This document shows positions 1-64,000 of a DNA stretch of 64,000 bases, in pieces. Numbering within the stretch: position 1 is the first letter of the stretch; each line of letters opens with the position of its first letter. Source of the stretch: Sedimentisphaerales bacterium. GTDB lineage: Bacteria; Planctomycetota; Phycisphaerae; Sedimentisphaerales; Anaerobacaceae. A program made the position numbers and the translations under genes. The DNA lies in assembly GCA_963708075.1 (NCBI GenBank), contig OY970194.1, positions 5,024,001 through 5,088,000 on the forward strand, written 5' to 3'. Under the pieces are notes generated by a model. It saw only the letters and a program-made list of their open reading frames with translations. It searched no databases and was not told the DNA's origin.

Positions 1-1152
1 GGCGTTTTGGCCCATCTGGCGGCACAGGTCCGGATGGTCCGCCAGTTCCTGCATCGCATCGGCCAGCGCTTCCGGGCGGTACGGGTCCAGCGACCGGCCG
101 CACCGGTTCTGCTCGACCGTCTCGCCCAGCCAGCCCGGCACGTTGATCAGCACGGGTTTGCCCGCTGCCAGCGAGTCGAACATCTTGTTGGGCGACCACG
201 TGTGCTCCCTGGCCGCCCGATAGATGGTCAGACATGCGTCGCAGCCGGCTACGAGTCGGGCGACTTCCTCCTTGTCCGCCACGAGGTCGCTGAACACCAC
301 GTTCGTAAGACCATAGCTGCGTGCGAGGGATTCCAGTTCCGGCCGCTTGCCCCCGCTGCCATGGAGCACGAAGACAATGCCATTCCTCCCCCGCCCGGCC
401 AGGATCTTCGCTGCCTCAATGACGTACTCCAGGCCGTTCGCCAGGCCCATCGCGCCAAAGTAGATGGCGGCGAACCGCTTGCCCAGGCCGAGTCTCTCCC
501 GGGATGCACTGCCGTCCAGGTCCGGATGGAACAGGTCCAGGTCGCTGGCGTTCGGAATCACAGTCACCTTCTCTGCGGACGCGCCCACCCGCACGATGCC
601 CTCTTTCATGCCGGGGGACAGGGCAACAATATGGTCTGCTTTTCGATAGATTGTGCGGGCCATTCGCCGGAGCCACCAGATCGCAACGGGGTTGCTCAGG
701 GCCCCTACGTTGACCAGCGCCTCGGGCCAGAGGTCGCGCACTTCGAAGACGAAGGGGACATCGAAGTAATCGCTCAGGGCCGCTCCGGCCAGCCCGACGG
801 TCAAGGGCGTGTGCGTGGCAAAGACGAGGTCCGGCCGGGGCAGGCGCTTGCCCGCCTGGGCCGCCGCCCGGGCAAACTCGTAGAACTTGAGCATGCGCCG
901 CCAGCCGCCCAGGCTCGTGCCCATATTCGGATCGTTGTAGCCGCCGCGGACCGAGAGCACGTGGATGCCGTCGATCTCATATTCGCAGCAGGGCTCGCCC
1001 CGGCAGACGGGGAACTCGCTGTTGGCCAGCCCGGAGGTCAGCATGGTCACATCGTGACCTTTAGCCGCGAGATGCCGGCCGAACTCATACGACCGCGTCC
1101 CTGTCCGGCCCTTGCGGGAAGCGAAATACTGGTGGATATAGAATAGTCGCAT
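1..1152 (-). CDS. Glycosyltransferase family 4 (WbuB-like), 3' end runs off the window
   Basis: Read by hand on the minus strand from ATG at 1152: MRLFYIHQYFASRKGRTGTRSYEFGRHLAAKGHDVTMLTSG..., later FVFEVRDLWPE and IYFGAMGLANGLE. Absent from the ORF track because no stop falls in the window. Confidence 0.85.
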   Translation of the reverse strand, partial: MRLFYIHQYFASRKGRTGTRSYEFGRHLAAKGHDVTMLTSGLANSEFPVCRGEPCCEYEIDGIHVLSVRGGYNDPNMGTSLGGWRRMLKFYEFARAAAQAGKRLPRPDLVFATHTPLTVGLAGAALSDYFDVPFVFEVRDLWPEALVNVGALSNPVAIWWLRRMARTIYRKADHIVALSPGMKEGIVRVGASAEKVTVIPNASDLDLFHPDLDGSASRERLGLGKRFAAIYFGAMGLANGLEYVIEAAKILAGRGRNGIVFVLHGSGGKRPELESLARSYGLTNVVFSDLVADKEEVARLVAGCDACLTIYRAAREHTWSPNKMFDSLAAGKPVLINVPGWLGETVEQNRCGRSLDPYRPEALADAMQELADHPDLCRQMGQNA

Positions 1153-1215
1153 TTTATACGCCTCTTATGGCAGGCCCGACGATGGACACAATAGTCCCGT
1201 CATCGGCTCTGCGCC

Positions 1216-1308
1216 GGGTGGCAGCGGCAAGCGGAGCCTGCGGAACTTGCCGATGGGGTTTCGCAGGATGTGGGAGCCATCGCCAAGCTGCGCTTGCCGC
1301 TGCCACCC
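1216..1308. repeat. Palindromic intergenic repeat, family C (GGGTGGCAGCGGCAAG...CTTGCCGCTGCCACCC)
   Basis: Terminal inverted repeats with internal hairpins. Related copies at 3084, 21243, 29975, 42829, 47488 and 55642. Confidence 0.85.
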
Positions 1309-1402
1309 CGGCTTAGAGACTATCTCAAAACCGCACTCCGGCTTGTCATTGCGAGTCCCTGCGCCGCTGTGCGGCTGGTGTCGGGAAGAAACGAGATGGT
1401 TT

Positions 1403-1482
1403 GGGTGCCATGCTTACGCTTGCGTGAGCATGGCTTGCCCCCACCGAGAAGACATGTCTACGCAAACGTAGACATGGCACCC
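1403..1482. repeat. Palindromic intergenic repeat, family A (GGGTGCCATGCTTACGC...CGTAGACATGGCACCC)
   Basis: Near-identical copies at 8609, 11354, 15388 and 51442. Confidence 0.9.
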
Positions 1483-1554
1483 GATGCGGTAGACAAGACT
1501 CCTCGACTATGGAGTGCAGTCACACACCAGGTCGGCCCCTGCGGCGGAAAGTGC

Positions 1555-1583
1555 TTGCCTGTTCCGGCGGCTCTTGGTATAAT
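1555..1583 (+). promoter_or_regulatory. Sigma70-type promoter
   Basis: TTGCCT-17 nt-TATAAT with TG just upstream of the -10, ahead of the 1721 CDS. Confidence 0.6.
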
Positions 1584-1720
1584 TACGCACAGTGTTCGCC
1601 GGGGGCTTTAACGGAATTCTGCCTCTGGAGGAGGGGATTGCTGTAGGCATGGGCTTGGACGACTCTGCCGTGTACGCCGTATGGCTGCCCTGCCGTACGA
1701 GCCGGGGGATGGTCTGCTGT

Positions 1721-3076
1721 ATGACCAAATGGGTGGTTCTTCTACCGCGTCTGACTCTCTGCCTTGCTGCGCTGGTCACGGCAGCATCCGGCGCCCCCGT
1801 CTCGACTCAGACCAGCCGGGCAGCCTACGCGATGGTCCTGCCCAGCTTGAATCCCAACCTGCCCGCCTCGGCCGAGGAGAATCTGCCTCTGCTGCATCAA
1901 CGCTTGCTTATGGCCTTCGCCGGTGATTACGGGACGTATCTGATGGATCATCAGAGCAGGAACCTCGCTGACGGCATGACGGTTTACTACCTGCGGCAGG
2001 AACTCCAGGCCCTGACGGATATGTGGCGGGCCACCGGCAAGGACATGTACCTCGATTTCGCCGCCGACCTCAGCCTGCAGGCCATCCAGGCGGCTATCGA
2101 CAATCGCCGGCCACTGCTTCGATATGGGGAGTCCCGGGGCGACTGGCCCTGCTTTTATCTCGAATCCGTGCAGGCCCAGACGGGCGGCCACAGCCAACTT
2201 TGTGACTTCCAGGGTTGTGCCGGTTTTCTCAACGTCGCGTGCATCCTGCAGCAGCTCAACCGCCCTGAGTGGGAGCCAATCACTGACTTCGTGGAACACC
2301 AGGTCGTTGAGAAATGGCTCTATTATAAGCCCAGCATCACGTCCGCGGACATGAAGCTCGGTCCCAACTCCACCAAGAACCTCCTCGTGATCCTGAATGG
2401 CGCTCGCGACGTCCGCGAGCATTTCGCCTGCATCTGCCTGGACCTCCACAGCCTGGGGCGTCGCGACTACGCCTATGACGAATGGGCCAACCTGCTGATC
2501 GATCTGTACCTGACACTGCGGCACGATCCGAATCAGGTCGCTCCCCACTATAACGAGATGCCCGAACGCATCCCCGCCAACTGGGGCCTGTCCGTCCGCT
2601 CAACAGCGGATGGGCACATCTGGCTGGCCGTCCCGAACTATGATCCGGCCCGCTGGGACGAGCCGACGGACACTTCCCACGCGAATCGCGTCGCCTGGCT
2701 GGCTACCAAAGCCTACGCCGAAGGTCTTGTCAGGCCGGAGGTGATCACTGGTCTGGTCAACACGTTCCGCTATCAGATCTGGGCTCCCGACAAAGGACCC
2801 TTCTACTTCAACAACTTCGTGGACGGCAGCGACGGCGAGATGAACGGATTGTCGAGCGGCAGGGGCGGCAACGTCTGGTTCGGCTGGCACCGGCTCGCCG
2901 CTCACGACGACGGCCTCAGGACCCTGTTTCTCGACATGGCCTACGACCTCACCGCCGGAGGCCAGAACCTGCCCTACGGCGCCCAGAACAAATCCATGGT
3001 GAACGCCCAAACCTGCCTGGAGGCCTGGGCCGTACGCCTGCTCGCCGACGAAGGATATCCCTGGATCTTCCCCTGA
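1721..3076 (+). CDS. Secreted hypothetical protein, possibly an alpha/alpha-barrel carbohydrate-active enzyme
   Basis: Signal-peptide-like N-terminus (MTKWVVLLPRLTLCLAALVTAASG), helical and aromatic-rich body, DTSHANR motif. The fold is an inference. Confidence 0.6.
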   Translation: MTKWVVLLPRLTLCLAALVTAASGAPVSTQTSRAAYAMVLPSLNPNLPASAEENLPLLHQRLLMAFAGDYGTYLMDHQSRNLADGMTVYYLRQELQALTDMWRATGKDMYLDFAADLSLQAIQAAIDNRRPLLRYGESRGDWPCFYLESVQAQTGGHSQLCDFQGCAGFLNVACILQQLNRPEWEPITDFVEHQVVEKWLYYKPSITSADMKLGPNSTKNLLVILNGARDVREHFACICLDLHSLGRRDYAYDEWANLLIDLYLTLRHDPNQVAPHYNEMPERIPANWGLSVRSTADGHIWLAVPNYDPARWDEPTDTSHANRVAWLATKAYAEGLVRPEVITGLVNTFRYQIWAPDKGPFYFNNFVDGSDGEMNGLSSGRGGNVWFGWHRLAAHDDGLRTLFLDMAYDLTAGGQNLPYGAQNKSMVNAQTCLEAWAVRLLADEGYPWIFP

Positions 3077-3083
3077 CCAGGAT

Positions 3084-3115
3084 CCATCGGCAAGCTGCAC
3101 TTGCCGCTGCCACCC
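3084..3115. repeat. Half copy of family C repeat
   Basis: CCATCGGCAAGCTGCACTTGCCGCTGCCACCC. Confidence 0.75.
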
Positions 3116-3167
3116 GCCAAGGCTGATCTATTCGTTCAGACTAAACAGCCACGAAGGGGACAGTCCT

Positions 3168-3259
3168 GGGTGGCACGGGCAAACTCGTTTGCCCGTGGGG
3201 TTTCGAAGGGTCAGGCTCAATCGAATGAGCACCGTCAAACAAGTTTGGCGGTGCCACCC
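3168..3259. repeat. Palindromic repeat, family B (GGGTGGCACGGGCAAAC...GGCGGTGCCACCC)
   Basis: Same terminal motif and two-hairpin layout as families A and C. Confidence 0.7.
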
Positions 3260-3281
3260 GGCCTGATGACACTGTGACTTC

Positions 3282-4412
3282 TCACGCACACTCTCGGTCG
3301 AGGCAGATGTGGTCGCCCTGATTGTATCCGGCGAGGACTTTGACGATTCGCTCGGCGGTTTTGCCGTCCCAGAGATCGGGCGTTTTGCCCGGCTTCCAGT
3401 GGCCGGAAAGAATCCGCCGTGACTTTTCCTCCACGGTATCGAGGTCCGCCAGCTCGTTCGTGCCCTCGCTGATCGTGATGGGACGCTCCGTGTTCGGACG
3501 CAACGTCAGACAGGGCAGTTTCAGGAACGTCGTTTCCTCCTGAATCCCTCCGGAATCCGTGAGAATGAACCGTGCGTTCTTCTCGAGTGTGATGAACTCG
3601 CGGTACCGGACCGGATCGACGATCTGGAACGCGGGTTGCAGCGCGATATCGATGCCGAAGGCCCCGATGTTCTTCTTCGTCCTCGGATGCATTGGGAAGA
3701 CCACCGGCGCCTCAGCGGCCAACGTGTTGAGGTACTTCAGGATTCGCCGCAGGCTGTGCGGCTCGTCCACGTTCGAGGGACGATGCAGAGTCACCAGCAC
3801 GTACTGGCCTTGGCGCAGGTTCCACCGCCGCAGGATCTCCAACTCCTGCTCCCGGCTGATCCGGCCCAGGATCGTCACGAGCGAATCGATCATGATATTG
3901 CCCACGAGATGAATCCGGTTCTTCCTCACCCCTTCCGTGATCAGGTTGGCGTCCCCGTCGGGCGAGGGCGTGAACAGCAGGTCTGAGATCGTATCCGTCA
4001 CCCGCCGGTTAATCTCCTCCGGCATGGTCTCATCGCGGCTGCGCAGACCCGCCTCCACGTGCGCCACGGGGACCAGCAGCTTCTTGGCGGTCAGGCTGCA
4101 GGCCAGCGTCGAATTGACGTCCCCGAAGACCACCACGAGGTCCGCGTGATCGCCGAGAAGGACCTTCTCGAATTCCACCATGATCCGCGCGGTTTGCTCG
4201 GCGTGGGAGCCGGAGCTTGTCCCCAGGAAATGGTGCGGCTCGGGCAGCTCCAGATCCTCGAAGAACGCCTGCGACATGGCGTAGTCGTAGTGCTGGCCCG
4301 TGTGCACGATGGTCGGCCGCAGGTTCCGCGTCCCGGCCAGCGCGAAGTACAGCGGGGCCATCTTCATGAAATTCGGCCGGGCGCCGACAATCAGAAATAT
4401 TTGCGACATCAA
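3282..4412 (-). CDS. wecB: UDP-N-acetylglucosamine 2-epimerase (non-hydrolysing)
   Basis: GARPNFMK, HTGQHYD, HVEAGLRS, TDSGGIQEE and TERP motifs. Confidence 0.93.
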   Translation of the reverse strand: MMSQIFLIVGARPNFMKMAPLYFALAGTRNLRPTIVHTGQHYDYAMSQAFFEDLELPEPHHFLGTSSGSHAEQTARIMVEFEKVLLGDHADLVVVFGDVNSTLACSLTAKKLLVPVAHVEAGLRSRDETMPEEINRRVTDTISDLLFTPSPDGDANLITEGVRKNRIHLVGNIMIDSLVTILGRISREQELEILRRWNLRQGQYVLVTLHRPSNVDEPHSLRRILKYLNTLAAEAPVVFPMHPRTKKNIGAFGIDIALQPAFQIVDPVRYREFITLEKNARFILTDSGGIQEETTFLKLPCLTLRPNTERPITISEGTNELADLDTVEEKSRRILSGHWKPGKTPDLWDGKTAERIVKVLAGYNQGDHICLDRECA

Positions 4413-5566
4413 TCACCTCGTGACTTCCCGAGGACTTCATCATAGATCCTCAGGAGTTCTTTGCTTTCCGCCTCCCAGTTGTACTTCTCCAGTACGGCCC
4501 GGCGGCCGTTTTCGCCCATCCGCCGCGCCTCGTCCGGATGCTCGATCAGGTACTCCATCGCCCGCGCGATCTCCGGCGGCTTCGACGGATCGACAATCAG
4601 CCCGCAATGGCTCCCCTCCACCACCTCCCGATACAGCGGGAAGTTCGACGCGATCACCGGCAGACCCACCAGCATGTAGTCGAACAGCTTGTTCGGCAGA
4701 CAGCTCGTGTTATTCGAGTACGGCAGGTACGTGATCACGCCCATGGACGCCTGCGACGAGAGCTTCTCCTTCTCATCATACGGCACCCACGCGATGAACT
4801 CAACATTTGCCTCCAGGCCCAGCTTCTTCACCAGGTCCCGGACCTCGCCCTCGAACGAGGCCGGACTGTACGAGCCGACGAGGCACAGCTTCCAGCGGGG
4901 ATGCTTCTTGACGACCTCGGCAAGGGCCTGCACCACTTCGAGCAGCCCCCGGATTTTCGACATGCCGCCGAGATAGACGATCTTCTCCTGCGGCTGTCTG
5001 GGTGGCGTCCTGGACAACTCCATGATCGGGTAGTTCTCCACGCGGCCCGCGCGGACTTTCATCGTTCCATACCGGGCGCCGACGAGCGGAGTCGTATAAA
5101 TGACATAATCAAAGAAGCGGATCACCGCCCGCTCGAACAGGTCGAATGACCGGCTGATCAGCCGGCGCAGCGGCTTCGAAATGTAATACTTGTCCAGGAT
5201 GCTGTTCGGGTAGTGCTCGTGCGCATCCCAGATCACCTTCTTGCCGCGAAGCTTCAGGAGCAGGCCGACGATCATCAGCTCCGGATCGTGGAAATGATAG
5301 ACGTCGGCGTCCTCCTGCACCGCCAGCCGGTGCAGCCGCCGCATGACCTTCGCGACTCGCTCGATGCGATTCTTCGGCGCAGGCAGAGGCAGCACACGCA
5401 CCCCACCCACGACCTCCTCTTTCGTGTGCCGGGCGATCAGCGTGACGTCGTAGCCCGCCTTCGCCAGGCTCCTGGCCTCTTTATGGAAGATGCGTCCGTC
5501 AAAGGGCATGTGGACCGAGGTCAGCACACAGACCTTGCCGCGATGTTGCCTGGGTGCATCAGTCAT
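4409..5566 (-). CDS. Glycosyltransferase family 4
   Basis: YHFHDPEL, WDAHEHY and PNKLFDYM...GLPVIAS motifs. Confidence 0.9.
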   Translation of the reverse strand: MTDAPRQHRGKVCVLTSVHMPFDGRIFHKEARSLAKAGYDVTLIARHTKEEVVGGVRVLPLPAPKNRIERVAKVMRRLHRLAVQEDADVYHFHDPELMIVGLLLKLRGKKVIWDAHEHYPNSILDKYYISKPLRRLISRSFDLFERAVIRFFDYVIYTTPLVGARYGTMKVRAGRVENYPIMELSRTPPRQPQEKIVYLGGMSKIRGLLEVVQALAEVVKKHPRWKLCLVGSYSPASFEGEVRDLVKKLGLEANVEFIAWVPYDEKEKLSSQASMGVITYLPYSNNTSCLPNKLFDYMLVGLPVIASNFPLYREVVEGSHCGLIVDPSKPPEIARAMEYLIEHPDEARRMGENGRRAVLEKYNWEAESKELLRIYDEVLGKSRGD

Positions 5567-6800
5567 TCGCGACCTCGCTTGCCACAGGCGGCTTCACGAG
5601 CGACCACAGCACCTCCGCGAAGGCGCGGGCGTTGCGCTCGCTATCGAAGACGTTGCGGGCGCGAGCCAATCCATGCTGTCCCGCAGACTGCCGGAATCCT
5701 TCATCAACAATCATCCGCTCCATCGCCGCCTGGAGTTGGCTGGTGTCTCTCGCATCAACAAGCAGGCCGGTTCCGCCATCGATCACCGCTTCCGGCACGC
5801 CGCCCACTTTTGTCGCGACGATAGCCAGGCCGCAGTTCATCGCTTCCAAAACAGCCTGCGGCATCCCTTCGCTATAGGACGGCAAGACGAGAAAGTCCGA
5901 CCCCTGCAAGAAGAGCGGAACCCGCTCTGGTGCGATGCGGCCGGGCAGTACGACAGCACCATCCTGCCCAACGTGATCCCGCAGGGACAGAAGCCTGTCG
6001 CGCAAGGGCCCATCGCCAACGCATACAAGCTGAAAGTGCGAGTGCCTCCTGAGCACTGGCTCAGCGGCTGCCACCAGCTCCTCCATCCCCTTGGTTTCCA
6101 CCAACCCCCCGAGATAGATCGCCACAACATTATCCACGGGCCAGCCGAGTTGCTCGCGGATTCGGGCTCTATCCTGCGGCGGCGTGAACTCCGTCGCGTC
6201 TCGGCCCAGGTAGATGCACAATGGTTCGCGCTTGCACCGGCCCGTCTCGGCAAGACGTCTGCAGATGGATTGGCTGACCCCCACGGGCAGATCGACTCGT
6301 TCGAGCGTATCACAGAGCCGCCGCCACAGAGCCACCATCCGATCCGGGTACACCATCACGTCGCTGCCCACCGCCAGACTGACGACGGGCAAGCCAAGTG
6401 CGGAACCAATCTCTACAGCCGCCTCGGCGTCTGGGAGCATAGACACGCCCAGCACCAGATCGAATCGCTGCTCCTCATGCCAGCGACGGGCCGCCGGCAG
6501 CAGGGCATGGGCCATGAAACGCCCTTCGAATCGGCGAAAGCCGAAGCCCGGCGGCCGGAGGTACGGTACGGAACGGGCCTGAAATCCATCAGGCGAGGCT
6601 AAAGGATTCGCCGGCCCGTACGTGCGCCAGCGCGGAATACAGTGCAGCGGCCACGGCGCCCAGGGTCGAGGCACGAGAAATGAAAGCTCGATGCCGTACT
6701 TGCGCAGGCACTGCGCCTCGCGGCAGATGAAGACCCCATACTGCCCGGAGGCCGTCGTGGGGAACATGTGGCTGATCGCCAGTATGCGGGGATTGCTCAT
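5559..6800 (-). CDS. Glycosyltransferase family 4 (TuaC-like)
   Basis: LPSYSEGMPQAVLEAMNCGLAIVATKVGGVPE (E-x7-E motif). Confidence 0.9.
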   Translation of the reverse strand: MSNPRILAISHMFPTTASGQYGVFICREAQCLRKYGIELSFLVPRPWAPWPLHCIPRWRTYGPANPLASPDGFQARSVPYLRPPGFGFRRFEGRFMAHALLPAARRWHEEQRFDLVLGVSMLPDAEAAVEIGSALGLPVVSLAVGSDVMVYPDRMVALWRRLCDTLERVDLPVGVSQSICRRLAETGRCKREPLCIYLGRDATEFTPPQDRARIREQLGWPVDNVVAIYLGGLVETKGMEELVAAAEPVLRRHSHFQLVCVGDGPLRDRLLSLRDHVGQDGAVVLPGRIAPERVPLFLQGSDFLVLPSYSEGMPQAVLEAMNCGLAIVATKVGGVPEAVIDGGTGLLVDARDTSQLQAAMERMIVDEGFRQSAGQHGLARARNVFDSERNARAFAEVLWSLVKPPVASEVAND

Positions 6801-6902
6801 CGTGGTTCGCGGCTCATCGTTTTAGTCAGCCGCAGGGACGTAAGGGGCCAACAAGATGCAAAAGCAGGGCAAAGGCAAAGTGGCTTGACAGATCACATCC
6901 AT

Positions 6903-6978
6903 GTCATTGTGAGGAGCGTAGCGACGAAGCAATCTCGACTCTCAGCATGGGAGATTGCTTCGCTTCGCTCGCAATGAC
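6903..6978. repeat. Palindromic element GTCATTGTGAGGAGCGTAGCGACGAAGCAATCTC...GAGATTGCTTCGCTTCGCTCGCAATGAC
   Basis: Long imperfect inverted repeat with GTCAT/ATGAC ends, in an intergenic gap. Confidence 0.75.
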
Positions 6979-7051
6979 CTATGGGGCACTGCCACGGAGC
7001 GACTTTGCGTTTGTCTTGGACACAAAGGACGCGCGATCCTTTGTCTTACGG

Positions 7052-8521
7052 CTATCCGATTTCTTCGCTTGAGAGCTGCGGTGTCTGCGACTCGTCTTCT
7101 TCCGCTTCTTCGGACGACTGATCCTGGGACTCATCGTGCCACCAGCCCAAGCGCTCGGCCGCCAGGACAAATGCCAGGAAGGCCCAATAGTACTTCGCTG
7201 AGAGCTGCTTGATATTGAGCCCCATCACCAGCAGGTACGTCAGCACCGCCCGGGCGTAGAGCTTCTCCAGCGTCAAAGGCGTTCGCTTCACCGTCAGCAT
7301 CAGCAGGATCACGAAGATCGTGAACAGGATGGCCCCGGGGATTCCATAGACCCCAAGTGCGAAGAAGAAATCATTGTGAGGCCAGATCTGGCTGCCGGTC
7401 CGCTCGAACCAGCTATAATAACCTGTGCCTGCCGGCCAGAAGAGCACGGCGTTCCAGGCGTTCTTCACGGCCGTCATGCGAAACTCCACCGCCTCCTGGG
7501 CCCGTTGAAGATTCGTCAGGCGCTCGACGACCGAGGTCGCCAGGCCCTGTTGCTTGATCAGTAGTCCCGCCGACACCGAGGCCAGCACGATCGCCAGCAG
7601 CAGCATCGCCGCCAGCGCCGGTCGACGCAGCACCTGACGCACGAACAGCAGGGGCGACAACATCGTGAACGCAAGCGCCACCAGGCCACCACGTGAGCCG
7701 ATCCGAAGCATCATCACCGGCAGGAACAACATCGCCACGAGGTAGATCACCCGCCAGAACAGGCTCCGGTCCCGGGCAAACAGGTAAATCGCCGACAGGA
7801 ACGCGATGGCGGCCAGTGCGGCAAGCATGTTCGCGTCAATGGAACGGCCGAGCGTGGCGGAGAACCGCGGGTCACGCGTCTCCTGGACCGCGCGAATCGC
7901 CGCCCCGGTCTTGATCGCCAGGACGATGGTCCCGATCATGCCCACAACATAGCTGCGCAATGCCCAGCGGAACGTGCTCTCGTCATTCGTCTCGAGAATC
8001 CAGTAAACGAGAAGGAACAGAATGAGTAACTGAACCTGCGTGAACGCTCGCATCACTTCCATGGCCAGGTATGGCTGGGCCAGGGACACGCAGCCGATCC
8101 ACACGCACAGGATCGCGGCCACCCACAGGGCTTTGTGCCGGATTCGCAGGCCCGGGCGGGTCAGCAGCACATTGAGAAAGAAACTGACCGCCACGGCCAC
8201 GCCGATGCCCCGGTCGAGACTGAACACTTCCCCGTAGCCCACGCCCGCGCCCGTCGGCAGAATCATCATGAGCAGGCACAGGGCGAACGTCGGTTTGAGC
8301 ACCATGCCGACGAAGGTAGGCACCGCGATGATGGCGACACCCGCGAGCACGTTGTGCGCCAGGAAGATGACGCCGAACCCGACGGCACAGATGACGAGCC
8401 AGACCACCAGCAGCAGGAAATACATCGCCGGCGGAAACTGAATATCGGACGTGCGCTCCTCGGTTTCTTCGAGCAGCCCGTCTGCGTCTATTTCACTGGC
8501 GTATGTCGTGTCCATCAGCAC
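7052..8521 (-). CDS. O-antigen ligase/polymerase (Wzy/WaaL-like) membrane protein
   Basis: Many TM helices. IDAN, GSRGG, GTG and PHNDF motifs typical of Wzy_C. Confidence 0.82.
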   Translation of the reverse strand: MLMDTTYASEIDADGLLEETEERTSDIQFPPAMYFLLLVVWLVICAVGFGVIFLAHNVLAGVAIIAVPTFVGMVLKPTFALCLLMMILPTGAGVGYGEVFSLDRGIGVAVAVSFFLNVLLTRPGLRIRHKALWVAAILCVWIGCVSLAQPYLAMEVMRAFTQVQLLILFLLVYWILETNDESTFRWALRSYVVGMIGTIVLAIKTGAAIRAVQETRDPRFSATLGRSIDANMLAALAAIAFLSAIYLFARDRSLFWRVIYLVAMLFLPVMMLRIGSRGGLVALAFTMLSPLLFVRQVLRRPALAAMLLLAIVLASVSAGLLIKQQGLATSVVERLTNLQRAQEAVEFRMTAVKNAWNAVLFWPAGTGYYSWFERTGSQIWPHNDFFFALGVYGIPGAILFTIFVILLMLTVKRTPLTLEKLYARAVLTYLLVMGLNIKQLSAKYYWAFLAFVLAAERLGWWHDESQDQSSEEAEEDESQTPQLSSEEIG

Positions 8522-8608
8522 AAATATCGGCCGTCTGCGGCCCCGCCGTTACCCGTTTGGAGCCTTGTACACACCATGGCTGCGCCGCATCCTCGGAGGA
8601 CTATCGCC

Positions 8609-8685
8609 GGGTGCCATGTCTACGCTTGCGTAGACATGCTTCATGCGACAGCGAACATGCTTACGCAAGCGTAAGCATGGCACCC
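8609..8685. repeat. Family A palindromic repeat
   Basis: GGGTGCCATGTCTACGCTTGCGTAGACATG...CATGCTTACGCAAGCGTAAGCATGGCACCC. Confidence 0.9.
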
Positions 8686-8710
8686 AGCTTGACGCTGCCA
8701 CCCATTGCGG

Positions 8711-10024
8711 TCATGGCGTGCCATTCTTGCTCAGAACCGCCTCGCGCTTGGCGGTCTCCTGCGGTCTTCTTCGCTTCAGGCGTTGAGTCATGCTCAAGAG
8801 CCTGCGCAGGATGCGGTGGTTGCCTGATAGCACGTACCGCGCGATAAGCAGCTTCAGCATGTTCAGGTAGTCGCTCGGGATCGGGGCCATCAGTTTCTGG
8901 CGATACGCAGGCACGTGCCGTCCCCATAGCCGCGCCAGCAGCATCCGGGCCTTGAGCTTTCTCTTTTTGAATAACGCCCGGCCTTGTGAGGCCAGCAGCG
9001 GTTGGAGGCCAAGTTCCGATAACTCGACCGCCTCCCGTGCCGCCGCCGCTTCAAGCAGCTCCTCCGCCTCCGGCGTTCGCGAGACGACAAATGAACTGCC
9101 CACCTTATCGGTCTTGACGAGCTCCGGAAGCCACGCGTCGCCGCAGGACAGGTCGCTCAGCTCGCCCAGCATGTCGCTGCACAACATGCAGCGCCACAGG
9201 GAATACGGGCCGAGCCTTCTATAGTACTGCGCCAGCGGGACCACGGTCTCAGTCCCATCCTTCACGCGCACCAGCATGCTCCCGGGCCAGCCCCGGCCGC
9301 GATACTGCAGCTCCTGGACCTCCGCGGGCGGAATACCCAGGCTCTCGATGAATCGCCTTGTCCCGTGAAAACTGTAATCGAAGCTGCACGCGATGCTGAT
9401 CCGGTAGCGGATTCTCCCCGACAACTCGGCAATCTGCTGTTCGGCCTTGCGGATGCCCTGGATATGACACGGCAGTCCGACGACGGCGAACCGACCCTTG
9501 GACTTGAGAATCTCTTTGACCGCCGCGCCGATCGTCACGGGACAATACTTCGAGCCGGCGGCGGACAGAATTTCCCGCCGGGTTCTTGCGATGAAAGGCT
9601 CGGGCGTCAGCGGATTGTCGCTTCGCATCCGCGTCACCAGCGCACCGTCGATCAAGTCATGCTCCAGCGCAAAGATCAGCAGGGCTGTCACCAGGCCGCC
9701 CGAGGCGCTGTCGTATCGAATGCTCCCGTCGCAGGCGTGGCCGACGTATGTGGCGAGGTATCGGCCTAGAGCAATGTCGCCGGGAATATCCCCGAAGAGC
9801 CTCTTGCTCAATCCCTCGAAATCGACACTGTGGCCGGGACAGACCTCGTAGCATAGCCCGCAATGGCGGCAATTCTCCTCGCGCATCTGCGGCACGAAGC
9901 AGCCCTGCGAATCGTCCGTGGTCATGTTGAGGGCCTCGTGCGGACAAATCGCCGCGCATACGCCACAGCCCGTGCACAGCTTGCGCTTTACGACCCACTG
10001 GATTGTCAGTCGCTTATCTTTCAC
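8711..10024 (-). CDS. Coenzyme F420 hydrogenase/dehydrogenase beta-subunit (FrhB/FdhB)-like Fe-S protein
   Basis: Two CxxCxxCxxxCP ferredoxin motifs. SASGG, GSKY, VGLPCH, YRGRGWPG and GDAW motifs. Confidence 0.85.
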   Translation of the reverse strand: MKDKRLTIQWVVKRKLCTGCGVCAAICPHEALNMTTDDSQGCFVPQMREENCRHCGLCYEVCPGHSVDFEGLSKRLFGDIPGDIALGRYLATYVGHACDGSIRYDSASGGLVTALLIFALEHDLIDGALVTRMRSDNPLTPEPFIARTRREILSAAGSKYCPVTIGAAVKEILKSKGRFAVVGLPCHIQGIRKAEQQIAELSGRIRYRISIACSFDYSFHGTRRFIESLGIPPAEVQELQYRGRGWPGSMLVRVKDGTETVVPLAQYYRRLGPYSLWRCMLCSDMLGELSDLSCGDAWLPELVKTDKVGSSFVVSRTPEAEELLEAAAAREAVELSELGLQPLLASQGRALFKKRKLKARMLLARLWGRHVPAYRQKLMAPIPSDYLNMLKLLIARYVLSGNHRILRRLLSMTQRLKRRRPQETAKREAVLSKNGTP

Positions 10025-10042
10025 GATTCTAAATGTACTCCC

Positions 10043-11327
10043 CTACGATCCTTTGACAAGGTGCGCGATGTCCTCGATCTGCCGAGCCAACGTTCCCCGG
10101 ATCTGCTCCAGAGATTGCCGCATCGAGGCGCAGGTTCTCGAAGATCCCGAGGACCTTTGTTGAAGCGGCGTCCTCGCCCATCGCGTCCATGTCTATGATA
10201 TAGTCCTCGCACCGGCACATCTCGCCGATGATTCCGTGCGTCCTCGTATCCTGGCGGTTCGTCAGCGCGACAAAAGGCGTGCCGACAGAGACGCCGCCGA
10301 TCAGCGAATGCGTCCGCTCCCCCATCAGGAAATCGCACTCGCGGATGATGCTTTTGAGCAATCGCGGGCCGCAATCTTGTTCCAGGATCAGAGAGCCGTC
10401 CGGCCGAGACTTCATCTGCTCAACCACGTGCCGGGCGGCAACCACATCGCTGCCGTCCTGCTCCAGCGAGTGAGGCAGGAACAGGAGAAACGCATGGTGC
10501 CTCTCGACCAGAGGGTCGAGAATCGCGGCAAGGTATCTTGCGTGGGCCTGCTGCTTCGCTTGTCCCTGCAGGTCGGGTCGAAAACCGGCGTATACTCTGC
10601 CTTTCTCCAAAGCCGTCACGGCGACGACCGGCCTGCCACTCTCCCTCGCCCGGCGGTAGAGCTCCTGTGATTCAAGAACCTCGCGAGCTTCTTGCGGCTC
10701 GGCCGGCCGCATCGCAAACGCCGGGTCGGGACCGACCACAAGCTTGCCAGGGTCACGGCAGACCTGTGCCATGCTGTCCCGCGAGTGTCTCTCGCGAAAT
10801 ACGCAGAAGTCACTTTCCTCCATCGTACGTCGGTACAGGGCCGCTTTGTAGAACCGCCCGCCGGCGATGCCTGTACTGGCGCCGAGGATGCCTGACCTTT
10901 TGCCATGCCGCTTGGCCAGGTGAATGATTCCGCACGACTCGACGCCAAAGACGCCGTCATGGCCGACAAGGACGTACTCGGCCCGACTGAAGAACTCCTG
11001 CAGCGGCCGACATTGCCCGGCCCCGCTGGCCGTCAGATTCTTCAGCCGCCCATAGACTCTCAGTTGAAGCTGTGCGGCGATGGCCGCTTGCATGAGGATT
11101 CGCCCCCGGCGCGACAGCCGGGAATTGCCCTCAAACCTGAACAGCCACTGCCTCGGGAAGATAGTGATGTTGCCGTGCTGTGTCACCATCTCGACGTTGT
11201 CGAACAATCCCAGCGAGACAGGACGGCCTTGTGAAAGCATATCCTCGATCCCGCGAACGATGGCCTCTTCGCCCTTGTTCGCAATCGGCACGTAATCAGC
11301 AATCAGAATGTGCAACGCATCAGCCAC
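10043..11327 (-). CDS. Polysaccharide pyruvyl transferase family protein (WcaK-like), probable 1-nt indel near 10131
   Basis: NKGEEAI, FRE, PDPAF and GERTHSLI motifs. Removing one base near 10131 gives a plausible helical C-terminus (...NRASMRQSLEQIRGTLARQIEDIAHLVKGS*) ending at 10043. Confidence 0.8.
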
Positions 11328-11353
11328 AGATTTGTGTCACCCGTATCAAGGTT

Positions 11354-11433
11354 GGGTGCCATGCTTACGCTTGCGTAAGCATGCCTTTGCTTCGTATATG
11401 ACGCATGTCTACGCAAGCGTAGACATGGCACCC
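11354..11433. repeat. Family A palindromic repeat
   Basis: Same arms as 1403-1482. Confidence 0.9.
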
Positions 11434-11457
11434 CGGTTCATGTCCGGCCGCCATCAC

Positions 11458-13041
11458 TCACTGAGCCGGAATGTGGACGCTCTCCGCGGCAGGCTTCCCT
11501 CGGCCGCGACGAAAGACGCGCAGCAGGCGCTGCCGTTCGGTGTGGTCCAGGCTCAGGAACCAACTGAAGACTACCGTGGCCGTGCCGGTGACGGCGACAA
11601 CGGCGAAAATCTCACGCCACGAGTCCGGCGGCGACAGATACTTCCACAAGGCGATGATCGCCACGCCGGGCAGACCTCCCAGAATCGCCGGCCACCACAC
11701 GTGCGTGATACTGTCCCACGCCGAGATCTTCATCTTGTGATTGAAGTAGATTGGAATGACAATGCCGGCCACCAGGACCATGGGGATGAGATTGCTCCAG
11801 GCGATGCCCTCGAGCCCAAGATCGAACACCTTCACGGCGACGATGGCGCTGGAGACGCACAGGAGCGCCTCGACAGCCGTCAGGATTCCGAAGACCTTGT
11901 GCTCGCCCCGGCCGGCCAGGACCAGGAAGTTGCTGTGTTGACTCAGGATGAAGAAGTAGCCCACCGTCAGAATGGCCAGGACGGTCGCCATGGTGTGCAG
12001 AGTCGCCGGGTCCTTGATTTCCGCGCCCACCCAGACCGTCAGGAACTGGCGGCCCATCACGATCAGGAAACAGGCAGCGGGGATAATCACGAGCAGGCTG
12101 TACTTCTGCGTCAGGAAGGCAATCTGGCGGACCCGTGAGTGGTCGTCGCGGGCATCGAGGTCGCTGACCGCCGGCTTGATCGCCGCGGTGAACGCCTGGA
12201 GGAACTCGGACATCAGCAGCAGGCCCGCGGCCGCCGTGTACAGCTCGGCCACCTCGGATGTCCCCAGGAAGATACCGGTGATCGTGGCGCTGGCCCGGTA
12301 GATAATCAGGGCCCCCATCGCGTACAGGAACGTGTTCATGCCGTAGAAGAGCATCTCCTTCAGCAGCACGCCATCCACGTTGCGCCAGGAGATGTAACCG
12401 GCGGGCAGCAATCGCCGCGCGAGGATGTGCTGCACGCCGCGGGCGACGATCTCGCTGATGCCGTAGATGAGCCCCAGGGTGATCAGGCCGTAGCCGCGAA
12501 GCAGCAGGACGACGGTCAGCACCGTTCTAATGGTCAGGACCACGACGGTCGTGATGCTGACCATGTCATACCGCTGCAGTCCGCTGAGCACGGCCGTCGT
12601 CAGTTGCAACGGGGTTGAAGCTGCAAAGCCTATCCCGACAACGAGCGTGAGCACGCTGGCCGTCCGGACCAGCTCAGGTTCGATCGTGAACCAGTCGCCG
12701 ATCTTCACCGCGAACAAGATGCTCAGGAGCACCAGCACCACGCCGATGATCGTGAAGAAGAACAGGGCTGTGCTGACGACCTTGCGAATGCCCTCCTCGT
12801 CATCCTTCGCGTAGTACATCGGGATTCGGCGGTTGATCGCGCTATTGAGTCCCAGTCCGAGCAGGGTCCGGTAGCGGAAAAGATCGCCGATCAGCACCCA
12901 GACGCCGTAACGGGCTTTCCCCAAGTGGCCCAGGAAGAATCCGATCAGCAGAAACCCGATGATCGCGTTGCTCATCAGCATCAGCAGGTTGAAGAACGTG
13001 TTGCGGACCAGCGCCCGCGATGTTGTGACTGTCTTGGCCAT
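11458..13041 (-). CDS. wzx: Polysaccharide flippase (Wzx/MOP family)
   Basis: About 14 TM segments, N-terminal RNTFFN...LGKARYGVW pattern, cluster context. Confidence 0.82.
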   Translation of the reverse strand: MAKTVTTSRALVRNTFFNLLMLMSNAIIGFLLIGFFLGHLGKARYGVWVLIGDLFRYRTLLGLGLNSAINRRIPMYYAKDDEEGIRKVVSTALFFFTIIGVVLVLLSILFAVKIGDWFTIEPELVRTASVLTLVVGIGFAASTPLQLTTAVLSGLQRYDMVSITTVVVLTIRTVLTVVLLLRGYGLITLGLIYGISEIVARGVQHILARRLLPAGYISWRNVDGVLLKEMLFYGMNTFLYAMGALIIYRASATITGIFLGTSEVAELYTAAAGLLLMSEFLQAFTAAIKPAVSDLDARDDHSRVRQIAFLTQKYSLLVIIPAACFLIVMGRQFLTVWVGAEIKDPATLHTMATVLAILTVGYFFILSQHSNFLVLAGRGEHKVFGILTAVEALLCVSSAIVAVKVFDLGLEGIAWSNLIPMVLVAGIVIPIYFNHKMKISAWDSITHVWWPAILGGLPGVAIIALWKYLSPPDSWREIFAVVAVTGTATVVFSWFLSLDHTERQRLLRVFRRGRGKPAAESVHIPAQ

Positions 13042-13047
13042 ATCGTG

Positions 13048-13839
13048 CTACTTTGAATCCTTCGCGCACGCAGCGCACTTCCTTGCGATACAAAACAGGT
13101 TCGCCGATTCGAAGCGGCGGGCGTCCCAGGCAACGACGCGCCGGACGACAGCCTGCAACGGCCCGAGCCGCCCGACCGCCAGTTCCGCGCCCTTGAGAAT
13201 CCGCAGGAACAATCCGGCCCCGTCAAACTCGACGACGGAAAAGCCATTACGACTCAGCACCCTCTCCAGTTTGCGGCGGGAGAAATGCTCGTGCCATCGC
13301 TTCTTCGCGGAGACATCGCCGACCAGGCCGTCCGGATTCGCCAGGTATCGGCGCTCGTATTCCTCGCGGGAATGTTTGCGGCAGTAGAACCATTGGTGCA
13401 GCCGGGGGAAGCGAAACTTCAGGTTGCCCAAATCCAGGAACGAAAACACATGTTGCCCGGGAACGGTGACGATCAAGGTCCCTTCATCCTGTAAGACACG
13501 ATGCAACTCCGCGAGCAAGGCGTCAGGCTCATCCACGTGCTCCAGTACATCGAGCAGGCTGACCGAGGAAAACTCGCCCTTGCCGAACGGCAAAATTGCC
13601 TTCCCGTCGATGTGCATGATCTGCATCTCAGCGCATCTGGTCTTCGCCAGCCCGATGGCTTCCCGGCTGACATCTGCGCCGACCACCCGGCTGATCCCTT
13701 TACCCGCGAGCCCGACAAGGAACCGTCCATCGCCGCACCCGTAGTCCAGGTGAGTCCCTCCGCCCGCAGGCACACGCTGCCACGCAAAGCCGTAGCGATC
13801 CCAGCCAAATGGGTTGTCCGCCGCAATCCTGGTATGCAT
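13048..13839 (-). CDS. Class I SAM-dependent methyltransferase
   Basis: LDYGCGDG, DVLEHV and LHRVL...G.L..TVP motifs. Confidence 0.88.
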   Translation of the reverse strand: MHTRIAADNPFGWDRYGFAWQRVPAGGGTHLDYGCGDGRFLVGLAGKGISRVVGADVSREAIGLAKTRCAEMQIMHIDGKAILPFGKGEFSSVSLLDVLEHVDEPDALLAELHRVLQDEGTLIVTVPGQHVFSFLDLGNLKFRFPRLHQWFYCRKHSREEYERRYLANPDGLVGDVSAKKRWHEHFSRRKLERVLSRNGFSVVEFDGAGLFLRILKGAELAVGRLGPLQAVVRRVVAWDARRFESANLFCIARKCAACAKDSK

Positions 13840-13846
13840 AAGCCGC

Positions 13847-15376
13847 TTATCCGTTCGAGGACGGCACTTTGGCGATTTTCCACAGGACGCCTGTCTTGAT
13901 CAATTCGCACTTTTCGAGCGCGAACGGCGGACAGTATCCAGGTCGATTTGACGTTACATACACAGGATGTGTTCCGACGAGTTGCTCCAGAGCCTTCAGA
14001 TTGTAGGGTGGGGCGCCATGGCTGCTGACAATGCCCGTGACGATTTTGACATCCGGCCGCAGGCCTTTGACCTCCTGCACGTACAGAAGCGGGCCTACGG
14101 TCGTCGTATCCGCCAGGATGATCGCGTCAGGCTCAACACCAGTCAGGGCCTCCGTGGCGAAACGGTCCGCCCCGGTGTCCCCCGTCTTCCACGGCTCCAG
14201 GAAGAACTCGTAGTCGTTTCGATATGCCAGATCGCCTCGCGTCCCGATGCGCAGATTCATTCGCTCGGCCATCGCCGGTGCCGCGACATAGACTAAGACC
14301 GGCAGCAGCACACAGAATGCGATCGCGTGTGCAACCGCCCTGTGCCTCGCATGGACCTCTTGCACGCCAAGACCGATCAGGATTGCGACGACGACGTAAA
14401 ACGGGATGAAGAACGCGTAACGGTCTGCGACCGTGTATCGGGACGCGAAAAGGAAGAACAGGACAAGGAGTGCGATGAGCACGTTGCGAAAGGCCCGCGC
14501 GTGGGCGGTCCTGCATAGAGCGTAGCCGCCGACGAAGAACAGCAAGGCGTTCGGCGTCGGGAAATTCAGCGTAAGGAAAAGAGCGTTCTCCTTGACGCTC
14601 TTCCACGACAGGCTGGTGTTGAGGACGTCGCCCCGCCAGCGATCCGCAAAGGCCGCCGAGGCCAGCGTGCCTGCGACGTCGCCGCTATGCACGATGTTCT
14701 TGATGATCAGATACTCGTAGGGCAGCGCACCCAGAATCCACAGGCCGGCGATGACGGCAACGTCTCTTCCGCGAATCGCTCTTCTCGCCAGGAGGATAAC
14801 GACAAGCGCCGCATAGCAGACACACGCGATGGACGCGAGCATATGCACGGCGATGGCCAGCCCGTTCAGCAGGCCGAGCAGGTACAGATAACTCACCCTC
14901 CCGGTCCTCGTGTACTGGAGGAGCATGATCAGCTCGGCGAGGAACAGGGCCGTCCACAGCATGTAAGTCTCCGCGATGCTCGCGTGCTGCCAGACGGTGT
15001 GCGAGACGGCGAGCGTCACGGCGGCGATCATTGCCGGGAAGTCCGAGCCGAGCCACAGCCGCACCAGCAGGTACAGATTCGCCACAGCCACTGCCGCCGC
15101 CAGCGCCGAGACGAGATTCACCCGATGAGCGATCTCACCGAGTGGCACCAGCTTGGCCCCGATGGCGACGATGTAGTACAGCGGGTGCGAGATCGCCAGG
15201 CCGAGGAAGCCCTCGATGTCGTTGTGCCACACGCGGTATTGGATCAGCCCGCTATCCTGCCATAGCACCCCCGGCGCACAACTGACTGCATACAGCGCCC
15301 CTGCGACAAGGAGAATCGCAAGGTATCTGACGGGAATAGATGATAGCCTCTGCAATGGAAAACCTTGTAGCTGCAA
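13847..15376 (-). CDS. DUF2723 (TMEM260-like, GT-C) membrane protein
   Basis: WQDSG...GLAISHPLY, RVNLVSA and WQHASIAETY motifs. Multi-TM. Confidence 0.75.
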   Translation of the reverse strand: MQLQGFPLQRLSSIPVRYLAILLVAGALYAVSCAPGVLWQDSGLIQYRVWHNDIEGFLGLAISHPLYYIVAIGAKLVPLGEIAHRVNLVSALAAAVAVANLYLLVRLWLGSDFPAMIAAVTLAVSHTVWQHASIAETYMLWTALFLAELIMLLQYTRTGRVSYLYLLGLLNGLAIAVHMLASIACVCYAALVVILLARRAIRGRDVAVIAGLWILGALPYEYLIIKNIVHSGDVAGTLASAAFADRWRGDVLNTSLSWKSVKENALFLTLNFPTPNALLFFVGGYALCRTAHARAFRNVLIALLVLFFLFASRYTVADRYAFFIPFYVVVAILIGLGVQEVHARHRAVAHAIAFCVLLPVLVYVAAPAMAERMNLRIGTRGDLAYRNDYEFFLEPWKTGDTGADRFATEALTGVEPDAIILADTTTVGPLLYVQEVKGLRPDVKIVTGIVSSHGAPPYNLKALEQLVGTHPVYVTSNRPGYCPPFALEKCELIKTGVLWKIAKVPSSNG

Positions 15377-15387
15377 GGCGCCGTGAC

Positions 15388-15466
15388 GGGTGCCATGTCT
15401 ACGCTCGCGTAGACATGCCGACGCCGATGATCAGAACATGCTTACGCAAGCATAAGCATGGCACCC
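15388..15466. repeat. Family A palindromic repeat
   Basis: Same arms as 8609-8685. Confidence 0.9.
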
Positions 15467-15487
15467 AATTCCTGGGTGGTCGCTATT

Positions 15488-18400
15488 CTAACAGACCGTC
15501 ACGACCAGGCCTTCAGTGCTCACGTTGAAGTCGAAGAAGCGGGCGCGATCGTTCGGCGGGTGAGTGTCGAGCAACTGCCGCACCGCGGCTGCGTCCTGCG
15601 GCGACTTGCAGATCATGAGCATGAAGCCGCCGCCGCCGGCGCCGAGGAGCTTGCCGCCGTGGATGTGCGGCCGGACACGGGCGAAGAGCGCCTCGATCTC
15701 GTCGTTGCTGCTGTTGGGGTCCAGCCGCTTGTTCAACTGCCACGCCACGTCCATGAGATACCCGAACCGCTCGATGTCTTTGCGGATGAATGCGTCCATG
15801 ACCTCGCGAGCGACGGCCCCGATCTGCCGCAGCGTTGCCATCGCCGACCGGTCGCGATCGAGGTATCGCCCCACCACCTGGTGCAGGATGTTCTTCGCCA
15901 GGCGGGTGATCCCGGTATAGTAGAGCAACGTTTGGCCGCCGTTGGTGCCCGGGTCGAGGATGTCCGAAGGCAGGTAATGGATGTGGGCGTCCGGGACCAT
16001 GCCAGGCTCGGTGACGATCATCTTGACGCCGTCCACGACGCCGCCGATCTGGTCCTGCCAGCCGCCGCCTGTGGTCAGGGCCTGCTCGAGACGCAGCACG
16101 CTGTGGAATAGCTCCCGCGGCGACAACTGCCTGCCCATCGCACGGCCCAGCGCCGCCACGATCACGGCCCCCATGATGCTGGAGGTTCCCAGTCCGCTTC
16201 CCTTGGGGATGGCGGCGAGCGTGGTCAGCTCGATGCCGCCGCCGAAAGCCTGGAGCGCTTTCTTCAGCGTTCGTTTGCGTCCTGCGGCGTTTGACGTCAG
16301 GCCGGACAGCACCATCGCCGCCTTGGCCAGCGCGAAGCTGCCCGTTGCCTGGCGGTAATCCATCAGGTTCTCGAAGTCCCGTACCTCGATTCGCACGCCC
16401 AGGTCGATGGAGCCGATGCGGATGAGCGGCTCATCGATCACTCGCAGGTACGCCTGGATCGGGGGCTGGCCGTTCAGATTTACAGCCGCGTTCGTCACGC
16501 ACCCGCCCCACTCCAGCGAGTACGGCGGCGTGTCCGTCCACCCGCCACCCATGTCCAGCCGGGCCGGCGCACGCGCCCAGACAATTTCGTCGCTTCGCAA
16601 TACGCTCCGCGGCGCAGCCTCCTCCCCGGTTCCGCTGGCGACAATCGTACGTTCCAGGCCGTGGAAGGCTGCTTCCTGCATCGCGCGGCACCACTGGGCC
16701 AGTGTTACCCCGCCCTCCGGCGCAAGACCTGACAATATGAGCCGACGGCGGACGCCCGGATCGAGCCTCTCGCCGAAGCCGGGCAGCGCTTTCGTCACGA
16801 GCCTGCGGTCGCCTCGTGAGGCGGCGGCGATCGCCGAGCCGAGTGTATGGATGACGCGAGGAAAAGCGAGGTCCGCCCCGCCTTCGCAATTGCGACATGC
16901 GTGCTTGACAACCTCGGCAATCCACGCCTGCGGGTCGTTATCGCGACGCATGAGCCAGGCCAGCTCGCGCGCCGATAGGCTACTGTCGGGTCGAAAGGCC
17001 AGTTGCAGAGACCCTCGCAAGAGTCTCGCACGAATCTCGCTTCGACGATCATAGAAGCTCTCCGGGTCAGCCATCGCCAGGATTTGCTCGAGGCTGTAGC
17101 GGGCCACTGAGCGCCAGGCGCTTCGCTGGACATCAGATGCATTCAACGGATCGAACATCCAGAGCCATTGTCGGTACTGGCTATGCTCTTTCACCGCCGG
17201 GAAGAGCCGGGCATTCCAGATCGTGCGGTTTGCAGAGCCGACCGCATCATCCCAGACGTCCTCCGGCCGGGCGCCGATCGCCGTCAGCCAGGCGGACAAG
17301 TCCTGCCCGCAGAACACGGCCCCGTTGTCCACAGCCCCCTTGAATGTGTCGTCGACGCCGTAGCATCGGACAAACCACAGGCCCCCGCCTCTCGCGTTGC
17401 GCCCGCGGATCACGTCGAGGCACATCCCGGCGGGCAGCGAGAGCGGCTCATCCACATCGATGCCGACCACGACGTTCTCGCCGCCCAGCGTCAACGACGA
17501 GCGGATGCGACAGCCTTCGACCCAGCTTGCCGAGCCATGCACCGCGCCGCCGCAGGTCACTTCATTGTTGATGTCCAGATGAGCCTGCAGGTGCGAAACA
17601 CCTCGGTCCTCCTGGAGCAGCCGGGTGCCGCTGTTGATCAGGGACCGATTCATGCCGAAGTCGAGGAAGTCACAGCGTTCGAGCAACTGCACGTTGAACG
17701 GGATGGCAGACAGGGGCGTGAACAACTTCCCGAGCATCGCCGGTGCCCATTTCGAGCCGCTCTGTTGCGCGGATCGAATGTAGTGAGCCAGGCTTGCCTG
17801 CCGGCCCATGGCACAGCAAACTTCCCGATAGAAGTCGAGGCCGTGTTGCATGATCGCGCGTCCGCGCGGTCCGCCGAGGCTCAGGCGGCCATTCTTATCC
17901 GCGCGGCGCCGAAAAGTCGCAGCAGGCGCACGGCCGTGCCCGCATCGAAATGCATCACGCCGATATCCAGGCAGGATTGCCCGTACGCGTCGATTGCACC
18001 TTGTGCCTTCTGCTCTTTGATGGAGGGCTTCTGGAGGAACAGCCGGACTTCGTCGTCCTGCCCACAGCAGAATACGCCATGCCGGCTCGCTTGCTCGGGA
18101 TGGGCGTAGCATGCGAGTCCCGTGACACCCTCGCGGGCGAATCGGACCGCCGCCGGATCGAATCGCAGCAGGACATCGCCGGAGGTGATCACGACCTGTC
18201 CCCGACCCGCCGTCGGCTGCGGCAGGGCCAGATAGGTGGGCAACTGGCGGTCGAACAGGCTCAGGCACACGGCACTGTCGTTCTCGCCGGGCACGGGGAT
18301 GAAGATCTTGCCGCAGGGCCCGTAGGCAGGCATCCGGCGAGAGTCACCGCCGGCGTGGATGATCAGGATGCGAAGCTCCCCGAGCACTTGCTCCCACGCC

Positions 18401-18645
18401 GCGGGACGTGAGCGGCGGGCCTGTCGACCCAAGCGCCGGCGCAGAACTTCCAGCAGGCAAACGAGCGTACTGCCGCCGCTGCCGACCCGCTTACCGCCGG
18501 GATCGGGGACGACAATCACCTCTCGAACGTCGCCGAGCAAGCCCAGCTCGCAGCGAACGCCGAGCTGTGTCTCATACGCTCGGGCCTGCCGCTCATTCGA
18601 GGCCGTGACAATCAGGTAATCCCACGAGCGAGTTCCCGCAGGCAT
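15488..18645 (-). CDS. fkp: Bifunctional L-fucokinase/GDP-L-fucose pyrophosphorylase (Fkp-like), split by a frameshift near 17900
   Basis: N-terminal part: WDYLIVTA, PDPGGKRVGSGGST, HAGGDSRR, HGVF, FLQKPS. C-terminal GHMP kinase: PARLDMGGGWTDTPP, PKGSGLGTSSI, TTGGGWQDQIGG, GAGGGG. Confidence 0.85.
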
Positions 18646-18673
18646 CTCATTTCCTTTCATCCGCAACGGCCCT

Positions 18674-18905
18674 CTTTAGGTCCTTTAGGTCCTTGAGGTC
18701 CTTTTCGTCCTTTAGGTCCTTTCTGATATCGAAGGACCTAAGAGGCTCTAACAGAATGAGCCTTGCTATGTCACCCCCGCGCAGGCGGGGGTCCAGGATC
18801 GTTCGATAGGCGGCTGGATTCCCGCCTTCGCGGGAATGACATGTGGGCGACCTTGCCATATCTTCATTGTGTTGGAGACCCTAAAAGACCTCAAGGACCT
18901 AAAGG
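18674..18905. repeat. Composite repeat: 9-mer (CTTTAGGTC)n array, central palindrome at 18768-18842, then inverted 9-mer array
   Basis: ctttaggtc/cttgaggtc units at 18674-18723. ATGTCACCCCCGCGCAGGCGGGGGTCC...GGATTCCCGCCTTCGCGGGAATGACAT in the middle. gacctcaag/gacctaaag units at 18877-18905. Confidence 0.8.
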
Positions 18906-19866
18906 CTGCGATAGTAATCGATGATGCCCCGCAGAGTCTCGTTGAGGCTGGTCTTTGGCTGCCAGCCGATAGCTTCTTTGATTCGTGCGGTGCTCGGGAC
19001 GCGGCGCATCATGTCCTCGATGGGCCGGCCGTAGGCGACGACGTAGGGCACGAGCTGCTTGGCGCTGCGGCTGCCTGTCAGCTCGATAATTTTGTCCGCC
19101 AACGCTTCCATGCTGATTTCTTCCGTGGACCCGATATTGAAGACCCTGCCGGCCGCCGCCTCGCAGTCCATCAGGGCGATGATTGCGTCCACGAGGTCTT
19201 CGATGCAGCAGAAGCAGCGGGTCTGTGCGCCGGTGCCGTAAATCTGAAGAGGCTCATTCTTCAACGCCCACTGCACAAAGCGGGGTACGACCATGCCGTA
19301 GCGGCCGGTCTGCGCGGGCCGATCGTGTTGAAGAATCGTCCTGTGACGACCTGCAGGCCGTACTGCTGGTGGAACGCCTGGCCGAGGAACTCGTCGATGG
19401 CCTTGCTGCAGGCGTAGGCCCAGCGGGAAAAGGCCGTGCCGCCAAGCACGAAATCATCGTCCTCGTGGAACGGAACGTTCTCGCTCTTGCCGTACACCTC
19501 GCTGCTCGACGCCAGCAGGATCCTGCGTCCGAACTTGTTCGCCGCCTCCAGGACGATCTCTGTGCCGGCGATATTCGTCTCGATGGTGTGGACGGGTGCA
19601 TCGGCGATCAGTTGCACGCCGACCGCCGCCGCCAAGTGGAAGACGGCCTCGCACCGCGAGGTCAGCAGTTGCACCAGGGTCGAGTCCCGGATATCGCCCT
19701 TGACGAACTGCAGCCTCGGATTGGACCGGAAGGTCTCGAGATTCTTGAGACTGCCCGTGCTGAGATTGTCGAGGATGATGACCTCGGCGCCATCTGCGAG
19801 CAGCCGCTCCGCCAGATGCGAGCCGATGAACCCCGCCCCGCCCGTAATCAGTGCCGTCATACCCAT
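18899..19866 (-). CDS. NAD-dependent nucleotide-sugar epimerase/dehydratase, frameshift near 19313
   Basis: TGGAGFIGSHL, SSSEVYG and YACSK motifs. One added base restores GPRQTGRYGMVVPRF and joins the two ORFs. Confidence 0.88.
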
Positions 19867-19879
19867 GTGAGTCCCTTTG

Positions 19880-19972
19880 GATTTACGATTTATGATTTAT
19901 GATTTTTGATTTGGCCACCCGATCCACGCCACGGATCATAAGTCATAAATCGCAAATCGTAAATCGTAGATC
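19880..19972. repeat. Inverted pair of heptamer arrays (GATTTAY)n / (RTAAATC)n
   Basis: gatttac-gatttat-gatttat-gattttt followed by taaatcgc-aaatcgt-aaatcgt-agatc. Confidence 0.75.
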
Positions 19973-20702
19973 GCCTACGGCGCACACTCCGTGCCCGTCG
20001 GCTGCGCAAAGCAAAACAGCCTCCCTGCCGAACCCGTCGCCCTGCCTCGCCCGTCCATTCCGGCACCGCAATGCCTGCATGGACACGCCCGGCCCGGGCT
20101 CCGCCATCCGTGGACAACCATTCTTGTACAACATAAGTATCGGAAAATAAAGAACATAGCCTTAGTCAAACCCCCCGCTGAGCGAGTGATCGCCACCCTG
20201 CTGTGCCTCAATCGCCGTCCCACGACAAATCCCGATAATAGCAGCCTTTCTGTCGCCGGAACCGCCTCCATGCTGGGTCACGCAGCCAGCCCGTTTGCCA
20301 CCGGGCTCCAGGAGGATGCCTGGGCCGCTCAAGCCGGTTTCCAATGGCCGCGGCACGATCTTTATAGGATGCACTCCAGTTGTACCATCGATCCAAGCCC
20401 GGGACCTGACGGACGGAAGGGTCAGCCGCTACCAGGGCCGGGGCTTGACGCTCTTCCTCCGAGGCACAGAGACTAAGGAGATTCCTTTCCGCTTTCTCTC
20501 TGTCCTCAGTTTCACGAAATCCTGTGGGACTATGGTCCTGCGGCGGCAAAATGGGTATACTGTGATAGTTCAGAGTGGATATTCCGGCGAAATCCGGAGC
20601 GGAGGACCGAAGACAGAGGACAGTACCGTCATCCGTCTTCCATCCTCCGACTGTGGGGGCATACAGACGACTATGGCAAGATTCAGCCAACAGACGGCTT
20701 CT

Positions 20703-21146
20703 ATGGAAGGCTCAACCGGCAAGACAACAGGCAGTCGCACGTGGAAAGACCCGACCGAGAACAACGACTCCTTTACTATTGAGGGCAGGCTCAAGAGCGT
20801 CCGCAATGCCGTCTATGGCGTTGGCTTGATGCTCAAGTCTCAGCACAACGCCTGGCTGCACGCCTTCGCTTCCGTGTGCATCCTCGTGACGGGAGGGCTG
20901 ATGCGCCTGTCGGCAGGGGAATGGTGCTGGATCGTCCTGGCCATCATGGCCGTCTGGACGGCCGAGGCGCTGAACACCGCGCTCGAATTCCTCGCCGATG
21001 CCGCTTCGCCGGAGTTCCATCCCCTGATCAAGAAGGCCAAGGACGTTGCCGCGGGCGGCGTGCTGATCTCGGCGCTCGGCTCCATCTGCATCGGCATCCT
21101 GGTCCTCGGCCCGCACCTGCTGGACTGGCTCACCCGCCTCCTGTGA
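20703..21146 (+). CDS. dgkA: Diacylglycerol/undecaprenol kinase family protein
   Basis: QHNAWLH, AEALNTALE and KKAKDVAAGGVL motifs. Start uncertain (20673 or 20703). Confidence 0.85.
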   Translation: MEGSTGKTTGSRTWKDPTENNDSFTIEGRLKSVRNAVYGVGLMLKSQHNAWLHAFASVCILVTGGLMRLSAGEWCWIVLAIMAVWTAEALNTALEFLADAASPEFHPLIKKAKDVAAGGVLISALGSICIGILVLGPHLLDWLTRLL

Positions 21147-21242
21147 CCTCGCATCGCGCAGGAAACACCTCTTTCACCTCGCCAGCGGCCCGCTATAATG
21201 GCGTCTGCGAATGAGTTCCCGGCAGCCCACCGCAATATGTCC

Positions 21243-21323
21243 GTGTGGCAGCGGCAAGGCCGAAGGCTTTGCCGATGGCGGATGGGCGAACCATCGGCAA
21301 GCGTGCGCGTGCCGCTGCCACCC
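21243..21323. repeat. Family C palindromic repeat
   Basis: GTGGCAGCGGCAAGGCCGAAGGCTTTGCCGATGG...CCATCGGCAAG...GCCGCTGCCACCC. Confidence 0.85.
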
Positions 21324-21425
21324 GTCGAAGACTTGTTTGTAGTGATGCCGTAAGGCGTTCTTCTTTCAATGCTCTTACGGGCACACTACAAACGGCCTGA
21401 TACCGAACATGTGGAGGACCCGAAG

Positions 21426-23553
21426 ATGTACTGTATCGTTGCGTCATCGAACCAATCGTCAGTCGGTTCTCAATGTCGCCGTCTCACCACTTGCGGAGTA
21501 TCGGGCTTGCTGGCCTTCGCCTGTTTGGCCGTGATGCCCACGGGCGCCGGCGCGGCGAAATCGGACGGGGACTCCCTGGCGCCGCTGAATCGGTTCCCGC
21601 GCATGGTGCAGGAGTACGTCGTCGATCATGTACGGCGGGTGGATCGGCAGGTCGATCAGCGGTACACTACGCTGGCGAGCCGGCAGGAGGCGGAGGCTTA
21701 TGTACGCGACGTGCAGGAGAAGATCCAGCGATGCTTCGGCCCGTGGCCCGAGAAGACGCCTTTGAATCCGCGCATCACTGGCGTGGTCGAACGCGATGCC
21801 TACAGGATCGAGAAGGTGATCTTCGAGAGCCGGCCGGACTTCCTCATCACGGCGAACCTGTACGTTCCCAAAGGCCGGGACTTTCCTCTGCCCGGCGTGG
21901 TTGGCACCTGCGGGCACTCCAACAACGGCAAGGCCTACCTGCAGTACCAGAGCTTCGCCCAGGGCCTCGCCCGACAGGGCTACGTCGTCCTGATCTTCGA
22001 CCCCATCGGCCAGGGCGAACGCCTGCAGTACCCGAACGAGAAGCTCGGATCGCGGATCGGCGTCGGCGTCCGCGAGCACCTCTACGGCGGCAATCAGCAA
22101 TTCCTCGTCGGCGAGTTCTTCGGCGCCTGGCGGGCCTGGGACGGCATCCGTGCCCTCGATTACCTGCTCACCCGCAAAGAGGTCGATCCGAAGCGGGTCG
22201 GCGTCACCGGCTGCTCCGGCGGCGGCACGATGACGACCTGGCTGTGCGGCGTGGATCGACGCTGGACCATGGCGGCCCCGAGTTGCTTCGTCATGACCTT
22301 CGCCCGCAACTGTGAGAATGAGCTGCCCGCCGACACGGAGCAGTGTCCGCCGAAGGCTTTGGCGCTCGGCCTGGACCAGTGTGATTTTCTGGCCGCGATG
22401 GCGCCCCAACCTATCGTCCTGCTCACAAAAGAAGGGGACTTCTTCGACATCCGCGGCAGCGAGAAAGCCTATGAGCGCCTGCGCAGGCTCTATGGACTGC
22501 TCGGCGCCGAGGACAATATCTCCATGTTCGTCGAGGCAGGCGGTCACGGCTACTCCCAGAGGAGCCGCGAGGCTATGTACCGCTGGTTCAATCGCGCCAC
22601 GCGTGTCAGCGACGCGCAGGCGGAACCGAACCTGACCATCGAGAAGGATGAGAACCCTCTGGTGTACCCCGAAGGGGCAGATCTGTGAGTTGAATTCTCG
22701 ACCGATGTGCTCCTTTACAGCGGAGAAAGCCAAGGCGCTGGCCGCGAAGCGGCCGAAGGAGTTCACCCAGGCTCAACTCCAGGCAAAGGTGCGCGAGCTG
22801 TTGCGCCTGCCGCAGGTGAATGACACGGCCGCCCCCGACTATCGGATTCTTCGCAACTGGAGCTCCCGCAAGTATCCCAAGCCGCGATGGACGAGCTACG
22901 TCATCGAAACCGAGCCCGGGATTCAGGCAGTCGTCTACAGGCTCGGCAACGAGCAGTTGGTTGCCCGGCCCCACGCCGACGGCAAGCGGGCCATCCTGTA
23001 CGTCTCGCATCTCTCCAGCGACGCAGAACTGCGCAGCGAGCCGCTGATCGCCGATCTGATCAAGGCCGATCCGGACGCCGCGGTCTACACAGTCGATGTC
23101 CGCGGCATCGGCGAATCCCGCCCCGACACCTGCGACGAGAACTCCTTCTTCGACCTCTACGGCAGCGATTACTTCTACGCGATCCACTCGATCATGCTGG
23201 ACCGGCCCTACATCGGGCAAAGGACCTTCGACGTCCTGCGGGTCCTCGACTGGCTGCGGAGCATCGGCCACGAGGACATCCATCTGGTTGGCAAAGGTTG
23301 GGGCGCCCTGCCGGTGACGTTCGCCGCCGTCGTATCGAACAACGTGCACCACGTGACACTGAAGAACGCGCTCACGTCCTACTCAGACATCGCCGAGTCG
23401 CAGGATTACGCGTGGCCGCTCTCGACGCTTGTGCCCAACGTGCTCACGTCGTTCGATCTACCTGACTGCTACCAAGCCTTGAAAGCCAAGGATCTTCGCC
23501 AGGTCGAGCCCTGGGGCCCCGATGCCAAACCGGTCACGCACGAGGAAATCTAG
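21426..23553 (+). CDS. Secreted two-domain alpha/beta hydrolase (acetylxylan esterase-like), frameshift near 22650
   Basis: GCSGGG nucleophile motif, DPIGQGER, GHGY. Second degenerate hydrolase domain in 22648-23553. GGAGG upstream of ATG 21426. Confidence 0.8.
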
Positions 23554-23643
23554 CGGCTGTTCCCGGAGGCGAGACGACCCGAGCCCGAAGAGGAACCGGC
23601 CTCCGTCTGAGACCGGAATTCGCAGGATGGATCGCACTGCGGC

Positions 23644-23672
23644 TTGACCCTTGCCGCGGGACCCGATATGCT
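23644..23672 (+). promoter_or_regulatory. Sigma70-type promoter
   Basis: TTGACC-17 nt-TATGCT upstream of the LEA-2 gene. Confidence 0.5.
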
Positions 23673-23703
23673 GATAGCAGAGATTTTGGAAGGGATTCGC
23701 ACT

Positions 23704-24192
23704 ATGCTACGTATGGCAAATCTGGTTTCTGTCAGCATACTGGCGGGGCTGCTCGCCGGTTGCACAACTGTGGAGGAGCGGCTGGAGCTCAGAAAGCCGA
23801 CGGCGCAACTGACGGGGGTACGGTTCCAGGAGGCGACTGCGCAGTCCGCGACGCTCGTGTTTGATGTGGAGATCGAGAACTACTACCCGCTGACCGTACC
23901 GCTGCTGGGCTTCAGGTACTCGGTCGCGAGCGGCGGGCAATTGTTCCTCACCGGCTCTTCCGAGGTCCGGATCAACCTGCCGGCCGAAAGTCGAAGGACC
24001 GTCGCCCTGCCTGCCCAGATCAACTACCTTGAGGCACTCAAAATCCTGGGGAACGTCAGGCCGGGCGCAACGATTCCCTACGCGGCCGCACTGGACGTGA
24101 GGGTGGAGACGCCACGCCTCGGACCGATCACGCTGCCCCTGACCCAAAAAGGTCAGCTAACGCTGCCGACGATTTCCGCAGTGATCCCATAG
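23704..24192 (+). CDS. LEA type 2 / WHy-domain lipoprotein
   Basis: Lipobox LAGC, V.IENYYP motif, beta-rich WHy pattern. Confidence 0.78.
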   Translation: MLRMANLVSVSILAGLLAGCTTVEERLELRKPTAQLTGVRFQEATAQSATLVFDVEIENYYPLTVPLLGFRYSVASGGQLFLTGSSEVRINLPAESRRTVALPAQINYLEALKILGNVRPGATIPYAAALDVRVETPRLGPITLPLTQKGQLTLPTISAVIP

Positions 24193-24250
24193 AGGGCTCC
24201 GGCCCTGGCCTGCCATCGAGTGCCCGCGAGACTCTCGGCGGTCGTGCGCG

Positions 24251-26364
24251 TTACTGGGCTTCCTGATTGATGGATGCAACCTCAAAAGCAGTGGTCCGCA
24301 GGGCATCGGCGGGGTTGCCGTCGTCGTCCATCAGGGGCAGACCAAAGTCATCGACGATTGCCGGGCAATGGAGGCGAAGCTCGTAGGTACCCGCAGGCAG
24401 TAGGGCCGGCAGAGCCAGCAGTACGGCCCGGCGCGAATCGGCTTGCAGCAGCATCGCATTTTGCATGTCCACCGCGTCTGAGGCGCCCACCAGTTCGATG
24501 TCCTGCGTGGTGATGGTGACGGCCTCACTGAACTTGAGAAAGATCGCCGATACCGCCGTGAGCGGAGTCTCGTCGTCGCCTATGATGACGGCGTCGACGC
24601 GGGGGCCGTTGTAGAGTTGGCCGTGAGCCTCCAGTTCGAGGATGGTCGTGAATCGTTTCGATCCGCCGGGCGTGCCGATGATGCGCACCGCTTGACCGAC
24701 CACGGGCTCGAAGGTGAACGTGATCGTCTGGTACGTCCGGAAGCGGTCCGGCGCGGGCGACATTTGCACACCGGCCGGCTCCACATACACGCCGTTGCGC
24801 AGGACCTGAACGATGAGGTCCTTGAAGAAGCCGCCGAGGGACTCATCGTCCGCGTAGTACTCGTTGATCTTACTCCAGACGATGTCGCCCTCGTGGAAGG
24901 TCACGCCGGCAAAGCGGACCGGCCGGGAGAAGGCCAGCTCATACCAGTCCTTTTCCGGTCGGATCGTCGAATCGGCAACGTAGGTGTAGTAGGGTCTGTG
25001 GCCGTTCATGGAGTTGTCCGTCACGCCATCCATAATCGAGTCGAGGTGATACCTGTCGCGGCTTGGATCGGATCGCTCGACGGAGGCATGCGGCGTGACT
25101 GCAATGCCGGCGGCGATTGCTTCACCGGCAAGGCCGGCCGGTCCATTCGGATCGGCCTCGCCGGGCTCGACCGGCGCCATATTGCACTCGGGAATCATGT
25201 AAGAGCTCGTGGAGCCCTCGCTGACGATGGAGCCCCCGTTGCGGAGAATGTTCTCCTCGGCCAATGCCCGCACGGCCAGTGCGATATCCGTGATGGTTGT
25301 GGACTGGGGCAGCGTCGCCGCCGGGTCGGGCAATCCCGGCCGCGAGACGTTCATGTAGACATCGCCGCAGGTATTCGGGTCGGTCAGGTCGGCAGGCAAG
25401 CCGCTGACGCCGTGGATGATGCCGAGCAGCCCACCGGCCGTGGCGGGATTGCAGTCACTGTCCCAGCCCGCCAGCACAGCGATCTGCACCGTCTGCTTGA
25501 AATCACCTTCGCCGTAGAGCAGCGCCAGGACTGTGGCGCCCATATTGATCGTGGACTCCGTCCAATTGTAGTAGCGGCCGAAGCTCTGCGCCCCTGGTAC
25601 CTGTCGTAGAGCCGGCGTCGCGTGGCCCGCCAATCCAGGCTGCCGTCTGACAGATCCTCCGTGTACCAATCGAGCACGTCCGAGATCACCTGTGCGGTCC
25701 GGCTGCCCACCGGGATTGCCTCAAGGCCCCTGTGGGCAAGCTCCACCACGTTGGGCTCGAAGAAGGCCTCCGCGTACATGGCGGCGCAAAACTCGGCTGC
25801 ATGGACGGCGAACCCATCGTTCGTGATTCGCCCGAATCGGCCCGCCAGCTCAACAGCCGCCTGCGGCAAGCCCGGCGAGACCGCCCCGAGGACCTCCGTG
25901 CCGATCCGGGCGTCGATGGAGTACCAGTGCTCGTTGTATGTCCGGCTGCCCGTTTGTGGAGGCAGATGACCCTCCAGCATCAGCCGCCAGGCCTGTTTGT
26001 TGGCGATGTAGATGCCGGCATCCGTCACGTGGTCGAGCCACTGCTCCGCGATCTCGCATGAGTTGCAGTCGAAGCCGTATGTCTGCAGGATGTGCAGGGC
26101 GACGTACTCGATGTCGGTGTCGTCGTCGGCATCCCAGACCTGCCGGATCTGCCAGGGGACCGCCTCGTTCGGGTCGGGCTCAGAGCCACTGTAGCGACCT
26201 TCCGTTTCTCGCCCGGCCATGTTGCCGATGAGCTGGCCAAGCCACATCCCGCGCAACCGGTCCAGCAGCTCGTCGCCGGGGATCATCCGCTCAGCCCTCG
26301 CCGGAACGCCGAACGAGCACATAGTCAAAGACACAAGGATCAGCAGCAAACGCCTGTCCTGCAA
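24251..26364 (-). CDS. Secreted ADP-ribosylglycohydrolase-family protein with C-terminal beta-rich domains, frameshift near 25590
   Basis: GMWLGQLIGN, DDDTD, LLYGEGDF and GWDSDCNPATAGG motifs. Signal peptide. Confidence 0.8.
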
Positions 26365-26484
26365 GCATCACCCCCTGTTCCATATTCTCATATTGTCCAT
26401 TCTATCTTCATCGGCCAGGATCTCAGGGCACTTTCTTGTCCGGTGGGCAGGAAAGAAGTCTATGGCCATGGCAGCTTCCTGGAG

Positions 26485-26565
26485 AAAGGACGCAAAGGAC
26501 AAAAGGGACCAAAACGACGAGTACCCTTTGATCCTTTAGGTCCTTGAGGTCATTTAGGTCCTTTT
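26485..26565. repeat. Inverted pair of 9-mer arrays (AAAGGACNN)n / (CTTTAGGTC)n
   Basis: Same unit as 18674-18723. Confidence 0.75.
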
Positions 26566-26653
26566 CTTTCGGTGCCGTTCGGCTATAGTTGACCCGGTAG
26601 ATTGATGTTAGCAAAGCAATGTTGTCTGATAGTTCACAGAAAACAGAGGTGCC

Positions 26654-27493
26654 GTGATGGTGCGGCTGGGCAGGCTGGTGCGGTTTTCGGTCGATCCGTT
26701 CCTGGACCCGGACGTCGAAGGCGCGAATTCCTACGCGTCGAAGCCGGCGGGCGAGGGGCTGGCGCTGTACCTGGAGCTGGCCATCGAGCTGATCGGGCCG
26801 ATTGCGCCGCAAACCGGGCTGCTCCTGAACGTCGCCGACATCGACCGGATCGCCCGGCGATTCGCCGTGCCGGTGTTCGCCGTGGCGGTTAACCGGCGCC
26901 TGCGGCGCGGCGAGCACATCAGCCTCGCCACCGTTGCGGAGATTCTACAGCAGGTCCACGAGCACCTCGACGGCCGCTTCCCCGGCGCCCAGGTGGACAG
27001 GCTCGCTCTCAAGCTTAACCCATACAGGATACTTGCGATGGATACGAAAGAACCAGGCATCGTATATTTCAGCGAGAAGTTCGAGTTCGCCGCCACGCAC
27101 AAGCTGTGGAACGACAGCTTCTCCGATGAGCAGAACCTGGAGACGTTCGGCAAATGCGCCAACCCAAGCGGCCACGGGCACAACTACCTCGTCGAGGTCA
27201 CGATCAAGATGCCCGCCGGATCGCTTCCCAACGCGGCGCAGACACCCAATCCGGCGTCGATGCGAATCGGTCGGTTCGAGCAGATCGTCGATGCCCGCCT
27301 GATGCAACTGCTCGACCACAAGAATCTCAACCTCGATGTGTCCGCATTCCACAAGACGACGCCCACGGTCGAGAATCTCGCGACGTTCGCCTGGCAGCGT
27401 CTCGCCTGGCAGTTCGACCCGGCCCGGCTCCACTGCGTCACCGTTTGGGAGTCCGACCGCACCTGGTGCTCCTACTACGGCCCACAGGAATGA
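26654..27493 (+). CDS. Tandem-domain 6-pyruvoyltetrahydropterin synthase / QueD-family protein
   Basis: C-terminal domain has FAATH, GKCANPSGHGHNY, LDHKNLN, TVENLA and VWES. N-terminal domain is a degenerate copy. Confidence 0.85.
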   Translation: MMVRLGRLVRFSVDPFLDPDVEGANSYASKPAGEGLALYLELAIELIGPIAPQTGLLLNVADIDRIARRFAVPVFAVAVNRRLRRGEHISLATVAEILQQVHEHLDGRFPGAQVDRLALKLNPYRILAMDTKEPGIVYFSEKFEFAATHKLWNDSFSDEQNLETFGKCANPSGHGHNYLVEVTIKMPAGSLPNAAQTPNPASMRIGRFEQIVDARLMQLLDHKNLNLDVSAFHKTTPTVENLATFAWQRLAWQFDPARLHCVTVWESDRTWCSYYGPQE

Positions 27494-27554
27494 TGGTCAG
27501 CGACTGCGGCCGGACGGCACAGCGCGCATGGCCGGCGCCGGATTCCGCACCAGG

Positions 27555-28104
27555 TCAGATGGAGACGCGATCGAAGGCGATCCCGGTGTGATCGGGGCCG
27601 GTGAAGTGAGCATAGTAGAGCCTCGATCTGCAGGCCGAGATGGGCCAGGAGACGGCCAAAGACAGCGCCGACAAGCCCCATGTCTCCGCGGGGCCGGTGG
27701 TTCTCACCGTCCCCATGATCGCGGAGGAACGCCGGAATCTTTTCTGCGAGCATCCTGTAGTAGGCGCAGTCTTCGTGGTTGATCAGCACGACTCGCTTGA
27801 TGGACGGGTAGTTTCTGCGAAAGAGCTCGAAGCGTTCCCGCATGAACTTGAATTCTTTCGGCAGCCGCTCCGGGTGGGCCAGCACGCCGGCGCCGCCCGC
27901 GACAACGAGGGGGATAAATTGGCCTTTCGTTAGTCCAAGCTCCCTCTCGATGAACTGGTCGAACGCCACCTGGAAGCGCGGCGCGCTGCAATACACGACC
28001 ACGGCCTGCGGCGTAACCTCCGGCATGGCCTCGTACACGTGCGGCCCATCCGCTGAGTCCGACGTGACTTCGTACGGGTTCGTCGTATCCGCCAGTTCCG
28101 TCAT
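27555..28104 (-). CDS. Putative beta-carbonic-anhydrase-like Zn protein, 1-nt indel near 27620
   Basis: VVYCSAPRF, AGGAG and LINHEDCAYY motifs. Removing one G gives ...IELYYAHFTGPDHTGIAFDRVSI* ending at 27555. Confidence 0.6.
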
Positions 28105-28193
28105 GTCAATTCCCTTCACATGGATTGCGACCGGCCTCTTTGAAGTGCACGATGCCACCCGTTGATCCATCATGTCACGACTATGTCAGCACC

Positions 28194-29916
28194 TCACGCG
28201 TCGGCGTCGGCGGGACCGCGGGGCGGTTTCTCGACGATGGCGTGGCCCTGTTTCTCGACGACCGGGTGCGGTGCCGGCTTCGCGTCCACCGGTTTGTGGT
28301 TGAGCATTCCGTCGAGGTCCTCGATATCGATGCCGAACTTGCTCAGGATCGGCTTGAAGTCGATGCCCTGGCTCCGCAGGGCGGTGAGAAACTTGAACAC
28401 CGTGTTCGGCACGACGCTGCTGAACTGGTCCATGCCCCGCCCGTTGCCGCCCACGTCGATGATACGCACCTCGTCGATCTGGCCGAGCGGCGCTGCCACG
28501 CTGGAGAAGACGGAGGTCGCGACTTTGCTCATGGCATCGCCGCCCCTGTCCATCAGCATGGGCAGCCGGTCCAGGATCAGGATCATCCGCGCGTCGGAGG
28601 TCATCTTCGCCAGGGCCTCGGCGAGCTGCTTCGTGCCTTCCGCCTCCGCCTTCAGGACCATGCCCTTCTTGGCGGCCTCGCCTTCCGCCTCCGCCACCAG
28701 GGCCTGCTTCGTCTTGGCGGCCTCACCCTCGGCCTCGGCAAGCATGATCGCGCGGGTCTTGGCGGCCTGGCCTTCGCCCTCGAAGACCCTCGCCTGCTTC
28801 TCGCCGTCGGCCCTGCGGATCGCCGCTTCCCGTGCCGCCTCCGCGTTGGTCACGGCCACCTGCTTGGCGGCCTCCGCCTCGATCACCTGCCGGGTACGCT
28901 CCGCCTGGGCGAGCTTGATGACCGTCGCCTCCAACTCCTGCTCCTTGCGGGCGGCCTCGCGCGTCTGGACCTCGATCTGCGCCTCGCGCTCGGCGGCGTC
29001 GCGCTCGCGCCTGTTTGACCTTGAGCGTCTTTTCCTGGTCGGCCATAGCGATGCCGAACGCCTGGTCCGCCTTGGCCTTCTCCGCATCCGCGATGGTCTT
29101 GAACTGCGCCTTCTTGACGTCCCTGTCCCGTTCCGCCTCCGACACCTTGATCGCATTGCTGGCGACGGTGATGTCCGCCTCGCGGTTGCAATCGCTCACC
29201 TTCTTCTTCGTCTCCGCCTCGGCCTGGGCGGTCTTGATATTCGCGTCCCGGATGGCCTCCGCCACCGACTGCTTGCCGAGGGCGTCGATGTACCCGTACT
29301 CGTCGGTCACCTCCTGGATGACCAGCGTGATGATCTGGATGCCGAGGCGCTTGAGCTCCTCCGTGGACTCCTCGACCACCTTCTTATTGAACGCATCCCG
29401 GTCGCGCAGGATCTCGTTGATGTTCAGCTTGCCGATGATGGAGCGCAGGTGGCCCTGGAGGATGTTGCGGACGATCCGGGCGAGCTCCTCGTCGCTCTTG
29501 CCGAGGAACGCGGCGGCCGCGTTGTGCAGCGCCTCCTGCGTCGTCTCGATCTTGAACGTGGCGACGCCCTTGGCGCTGATCTTCACGTTGTCCTTGTTGG
29601 GGATATCGTGCTCGTCGATCTCGACTTGCGTGACGGCGGTGGACATCGGCTGGAAATGCTCGATCACCGGCCACAGCAGGGCGCCGCCGCCAGCGACGAC
29701 GCGGAACCCGCGGCGGGTTATCTTGCCATCCGGGTCGATATAGCGGTACTTGCGGCCGTAGAAAATGCCGACTTCGTTCGGCGGGATCTTCTTGTAGCGG
29801 CTGGCCATCACCCGGATCACGATGATGAACGCCAGTGCGATCAGCAGAATCATCCCCGGCAGCAGCGTCTTGCCAAGAAACGCCATCAGAATTCCGTGCA
29901 ATGGTAACGTGTTCAT
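28194..29916 (-). CDS. Flotillin (SPFH-domain) protein, frameshift near 29010
   Basis: N-terminal TM, GGGALLWPV, LQGHLRSIIG, AEA-rich coiled coil, GQIDEVRIID tail. Confidence 0.88.
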
Positions 29917-29974
29917 AATCCTTGTCTCTCCTGCTAAGAGTTTGCTATTTCAGCCTTCCACCTGCTCCGTGGCT

Positions 29975-30054
29975 GGGTGGTATCAGCACGGCCGAAGGCT
30001 TTGCCGATGGCGAATGTGCGAGCCATCGGCAAGCTGTGCTTGCCGCTGCCACCC
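29975..30054. repeat. Family C palindromic repeat
   Basis: GCCGAAGGCTTTGCCGATGGCGAATG...CCATCGGCAAGCTGTGCTTGCCGCTGCCACCC. Confidence 0.85.
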
Positions 30055-30101
30055 GGAGCCCGGAGACACGGGTTTGAATACCTGGGTATCAATACTCCCG
30101 A

Positions 30102-30644
30102 TCAACCTTCGGCTTTGTCCACGGTCAGGACCGAGCCGCTGACGCCGACGATCCGCACGGCGCTGCCCTTGCCCAGGGCGCCGCCGTGCGCGCGGGCGGT
30201 GAACGTGTGATACTCGCCGCCGAGGGACACGCCGATCTCGCCCATGCTGTCCTTGTCGATGGGCACCGTCACTGTGCCCGTGCATCCGACCAGCGAGTCG
30301 GTGGGGGTCACGGACGACGCCTGCTGCTCGATGAACAGCAACATGATGCCGTACATGAGAGCGGCCAGGACCATTCCCGCCGCGATGCCGATCAGCGAGG
30401 CGATCGGGTAGCCCGCGCCGTAATGCAGGGCGACTGCGCCCGCGGCCCCGAAGCCCATGATGAACGTGGCGATCACCCGCATCGAGAAGATGCCGATGAC
30501 GCCGTGGCTGTCGACGCCGGCCTCGTGGCTCGCGTCACCAAGGTCGTGGTCGAAGCCATGATCGAAGTCGTGGTCGTGGCCGAGCAGGAACCCGCCTGCC
30601 ACAATGATGAACGCCGCAATCGCAATGGCTACGAATATGGTCAT
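30102..30644 (-). CDS. NfeD-like membrane protein (flotillin partner)
   Basis: TM helices with a His/Asp loop and C-terminal OB fold (LVGCTGTVTVPI...GEI...VRIVGV). Directly upstream of flotillin. Confidence 0.82.
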   Translation of the reverse strand: MTIFVAIAIAAFIIVAGGFLLGHDHDFDHGFDHDLGDASHEAGVDSHGVIGIFSMRVIATFIMGFGAAGAVALHYGAGYPIASLIGIAAGMVLAALMYGIMLLFIEQQASSVTPTDSLVGCTGTVTVPIDKDSMGEIGVSLGGEYHTFTARAHGGALGKGSAVRIVGVSGSVLTVDKAEG

Positions 30645-30972
30645 AACGACCTCCTTCTACGCGAATAGACGCGGGGGGAGCCGGAATCTTGCGCAGTTTC
30701 CCCTGCCGACGCAGATTTTTGGAATCCGGGCCTTGGGTCGCTCCACGGTACCAGCCACATCCTTGTGTCCTTGTCCTGCACCTGTCGTCTCTCCTCCTGC
30801 GGTCATCCAACCATGGCGGAGTATAACAGCTTCTCGCAAGCCCGTCCACACCCCCCGCTGCGAATTTCGCAATCCCCGGCGGCGCGCTCTCGTGCTAACT
30901 GCCTGTGCTACAAGCAGTTATGATCGAGCATGGCTGTCGGCTTAGACAGTATCGCTCCAGGATGGGGCGGGC

Positions 30973-31863
30973 TCAGGCCGGCTTCATGGCGATGATTTTG
31001 TCGATCCGCCGGGCCAGGTCGGTCAGGTAGGCCTCGTCGCCGCCGGAGAGCTCGGTGGTCATGTAGCTCGCGAACCCGGTCTCGGCGAGCGCCTGGCGGA
31101 CCTGCGGCCAGTTCACGTCGCCGTCCAGCAGGTTCGTCCACTGGTAGCCCTGGCGCTTGAAGTCCTTCAGATGGATGCGAACGATCCGCTTGCCCACCGT
31201 GCGGACCCAGTCCTGGGCGAAGCCGAACAAAATCATGTTGCCCACGTCAACGTAAGCCCGCAGCCACGGGCTGTCGAACTCATCGACATAGCGAGCGAAC
31301 TCGACCGGACTGAGCAGAAACTTGTTCCAGACATTCTCGACCGCAATGGTCACCTGAAGCTCCTTCGCCAGGGGCAGCAGCTTACGGATGTTCGCCTGCG
31401 AGCGCTCGTAGGCCTCGGCATAACGGACGGTTTCCGTGACGATGCCCGGCACGAGCAGGACGACGTCTGCCCCGAGCGCCTTGGCGCTTCGCAGGGCGTT
31501 CTCCATGCCCGCAATGCCCTTGGCGGTCACCTCCGGCTTGGGATCGGACAGCGGTGCGTCCCAGCCGCCGTACACAATGGAATGAATCGGCACGCCCACC
31601 TGCCGCGCCAGAGTCCCTAGTTCTTTCGCGGCGGCCAGGTCGCTCATCGGCGAATGCTCGATCCCCTCGAACCCGCACTTCTTCGCCAGCGCGAACTTCT
31701 CCGCGTCCTTGAGCCCTTTGGGCAGCATACCGTACTGGCAGGCCTTCAACGGCCCGCCCGCCTGTGCATCACCCTGCCCGAATGCTGCCGAGCCCAGCAC
31801 TCCCGCTCCCGCGACCACTGCCGCATACTTCAAAACCTCCCGACGCCCCACCGTTTCATTCAT
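30973..31863 (-). CDS. Tat-exported sugar phosphate isomerase/epimerase (AP endonuclease 2 TIM barrel)
   Basis: GRREVLK Tat motif. ENVWNKFL, DVGN, HLKDF and TTE motifs. Confidence 0.88.
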   Translation of the reverse strand: MNETVGRREVLKYAAVVAGAGVLGSAAFGQGDAQAGGPLKACQYGMLPKGLKDAEKFALAKKCGFEGIEHSPMSDLAAAKELGTLARQVGVPIHSIVYGGWDAPLSDPKPEVTAKGIAGMENALRSAKALGADVVLLVPGIVTETVRYAEAYERSQANIRKLLPLAKELQVTIAVENVWNKFLLSPVEFARYVDEFDSPWLRAYVDVGNMILFGFAQDWVRTVGKRIVRIHLKDFKRQGYQWTNLLDGDVNWPQVRQALAETGFASYMTTELSGGDEAYLTDLARRIDKIIAMKPA

Positions 31864-32197
31864 GGATCGCACTCCTCGTCAACAATTGTCCAAGTCCCCT
31901 GCCGATGATAAACAGCGCCTCGTGAATGGATTCAGGAGCGTTCACCTGGAGTGAAAGCTCGATGAAGGTGTTGAGATCGCGAATCCAGACTTCGCCGTAG
32001 CCACTGCCGGCGGTGAGGCCGGTCTTCAGCAGAGCCTTTGCCTTGTCGAGCACCTGCGGCAAGTCCTGGTCGGCGAGGATCTGCCGGGCCAGCGTTTGCG
32101 AATTGGCTGGTGGCGCGTTTGCCGGGGTTGCCCCGTCGGCAGCAAAAACGGGCCTGCCGGCGAGCAACGTCACTGTCATGAGGACAACGTGATTCAT
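31856..32197 (-). pseudogene. Truncated N-terminal fragment of a secreted six-hairpin glycosidase-like protein
   Basis: Signal peptide plus AGSGYGEVWIRDLNTFIEL. The sequence stops looking protein-like after IHEALF (~31905) and runs into the start of the next gene. Confidence 0.55.
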
Positions 32198-32395
32198 ATG
32201 CAGGCGAGACAAGTCAGCCTCCTGAGATAAGTCTTGTTCCGAGCTACGGCGAAGCGCCACACCGCAGCGAAATCAGGGACTCATCATACCCCGCGAGCCG
32301 CCGATATACAACAATGTCCGCCGGGGATGCGGAATGCTCTGCGGGGAACTGAAGATGTCAGGAGACTGCCGCACGCGGCTCCCAGGAAAATGGAA

Positions 32396-32430
32396 CAGGC
32401 TGCAGAGGGCGGGGAGTTCTCTGCAGCCTG
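32396..32430 (-). terminator. Probable intrinsic terminator of the parA-CBM gene
   Basis: 12-bp stem CAGGCTGCAGAG/CTCTGCAGCCTG, followed on the minus strand by TTCCATTTT. Confidence 0.55.
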
Positions 32431-32473
32431 CGAGATTCGGGTCTGCCCGGGCAAGGGCTCGTCACTCGACGGA

Positions 32474-33949
32474 TCAATGCACGTCGAGGAGGGAGTTGTA
32501 CTCGCCGTAGGGGTTGAGCTCGGTCCGCTCGTTATAGGGGTCCTGCTGCCACTGGCCGTCGACGACGAGCCGGTAGCGGTAGGTGCCCTGGGGCAGCTTC
32601 ATTTTGAGCTGCCAGACGCCGGAGTCGCCAACCCGCTGCATGGTGGTGGTGGCGGGCTGCCAGTTGTTGAAATCGCCGGCGATTTGGACGTTGCTGGCCC
32701 GCGGATAGAGCGTGACAAAGACGACGGCATCCTGGATCTGGTTGACGCCGTAATAGTCGCTGAGCTTCTCGTCGATCGTCGGGGCAGGCTTCGTGGCTTG
32801 GACCACCGGCTCGACGGCAGGGGTTGCGACAGTGGTCGGGGCGGCGGGCGATGCAACCCGGGCCGGGGCCACTGGGGCGACCGTGGCGACCGGAGCCGCT
32901 GCTGAGACAACAGCGACCTCTGCGGTTGCAGGGACAGCCACTGCCGGGGCCGTTGCGATCGGAATTGCGGCGGGCGGCGCGATGGGAGTCACAGGAGTCG
33001 GTGCGGGAGTCACCTTGTGCGGGTGGACGGTCGTGCTGATCGGGATTGTCTCCAGAGGCTTCGGCGGCTCCGCCACGACGGCCGGCTTGGCCGTCTTGAG
33101 CAGCTCGGTCGCACTGGCCCCGATGGATTCGAGCTGATCGGCCAGCGAGTCCACCAGACGCTTGCTCTTGACCTGCGGATGCTCCGCCGCCCCGATCACT
33201 TCCTGCGCCAGAGATCGGAAATCCTGTTGGCCCTTGCTCGCGGGATCATATTCGCCGATGGGCTGGCCGAAGCTGGCCGCCTCTTTGATCCGGGTGTTGA
33301 AGTTCACCACGGTCTTGAACATGCGGTCGGAGAAGTGGGAGCGGAGCTCGGCGAGGATCTCGCGGGCCATTTTCGTCCGGATGTCGTACATGCTGGCCAG
33401 CACTCGCACGGAGACGTCCTGCTGGCATCGCTTGCAGAGGATGCTCAGCGTCTCAAGCTGCTTGCTCAGCCCGTGCAGGGCGAAATACCCGGTTTCGACG
33501 GGCACCACGACATCGGTCGCCGCCCGCAGGGCGTTAAACGTCAGCAGACTTACCGCCGGAGGGCAGTCCACCACGCAAAAATCATACTCGCCATCCACAT
33601 CCGTCAGGACATTCCTCAGGCAGCACTCGCGATCGGCGATCCCGGCCATCTGCTGCTCGAACGCCGACAGGTCGATACTCGCCGGCGCCAGTTCCAGGCG
33701 CTCCCCGATCTGCCACAGGATCTCCGTCAGCCGCATCGGCTCGCCCCGGCTCTTGCTGATCAGCACGTCATAGATGCTCTGCTCGATTTGCTCCTCAGGC
33801 ACTGCCAGCCCCACTGCACAGTGCGACTGCGAGTCCATATCCACCAGCAGCACACGTTTGCCCAACTCCGCCAACGCGCTGGCCAGATTGATGGACACCG
33901 TGGTCTTCCCACAACCACCTTTTTGGTTCACGATCGCAACTGTTCTCAT
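32474..33949 (-). CDS. ParA/Soj-family ATPase fused via a Pro/Ala linker to a C-terminal AMPK-beta-type glycogen-binding (CBM48-like) domain
   Basis: NQKGGCGKTT, DMDSQ, DCPP, NALRAA. C-terminus AGDFNNW...GVW...GTYRYRLVVDGQWQQDPYN...NPYGEYNSLL. Confidence 0.88.
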   Translation of the reverse strand: MRTVAIVNQKGGCGKTTVSINLASALAELGKRVLLVDMDSQSHCAVGLAVPEEQIEQSIYDVLISKSRGEPMRLTEILWQIGERLELAPASIDLSAFEQQMAGIADRECCLRNVLTDVDGEYDFCVVDCPPAVSLLTFNALRAATDVVVPVETGYFALHGLSKQLETLSILCKRCQQDVSVRVLASMYDIRTKMAREILAELRSHFSDRMFKTVVNFNTRIKEAASFGQPIGEYDPASKGQQDFRSLAQEVIGAAEHPQVKSKRLVDSLADQLESIGASATELLKTAKPAVVAEPPKPLETIPISTTVHPHKVTPAPTPVTPIAPPAAIPIATAPAVAVPATAEVAVVSAAAPVATVAPVAPARVASPAAPTTVATPAVEPVVQATKPAPTIDEKLSDYYGVNQIQDAVVFVTLYPRASNVQIAGDFNNWQPATTTMQRVGDSGVWQLKMKLPQGTYRYRLVVDGQWQQDPYNERTELNPYGEYNSLLDVH

Positions 33950-34675
33950 GTTTGTCTCCGTACACGACCCGAGATTCAGCCGCCGGTCCCTGGCGGCTCC
34001 CCAACCGTCGCAGGCCTTAAAATCCTGCATATCAGCACTGATCCACGCGAATTCACTGCTACAGTCTCTCTTTCGGCACGAATGTCCCCAAAACTTTACC
34101 CTTTTATGGGACGGCCCAATAAAAAGACCCCGAAGGTAGAGAAACCACCCCCTCTTATCGGCCCGTTACCCCCATCCCAACGTCCCACGGCGCCGAGCCA
34201 AAGGTGGAAAGGCGTGAGGGCAAGACGCGTAGGGTGCGCCTTGCCCCACCGCTCTGCCTGTGTTTCAAACCAGGAAGAACACCAGGCGCACCAGGCAAAG
34301 ACCCAGGCTTTGAACCAGCAACGAACAACCAGCAACAGACATAGGACGACTATCCACTATGTGGCAATACCACCTACTGGGTACATGGTGGAACTGGGCA
34401 GGCTGGGCAATGTACACACATGCGTGTCTGATGTCGTTGCGACAGGAGGGTGACAACCTCCAATCCGCAATCGGGCACGCCGCTCACCACTCCCGATTGA
34501 CAGATGCCTTCTCTGTGGCCTCCGCATGCCTGGCGAAAGGTGATCTCTTCTCGCTCACGGTCCGCATGGGCTGAAGCTCATCCTACACCTTCCTTTCGGA
34601 GTCAGCTTCCTTTATGATGGCGGGCGTTGAGTCATGTGGTGATCATCGACTTGGCCGGAGAGAAAGGAGAATGGC

Positions 34676-36664
34676 ATGAGCAAGGTAAATGTCGCTCGGT
34701 TGCGGCTGGTTGTGCCGATCGCGGTGTGCGGGCTCGTCGTGGGAGCGGTGTGGGCGGCGGGACAGGGGGACACGAAGCTGAATCTCCCCATCGCGGCGGG
34801 GCCGTTCCAGCCGGAGTTTGACTCGTTCACGCAGTACCAGTGTCCCGAATGGTTCCGTGATGCCAAGCTCGGCATGTGGGCGCACTGGGGACCGCAGGCG
34901 GTGCCGATGATGGGCGACTGGTACGCCAAGCACATGTACGTCCAGGGACACGTGCAGTACAAGCATCACTTGGAGACCTACGGCCATCCCTCCACGAACG
35001 GATACAAGGACATCATCCCGCTCTGGAAAGCGGAGAAATGGGACCCGGATCGGCTGATGGCGATGTACAAGAAGGCCGGGGCCCGCTACTTCGTCAGTAT
35101 GGGCTCACACCACGACAATTTCTACCTGTGGAACTCGAAACTGCACAAGTGGAACGCCGTGCAGATGGGCCCCAAGCGCGACGTCGTCGGCGACTGGCAG
35201 AAGGCGGCCAAGAAGCAGGGGCTCTACTTCGGCGTCTCCGAGCACCTCGGCGCCAGCTTCACCTGGTTCCAGGACAGCCATAAATCCGACAAGACGGGTC
35301 CGAAGGCAGGCGTGCCCTATGACGGGGCGGACCCGCAGTGGCAGGACCTGTACCACTTCCCCGCCGAACCGGGCGACACGGCGTGGTACAGCACGAACCC
35401 GAAGTGGCAGCAGCAGTGGTTCGATCGGATCAAGGAGTTGGTGGACATGTACCAGCCGGACCTGCTGTACACCGACGGCGGCGTGCCGTTCGGCAACGAG
35501 GTCGGCCGCAGCCTGATCGCGCATCTCTACAACGCCGATGCCGCACGGCACGACGGCAAGCCCCGGGTCGTGTACACCTGCAAGCAGGAATCCAAGGGCA
35601 TGTGGATCGACGACCTGGAGCGCGGCGTCATGCCCGGCATCCGCCCGACGCCCTGGCAGACCGACACCTCCATCGGCGACTGGTACTATAACAAGAACTG
35701 GAAGTATCGCGGAGCCGACTGGGTGATCCACATGCTCGTGGATATCGTCAGCAAGAACGGCAACCTGCTGATCAACGTCGTGCAGCGGCCGGATGGGTCA
35801 CTCGATCCGGAGGCCGAGCAGATCCTTGCCCAAATGGCCGACTGGATCGCCATCAACGGCGAGGCCATCTACGGCACGCGTCCCTGGCTGATCCACGGCG
35901 AAGGCCCGGTCCGCGCCCGGGGCGGTAGCTTCAAAGAGGACTTCGCTTACACCGCCAAAGACATCCGCTTCACAGCCAAGGGCGACGACACGCTATATGC
36001 GTTCGTCATGGGCTGGCCGACGGAGAAACAGATCACGATCCGCTCGCTGGCCAAGCTGCCCGGCGTGGCGGGCAAGATCAGCCGCGTGACGCTGTTGGGC
36101 TTCCGGGGCGAGATCACATGGACGCACGGTGCCGACGGCCTGACGATCCAGGTGCCCGATATGAAGCCGTGCGACTATGCCGTGGCGTTCAAGATCGCAG
36201 GCGAGGACCTGCGCGGCTTCAAACCGGAGCAAGCCGTGCCCACGGCCGGCGCGGTCGTCCAGCCCGATGCCGCCGGCAGATACGTGCTTGCCCCGGACAC
36301 AGTGGACCTGCACGGCAGTCTGCGGGAGGAAACCCGGGGCGGCCAGCTCAACATCGGGTTCTGGGATAATGCGAAGGACTGGGCTTCATGGAAGGTGAAC
36401 GTGAAACAGCCGGGCAAGTTCCACGTCACGGCCAGTTGCGCCACGGTCCATCCCGGCTCGTCGTTGACGGTCGAGGCGGCCGGACAGAAGCTGATGTCCA
36501 ACGCGCCGCAGACTGGGGCCTGGGACAAGTTCCAGGAAATGGACATGGGCACGCTGGAGTTCAAGCAGGCCGGTGAACAGGTCGTGAATGTCCGTCCGAG
36601 CGATCCGCAAACCTGGAAAGCTGTCAATCTCCGCCAGGTGACACTCACCCCGGCAGGCAAATAG
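34676..36664 (+). CDS. Alpha-L-fucosidase (GH29) with C-terminal CBM-like domain
   Basis: PEWFRDAKLGMWAHWG, HHDNF, DIVSKNGNLLIN and NGEAIYGTRPW motifs. Confidence 0.92.
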   Translation: MSKVNVARLRLVVPIAVCGLVVGAVWAAGQGDTKLNLPIAAGPFQPEFDSFTQYQCPEWFRDAKLGMWAHWGPQAVPMMGDWYAKHMYVQGHVQYKHHLETYGHPSTNGYKDIIPLWKAEKWDPDRLMAMYKKAGARYFVSMGSHHDNFYLWNSKLHKWNAVQMGPKRDVVGDWQKAAKKQGLYFGVSEHLGASFTWFQDSHKSDKTGPKAGVPYDGADPQWQDLYHFPAEPGDTAWYSTNPKWQQQWFDRIKELVDMYQPDLLYTDGGVPFGNEVGRSLIAHLYNADAARHDGKPRVVYTCKQESKGMWIDDLERGVMPGIRPTPWQTDTSIGDWYYNKNWKYRGADWVIHMLVDIVSKNGNLLINVVQRPDGSLDPEAEQILAQMADWIAINGEAIYGTRPWLIHGEGPVRARGGSFKEDFAYTAKDIRFTAKGDDTLYAFVMGWPTEKQITIRSLAKLPGVAGKISRVTLLGFRGEITWTHGADGLTIQVPDMKPCDYAVAFKIAGEDLRGFKPEQAVPTAGAVVQPDAAGRYVLAPDTVDLHGSLREETRGGQLNIGFWDNAKDWASWKVNVKQPGKFHVTASCATVHPGSSLTVEAAGQKLMSNAPQTGAWDKFQEMDMGTLEFKQAGEQVVNVRPSDPQTWKAVNLRQVTLTPAGK

Positions 36665-36746
36665 GCCCGCGCCGCCAGGGTCCGCGCAAATGTCACGGGG
36701 GCACCGGGCAGCCAAGAGAAATTCCCGCGAGCGGGGCACTTTGCGC

Positions 36747-36774
36747 TTGACAAAGTGGAAACGGTCGCTACACT
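36747..36774 (+). promoter_or_regulatory. Sigma70-type promoter of the secreted-protein operon
   Basis: TTGACA-16 nt-TACACT. Confidence 0.6.
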
Positions 36775-36870
36775 ACGCGTGCAACTTGGTAGTTAGTTCT
36801 TCACGAATGCGGTAATACGGTGTGGGGTACATAGGGTACGAGCATGGATGCTGCGTGTATGTTCCCACGG

Positions 36871-37090
36871 ACCGGTATCGCCGCTCCCTCCGACGAGCCG
36901 CTGTATCGACCATCCAAGCACCCGGCTGAATCCTGCTCCATCCGCAAGGCGTGTCTGTTCCCGCAGGGGACCAGCGTTTGACGGATGGCGGGGAATGTCT
37001 CAGCCGGAGACGCGCAGGACCCATCGTTATCCCTTTGCATCGGCTGTGCCGACACAAGGGCGGTGCGCCCGCGAGTATAGCGATACCGGT
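36871..37090 (+). ncRNA. Candidate structured RNA / leader element
   Basis: Nested complementary segments: 36871-81 with 37080-90 (11 bp perfect), 36922-29 with 37000-07, 36938-44 with 36982-88, plus a side hairpin at 37031-60. No known family recognised. Confidence 0.4.
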
Positions 37091-37340
37091 GCACGACAAT
37101 TTGGAACGTGAGCCGGAGCGTCTGTGTGACGCCGGCAGAGGACACAACATGGCATAAACGCTTGGAGGGTGTTCCGCAGGGGTTTGCCCAGGGAGGAGGA
37201 GGGTCTCCGCACGCATAGCGCTTCGGGCCCGTGGAGGGCTCGAAGATGGAGGCTGCCGGGAATCGTGAGCTCGCTTGGAGTCGGGCAGGGCTGCCGGGGG
37301 GCTTTTGCGCGGAATGGAGTCATAGTCGTGGGAAAGGAGA

Positions 37341-38582
37341 ATGATGATGAAAAGGATAGTGGCAGCGTCAATTTCTGTCGTGCTGACCGCCACGGCGGCG
37401 TGGAGCCAGCCCGTGAATTCAAACACGGTCCAGAGTACCCAGCAACAGAGCTCGATGGCAGTCGGCGGGGGCAATGCGGATTCGGTCTCCACGGCGATCG
37501 TGGGAGACAACATGGCCACCGCCCAGGGCGGCGTCGGCTGGTCGAACTCGACGTCCGAGGGCGGCACAGGGGTCGCCTGGAGTGACGGGGACTCGGCGGC
37601 CGTGGTGGACATCGACAGCACGTCGATCTCGCGGTACCACAACCACACGCCGCCAATGACGACGTATCCACCCTACCTGCCCCTGTGGAATCACGGCGGC
37701 TGGGGCACGATCAACGCCTATTTCCCCAACGGCCCGGCGGTCGGGGACGGCGCCTACCAGCGCTCGTTCAACCCGTCGGACCCCGAGGACATGCGTGAGC
37801 TCAGACGAATGCTCACTTCGATTCCATACGACGGTCCCCTCAACATGCTCGGCGGTGTACTCCGAGGCGTCGTGACAGCGTTTGGGGGACCGGACTACTA
37901 TCACCGCGGTCGCGGGTTTGAGATCGCCAACGCCCTCGTGCGCGATCGTCGCCCGCAGGGAAAACCGCTCGTGGTGTTCATCGATAGCCTGATCGACCCG
38001 CAGCTCCTCAAGGACAACGGCTACGCCTACGTCGGACGCATGAGCCTGGAGGGTAAGTGGGACCGCAACTGGGACCAGGTGTACAACGCCGCGATTGCCG
38101 AGGCGCTGCCGTGGGACGTGGACGTGCTGCTCATCGCCGGCGGCATGAAGGGCGTCACGGTCGGCTCGAACACCAGCTTCCCCTCCGCCGCCCTGGGCTA
38201 CGCCCAGGAGGATCATTCGCTGTCGCTGTTCGGCGGCAGCGCCAGTGGCGTGACGGAGGGCAAGGGCGAAGCGGTCGTCAGCGCATCGGGCTTCCGCTAC
38301 AGCCCGTCGCTGCTCCAGAAACGACGGATCCCCGAGGACTTGTTCGCGAAGATCCGCCGACCCGCGCCTGCGACAATGGGCGCGGCGCCGACACAGGCGG
38401 CGCTGCCCACGGCCGTGCGGGCCGCGACACCGACGGCCGCAACGGGACCGACCCCGGCCACCCAGGCGCGCCCGGCGGTTTCCGAGACGGCAGCACGCAG
38501 AGGGCCCGGTATCGAGGTGAGCCAGGAACTGTACAACATGGCCGGCTTCACCGGCCAAGTCGACAATGTCATGGTGAAATAG
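37341..38582 (+). CDS. Secreted hypothetical protein with a G/S/Q-rich N-terminal region and a possible YbjQ/DUF4156-like domain
   Basis: Strong SD (GAAAGGAG), signal peptide, pattern YVGRMSLEG...AIAEA...DVLLI...SASGFRY, Pro/Ala-rich tail. Confidence 0.75.
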   Translation: MMMKRIVAASISVVLTATAAWSQPVNSNTVQSTQQQSSMAVGGGNADSVSTAIVGDNMATAQGGVGWSNSTSEGGTGVAWSDGDSAAVVDIDSTSISRYHNHTPPMTTYPPYLPLWNHGGWGTINAYFPNGPAVGDGAYQRSFNPSDPEDMRELRRMLTSIPYDGPLNMLGGVLRGVVTAFGGPDYYHRGRGFEIANALVRDRRPQGKPLVVFIDSLIDPQLLKDNGYAYVGRMSLEGKWDRNWDQVYNAAIAEALPWDVDVLLIAGGMKGVTVGSNTSFPSAALGYAQEDHSLSLFGGSASGVTEGKGEAVVSASGFRYSPSLLQKRRIPEDLFAKIRRPAPATMGAAPTQAALPTAVRAATPTAATGPTPATQARPAVSETAARRGPGIEVSQELYNMAGFTGQVDNVMVK

Positions 38583-38746
38583 CGTCTCCGGGGAACGGGA
38601 ACACGGAGTATGGAGAGCGCCGCGGGGAGAAAGGAGGGCGCCATCCCGCAACGCATGGGGCGAGCATGAATCGCGCAGACCGATTGTCGACGCGTGGTCG
38701 GCGATCCAAAGGACTGTAAGACAGAAGGAAGCGAAAGGAGTTGACA

Positions 38747-39346
38747 ATGTCGAAGGTAGTTGTAGTTTCTATGGTTGTCGCATTATTGGCCGGTTCGAGC
38801 GCATTCGGCGACGTGCCCGCAGCGCTGAGCCAGATCCAGAACACGGACATCGGGTTGACCAATGTGATCGACCTGTTCAATGGGGATCAGGCGGCCAGTG
38901 CTCTGCAGAACCTGGCGGTCCAGAATGACCAGTTCACCAGCAACCCCCACAGCACCTTCGCCAGCCAGGCCCTGTTCGGAATCTTCGCGCAGGTCGGACA
39001 TGCCTCGGGCGACTGCTCGCTCGTGGGCGTGCTGCAAGACCTGGCGACGACCGGCATGCAGGCCCAGATGCTCGATAACGGCATGGGTGCGAAGACGCAA
39101 GGACAGAGCCTGGACCTTCTGGCCACCCAGGGCGTGCTGAAGGCCGAGGGCGCCGGCTCCGGCAACGCGCTCCACCAGCTTCAACTTGCGGCCGATCAGG
39201 AGGGCGGAAATGTCGCCGGGAACATGTCTCAGTCCAGTGCGATCCTCGGGCTGCAGAACGCAGACGTCACCGGCGCCGCCACGGCGACCGGCCAGGTGCA
39301 AAGCACCATGAGCGTGTCCACCGTGCAGAGCCAGGCCACCCTCTAA
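38747..39346 (+). CDS. Secreted Gln/Ala/Gly-rich repeat protein, paralogue 1
   Basis: SD AAAGGAG, signal peptide ending SSAFG, eight Q-x7-Q-type units. Confidence 0.8.
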   Translation: MSKVVVVSMVVALLAGSSAFGDVPAALSQIQNTDIGLTNVIDLFNGDQAASALQNLAVQNDQFTSNPHSTFASQALFGIFAQVGHASGDCSLVGVLQDLATTGMQAQMLDNGMGAKTQGQSLDLLATQGVLKAEGAGSGNALHQLQLAADQEGGNVAGNMSQSSAILGLQNADVTGAATATGQVQSTMSVSTVQSQATL

Positions 39347-39491
39347 GACGGCGGCAAGTCCTGACAGCGCCACAGTCATCCTCGGATGGTGGCGCGGGGA
39401 GCTGATAGCGCACGATCGCCGCATCATGGCGTCACGGGCCTTCGGGCTCGCCGGTCAGGCAAAGGAGTTTGCCGGAAAAGGAGTTGAGATT

Positions 39492-40082
39492 ATGCGTAAA
39501 GGATGTGCAGTTGCAGCGGTGCTGGTACTGCTGCTGTCATCTGCGTCCCTCGCCGCAATTGGCCAGACCCAGGGCTTCGTCCTGGACAACACACATGCCA
39601 TACTCACCACCGGGCCGGACGGCGCCGCCACGAACACCAACACCCTGATCGTAGCGCAGGACCAGTTGGCCATCGATGCGGGCGGTCATGTCCTTGCGTT
39701 CCAGGGTGAGACCGGCTCGCTGGTGCAAAGCGCCGGTGCTGCCGCCATCACCGGGATTCTTGGCGTGGTGCAGACCGGACTCGGGTTCGGCGCCCAGGGC
39801 CAGGTGCAGAATGGCTCGGGCTTCGATCTCGGGACGCAGCTTCAGGATCTCGATGCGAATCTGTCCCAGAGCCTCATCGGCGACGGGCTGGGTTCAGCCC
39901 TGGGACTGCAGAACTTCGTGGGATTTCAGACACAGATGGTCTTCACGATCTACGGCGCCAGTGCGAACAGCCAGGCCATCGGCGTTTCGCTGGCCGATGG
40001 CCTCGGCCGGCCCACGCCGGGCGCCGGCACGATTCTCAGTGCCGCAAGCGATATCGGCCTGACTCAACTAGGCGCGCAGTAA
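39492..40082 (+). CDS. Secreted Gln/Ala/Gly-rich repeat protein, paralogue 2
   Basis: SD AAAGGAG, signal peptide ending ASLA, aligns unit by unit with 38747-39346. Confidence 0.8.
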   Translation: MRKGCAVAAVLVLLLSSASLAAIGQTQGFVLDNTHAILTTGPDGAATNTNTLIVAQDQLAIDAGGHVLAFQGETGSLVQSAGAAAITGILGVVQTGLGFGAQGQVQNGSGFDLGTQLQDLDANLSQSLIGDGLGSALGLQNFVGFQTQMVFTIYGASANSQAIGVSLADGLGRPTPGAGTILSAASDIGLTQLGAQ

Positions 40083-40502
40083 TCTGCTTCACATCGGTGA
40101 TTGCCGGCAGGCGGAGCCCGACAGGATTCCTGCACAGGCTCGCCTTGCCGCACGCCTCTGGTCGGACGGATGGACGCAACGTCGCTCCGATCGACGGGAC
40201 AGCCAGCCCCCGACCAGAGGCTTCTTCTTGCGCCCGGCACGATCCCCGACGGCGCAGTAACGGTCCGCGCATATCCCCGTCCTATATAGTGAAGGTGCGC
40301 ACGGCACACCCTGTGAGCTCTGTGCGGTGAGGTGCCCTTCCCGGGAATCGGCCGGCCGGGTGGCCCTGCAACGCCGGCGGAGCTTGAACGCAAGGTGTCG
40401 AGCGGTTAAAATGATGGTGAGTTCTGGCGTAGAACTCAAATCCCGACGAATACGTAAGAATAAGATAGTGGTGTGCAGGGCACACGCTACGGGAGACTGA
40501 AC

Positions 40503-41447
40503 GTGACGACTGCGCGAGTGCAAAACCCGCTCCTGGGGCCGCTGAAGGAGAATCTCCAGAGTGTCATCTATGGCAAAAGTGACTCGATCGACGTGCTGAT
40601 CGTCGCGCTGCTGGCGGGCGGGTCGGTACTGATCGAGGACGTCCCGGGGGTGGGCAAGACGACGCTGGCCAAGGCCCTGGCCAAGAGCATCGACGCACAG
40701 TTCCGGCGGATTCAGTTCACCCCGGACCTGCTTCCGGCGGACATCCTGGGCTCTTCCATCTATAACCCGGTCAGCGGGGAGTTCCGCTTCGATCCGGGGC
40801 CGATCTTCTGCAATATTCTGCTGGCCGACGAGATCAACCGGGCCTCGCCCAGGACGCAATCGGCGTTGCTGGAGGCGATGAATGAGGGTCAGGCGACTAT
40901 CGAAGGCGAGCGGCGGCCGCTGCCCCAGCCGTTCCTGGTAGTCGCGACGGAGAACCCGATCGAGTTCCACGGCACGTACCCCCTGCCGGAGGCGCAGTTG
41001 GACCGATTCCTGATCCGGCTGGCCATCGGCTATCCGGCGGCCGACGTCGAGGTCGATATCCTCAAGTCGCACGCCCGAAGCCACCCGCTCGACGGGATCG
41101 CACCTGTGCTCACGCTCGAGCAGATCCGTCAGATTCAGAAGGAAGTGTCCGATATTCACGTGGATAACAATATCCTCGAATACATTGTCGAGATCATCCA
41201 CGCGACCCGGCACGACAACCGGCTCGAGCTCGGCATTAGCACGCGCGGCTCGCTGATGCTCTCGCGGGCGGCCCAGGCACGCGCGTACTTCGTCGGCCGT
41301 GACTTCGTGATCCCGGATGATGTCCTGTGGCTGATCCCGCACGTGCTGCCGCACCGCGTCATCTTGACCTCGAAGATGCGATATGACGGCGCGACAGCTA
41401 GGCAGATCATCGGCGAGATCGTCAACAGGGTCAAAGTACCGGTATAA
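40503..41447 (+). CDS. moxR: MoxR-family AAA+ ATPase
   Basis: DVPGVGKT, RIQFTPDLLPADI, LADEINRA and GTYPLPEAQLDRF motifs. Confidence 0.93.
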   Translation: MTTARVQNPLLGPLKENLQSVIYGKSDSIDVLIVALLAGGSVLIEDVPGVGKTTLAKALAKSIDAQFRRIQFTPDLLPADILGSSIYNPVSGEFRFDPGPIFCNILLADEINRASPRTQSALLEAMNEGQATIEGERRPLPQPFLVVATENPIEFHGTYPLPEAQLDRFLIRLAIGYPAADVEVDILKSHARSHPLDGIAPVLTLEQIRQIQKEVSDIHVDNNILEYIVEIIHATRHDNRLELGISTRGSLMLSRAAQARAYFVGRDFVIPDDVLWLIPHVLPHRVILTSKMRYDGATARQIIGEIVNRVKVPV

Positions 41448-41454
41448 AGGGATA

Positions 41455-41560
41455 TCAAGAGTCAAAATGCAAAAATCAAGATGACAAGTCAAAGATCAGG
41501 AGTAGGGGGCGTCGCGCAGCAACTCCGCAGTTTTGACTTTTGATGTTTGATCTTTGATTC
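41455..41560. repeat. Inverted pair of degenerate heptamer arrays (TCAAAA-like / TTTTGA-like)
   Basis: tcaagagtcaaaatgcaaaaatcaagatgacaagtcaaagatc ... ttttgacttttgatgtttgatctttgattc. Confidence 0.65.
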
Positions 41561-41580
41561 TCTTCCGGACCGATAAAGCT

Positions 41581-42798
41581 ATGGCTATCGTTGATGAAAA
41601 GCTGCGTTTCGGGTTCACTGAGGCAGGCCGAGTGATCCTGCGAGGGATGGGCTTTGTCGCGCTGGCGGCCTTCATCGTGCCGGCGTTCGGCGTGCTTTCC
41701 ATCCTGGTTTGCGTTCTGCTGACGGCTCTGCTGCTCGGCTTTCTCGTGCGGCCGCGGGTTCGCATCGATGGCCACCTGCCCGGCCGCGTCGTTGCCGGCC
41801 GGACAACGCAGCTCACGTACGTGCTCAGGAATGTCGGCCGTTTCCCGGCCTATAACCTCTGGGTGGGCTTCACCGCCCTGCCGCAAGCCATTGAACAGAT
41901 CGGCAGTGAACATACACTGCCCCGTCTCGCGCCCGGCGAAACCGCGCAAGTGACCGTCACAATCCGCCCGACTCGCCGGGGCTGCTATCGCATCGGTCAC
42001 CCGGTGTGCCGGTCGGGGTTTCCATTCAACCTCCTGTGGTTCGGCGTATCGCGTGAAGGCGAGGAGAGCTTAATCGCCCTGCCGGCGTTCTCGCGGCTGC
42101 AAATGCCGCTGCGACGGCTCAGTCGGTACGCGCAGACCGCCGGCATGAGACTGGCCGGCCGGACCGGCGTTTCACCGGAGTACATCGGCAGCCGCCCGTT
42201 CATGCGCGGCGACTCGCCCCGGCACATCGACGCCCGCGCCTGGGCCCGTCTGTCAGTGCCCGCGACCAAGGAATATGACGAGGACTGCGACAATTACGCC
42301 GCCCTTGTGCTCGATACCTGCATCCCTGATACTGCCACAAGGGACAAGTCCGGGCAAATCGATGAGCTTGAGGCGGCCGTCAGCCTGTGCGCCTCGGTGG
42401 CTTTCACAATGCACAGCAGTCACTTCATAGATCTGCTGCTGGCCGGTCCCGAGCTGCATGAGTTCAGCGGCTGGCCCCGCGAGGCCCGGCTGGACAGAAT
42501 CCACGAGCTGCTTGCGGGCGTGGAACCATCCCAGGCGCCCGCCAACGAGCGGGCCGTCATGTTCATGCTGGACCGATTTCGTGAGATGTCACAGGTTGTG
42601 TTCATCCTGCTCGGGTGGACGCAGACTAATCAGCAGTTGGTGGAGCTGGCGGAACGCGCCGGCTGTCATTGCACCGTCGTCCTGATCGGCGACTCGAAGG
42701 CCGCGCGAGTGAGCGAAGATCGGGCTTCCACGTGGGCCGGGACTGTCCGGGTCCTCTCGCCCCAGGAGATCCTGTCAGGACGGATGAAGCAATTATGA
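41581..42798 (+). CDS. DUF58 domain-containing membrane protein
   Basis: EYIGSRPF..GD..RHID...AR, KEY, LVLD and EAAVSLCAS motifs. Follows moxR. Confidence 0.88.
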   Translation: MAIVDEKLRFGFTEAGRVILRGMGFVALAAFIVPAFGVLSILVCVLLTALLLGFLVRPRVRIDGHLPGRVVAGRTTQLTYVLRNVGRFPAYNLWVGFTALPQAIEQIGSEHTLPRLAPGETAQVTVTIRPTRRGCYRIGHPVCRSGFPFNLLWFGVSREGEESLIALPAFSRLQMPLRRLSRYAQTAGMRLAGRTGVSPEYIGSRPFMRGDSPRHIDARAWARLSVPATKEYDEDCDNYAALVLDTCIPDTATRDKSGQIDELEAAVSLCASVAFTMHSSHFIDLLLAGPELHEFSGWPREARLDRIHELLAGVEPSQAPANERAVMFMLDRFREMSQVVFILLGWTQTNQQLVELAERAGCHCTVVLIGDSKAARVSEDRASTWAGTVRVLSPQEILSGRMKQL

Positions 42799-42828
42799 GA
42801 AGGATTCTGATGCAACGCGTCTCGATCC

Positions 42829-42908
42829 GGGTGGCAGCGGCAAGGCCGAAGGCTTTGCCGATGGCGAATGGGCAAACCATCGGCAAGCTGCGCTTGCCGC
42901 TGCCACCC
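42829..42908. repeat. Family C palindromic repeat
   Basis: Full-length copy GGGTGGCAGCGGCAAGGCC...CTTGCCGCTGCCACCC. Confidence 0.88.
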
Positions 42909-42952
42909 GAAAATGCGTAAGAAGTGAGAATAAGAACTCATCAGCGATTGGT

Positions 42953-45053
42953 ATGAAGACGCAAAAGGCCATAGCGACGGTGATGATCGTGGCCGGCTCG
43001 GTGCTGGTGGCAGCCGTGTTCCGGGATATTGCCTTCCCGGCGATCCTGTGCATGCTGGGTCTGCTCGGCCTGCAGCGGCGGTTCACCTGGCACATCCGGC
43101 CGGAGCGACGCGTCATCACCTCCCTGCTCCTGCTGCTGCTGGCGATTTTTTTCGCCGCCCACTACACGTACGCCGGGCTCGCCAGCCGGGTGGCACAAGA
43201 GCAGGCTGCCATCGCGGCCTGGGGGACGATCTCTCGCTACTTCCTGGCCTCGATGATCCTGATCCTGTTCCTTGGCTCGCGACAACGCCTTCCGCCGTCG
43301 CTTGCATTGTTCTATATGGCCACGGTCGTATCCGCCGGGCAGGTCCTGTTGCTCAACGACCTGTACACGGCCTTTCGACTGCTCGAAGCCCTGTCCGTGA
43401 TTCTCATCGTGCTCTACGCCGCCCCCGGCCGGATTGGCGACATCGGCCTCGCGCGGACGCAGGAGGCTCGCACCCAGGGCCGTACGTCTTTGGCCTTTGC
43501 GGCTGTCTCCTCCGCTCTTCGCTCCCGCCGCACCGTCGCCACCGGGCTCGTCCTGCTCCTGGCCGTAAACCTCGGCTGGATCATGGCCTCCGTGCTGTAT
43601 CGTCACGTGGAGCTGCTGAACTACATGCCGGTCTGGCTCTGGCGCAGCGGCGTCGGCCTCGACGCTCCCATCGACAACACCGCCTATGTCGGCTTTTCCA
43701 CAAGTGGCGAACTGTCCAGCCTCTTGTTGATCAAGGGCGATCAAGATACCACGGTCGCGCTGAAGATCATCTCGGACAACAATCCGGGGTATCTGCGGGC
43801 GCGGGCATTCGATCTCTATCGGCCGTCGACATGGGCAGAGGTCTCGCACGGCGACGCGATCGAGCCCAGCCAGAACACGTCGCTGGGCGGGTACTTCGTG
43901 GGCCGCATGAACCAATTTCGCCTGAGCAGGCAGACGGATGTGCGGACGCGGGAGATGATGGTCCGCCATGAGTCGCGCATCCCCGACGTCATGTTCACGC
44001 CGCTGGGCACGCTGTCCGTCGAGGCGCCGCTGCCGGTGCTGATGTACGACGACGACGGCATCGTGTCGGCCCCGAGAGGGCGGACGAGTCCGAACTATCG
44101 AGTCGCCTATGCCGACCCGACGTACGCCCCGCCGCCGACGCGTCCGATGCTCGGCGTGCCGCCGCAATTGGATCCGCGGGTGCGGCAACTGTCCGATAAA
44201 ATCTTCGCCAACTGTACCACGACCGCGGAAAAGATCAAAGCGGTCATCGATCACTTTCAAGCCAACTACACCTATTCGCTGGGCCTGACCGTCCCGCCCG
44301 GCCGGGACAAGCTCGAGTACTTTCTGCTCGAAGCGTCCACCGGCTACTGCGAGTACTTTGCCTCGGGGGCGGCGATCCTGCTGCGTCTGGCCGACGTGCG
44401 CACCCGATACATGACGGGCTTTCTCGTGACGGAGAAAGACGCCGACGGCGAGGCGTGGATCGCCCGGAACATGGACGCCCACGCGTGGGTCGAAGCCTGG
44501 GACGAGGAGAGCCGCCAGTGGACGATTGTCGAGGCCACCGTGCAGGATGGCCTTGCCACGGCGTCGCCGGACGAGGAATCCAGTGAGGCGGGCGGTCTGA
44601 GCCGGTACCTGCTGTTTGGGCAGCTCCTTGACGACCTCTATGAATATGGCCTCTTCGGCGTCCTTGCCTGGGCACTGCAGTTCTACGGGCTGCCCGCCAT
44701 CTCATTCCTGCTGGCGACTACTTTTGTCGGCACATCGTGGTGGCTGTACAGGCGAGCCCGGGCCAGGCACAGACGCCGCTCCGAGCGGCCGCTCGCGCCC
44801 GAGCTCGTCGCTCTGCACAGGGTGCTGGCCCGGATGGACCGCCGCGTCAGGACCGTCGGACTGCGACGCGAGCTCGAATGAGACCCTCCAGGCATTCGCC
44901 CAGCGTCTCCGCATTAAGGACACCGGCGACGGACTCTGGGCCAATGTCTCCGACTGGTACCTCGAATACGCCGACCTGCGCTACAGCCGCATCATCTCGC
45001 CCGACCGTCTGCACCGCCTTCAGCACCTCGCCGTCCTGCTGCAGCAGCCGTGA
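42953..45053 (+). CDS. TgpA-like membrane transglutaminase-domain protein (DUF3488 + TGase + DUF4129-like tail), frameshift near 44870
   Basis: N-terminal TMs, YLRARAFDLY, GYCEYFAS, AHAWVE. The tail NETLQAFA...YLEYADLRY continues in another frame to 45053. Confidence 0.85.
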
Positions 45054-45984
45054 TGCTCAGGTCCCGCACCTGGATCGCCGCATCGAATGTGCCGGGGATT
45101 TCCCAGCCGAGATTCATATTGGCGACCGCGTAGTTGTGCGGATCAGGATCTTTCAGGTATCCTCTCTTTACCGCCTCCTGCAAGCCGCTCCGGATGTGAG
45201 GCAACAAGTCGGTCTGGAGAGTGAGCCACTGTCCCGGCTTCAGGGCTGTGACACCCACGGCCTTTCCATCCACGGTGTAGATGAACTTGCCTGTCGCATC
45301 GTCCTTGCCAGCATCCTTGGCCATGTAGGCCGGTGGGACATCATGCCGGCTATCGAAGAAAGGCACGCCGAACCAGTAGTACCCGCCGTGGTCTTTGGAT
45401 GCCGGACCAATACTCTTAACGATGAAGAACAACTGGAATTGAGCCGCATGGAGGCCCGGATCACACTGGCCTTCTGCCATGTGATTCGTGCAGTACAACA
45501 GCCGCAGGCTTATCTGGAGCTGGATTCGCTCCAATTCATCCAGCGGGCACAACGTGACGGCATCCTGCTCCACCAGCAGATGCGGCCAGCTCTCGCCATA
45601 CTTCCTCGGCATGGCGCCGTATTCCGCCTGGCCCGATATTCCCAGGGTGAGGCCCCGACTCGGAGCGTTGGCTCTTCCAACAACCACGCTCTTCCCGGCG
45701 TTTACGTACATCAGGCTGCCATCTTCATCCCGGATACAGTGGGCGGTCGCCAGTGTGTGCTTCGTGCCCCACTGGCACAGCCTCCACGCAGGGACATTGT
45801 TCACAGCACCGAAGTTGAGAACCGCTTCTACCGAACGTCCCTTGGATGAATCCGGATAGCTCAGAAACAATCCCCGCTCGAACCCCATATCGGCGAACAG
45901 GGCTTGAGCGTCCGTCCCCTGCCCGGCTTGAACAGTGGGCAACAGGACCATCACAAGGAGCAGACTATTCCAGGCAAAGTGCAT
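44992..45984 (-). CDS. Secreted hypothetical protein
   Basis: Signal peptide, WPHLLVEQ, WFGVPFFDSR and NLGWEIPG motifs. Function not recognised. Confidence 0.7.
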   Translation of the reverse strand: MHFAWNSLLLVMVLLPTVQAGQGTDAQALFADMGFERGLFLSYPDSSKGRSVEAVLNFGAVNNVPAWRLCQWGTKHTLATAHCIRDEDGSLMYVNAGKSVVVGRANAPSRGLTLGISGQAEYGAMPRKYGESWPHLLVEQDAVTLCPLDELERIQLQISLRLLYCTNHMAEGQCDPGLHAAQFQLFFIVKSIGPASKDHGGYYWFGVPFFDSRHDVPPAYMAKDAGKDDATGKFIYTVDGKAVGVTALKPGQWLTLQTDLLPHIRSGLQEAVKRGYLKDPDPHNYAVANMNLGWEIPGTFDAAIQVRDLSITAAAAGRRGAEGGADGRAR

Positions 45985-46005
45985 CGCCGTCCTCCACGTT
46001 ATTCC

Positions 46006-47352
46006 TTACAGCGTCCAGCCTTCGCGGTACGGGGTCTGGACGTACTTTTGTGCCTGCGGCAGATTGGTTACCTTCATGCCAGGCCCGTCCCATTCGATCC
46101 TCGCATCCACGCGTTTGGCGATGTTGCCGAGCAGGCAGATCTCCGTGAGCAACGCGGAATACTCAAAGTCGGCGCCCGCCCGCTGCCCGCTCTTGCAAGC
46201 CCGGACCCAGTCCTGCTCGTGCGAGCCTTCCACTCGCGGGATCGTCTTGGCCGGCAGCTTGTACTCTTTCATTCTGCTCTCGGGAATCAGTCGCGGGCTC
46301 TCTCCATACACGCCGCCGACGAGCTTGCCCTTGGTGCCCTTGAACAGGACGCCGCCTTCCGCGTGCCCCATTTGCCTGCCTTCTTCGAGCTCCGCCGGCC
46401 GGGGCGCGCGAAGGCCGTCGTACCACGTCAGCTTCACGGGGGGAAATCCCTCGCGAGCCGGGAACTGGTATGTCACGATGGAAGCCAGTGGATGCGTGTC
46501 GGGATTGAGGTCCAGCGAGGTGGCCTCGATGCTCGTCGGATAGCCCAGCTTCAGCGCCCAGACGACCGGGTCGAGCGTGTGGACGCCGCGATCGCCCATC
46601 ATGCCGCAGCCGAAGTCCCACCAGCACCGCCACACCGCCGGATGGTACGCCGGATGATACGGCCGCTGCGGCGCGGGACCCAGCCACAGGTCCCAGTTCA
46701 GCGTCGCCGGGATCGGCGGCGTATCCTCGGGCCGACGGCTCCACTTGGAGCTCCAGTACGCATGGCCGAAGGGATAGTACGACAGACTGCACCAGGCATC
46801 GACCTCGCGCACCTCGCCGATGGCGCCATCCCGGATCCACTCGCAGATCAGCCGGGCCCCTTCGCCGGAATGACCCTGGATTCCCATCTGCGTGGTCACG
46901 CCGGTGTCTCGCGCCGCCTTCGCGAGCATCCGTGCCTCGTAGACATCATGCGTCAGCGGCTTCTGGCAGTAGACGTGCTTGCCCCGCCGCATCGCCTCCA
47001 TCGCGATGACCGCGTGGGTATGGTCCGGCGTGGCAATCATCACGGCGTCGATGCCCTTCTCCTTGTCGAGCATCTCACGATAGTCACTGTACACCTTCGC
47101 CTGCGGATACTTCTTGAATGTCTCGGCGGCATATGCGTGGTCCACGTCGCACAGGGCCACGATGTTCTCCGTTTCGAGCTCGCTCAGGTTGCTCTTGCCC
47201 ATGCCGCCGACGCCGATGCCGGCGATATTGAGCTTCTCGCTGGGCGCAATGCGGCGCGGCCCGCCAAGAACATGGCTCGGCACAACGGTAAACGCCGCCG
47301 CCGTCGCCGTTGTCGCAAGAAAATGACGCCTGCTGATCTCTCCTTTTGACAT
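46006..47352 (-). CDS. Tat-exported Gfo/Idh/MocA oxidoreductase
   Basis: SRRHFL, GIGVGGMG, ATPDHTH, HVYCQKP and WDLWLGPAP motifs. Confidence 0.92.
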   Translation of the reverse strand: MSKGEISRRHFLATTATAAAFTVVPSHVLGGPRRIAPSEKLNIAGIGVGGMGKSNLSELETENIVALCDVDHAYAAETFKKYPQAKVYSDYREMLDKEKGIDAVMIATPDHTHAVIAMEAMRRGKHVYCQKPLTHDVYEARMLAKAARDTGVTTQMGIQGHSGEGARLICEWIRDGAIGEVREVDAWCSLSYYPFGHAYWSSKWSRRPEDTPPIPATLNWDLWLGPAPQRPYHPAYHPAVWRCWWDFGCGMMGDRGVHTLDPVVWALKLGYPTSIEATSLDLNPDTHPLASIVTYQFPAREGFPPVKLTWYDGLRAPRPAELEEGRQMGHAEGGVLFKGTKGKLVGGVYGESPRLIPESRMKEYKLPAKTIPRVEGSHEQDWVRACKSGQRAGADFEYSALLTEICLLGNIAKRVDARIEWDGPGMKVTNLPQAQKYVQTPYREGWTL

Positions 47353-47487
47353 CGTGACACCTCCCGGCACTCAGGCCCTTGAAATCAGATATGCCGCATC
47401 TGCGCATCGACCGCTGCTATTCGCGCCAATTCTACCACGTCCCCACCGTCTTTGAAATGCCGAGCGCAGAGCCAATGTACCTGTGCC

Positions 47488-47525
47488 GGGTGGCAGCGGT
47501 AAGCGCCAGCTTGCCGCTGCCACCC
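47488..47525. repeat. Internally deleted family C repeat
   Basis: GGGTGGCAGCGGTAAGCGCCAGCTTGCCGCTGCCACCC. Confidence 0.8.
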
Positions 47526-47602
47526 GATATCCACAAGGTTAGCATAGTCGGAGCAGTGCGCTCGCACCTTGAGCACTTATTGGAAGGTGGCAAAGGCGGG
47601 CG

Positions 47603-48977
47603 TTACGGCCGGATGCGGTGGAGGATATTTCGTGGGTCGAGGCGGCGGAGGAGACGACCGAGGCGGTCCATCAAACAGGTCAGGCGGATGCCGTAGTCGA
47701 TGGCTCGCAACTCGGAGTCGTCGGGAAGGGCCGCGCGAGCCCGGGCGATCTGTTCCGTTGCTTTTGTAGTATTGCCCGCTGCCAGGTAGGCAAGGGCCAA
47801 GTCCTTCAGAGCGCCTGGATGGACAGCGTTCAGATCGATCGCGCGGGAGAGGAATCGCGTGGCGTCCTCAAAGTACCCTTTGTTCGCCGCGGCGATGCCA
47901 AGATAGTAGTAAGCGTCGGCGTTGCGTTTGTCCAATCCCGTTGCCCGCAACAGGCATTGCGTGGCGTGATCCGGGTCGCCAAGGGTCAGGAACATCGAGC
48001 CCATCGACAGCAGCGCATTTGCATCGTCCACATCGATATCGAGTTCCGTCAGCAAGAGAGCCCTCGCGTCGCCCGGCCGGCCACAGGATAGCGCGTGCTG
48101 GGCCAGACGGTAGTGCGGCCCGGGCATCGTGGCGTCCTTCTCCATAGCCTCCTCAAAAAGCTCCATCGCTTTCTCGACCTCGCCCCGATCGAACAACAAC
48201 TCGCCGAGGTAGAACAGCGCGGCGCAACTCGGGATTGAATTCCAGGATACGGTGGAACTTCTCCTGGGCCGATTCGATCTCGCCGAGTTCCAGCAGGAAC
48301 AGGGCGAAATCCATGGTGACTTCGACGTCGCCGGGGTTCGCACGCAGCTCGGCCAGGAAGTGTTCCCGGGCGAGGTCGCGCTCGCCCTCGGACCAGAAGG
48401 CCTGGGCGATGCGGTAGTGGATCTGGGGGTGCGAGGGCTCCAGCTCCGCGGTGCGCATCCAGCAGCGAACCGCCTTCTTGAACTGCCCGCGGGCGAAGAG
48501 GCTATTGCCGATGTTGTAGTAACACAGGGGGCAGTCGGCGTCGATCTGCTGGGCGAGGTAGAACATCTGCTCGGCCAGGTCGTGTTGACCCATCTCCGTA
48601 TAGGTGATGATCCGGTTGCAGTAGCCCGGCTCGAACTTCTGGTCCAGTTGCTCGATGTCCTCGAAGGTCGTGAGGGCTCGGTCATACAATCCCATGCGAG
48701 TGTAATCCACCCCCAGGGCGTTGAGGATCTCCAGGTCGCCGGGGCTAAGTTGCAGCGCGGTCTCGTACTCGTTGATGGCCTCGTCGAATCGGCTGATCGC
48801 GTCGAGCGTCAGGCCCCGGTTGAAGTGCCACGCGCTGTTGGTCGGATTGATCTCCAGGGCCCGGTCCAACTGCGTCAGGGCCTGGGTCATCTTGCCGTCT
48901 TCATAGAGCTCGAACGCCTTGCGGGCGTTTCGTTCGGCTTTGTCATAGGGACCAAATTCAGCGCCGTCAAAGAACAT
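47603..48977 (-). CDS. Tetratricopeptide repeat protein, frameshift near 48225
   Basis: Consecutive TPR motifs across ORFs 48153-48977 and 47603-48685. Confidence 0.85.
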
Positions 48978-49428
48978 ACGTGCCGTGCACCTCCAGGGGT
49001 ATCCCCTGTATACTATCGATTACGCATGAGTCTTCTGCAATCCAGGGAAAGCGTCCAGACGGCAGCCATAGAGACGCAAGGTTACGTGTCTCTACCACCT
49101 GCATCACCGAACCTTCACTCACAATGGACGCGATCATCTTACCGGCGTTATCGCCCAACCCCTGTAGCGGCGTTAGCATTTTCACCGGGCGGGCATTTGT
49201 TTTTGCCGAAGCGGCGGATTCTGCTGGCCAATCGGTTGGTAAGCCTTTATAATATCAGAGCTTAGCGTGGTGATACGCGATGTCCTGGCATGCGGGCCGC
49301 GTCGGGAACGCTGTTTTTCTGGCTGCCCCTTGACCACGGTCTTATAATGCATCTGTGGCAGCGGGCAGGCGGTCACGTCGGCTGCATGTGTCCGTACGGC
49401 ACACCACGGTTTGTTTGGAGAGCCAGCT

Positions 49429-49896
49429 ATGGTCGAGCAGATCAAGGGTCGGATTGCGGCCGGCATGGGCAGATATGCCATCGTCGTCAGCAGGTTCAAC
49501 GACTTCATCACATCGAAGTTGGTGGAAGGGGCGATCGACTGTCTTCAGCGGCATGGCGCCGCCGATGAGCAGATCCAGGTCGTCTGGGTCCCCGGCGCCT
49601 GCGAGATCACGATCGTCGCCAAAAGGCTGGCCGTCAGCGGGCGGTACGCAGCGGTGCTATGTCTCGGCGCGGTGATCCGGGGCCAGACCAGCCACTACGA
49701 AGCCGTGTGCCAGCAGGTGATTCGAGGCGTCGGCCAGATCAACTATGACACGGGCGTGCCGACGATCTTCGGCGTGCTGACCTGCGAGACCCTCGAACAG
49801 GCGATTGAGCGGGCGGGCACGAAGATGGGCAACGCCGGCGCCGATGCCGCGGTGACCGCGATGGAAATGGCCCACGTCCTGGAGCAGATGAAGTGA
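49429..49896 (+). CDS. ribH: 6,7-dimethyl-8-ribityllumazine synthase
   Basis: [26 protein letters not shown] and EQAIERAG motifs. Confidence 0.95.
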
Positions 49897-49978
49897 TATC
49901 GGTCCTGCTGCGCAGGCCGCCAGGGCACAAGAAAACAGGGCTTGGATGATTCTTACACGCACGGACGTTCACACACGC

Positions 49979-50425
49979 ATGGGTACTGACAAACGAACGA
50001 GGGCCAGAGAGCTTGCCATGCAGGCGCTCTACCAGCTCGATGTTCAAGGCTCCGAGTTGCTCTCGCGCCTGATGGGCGACTTCTTCTACGAGGAAGAAGG
50101 CGACGAGCGAACGCGCAAGCTCGCCTGGGAGTGGACGACCGGGACGTGGGAGAAGGTCGCGGAGTGCGATGAGATGATTACCGGCTCGACGATCCGCTGG
50201 CAATTCTCGCGCTTGTCGCCCGTGGACCGGAGCATCCTGCGCCTGGCGGTGTACCAATTGAAGTTTTGTCCCGATATTCCTCCGAAGGTGGTCATCAACG
50301 AGGCGATCGAGCTGGCGAAGCGGTACAGCACGGACAAGTCCGGCCCCTTCGTCAACGGCGTGCTCGACGCCGTTTTGAAAAAGATGCAGGCCGACCATCG
50401 GCCCGTGGATGAGCAGAAAGGTTGA
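49979..50425 (+). CDS. nusB: Transcription antitermination factor NusB
   Basis: RARELAMQALYQ, DRSILRLA, INEAIELAK and FVNGVLD motifs. Confidence 0.95.
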   Translation: MGTDKRTRARELAMQALYQLDVQGSELLSRLMGDFFYEEEGDERTRKLAWEWTTGTWEKVAECDEMITGSTIRWQFSRLSPVDRSILRLAVYQLKFCPDIPPKVVINEAIELAKRYSTDKSGPFVNGVLDAVLKKMQADHRPVDEQKG

Positions 50426-51428
50426 TGGTTTGAGAACAATTGCTGTGCTCAATCAAAAGGGAGGGGTCGGCAAAACCACGACGGCGGTGAACGTGGCGGC
50501 CGCCCTGGCTGCCGCGGGCCGGAAGGTGGTCGTGATCGACCTCGATCCTCAGGCCCACCTGACGATCCATCTGGGCGTCGAGCCCCAGACGGTTCAGGCC
50601 GGCGCCTACGAGGTCCTGACCCAGTCGGCGGATTTCGCGCAGAGTCTGATGCTTGTGCGTCCCAACCTCTGGCTGCTGGCGGCCAACATCAATCTCGTCG
50701 GCGCGGAGACCGAGCTGGTCAATATGGTCGGCCGTGAGATCATCCTGCGCGAGGCCATGCAGCCCTGCCAGAACCAATTCGATTTCTGCCTGATCGACTG
50801 CCCGCCCTCGCTCAGCGTTCTCTCGCTCAACGCCCTGGCGGCCGCCCAGGAAGTCCTGATCCCGCTGCAACCGCACTTCCTGGCTTTGCAGGGATTCGGC
50901 AAGCTGCTCCAGACCGTCGATCTGGTCAACAAGCGGATCAACCGCAATCTCAGAGTCACCGGCGTGCTGCTGTGCATGAACGACACCCGGGCCTCCCTGT
51001 CCAACGAGGTTCGTGCCGATATCGAGCAGTTCCTCACCAATGCGCGGGGCACCAACAGCGCCTGGTCGCAGGCTCAGATCCTGCCGACCTTCATCCGCCG
51101 GAACATCAAGCTGGCGGAGGCCCCCAGTTACGGCCAGACGATCTTCGAATACGACCCCGACTGCAACGGCGCCGAGGACTATGCGAAAGTCGCGAAGTTC
51201 TTCCTCGGCATCGAAGACAAACCCGAGGAAGCGCCTCCGCCCGAGCAGATCGTTCCTTCCACGGTGCCGGAGCAGACACCCCCTGCCCCAGCACCCATCG
51301 AAATTCGCGAGGTGAGCCTGCCCGTCCCGCAGCACGACACGCCGGTCCCGCTCTGCACGGAACAGCCGGCGCCGGCCGCCGACTCCACGCCCTCTGAGCC
51401 TCAGGCCGATGTCCCCACGGCTATCTGA
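50409..51428 (+). CDS. parA: Orphan ParA/Soj-family ATPase with an acidic Pro-rich tail
   Basis: NQKGGVGKTT, DLDPQ, DCPPSL and RRNIKLAEAPSYG motifs. Confidence 0.88.
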   Translation: MSRKVDGLRTIAVLNQKGGVGKTTTAVNVAAALAAAGRKVVVIDLDPQAHLTIHLGVEPQTVQAGAYEVLTQSADFAQSLMLVRPNLWLLAANINLVGAETELVNMVGREIILREAMQPCQNQFDFCLIDCPPSLSVLSLNALAAAQEVLIPLQPHFLALQGFGKLLQTVDLVNKRINRNLRVTGVLLCMNDTRASLSNEVRADIEQFLTNARGTNSAWSQAQILPTFIRRNIKLAEAPSYGQTIFEYDPDCNGAEDYAKVAKFFLGIEDKPEEAPPPEQIVPSTVPEQTPPAPAPIEIREVSLPVPQHDTPVPLCTEQPAPAADSTPSEPQADVPTAI

Positions 51429-51441
51429 CAACCGCAGCATC

Positions 51442-51518
51442 GGGTGCCACGTCTACACTCGCATTGACATGTCTCATCCAGAAAAGAACATGCTTACGCG
51501 AGCGTAAGCATGGCACCC
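51442..51518. repeat. Family A palindromic repeat (degenerate left arm)
   Basis: GGGTGCCACGTCTAC...CATGCTTACGCGAGCGTAAGCATGGCACCC. Confidence 0.82.
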
Positions 51519-51531
51519 AGACTCATCGCCA

Positions 51532-52443
51532 TCACTTGCCTTTCAGAAACCCCGACTCTCCCATCCACTTTTCACAGAGCTTGGGCCAGGCGGAGGCGCC
51601 GTCGAGCTTCTGGCCGAGGCCGAAGCCGTGCGGGCCTTTGAGGAAAATGTGCATCTCGGCGGGAACGTTTGCCTTTCGCAGGGCCAGGTAGAAATAGATG
51701 CTGTTCTCCGCGGGGACGCCTCTGTCCTCCCAGGTGTGGATGAGGAAGGTCGGCGGCGTCTGCGGCGTCACCTGCTTTTCGTTCGACATCTTTTCGACGA
51801 GCGCCGCATCGGGCTCGGCGCCGAGCAGATTCTTTCGCGAGCCGGTATGGGTGAACGGCTCTGTGAACGAAATCACCGGATAGACCAGCACGGCGAAATC
51901 AGGCCGGCAGCTCACGCGGTCGATGGTGTCCCGCGCCTCGCCGAACGACTCGTTGAAATGAGTCGCCGCCGTGGAGGCCAGGTGGCCGCCGGCGGAAAAG
52001 CCGAGGATGCCGATCCGATTGGGATCGACGCCCCACTCCTTCGCCCGGCTTCGCACGGTGCGGATGGCCCGCTGGGCGTCCTGGATCGGGGCCGGATGAC
52101 CGTAGCCTGCGCCGCTATTACGATGGCGATACTTAACGATAAAGCCGGCCACGCCGAACGAGTTGAGCCACTGGGCAATCTGGTGCCCCTCGTGGTCCAC
52201 TGCCAACGCGCCGTATCCGCCACCGGGACAAATCACCACGGAAGCACCGGTCGCCTTGTCCTGGGGAGGCAGGTAGATCGTCAGCGTCGGCTTGTCGCCC
52301 TCGGCCTCGCCCTTCGCCCCCGGGGCCCCGCCCGGCCAGAGCAGCTCGACCTTCGGCTCCCCCGCCGTAGCGATCATCGACCACGAAAGTCCGATTAACG
52401 TTACGATGCACAGATACTGGATTGCTCTTGATCCGTTTCTCAT
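51532..52443 (-). CDS. Secreted alpha/beta hydrolase (xylan/feruloyl esterase-like)
   Basis: PGGGY, GFSAGG, TPPTFL and GPHGFG motifs. Confidence 0.88.
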   Translation of the reverse strand: MRNGSRAIQYLCIVTLIGLSWSMIATAGEPKVELLWPGGAPGAKGEAEGDKPTLTIYLPPQDKATGASVVICPGGGYGALAVDHEGHQIAQWLNSFGVAGFIVKYRHRNSGAGYGHPAPIQDAQRAIRTVRSRAKEWGVDPNRIGILGFSAGGHLASTAATHFNESFGEARDTIDRVSCRPDFAVLVYPVISFTEPFTHTGSRKNLLGAEPDAALVEKMSNEKQVTPQTPPTFLIHTWEDRGVPAENSIYFYLALRKANVPAEMHIFLKGPHGFGLGQKLDGASAWPKLCEKWMGESGFLKGK

Positions 52444-52453
52444 GGTTTTCTCC

Positions 52454-54703
52454 TTATGAGCCAAATTGGATTTCTGCCTGCTTTGTTCCCATGGGCAATA
52501 CAAAGCCCCGTTCGGTTCCCTTGACTGCTTGTCCATCGATAGACACCTGCGGCCTCAGCGCGTCCGGCAGCGGAAGCAGAAACCCTTCCGGCGGCGCTGC
52601 ATTGCCGTCGAGACGAAGTTTCGCTCTCTGGCCGGCGACCGTCCACACCGCGTGGAGCGTCCCGAAGTGTGTCGGCAGATTCCGGATTGTCATGCCGGTC
52701 CAATCCGTGAACCAGTCTTCCGGGATGCCCGCCAACAGGACGAGTTGCTGATTGTCCTCGTGGACGAGACAATCGCGCAGGAGCAGGTGGACCTCGGCGA
52801 TAGCCCAACCGTGCGGCATGGCCACGTCGCCATTCCACGTCGTCCTCAGGTGTCTCCAGCCGCCCGAGCCGCTCTTACCGCCCTCGTCGAAGGCGTACCA
52901 TCGCCGCATCTGGGGCTGATCCAGATGGATTTCAAGGGTCCGCCAGCCGGCCTCGCGATTGCCCGCCAGCAGGCTCTGATGCGCCCGGGCCAGCGGGAAG
53001 TATCGCCAGCTCTCGGGCTTCTGCGGCCCGAGACCCTTGAACTCCGCGCACGCCTTGCCCTCGGAGAACGGATACAGCCGGCAGGGCCAGAGGACACAGT
53101 AGCTGCCGTACTTGTCGGGCAGATTGCCGCCGTACGCGAGGTCGTACTTCTCGAACAGCTCCGCCGCAAAGGCGTCATACTGTGCGGCCTCGTCACGACT
53201 GCCCAGTGCATCGGCAAGCACAGCCGCCGCACGCATCCCGGCCAGATCGAATGCCTCCGTGTACGCGGGGTTGTGTCCATCGCATCGCCCGGGCTCCAGC
53301 TCTCTGCGCTTGTCCGCGGGCACGTCGTCACCGAACGTCAGGGCATCCATCTGCACCCAGTGCGGCCCGCCGCTCGTGCGATAGTAGCGGATCATCGCCG
53401 CCAGCTTCTGTGCCGCCGGATACACCCGCTCCAGGCATGCCCGGTCGCGCGTGAATCGCCAGTGCTCCCCCAGTATCCAGAGAATCTGGCCCGGATTATC
53501 CGCTTCAGGGTAGGACCGGCCGTTGAACGGGCGGGCGAGGAAGTACTCGACGGCCTGGGCCGCCAACTCCGCCCGACCCGCCTTCTGCAGGATATTCGCC
53601 ACGTACACGCCGTCGCGGTTGAAGACGTTGTAGTTGACCACCGCCACGTCCGGCGCCCCCTCGTTCATCGCCATTGCCGCGTGGCCGGTGATCGCCGCAA
53701 ACGCCTCCGACCACCGCGCATCGGGCAAGCGAAGCTCGACTCTTCCCGCAAGCTCCCGCCAATAGGCGCGGGCCTCGGAGAAAAGGGTGTAGACGTTCAG
53801 CTCTCGATAGTATTGCAGTCCCGGGTCCGGCTGCAACTCGCCGCCGCTCTCAGGGTTCGGCCTGGCCAGGTCGAACTGGGCCCATTCGCTGACGCCATCC
53901 CACTGGTGCCGCACGGCCCGGCGACCCGGCAGGACCGGGCAGACGAAGTCAAATGTCCTGCTCCGGCCCGGCGTCAACGTTACGCTGAACAGCAACGCCC
54001 CGGAGCAGTCCCCGGCGGCCGAGCCGGCCGACCTCAGCACCGGCATCATCTCGTACGTCGCAGACTGCCCGATCGTATCGGCCTCTGTCACACCTGCGCC
54101 GCTGGCCCGTTCTTTCGCAACGAGGGCGGCCCTGCCATCCACGAGCAACGCATTGCCCCCTTCACCGACGCTCATGCTGTGCACGGCGAATCCGGCGGGG
54201 CCGAGCGGGCGCAGGGCGGCATACAGTGACAGGGTCTTGGGCTCGCCGGCGGTATTTCTCAGTGTCACTCTCGCGCCGACGACGTGGACCCGGCCGGCGG
54301 GTGAATCCCGCAGGACGTGACATAACTCGGTCAGAACAACGACCTCGCCGGCGTTCCACTTCGACCAGGGGATGAGCCAACCGCCTTGAGCCAGGCCGTG
54401 CTCGCAGGGAACGTCCTTCATGGTCGGCGCGAAGAGTCTCTCTGCGGCCCGATCGTACAGCCAGAAATAGATCCCGTACGTGCCGACACCCGGCGAGAAG
54501 TTCCCCTCGGCTTCCACGAAGGTCTTGAGCGAATCGAGCGTGTTGGCGATCCCGATGGGGATATGGATTTCCCCGCGAGGATCAAGGATGGGGAGTGCGT
54601 CATTCCCGGAGACTGCACTGCCGGCAAGAACCAGGATGATCAGCCAGAGCAGAATACCGTGCCCCAGGCGAATCAAGCTGCATGGGGTCGTTCCCCTCTT
54701 CAT
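52454..54703 (-). CDS. Secreted six-hairpin glycosidase-like protein
   Basis: Signal peptide after ATG 54703. YNVFNRDG, EADNPGQ and MPHGWA...LLRD motifs. The upstream extension in the ORF track is an off-frame overlap with the E2 gene. Confidence 0.65.
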   Translation of the reverse strand: MKRGTTPCSLIRLGHGILLWLIILVLAGSAVSGNDALPILDPRGEIHIPIGIANTLDSLKTFVEAEGNFSPGVGTYGIYFWLYDRAAERLFAPTMKDVPCEHGLAQGGWLIPWSKWNAGEVVVLTELCHVLRDSPAGRVHVVGARVTLRNTAGEPKTLSLYAALRPLGPAGFAVHSMSVGEGGNALLVDGRAALVAKERASGAGVTEADTIGQSATYEMMPVLRSAGSAAGDCSGALLFSVTLTPGRSRTFDFVCPVLPGRRAVRHQWDGVSEWAQFDLARPNPESGGELQPDPGLQYYRELNVYTLFSEARAYWRELAGRVELRLPDARWSEAFAAITGHAAMAMNEGAPDVAVVNYNVFNRDGVYVANILQKAGRAELAAQAVEYFLARPFNGRSYPEADNPGQILWILGEHWRFTRDRACLERVYPAAQKLAAMIRYYRTSGGPHWVQMDALTFGDDVPADKRRELEPGRCDGHNPAYTEAFDLAGMRAAAVLADALGSRDEAAQYDAFAAELFEKYDLAYGGNLPDKYGSYCVLWPCRLYPFSEGKACAEFKGLGPQKPESWRYFPLARAHQSLLAGNREAGWRTLEIHLDQPQMRRWYAFDEGGKSGSGGWRHLRTTWNGDVAMPHGWAIAEVHLLLRDCLVHEDNQQLVLLAGIPEDWFTDWTGMTIRNLPTHFGTLHAVWTVAGQRAKLRLDGNAAPPEGFLLPLPDALRPQVSIDGQAVKGTERGFVLPMGTKQAEIQFGS

Positions 54704-54717
54704 CCGAGCGAGGTCCT

Positions 54718-55509
54718 TCAAATCAGCCTTTGCGGATCTTTCAATTGCTCCGTGAGGAATTGCAGAAAGCGTGCCGCGTACTCGCCGTGGATGACCCTGT
54801 GATCCACGGTCAGCGACAGGCTCATCAGCCTGCGTACGACGACGCGCCCGTCCAGCGGCACGGCCGCCAGATTGATCTTGCCCGCCGCCAGGATCGTGCT
54901 GACCGGCGGCGGCGCGATCCCAATGAATGAGTCGATGTCGTACGCCCCCAGGTTGCTCACGCCGATCGTCTGGTCCTCCAGGTCCTCCAGCGTCAGTCTG
55001 TTGCTGCGGGCCTTGTCCGTCAGTAGCTTCTCCTCCCTGGCAATCGTGGCCAGCGACTTGTCCTGGGCATTCTTGATGACCGGCACCACCAGCCCCTGCG
55101 GACCGTTGACGGCGAACCCGACATTGATGCCGTCGGCGATCCGGATGACCGCCCCGGCGTCGGGGTCTTGCGGGTCCTGCCACATGAACCGGCCGACCAT
55201 CAGCGGGTACTGCCGGGCCGCCAGAGACAGCGCGTGCATCAGGAACGCGTTGCTGGTGACCTTGACACCGAGGGCCTTGCTCAGGTTGTGCCGCATGCCC
55301 AGGAGCTCTGTCACATCGGCCTTCATCTCCAGGTAAAAACAGGGTTTGCACCGCTTCGAGGCCAGCATCCGCCCGGCAATCAGACGCTGGATGCGCGACA
55401 GCGGGACATGGATGAGCCGCGGATCATGGACCTGTGACGATTGACCAGGGGCGGCGGCATCGGCGAGCGACGCGGGCCTTGTACGCAACACTGACTGCTC
55501 AATCATCAA
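54718..55509 (-). CDS. 2-oxoacid dehydrogenase E2-like acyltransferase, catalytic domain only
   Basis: INVGFAV..PQGLVVPVIKNA, VSNLG and LTVDHRVIHG motifs. No lipoyl domain. Confidence 0.85.
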   Translation of the reverse strand: MMIEQSVLRTRPASLADAAAPGQSSQVHDPRLIHVPLSRIQRLIAGRMLASKRCKPCFYLEMKADVTELLGMRHNLSKALGVKVTSNAFLMHALSLAARQYPLMVGRFMWQDPQDPDAGAVIRIADGINVGFAVNGPQGLVVPVIKNAQDKSLATIAREEKLLTDKARSNRLTLEDLEDQTIGVSNLGAYDIDSFIGIAPPPVSTILAAGKINLAAVPLDGRVVVRRLMSLSLTVDHRVIHGEYAARFLQFLTEQLKDPQRLI

Positions 55510-55641
55510 TAATCCTTAATCAATCCACAGGGCCAATGATCCTTTCAGCCCGATATGATAGCCTCCCCCCGCCGGCCTATGCAAGCATTCCGTTGGCTTC
55601 CATCATGCTCGTGCCTGTGAAGGTTTCAAGGAGCTGAGGAT

Positions 55642-55674
55642 GGGTGGCAGCAGCAAGCGCAGGCTTGCCGATGG
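55642..55674. repeat. Half copy of family C repeat
   Basis: GGGTGGCAGCAGCAAGCGCAGGCTTGCCGATGG. Confidence 0.7.
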
Positions 55675-55748
55675 CTCACACGAGCGGGGCGTCTGCGCGT
55701 CAAAACAGGCCGGCGAATCGGTGGTCACAATTCCGCTGTCGAGCTGGG

Positions 55749-58256
55749 CTACTTGCTGCCTGCTTCATCGCAGCCGATGTCGGGGCGTCCGCCGAGAATT
55801 CGCGGCTGGCCGTCCATGTCGATCGGGACCAAATCGGCTGTGAACGCGGGATCGCCGGCATCGATGCAGGGCGAGCCATCGCCCAGATGATAGTCCCCGC
55901 CGATCCAGACGGCTGTCTTGTCACCCGGTGTGGCGGGCAGCGTCGGATTGGTTGGGTTGGCCCAATAGCCAGGCATCGCGAATTTCGGGTCAGCGTCGAT
56001 GTTGCCCTCGCCCGGGAAGCCGCCTTGGACGTCGCAATAGCGAACGGTCGGCTCATCGGCTGCAATCTGCGCGCCCCCGCCGCCGACACCGTTGGAGTAG
56101 ATGATGGAGTTGACGATGATGAGTCTGCCTTCCCTGACGCCCTCACTGGCATTGCCGACGATCACGCAATGCGCGATGGTGGCATAGTTGTACTTGATGA
56201 ATCGTCCGGCTTTCGCGGCCGTCATATCGAGGCCGGGTCCGCCGTTGCCTTCGATGATGCAATTAGCCATCGCCGGATTGCCGCTTTCGGCAATCTTGAT
56301 CCCGGCCTGCGCGTTATCCGAGATCCGGCAGTTGAGAATGGTTGGCGAGGCAACACTGCAATAGATGCCCTGCGTCGCCCCGGTAATCGTGAAGCCCGCG
56401 AGGATGCAGTTGGCGTCCTCGCCGCCGGAGAAGGCGACTGCCTGTGCGCCGCCGTCGATGATCGTGGCTGCGACGGCCGCAGGATTGTTGGGGTCTTCGG
56501 AGCAGAGGATCACATTCTTCCCCCCGAAGGTCACGGTCTCCCGGTACGTGCCTGGCGCAGCGACGATGGTATCGCCCTCATTGGCGTCCTGCACGGCCTG
56601 ACAGATGTAGTCGTATCGCGTGCCTTTCCTGAGGTTCTGCACGGGCCCGTCGTCGCTCGTCAGGGCGGGGACCACCAGCTCGATCCCTTCACCTGTCCCG
56701 AGATTCCGCGAGTACTTCTTGTCCGTTGGATTGTTCCAGTGCTCGTGGACGCCGAGGCTCTCGAGCCGCTTGCCGTCGCCGTCGGGGTCGTAGACAGACC
56801 GCGAGGGCGGATCGTTCGCCAGGGCCGCCTCGTGCAGGTAGTTGTCCACGCCCCGGCCCGTACAGTCAGTCGCCTTCGATTCATTCCGCACGAAGTCCAG
56901 CGCCACCGAATCGATGGCCACCGGGTCCTGCGAGATAAAGATGCTCGACGTCCACTTATTGTCGAACGATGCGAACTGCATGACCTCCGCGCTCTGATTT
57001 CGGGCGCCATACACCGCGTCGATCATGTACAGCAGGGTCTTGCCGCCCAGGTGCGGATGGCCCATCAGATCGACGAGGCAGTTGTAGGAGCCCATCGCCA
57101 GATCCCGGCTGCCGAAGCTGTGCAGCGGTGACGGCGTCCAACCGCCGTTGCTCGGCCAGTAGATGGAGCCAAAATGGTTCTTCCAGCAGAAGGTGACGCC
57201 GAACAGAGAGTGTGCCCGCAGCAGGGCCATGTTGATGAGGTACTTGGCCTCCGTCACGGCGCGGGGAGGGTATGCCCTTGCGTTGCCCGGTACGCTCGGA
57301 TTGGCGAAGCGGATGGGGTTGGCCTGGTCATGGGTCGCAGCGATGCGCCCACTTCGCGTCGTGTTGCAGATGAACCGGACACTCTGAAAGTTCGGGTCAG
57401 GATTGCTTCGCATCTTATCGTACAGGGGATCGCCGATATAGCGTGCGGCATCATAGATCGTGATGTCGCCGCCCGACACGCCGACGACGTTGATGAGTTG
57501 ATCGACGACGGTATACAGCATCTGCGGACTGGGCATGCCGGCGTTGGCGCTCCACGTGTTGCCGCTGTCCTGGTTCATATTGATCTTGATGGCGATCTTC
57601 TCGCCCTTGCTGTAGCCGACGTCGCCCAGGCTGCGGGTCCGGTTGAAATACCTGAACAATGCGTCCCACGCGGCGGCATCGTTCGGCTCGCCCGTGAACG
57701 TTCGAAGGGACTTCGAGACCATGTAGTCCACAGCGCCCTGATCAGTACTTGTTTCATCCCACCAGCGGCCGGTCTTGCCGTCCCACAGGGCGGCGCGGGG
57801 CTCGTACATCCAGACGACCCGGCCGGGATAGATCCCCTTGCCGACGCCTATCGGGGAGTTCGCAGGGTCGCTCGGCGCGAAGGCGGCCCCGGCTCTCTCC
57901 TCCTGCGTGGCACTGAGTGACATCCAGATCGCGCCTACCGCGATACCCAGCACCACCGCGGCCGCAAGGTAACGGGTCTGGCCGAGCAATTGTCTCGCCC
58001 GGCGATAGGCCAGCAACGAGGCGAGGATTCCCATCAGCCAAACGACGAAGCCGCCGGCCAGCGGCGCCGCCATTCGCTGGCAGGGATATGTCGCCCGCGA
58101 CGGCTTGGGAATCACCCGGACCAAGAACCAGGCCAGCGAGAGCAGCCCCGTAAGCGGCAGGACCCAGTGAACCCAGCGGCACTTCCCAGCCGTGACAATA
58201 GGACGGCCGGTTTTCGGACATACGCGCAGGTGAGCTGCTTCTCCTTTGCGTGCCAT
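55749..58256 (-). CDS. Membrane-anchored DUF362-domain protein with a C-terminal parallel beta-helix
   Basis: PKPSRATYPCQR, IAIKINMN, H...GVT..WKNHFG and DPVAIDS motifs. Beta-helix repeats ending DYHL...SPCIDAG. Confidence 0.78.
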   Translation of the reverse strand: MARKGEAAHLRVCPKTGRPIVTAGKCRWVHWVLPLTGLLSLAWFLVRVIPKPSRATYPCQRMAAPLAGGFVVWLMGILASLLAYRRARQLLGQTRYLAAAVVLGIAVGAIWMSLSATQEERAGAAFAPSDPANSPIGVGKGIYPGRVVWMYEPRAALWDGKTGRWWDETSTDQGAVDYMVSKSLRTFTGEPNDAAAWDALFRYFNRTRSLGDVGYSKGEKIAIKINMNQDSGNTWSANAGMPSPQMLYTVVDQLINVVGVSGGDITIYDAARYIGDPLYDKMRSNPDPNFQSVRFICNTTRSGRIAATHDQANPIRFANPSVPGNARAYPPRAVTEAKYLINMALLRAHSLFGVTFCWKNHFGSIYWPSNGGWTPSPLHSFGSRDLAMGSYNCLVDLMGHPHLGGKTLLYMIDAVYGARNQSAEVMQFASFDNKWTSSIFISQDPVAIDSVALDFVRNESKATDCTGRGVDNYLHEAALANDPPSRSVYDPDGDGKRLESLGVHEHWNNPTDKKYSRNLGTGEGIELVVPALTSDDGPVQNLRKGTRYDYICQAVQDANEGDTIVAAPGTYRETVTFGGKNVILCSEDPNNPAAVAATIIDGGAQAVAFSGGEDANCILAGFTITGATQGIYCSVASPTILNCRISDNAQAGIKIAESGNPAMANCIIEGNGGPGLDMTAAKAGRFIKYNYATIAHCVIVGNASEGVREGRLIIVNSIIYSNGVGGGGAQIAADEPTVRYCDVQGGFPGEGNIDADPKFAMPGYWANPTNPTLPATPGDKTAVWIGGDYHLGDGSPCIDAGDPAFTADLVPIDMDGQPRILGGRPDIGCDEAGSK

Positions 58257-58401
58257 CGTCAATCTCCTCAGATTCCCCCGTTGACTGTACTTGAGAATGA
58301 GTCCCAACCGGCCGGCACGTCAGGACGTGCTCCTCCCTTGTGCGAGCAAGGCCGATCGGCTAGTCACTCACCATTGTACCGAAAGGCGGATCCATGCGCA
58401 G

Positions 58402-58439
58402 AAAAAAAGCGAGGCCGCCCTCCTCCAGAACGACCCCGC
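58402..58439 (-). terminator. Intrinsic terminator
   Basis: GCGGGGTCGTTCT-GGAGG-AGGGCGGCCTCGC-TTTTTTT on the minus strand. Confidence 0.7.
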
Positions 58440-58590
58440 AACCGAAAGAAACCAAAATCCGCTCTGGCCTTGGCCATCACAGATTCCGGCTCTTTTCCAA
58501 AAATAGGGCGGGCATGCTCCTCCTCCGTACGATGTGGGTTTAGGACGCTCCCGCCCTGAGTCGCAAGAATCCATATACAAAAGAACTGAC
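58402..58590 (-). ncRNA. Candidate small RNA or attenuator leader with GGA-loop hairpins
   Basis: Upstream TTGCCA-16-TAGCAT, hairpin at 58505-58557 enclosing GGAGGAGGAG, terminal 13-bp stem with GGAGG loop followed by T7. Confidence 0.45.
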
Positions 58591-58768
58591 AGACTCATGC
58601 TACCGAGAGTCACTCACCTGGCAAGAAAAAAATTCCTGGATTTGCTAAATAGCCCATTCTCCCGTGGCGATCCTGTGCCACGTCCCCATTTTTATGTCAT
58701 TTCACCGAAATGCGAATGTCAGGTCAGGGACACAAGTGGTGCAGAGAGCCTGGTGTCCTCCGCGTGAC

Positions 58769-60875
58769 TCAGGAACCGCCGACTGGCACGGGACCGGCCT
58801 GCCCCTCCGTACTGCTCTGCTGCCTGTCTGATGTGCCCAGGACGGGATCGGCATCACGCGGGACCGGCTCTATGTACCTGACCGAGGAGTCACGGTTACG
58901 TTTGCTCCACTTGCAGGCCCAAGAGCCGAAGAGCGTGCTGTGCCCGGCCTCTTCCTGGTCGAGCCGGAAGATCGTGCTCCTTCGCCATTGCGCGATCTGC
59001 TGACTCAATTGCTGCGCCTGCTCCTGCGGCAGGTCCATGGCGGACAGCTCCAACGGATCCGTGCTCAAGTGATAAAGGGAGACTTCGTTGTGCGCGGGGT
59101 CATACACGAATTTGCGGTCCTGCTGCACGAAGCCGGCCGGGCCCTCCTGCATCCAGCCCGAGAAATACGTCCTGCGATCCGCGGGCAACGGGTCCAAGGC
59201 GTTGACCCCATCGAAGTGCATCCGGTCGAGGTCAAATCCGAGCAGACTCAGGATCGTCGGGGTCAGGTCCATCGAGGTCACCGGCCCCGTGATCCGCGTC
59301 CCCGGCTCGATCAGATGCGGCGCCCGCATGCACATGGCGATCCGCAGGACCTCCTCGTAGGCCAGACGCTCGTGACCGCTGATGCCGTGCTCCCCGAATC
59401 CTTCCCCATGGTCGCCGACGACACAGAAGATCGTGTCGTCCGTCAGGTGGAGGTTCGCCAGCTCGGCATCCAGCGCCCCCAGAAACCGATCCGTATAGGC
59501 GATCGTCTGCTGATAGCGATCCGGCAGCTCGTCGGCCTTCTGCCCGAACCACGCGGGCACCTGGTACGGGTCGTGTGTGACGGAGCACAAGACGACCAGC
59601 AGGAACGGCTTGTCGTCGGCCTTGATCCACTCGGTGACCGGCTCGAGCATCGCGAACTCGTCACTGCCGAGATAACCGACGAACCGGTTCGGGTCATTCA
59701 GATTCTCACGCGACCAGAACTTGTCGAATCCAAGGTTATGGACGAGCCCCGGCCGGGACTCGAACGTGCCCATCGCCGACTGGAAGAACGCCGTGCGAAA
59801 GCCCATACCCTTCCTGAGAATCGTCGCCAGACTGGCATAGGGTGAATCCATCGGCACCGCTTCCGCAATGTCCTGCGAGGCCGACGGCACCCGGCCGGTC
59901 AGCAGCGCGAACAGCGCCTTGGTCGTATGCGTCACCACGGAGCGGGCATTGGTGAACGCAACCCCCTGGCGCGCCAGCGAAGCCAGGCAGGGCGTCGGCC
60001 CGCCCGCCCCCAAGCCCGCCTGCGGCGCGATTCCGCCCTGCTCGGCCGCCAGAGACGTGCAGTCGTACTGGATGCCTTCGAGCACGACGATTACGACGTT
60101 ATGATTGACCCATCGCGGCTTGAGCTGCACTTCGACCGCGTCGTAGCGAGGCAGCACGCGGGTGGCGTTGTCGAAGTCATCCCGGGCGAGATGGCGGTAT
60201 TCCGGCAGCAGAAAGGCGAGAACGGCCCGCGACTGGCAGTTGAACCGCAGCCCGGCCGTATCCCTGCGCGGGACCCAGCCATTTGACAGCGGCATTGGCC
60301 ATGACCGCCGCCACGCTGATGGCAAGCAACGCGGCGATCCGGACGCAGAACCGCCGGCGGTCATATCGCGGCAGAGGCGGATTGGCCACGACTGAAAAGA
60401 AAAACGCCAGGGCAATCGCGCTGGGCACGAGCAGGACCGCCGCCGCGCCCGGCATGCTCAGCAGGTTGTGCAGCACGATCATGGTGATGTTGATCGGGTC
60501 GCGCACCAGCGGACGCAGCTCCATCGGCAGGATCTGCGTACCCGTGCGAATCATCCAGCCGGCATTCATCACCGACCACGTGCAGATGACCGCCGCGAAG
60601 ATTATGGCGCCCCGGACGACGCGTTTCGTCGGCCAGCGGTAGCAGATCAACGACAGAATCACCTGGATCGTCAAGAGCATGGCGATATCGGTCAGAATCC
60701 AACTGGGGTACTTGAGAAGCTGGCCGTAGCGGATGGCGTGGAAGAATTTCACTGCCAGATTACAGAACAACGCCCCAAACACGATCGCACTGCACGCGCG
60801 CGGCGCCAGAGCATCGCGCACCTGCCGCAGAACCCCCGGCCTCCTCCGGTCAGATTGTGAGGATTGTGTACTCAT
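58769..60875 (-). CDS. Membrane-anchored sulfatase/LtaS-like protein, frameshift near 60265
   Basis: N-terminal TMs from ATG 60875. [30 protein letters not shown] and DLTPTIL motifs. Confidence 0.8.
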
Positions 60876-61124
60876 GGACAGAACATACCCCAGGCCGCCG
60901 GAAATAGCAACCCGCTTGCCTTTTCCTCTCAACGCTCGCGCCATCCGGCGCCGGTTCATGTGCCGCGCGTTCCCTGCGCGGTAAGACCCCACATCGGCGA
61001 TCCATCCGCCGTCATCCTTATTATACCCGCCGCATGTGCGGGCGTCCCCGGAAAAACAGCCGCGTCCAGCACCTGGACCCACGCCGCGATTGTGGCAGAG
61101 CAGGCATGAGGTGGCACGGGGGCG

Positions 61125-61880
61125 CTGAGCGGGCGCGACGCCAAAGAGGCTGTGGAGCAGCGAGCCGACGGCGTAGGCGAGCGCGGCGGCGACACTTCCG
61201 ATCAGCAACGTCTGCAATCCCGATCGGACGGGCGGACGATTCAGCATCACACCTTTCCCTATGCCCAGGGCGGCAAAGGCCGCTGCAGAGAGCCCGGCGC
61301 TCACCAGGAACAGGTGCTCGCGTGGAAAGGCGGGGAAAATAAATGGAATCAGCGGAATGAAGCCGAACAGGCCGAAGGCGATGAAGGTGACCGCGGCGGT
61401 GCGCCACGGGCTCTCGGTGACCCTCTGCAGGTTCAGCTCCTCCTCGAGCATGGTATCGATCCACACATCCCGATTTCGGATGATCACGTCGACGACCCGA
61501 TCGAGCGTGGCGCCGCGAAATCCCTTGCGGGCGAAGATCTCCCGCACCTCTCGATACTCGCCGAGCGGATAGTTGTCGATCTGCCACGACTCGTCCTGCT
61601 TGGCTTCATCGACCTCTTCCTGTCTGCTCCTGGTGCCGAGGAAATTGCTCACGGCCATGCTGAATCCATCGGCGATCAGGTTGGCCAGGCCGAGAACGAT
61701 GACGACGTCGGTCGAGAGTTGGCCTCCCGCGCTGCCGGCAACTACTGCGAAGGTCGTAACAATGCCGTCCGCTCCTCCCAGGACGGCATCCCCGAGAGGG
61801 CTCTCGCCTCCCCCATAGGCAATGCGCTCGCGGATTTTTTCCGGCCGATGCTCCTCCCACAGGTTCTCGGTTTCTCGTAT
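61125..61880 (-). CDS. VIT1/CCC1 family transporter (start and stop uncertain)
   Basis: [33 protein letters not shown] and GFIPLIPF motifs. In this assembly it reads through, with no stop, into the sulfatase N-terminus. Confidence 0.8.
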
Positions 61881-62137
61881 GCCGCCACATAGTAAACGAC
61901 GCCTTCGCACATTCCGTTGCGTGTCGAGCAGAGCACGAACGCAAAACCGAAGCAACAGCATGCGCCGGATGTTTTGCGCACACCCGCGCCGGCATGATTC
62001 CTGCCCGGCGGACAGCCCGTTCCGCGTAAGCGCGGACATGCCGCGCTCCCATGTGTAGGCTCTGATTGGCTGCCCAGTTCGTCGAGACCTGTCAGGCACG
62101 CACTCATTCCCTATGAGCGAATCCCTGATTCACACGC

Positions 62138-63640
62138 TCAGCGATATCGCCTCGTGCGGCCTGTGGTCGATTGGCTGTCCTGTCCGGTTGTCCCGCGCGT
62201 GCCCCGCGTGCCGGTCGCCGGATACATGCCGGGCTGCGTGCCCATCCGTTCCTGGCGTTTCTGCTCGCGCTCGTCATCGAGCTTCCATTGTGCGGTGACC
62301 TTGTCCACGCGCAACTGGCGGGCGAGCATGAAGCCCCGGATCGCCGCCGCGGTCTTCTTCGCCGTCTCCTCCTCCGCGATTTCCCGCAGACCCTCCAGTT
62401 CGGCCAGGTCCAGCTTGTGCACGGCGTCGAGCAAACCATCCTTGCTCTCCGGCTTGCCGTTCACCCACGCCTGTACCTGCGCCTGCGTATCCCCGTCCAC
62501 CGGCGGTTTGTTTGGCTCCGCCCGTGCCGCATTTCTGGACATTCTACCGCCAGCACCTCCATATGGGTTGGTCCCGTTCTCCGTCGCCGCTCCGCCCGTC
62601 CTCCCGCGGGTCGTGCGTGCAGCGCCCCTTGTCCGCCCCATCCCCACGGTATCCGTATTCTGCTCCATCGCAGTCCGCCGTTCCTCCAGCAGGGCCTGCG
62701 AGATCGCCACATTCCGCAGCTTGCGCTTGGCGAGGAGCTCATCGACGGCCGGAACCGTCTTCGCGGCCTTCTCCTCCGTTGCGACTTTCTTGATGAACCC
62801 GAGCTCCTCGGTGAACTGCTTGTCCACCAGCCGCACCAGCGCCGCGCGGTTGTCCGTTCTCCGCTGGATCCATCCCTTTTGCTCGACATCATTCTTGTCG
62901 TCGATCGCCTTGATCGCCACGGCCAGCCCCGCGAATCCCTTCACTTCCTCCCGGATTGCGTTCGGGTCGATCGTCACTTCCCGGGTCGTCGCGGGCCTCG
63001 TGACGCCCTGCCCTGCATTCATCGCCTGCTGATCGCCCGCCCCGTCGCCGTAGAGCATGTCCGGCCGCAGGACCACCGGCTCCTTGGCGCCATTCTGGAC
63101 CAATAACTCCGAGATGTCGGCCCGATTGCTCCTGCGAGCGAGCATCAGCGGCGTCTGGTTCAGCCGGTCCTCCGCGTTGACGTCCGCCCCCGCCTTAATC
63201 AGGACCTCGACAACCTCCTTCTGGCCCATGGCCGCTGCCACGTGCATCGCGGTCGTCTTCGACTCATCCTTGACCTTGGCATCGGCCCCGGCGGCCAGGA
63301 GTGCGTCGACGACTTCCTTGTAGCCGCCTTGTGCCGCGCCGATGATGGCGGTCCTGCCGTCGGGGGCCTTGGCATTGGCCTGGGCGCCCGCCTCGATCAG
63401 GAGCTTCACGGCGTCGAGCGCGCCACTGTTGGCGGCATAGATCAGCGGCGGATAGCCGCGCTCGTCCGCCTTATTCACATTCGTCTTCCTCGCGATGTGC
63501 AGCTTGAGCTGTTCGATGTCCGGCTCCCCCGCGGCCGCGTACAGGGATTTGGTGGGCAGCGCGGCATCTTGTGCGAGGACCGGCCCGGCGCCGGCGACGA
63601 ATAACGATACGCTGAGTATGGTGACGATTGCGCTTTTCAC
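62138..63640 (-). CDS. Secreted ankyrin repeat protein with a helical C-terminal region
   Basis: Signal peptide and ankyrin repeats (GYPPLIYAA, GRTAIIGAA, TTAMHVAA, QTPLMLA). Confidence 0.85.
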   Translation of the reverse strand: MKSAIVTILSVSLFVAGAGPVLAQDAALPTKSLYAAAGEPDIEQLKLHIARKTNVNKADERGYPPLIYAANSGALDAVKLLIEAGAQANAKAPDGRTAIIGAAQGGYKEVVDALLAAGADAKVKDESKTTAMHVAAAMGQKEVVEVLIKAGADVNAEDRLNQTPLMLARRSNRADISELLVQNGAKEPVVLRPDMLYGDGAGDQQAMNAGQGVTRPATTREVTIDPNAIREEVKGFAGLAVAIKAIDDKNDVEQKGWIQRRTDNRAALVRLVDKQFTEELGFIKKVATEEKAAKTVPAVDELLAKRKLRNVAISQALLEERRTAMEQNTDTVGMGRTRGAARTTRGRTGGAATENGTNPYGGAGGRMSRNAARAEPNKPPVDGDTQAQVQAWVNGKPESKDGLLDAVHKLDLAELEGLREIAEEETAKKTAAAIRGFMLARQLRVDKVTAQWKLDDEREQKRQERMGTQPGMYPATGTRGTRGTTGQDSQSTTGRTRRYR

Positions 63641-63775
63641 AAAACACCCTTTTCAATGCGGTTGTCCGTACTTGCACGGGCCGCGCCTACGCGGCAGCCC
63701 CGGCCCATCCCCCGTATTATACCCGATTGACGCCGCAAGTGAAGGCAAGCGCACGCCGCGAATCGCACCGTTCGC

Positions 63776-64000
63776 TCACAGGCCCTCACCGCAGGCCAGG
63801 CCCAAGGCTTCCGTGATGCGGTCGAATTCATCGAGCGAATCGAATTCGATGACGATTTTCCCTCTCTGTCCGTTCCTGCGCGCGTCGATCTGCACGCGCG
63901 TGCCGAGGTGCCGGCAGAGTTTGTCCTCTAGATCCACGATATGGGCAGCCTTTGTTCGGGCCTTTGCCTGGCCGTTCCCGTCCTCACTGAGGTACTTCCG
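63776..64000 (-). CDS. parB: ParB/Spo0J C-terminal dimerisation domain (5' part outside the window)
   Basis: Manual translation: ...AHIVDLEDKLCRHLGTRVQIDARRNGQRGKIVIEFDSLDEFDRITEALGLACGEGL*. Confidence 0.8.
   Translation of the reverse strand, partial: RKYLSEDGNGQAKARTKAAHIVDLEDKLCRHLGTRVQIDARRNGQRGKIVIEFDSLDEFDRITEALGLACGEGL

Follow-up and report, generated by a model that had tools for sequence, protein, structure and literature searches.

The 64,000-nucleotide stretch of Sedimentisphaerales DNA analyzed here (the window) includes a conserved cluster of three genes, named P3, A, and B, that, judging from the predicted structures, probably builds a secreted cross-β, amyloid-like surface polymer distinct from curli and Fap. 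The structure, order, and conservation of the genes, the paralogy of A and B, the conserved glutamine columns in their alignments, and the absence of family matches are direct observations. The initial annotation had presented A and B as a two-gene system, overlooking the conserved upstream P3 that is part of it. P3 (37341-38582, + strand) encodes a 413-amino acid protein with a signal peptide and no cysteine and is located directly upstream of A (38747-39346, +), which encodes a 199-amino acid protein with a signal peptide at approximately residues 1 to 21 and eight predicted long β strands. B (39492-40082, +) encodes a 196-amino acid paralog of A. A σ70-like promoter candidate, which is a consensus match only (36747..36774, +; 10 of 12 positions), is found 5′ of the cluster, and the transcription unit likely ends at 40154..40221 (+), where a 12-bp perfect inverted repeat is followed by a T-rich run (folding z of the region, −3.8). 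The Shine-Dalgarno sequences, described before as strong, are AAGGAG in both subunit genes (38735..38740 and 39478..39483, both +), 6 to 8 nucleotides 5′ of the starts. The 11-nucleotide sequence that includes this motif is identical upstream of A (38734-38744) and B (39477-39487), and a similar one also precedes B in many relatives. A minus-strand ORF (38783-39427) overlapping A was read as its shadow. An Rfam search of window positions 34000-41000 detected nothing, and one tRNA was detected in 13 loci.

Signal peptides had been claimed for both subunits, and a hydrophobic N-terminal stretch can be recognized by eye in each. The mature proteins are, as had also been reported, rich in glutamine and nearly devoid of Trp, Tyr, Arg, and Lys (A: W0, Y0, R0, K2, and 12.9% Gln; B: W0, Y1, R1, K0, and 10.9% Gln), a composition similar to that of functional amyloids. 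In the window, mature A has one cysteine and mature B none. The mean net charge of types A and B is about −8, while proteins of the C type are neutral, with about 10 Lys/Arg.

The order of the genes was determined in the 68 of 80 P3 loci that extend at least 1.5 kb downstream, the other 12 being too short and therefore dropped. A subunit gene is the next one after P3 in 66 of these 68. The arrangements found were P3-C (34 loci, C being a single-gene type), P3-A-B (16), P3-A-B-A-D (7, D being a short type), P3-A-B-D (2), seven single variants, and P3 alone (2). Thus, a single C-type gene stands in for the A-B pair in approximately half of the loci, and copy number grows up to A-B-A-B-D. On a quick P3 tree there are five changes between the C and A-B arrangements, at least two of them forced by starred branches, and one genome harbors two tandem cassettes, P3-C followed by P3-A-B (L014/L166). 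Where A comes first, B follows in 30 of 30 loci, the ribosome-binding sites of the two genes are similar, and C replaces the pair in about half of the loci. The proposed division into a major and a minor, nucleating subunit would agree with these features no better than a 1:1 A/B heteropolymer or a B with a capping or anchoring role. A major subunit plus a nucleator may nonetheless be present, as A is often duplicated and the A-B spacers are structured in relatives (mean folding z −2.3, 15 of 29 below −2, values obtained without control regions); the spacer of the window has a folding z of −0.8.

Type D paralogs consist of 120-140 amino acids, with the first two or three strands retained and a terminal tail rich in Leu, Gly, and Met (e.g., L012:9090-9461, L049:5259-5651, L052:4127-4540, and L060:6741-7103; proteins P0166-P0216). 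They are usually encoded by the last gene of the larger clusters and are candidates for a cap or anchor. Orphan subunit genes, away from P3 and in unrelated neighborhoods, were found at L176-L184, L186, L187, and L189. Conversely, four genomes have a strong P3 match and no subunit match, and the P3 genes at L064, L079, L084, and L087 belong to genomes in which the subunit was not matched and are not followed by a subunit gene within 4 kb.

The three-gene cluster was found in one family of Sedimentisphaerales. P3 was detected in 22 of 23 other genomes of the genus, and in 20 of 68 genomes of the family as compared to none of 132 genomes from other families of the order; class and phylum samples outside the family gave only marginal matches. 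Among 150 genomes of the family, P3 was present in 47 (one weak) and the subunit profile in 45 (two weak): 42 had both, 5 only P3, 3 only the subunit, and 100 neither, as compared by hand assuming that both tallies come from the same draw. The homologs appear to come from Sedimentisphaerales/Phycisphaerae MAGs, many of them deposited as "uncultured Pirellulales", one as Aegiribacteria, and one as an archaeon. The P3 loci L137 and L140, deposited as Candidatus Aegiribacteria and archaeon, may reflect mis-binning or transfer.

The neighborhood of the cluster includes a gene for a ParA-family ATPase that carries a CBM48-like domain as a C-terminal fusion (32474-34030, −). Of the 58 loci that extend 4 kb or more upstream (L091-L170), 40 have a gene of this kind near the cluster, usually in the same orientation; the one in the window has the opposite orientation, and a fucosidase gene separates it from the cluster. 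A set of genes coding for a MoxR AAA ATPase, a DUF58 protein, and a transglutaminase-like protein follows the cluster (40473-44881, +) and was not seen downstream in the relatives inspected. The region 28194-30644 (−) includes what we take to be flotillin/SPFH-like and NfeD-like ORFs, the former apparently split over two frames.

A and B had been interpreted as paralogs that align unit by unit and are built of approximately 22-amino acid Q-x7-Q units. The paralogy was confirmed by profile-profile comparison, using either deeper homologs (99.6%, E 6.9e-24, in an alignment that proceeds unit by unit and takes in the signal-peptide columns) or close homologs (96.4%), while BLASTP of A against B gave nothing significant (best E 1.3). 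As judged by sequence, A and B are real genes and distant paralogs. All 14 units listed are present (A residues 31, 54, 74, 97, 120, 143, 162, and 186; B residues 27, 50, 71, 94, 118, and 140), and the strict Q-x7-Q spacing is found in only five of those in A and four of those in B. Strict counts in the single sequences were not above those in shuffled ones (p = 0.115 for A and 0.10 for B). The conserved glutamine columns autocorrelate at lags 23 (z 4.1), 31, 45, 2, and 8 in the A family and at lags 46, 44, 2, 8, and 22 in the B family; the pattern is significant across homologs and not in one sequence alone. The notion of a 22-amino acid repeat was not sustained at the sequence level, since neighboring units are not repeats of each other and six of the eight unit profiles best match the unit four positions away.

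Searches among 659 and 4769 candidates identified 34 homologs of A and 38 of B, respectively. The A profile compared with 1.84 billion representatives gave 160 matches, of which 150 were listed; the 147 new ones among these all had one of types A-D as best local HMM (A 118, D 16, C 12, and B 1). No match of the subunits past the curated cut-off was found in Pfam, NCBIfam, PHROGs, or PDB sequence searches, and the PDB search with profile A1 gave zero matches; no soluble family or solved structure resembles A or B by sequence. The label "opacity protein-like surface antigen" carried by 2 of the 38 B homologs has no Pfam or NCBIfam support and was not adopted. The ESM Atlas gave one unnamed match to A, at 0.75. 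Neither tblastn nor profile searches detected further copies in the genome, and no longer or fused forms were found in the range of 393-2000 amino acids, which is weak evidence. Internal expansions do occur: in P0086 (282 amino acids) strands 4-7 are repeated, and P0156 (384 amino acids) includes three profile stretches.

An AlphaFold model of A, generated with an alignment of 127 A sequences, is all β (pLDDT 95.5, pTM 0.82), with strands at 6-23, 26-44, 50-88, 95-134, 137-155, and 161-177 (model numbering; adding 21 gives protein numbering). To identify which strands pair, covariation was analyzed in an alignment derived from 331 sequences of types A, B, and C, in which a gap filter left 327 of the 349 aligned hits (effective number, 199). 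Among 1092 diagonals, those with the six highest scores were all antiparallel (strands 3-6, z 9.5; 4-5, 6.5; 1-4, 5.9; 6-7, 5.8; 1-2, 5.2; and 5-6, 5.0; background spread, 1.2). When six topologies were scored by the mean z of their hydrogen-bonded pairs, a stack of β-arches scored 5.9, a one-sheet meander 4.6, a jelly roll 4.4, a 4+4 sandwich 4.3, curli-like parallel rungs 2.1, and a 45-amino acid parallel solenoid 1.9, the lowest pair being 3.5 in the arch stack and 1.5 in the jelly roll. The arch stack ranked first in all three sequence sets, with 5.5 for A alone, where covariation and AlphaFold rest on one common alignment, and 3.1 versus 2.9 and 2.2 for the B+C set, which shares no row with the AlphaFold alignment. 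These scores clearly disfavor the parallel models and modestly disfavor the other antiparallel ones. The best fit, by a modest margin, is therefore inferred to be four β-arches of about 45 amino acids forming two sheets, 1-4-5-8 and 2-3-6-7, predicted to pack against each other with a hydrophobic stripe in between and Gln/Asn ladders on either side of the stripe. This topology would also tolerate the repeat of strands 4-7 in the 282-amino acid variant. Each 22-amino acid unit would then correspond to one long strand antiparallel to its neighbors and not to a curli-like rung.

The suggestion of a β-rich protein with glutamine ladders agrees with this model, in which the ladders reach both open edges. 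In the arch-stack register, sheet 1-4-5-8 has the ladders Gln29-107-118-196, Gln31-105-120-194, and Asn39-Gln97-Gln128, and the other sheet Gln62-74-151 and Gln54-82-His143-Gln170; each position of the first two is Gln or Asn in 8-10 of 10 sequences of type A. On edge strand 8, Gln194 and Gln196 are nearly invariant and lie at the height of Gln31 and Gln29, respectively, on edge strand 1, which is what the model predicts for a ladder continuing from one subunit to another. Covariation signals between edge strands at the stacking register were also found (1-8, z 3.1; 2-7, z 3.7, and 5.1 in A alone), although indirect coupling through the sheet would give the same register, and the signals are therefore no proof of stacking between molecules. 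Nearly all A sequences (165 of 166) and C sequences (69 of 71) have strand 8 filled, as compared to only 55 of 90 B sequences. The insect chorion amyloid, in which monomer prediction differed from the cryo-EM fibre fold (PMC13252134), calls for caution with such models.

A curli-like parallel β-solenoid, with the 22-amino acid unit or the 45-amino acid pair as one rung, would account for the glutamine periodicities of 22-23 and 44-46 and for the co-occurrence of Cys68 and Cys90 at a spacing of 22, but it is the least probable of the alternatives considered given its low topology scores, the stronger antiparallel signal in all seven adjacent strand pairs, the 18-residue strands of the model, and the absence of a curlin match. 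A polymer of elongated jelly rolls (1-8-3-6/2-7-4-5) is more in keeping with the data, if still quite unlikely. Bacillus endospore appendages are made of jelly-roll subunits joined by β-augmentation, and a similar design here would explain why the residue sums of the pairs 3-6, 4-5, 2-7, and 1-8 are all 224-225, as would be the case if a single long hairpin were wound up; its mean score rises to 4.8 in A alone, and GH11 jelly rolls appeared in the fold search at Z 5.0-5.6. Against it, the required pair 4-7 is weak (z 1.5-1.7), the monomer leaves the 1-4 signal without explanation, DSSP shows a break of two residues between strands 6 and 7, with the Gly-ended turn motif typical of hairpins, and a tandem repeat of strands 4-7 exists. 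The endospore-appendage family had no Pfam match to A or B.

The fold searches with A returned only generic four-stranded long sheets of MACPF/gasdermin pores, none at Z ≥8 (best row, Z 7.3, rmsd 2.7, 88 aligned; matches spanning model residues 24-158 or 1-178), and two unnamed matches in a viral fold library (TM <0.4, rmsd >30) were discarded as generic long sheets. The top rows, pore-state sheets at Z 6-7.3 over about 90-96 residues with rmsd 2.5-3.3, raise the idea that the subunits are staves of a large membrane β-barrel. This is very improbable, as the matches cover one sheet only at 3-10% identity, the MACPF or gasdermin core domain is absent, and the outer faces are 21-27% hydrophobic (41% for one face of B, in whose family the outer face of sheet 2 is more hydrophobic) and 3-10% aromatic, the hydrophobic stripe being located between the sheets. 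Alternatively, A and B could be soluble periplasmic or secreted β-sandwiches forming a closed dimer (A:B or C:C) that binds glycans or other ligands, with P3 as the surface partner. The confident, compact monomer model, the strict pairing of A and B, and the glycoside hydrolases encoded nearby in a polysaccharide-degrading lineage would suit such a function, which we nevertheless regard as unlikely: there are hardly any Trp, Tyr, or charged residues to make a binding site, conservation is centered on the inward glutamine ladders with both edge strands included, the gene copy number rises as far as A-B-A-B-D, and the sequence searches point to no soluble family or solved structure.

Most cysteines are found in end loops (317 of the 399 in the A alignment). 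Cys68 and Cys90 occur together in 64 sequences, alone in 1 and 24, and neither in 38, counts in which kinship is not controlled; a cysteine in the 2-3 hairpin is nearly always accompanied by one in the 3-4 arch at the opposite end. Among proteins with two cysteines, only 5 of 13 pair the arch end with the hairpin end. The pattern would suit links between ribbons, the two-cysteine proteins showing no preference for this pair. A specific Cys68-Cys90 bond was not accepted as established because the two-cysteine proteins do not single it out.

P3 is conserved at 45-57% identity, far above the subunits. It includes an N-terminal Gln/Asn strand and a Ser/Gly-rich segment, followed by a core, and has in addition a helical region, a Pro/Ala/Thr linker, and a conserved C-terminal motif. 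The core alone is confident in the model, whose mean pLDDT is 59.5. Foldseek found nothing at E 0.001, the PDB sequence search gave weak matches only, the ESM Atlas gave none, no Pfam family, CsgG included, matched P3 above the curated cut-off, and P3 was not found in viral contigs. In the VIA search, FvfA was on top for the core (Z 6.3, rmsd 3.6, 90 aligned), followed among others by RcsF (5.3), DUF74/YbjQ, and YdgH-type rows, all weak (Z <8); RcsF/YbjQ/YdgH-type small proteins, whose rows presumably represent one common fold, account for 13 of the 15 top rows. The P3 core aligns with RcsF, YbjQ (DUF74), YdgH, and FvfA over 70-90 residues at Z 4-6.3. Unlike them, P3 has no lipoprotein cysteine, shares 8-15% identity, and adds the N-terminal Gln/Ser/Gly segment, the helical region, and a long conserved hairpin. 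The latter (approximately residues 272-305) is amphipathic, Gly/Ser-rich, and inserted in the core. Its hydrophobic positions alternate, Tyr is nearly invariant in two columns (39 of 40 in each), and its pLDDT is below 50 in the monomer model. By analogy with CsgG, the segment has the appearance expected of a barrel-forming hairpin in an oligomer. The weak RcsF/YbjQ-like match together with the conserved amphipathic hairpin makes P3 a candidate channel or anchor; a role as nucleator is also a candidate.

If the cluster builds a cross-β polymer as proposed, the subunits would be exported by the Sec system and would then pass through, or dock on, a ring of P3. P3 would oligomerize, its hairpin forming a barrel or membrane anchor, and would act as outer-membrane channel or anchor. 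The subunits would stack edge to edge, strands 8 and 7 of one subunit pairing with strands 1 and 2, respectively, of its neighbor, so that the ladders continue. The product would be a two-sheet ribbon about 6 nm wide with a rise of about 19 Å per subunit. A and B would co-assemble in a heteropolymer while C-type loci would give homopolymers, and the loop cysteines of many relatives may cross-link the ribbons. In anoxic sediments and digesters, such a polymer would likely serve in attachment or aggregation or protect the cells as a surface layer.

The well-studied amyloid systems of Gram-negative bacteria are curli and Fap, each with its own export pore. That A and B match neither, as first suggested, was upheld for the curlin repeat, the spacing, the export genes, and the parts of the Fap operon. 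Curlin (PF07012) was absent from A, B, 32 A members, and the whole genome, with a positive E. coli control; the conserved glutamine columns had no lag-11 peak above z 2, as would correspond to the curli QX10Q spacing; and no CsgG, CsgE, or CsgF is linked to the cluster, the four PF03783 matches in the genome being partial and at least 0.4 Mb away. Curli and Fap are described as β-solenoids with different motifs and export genes (PMC12822426, PMC10903470), and the curli repeat has two N-x-ψ-x-ψ-x-Q motifs with QX10Q spacing (PMC12822426). Like curli, the cluster encodes secreted, Gln/Asn-laddered paralogs beside a candidate outer-membrane partner, and an A/B strand resembles a lengthened polar-x-hydrophobic-x-hydrophobic-x-Gln motif. 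Unlike those of curli, the A and B motifs have a spacing of 8 within a strand and of about 22 from one strand to another, their strands are predicted to be antiparallel, and P3 is not CsgG-like. Fap is described as a system in which three Greek-key repeats and their linkers are accompanied by a C39 protease and a barrel, FapF (PMC12822426, PMC10903470). It shares with P3-A-B the organization of paralogous subunits and an export or assembly partner in one operon. However, the A model has eight contiguous strands without linkers, and neither a FapF barrel nor a C39 peptidase is found at the locus, which is flanked by the fucosidase gene and the MoxR/DUF58/transglutaminase set.

A closer architectural parallel may be the sheath protein of Methanospirillum hungatei (SH/MspA), which is described as having two antiparallel sheets joined by six β-arches and as polymerizing into rings by β-augmentation (PMC10593813); the hoops of archaeal sheaths are described as linked by disulfides (PMC6242892). 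A and B share with it a signal peptide (recognized by inspection) and, if the arch stack is correct, would also share antiparallel sheets joined by β-arches and polymerization by β-augmentation. They differ in having a predicted four long arches instead of six, no cap domain, glutamine ladders in the core, a bacterial host, and a linked partner gene with paralog pairs, while MspA is not in an operon. The SH row was absent from the PDB fold searches with A, whose library may lack an SH model. No homology to SH was detected, and A and B are proposed to be built like the sheath protein and not to be members of its family. A further reading, that the cluster is a bacterial counterpart of the archaeal sheath in which arch ribbons, exported by a new channel on an RcsF/YbjQ scaffold, are wound into a tube, sheet, or cell-encasing layer, has a small but real chance of being correct; in the same tentative picture, the arch ends of the ribbons would be joined to hairpin ends, with disulfides as the link in many lineages.

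The P3-A-B cluster is apparently undescribed so far, as no description of it, nor of amyloid in Sedimentisphaerales, was found in a literature search that left most subscription journals outside its reach. The portion available of a review on Planctomycetota mentions stalks and fibres and no such genes (PMC12673574). If the proposed polymer is real, it would be a third, independent amyloid design besides curli and Fap, based on antiparallel arches and an unrelated partner protein, and one that switches between one-subunit and two-subunit versions. A 2024 survey reported no structural homolog of the archaeal sheath protein in Bacteria (PMC11576556), so that a bacterial sheath-like protein would bear on how often cross-β surface layers have originated. 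The subunits are small and easily expressed, which makes the proposal amenable to direct testing, and a new protein material could result. The cluster would also provide a concrete gene candidate for the surface structures of an abundant and mostly uncultured lineage of sediments and digesters.
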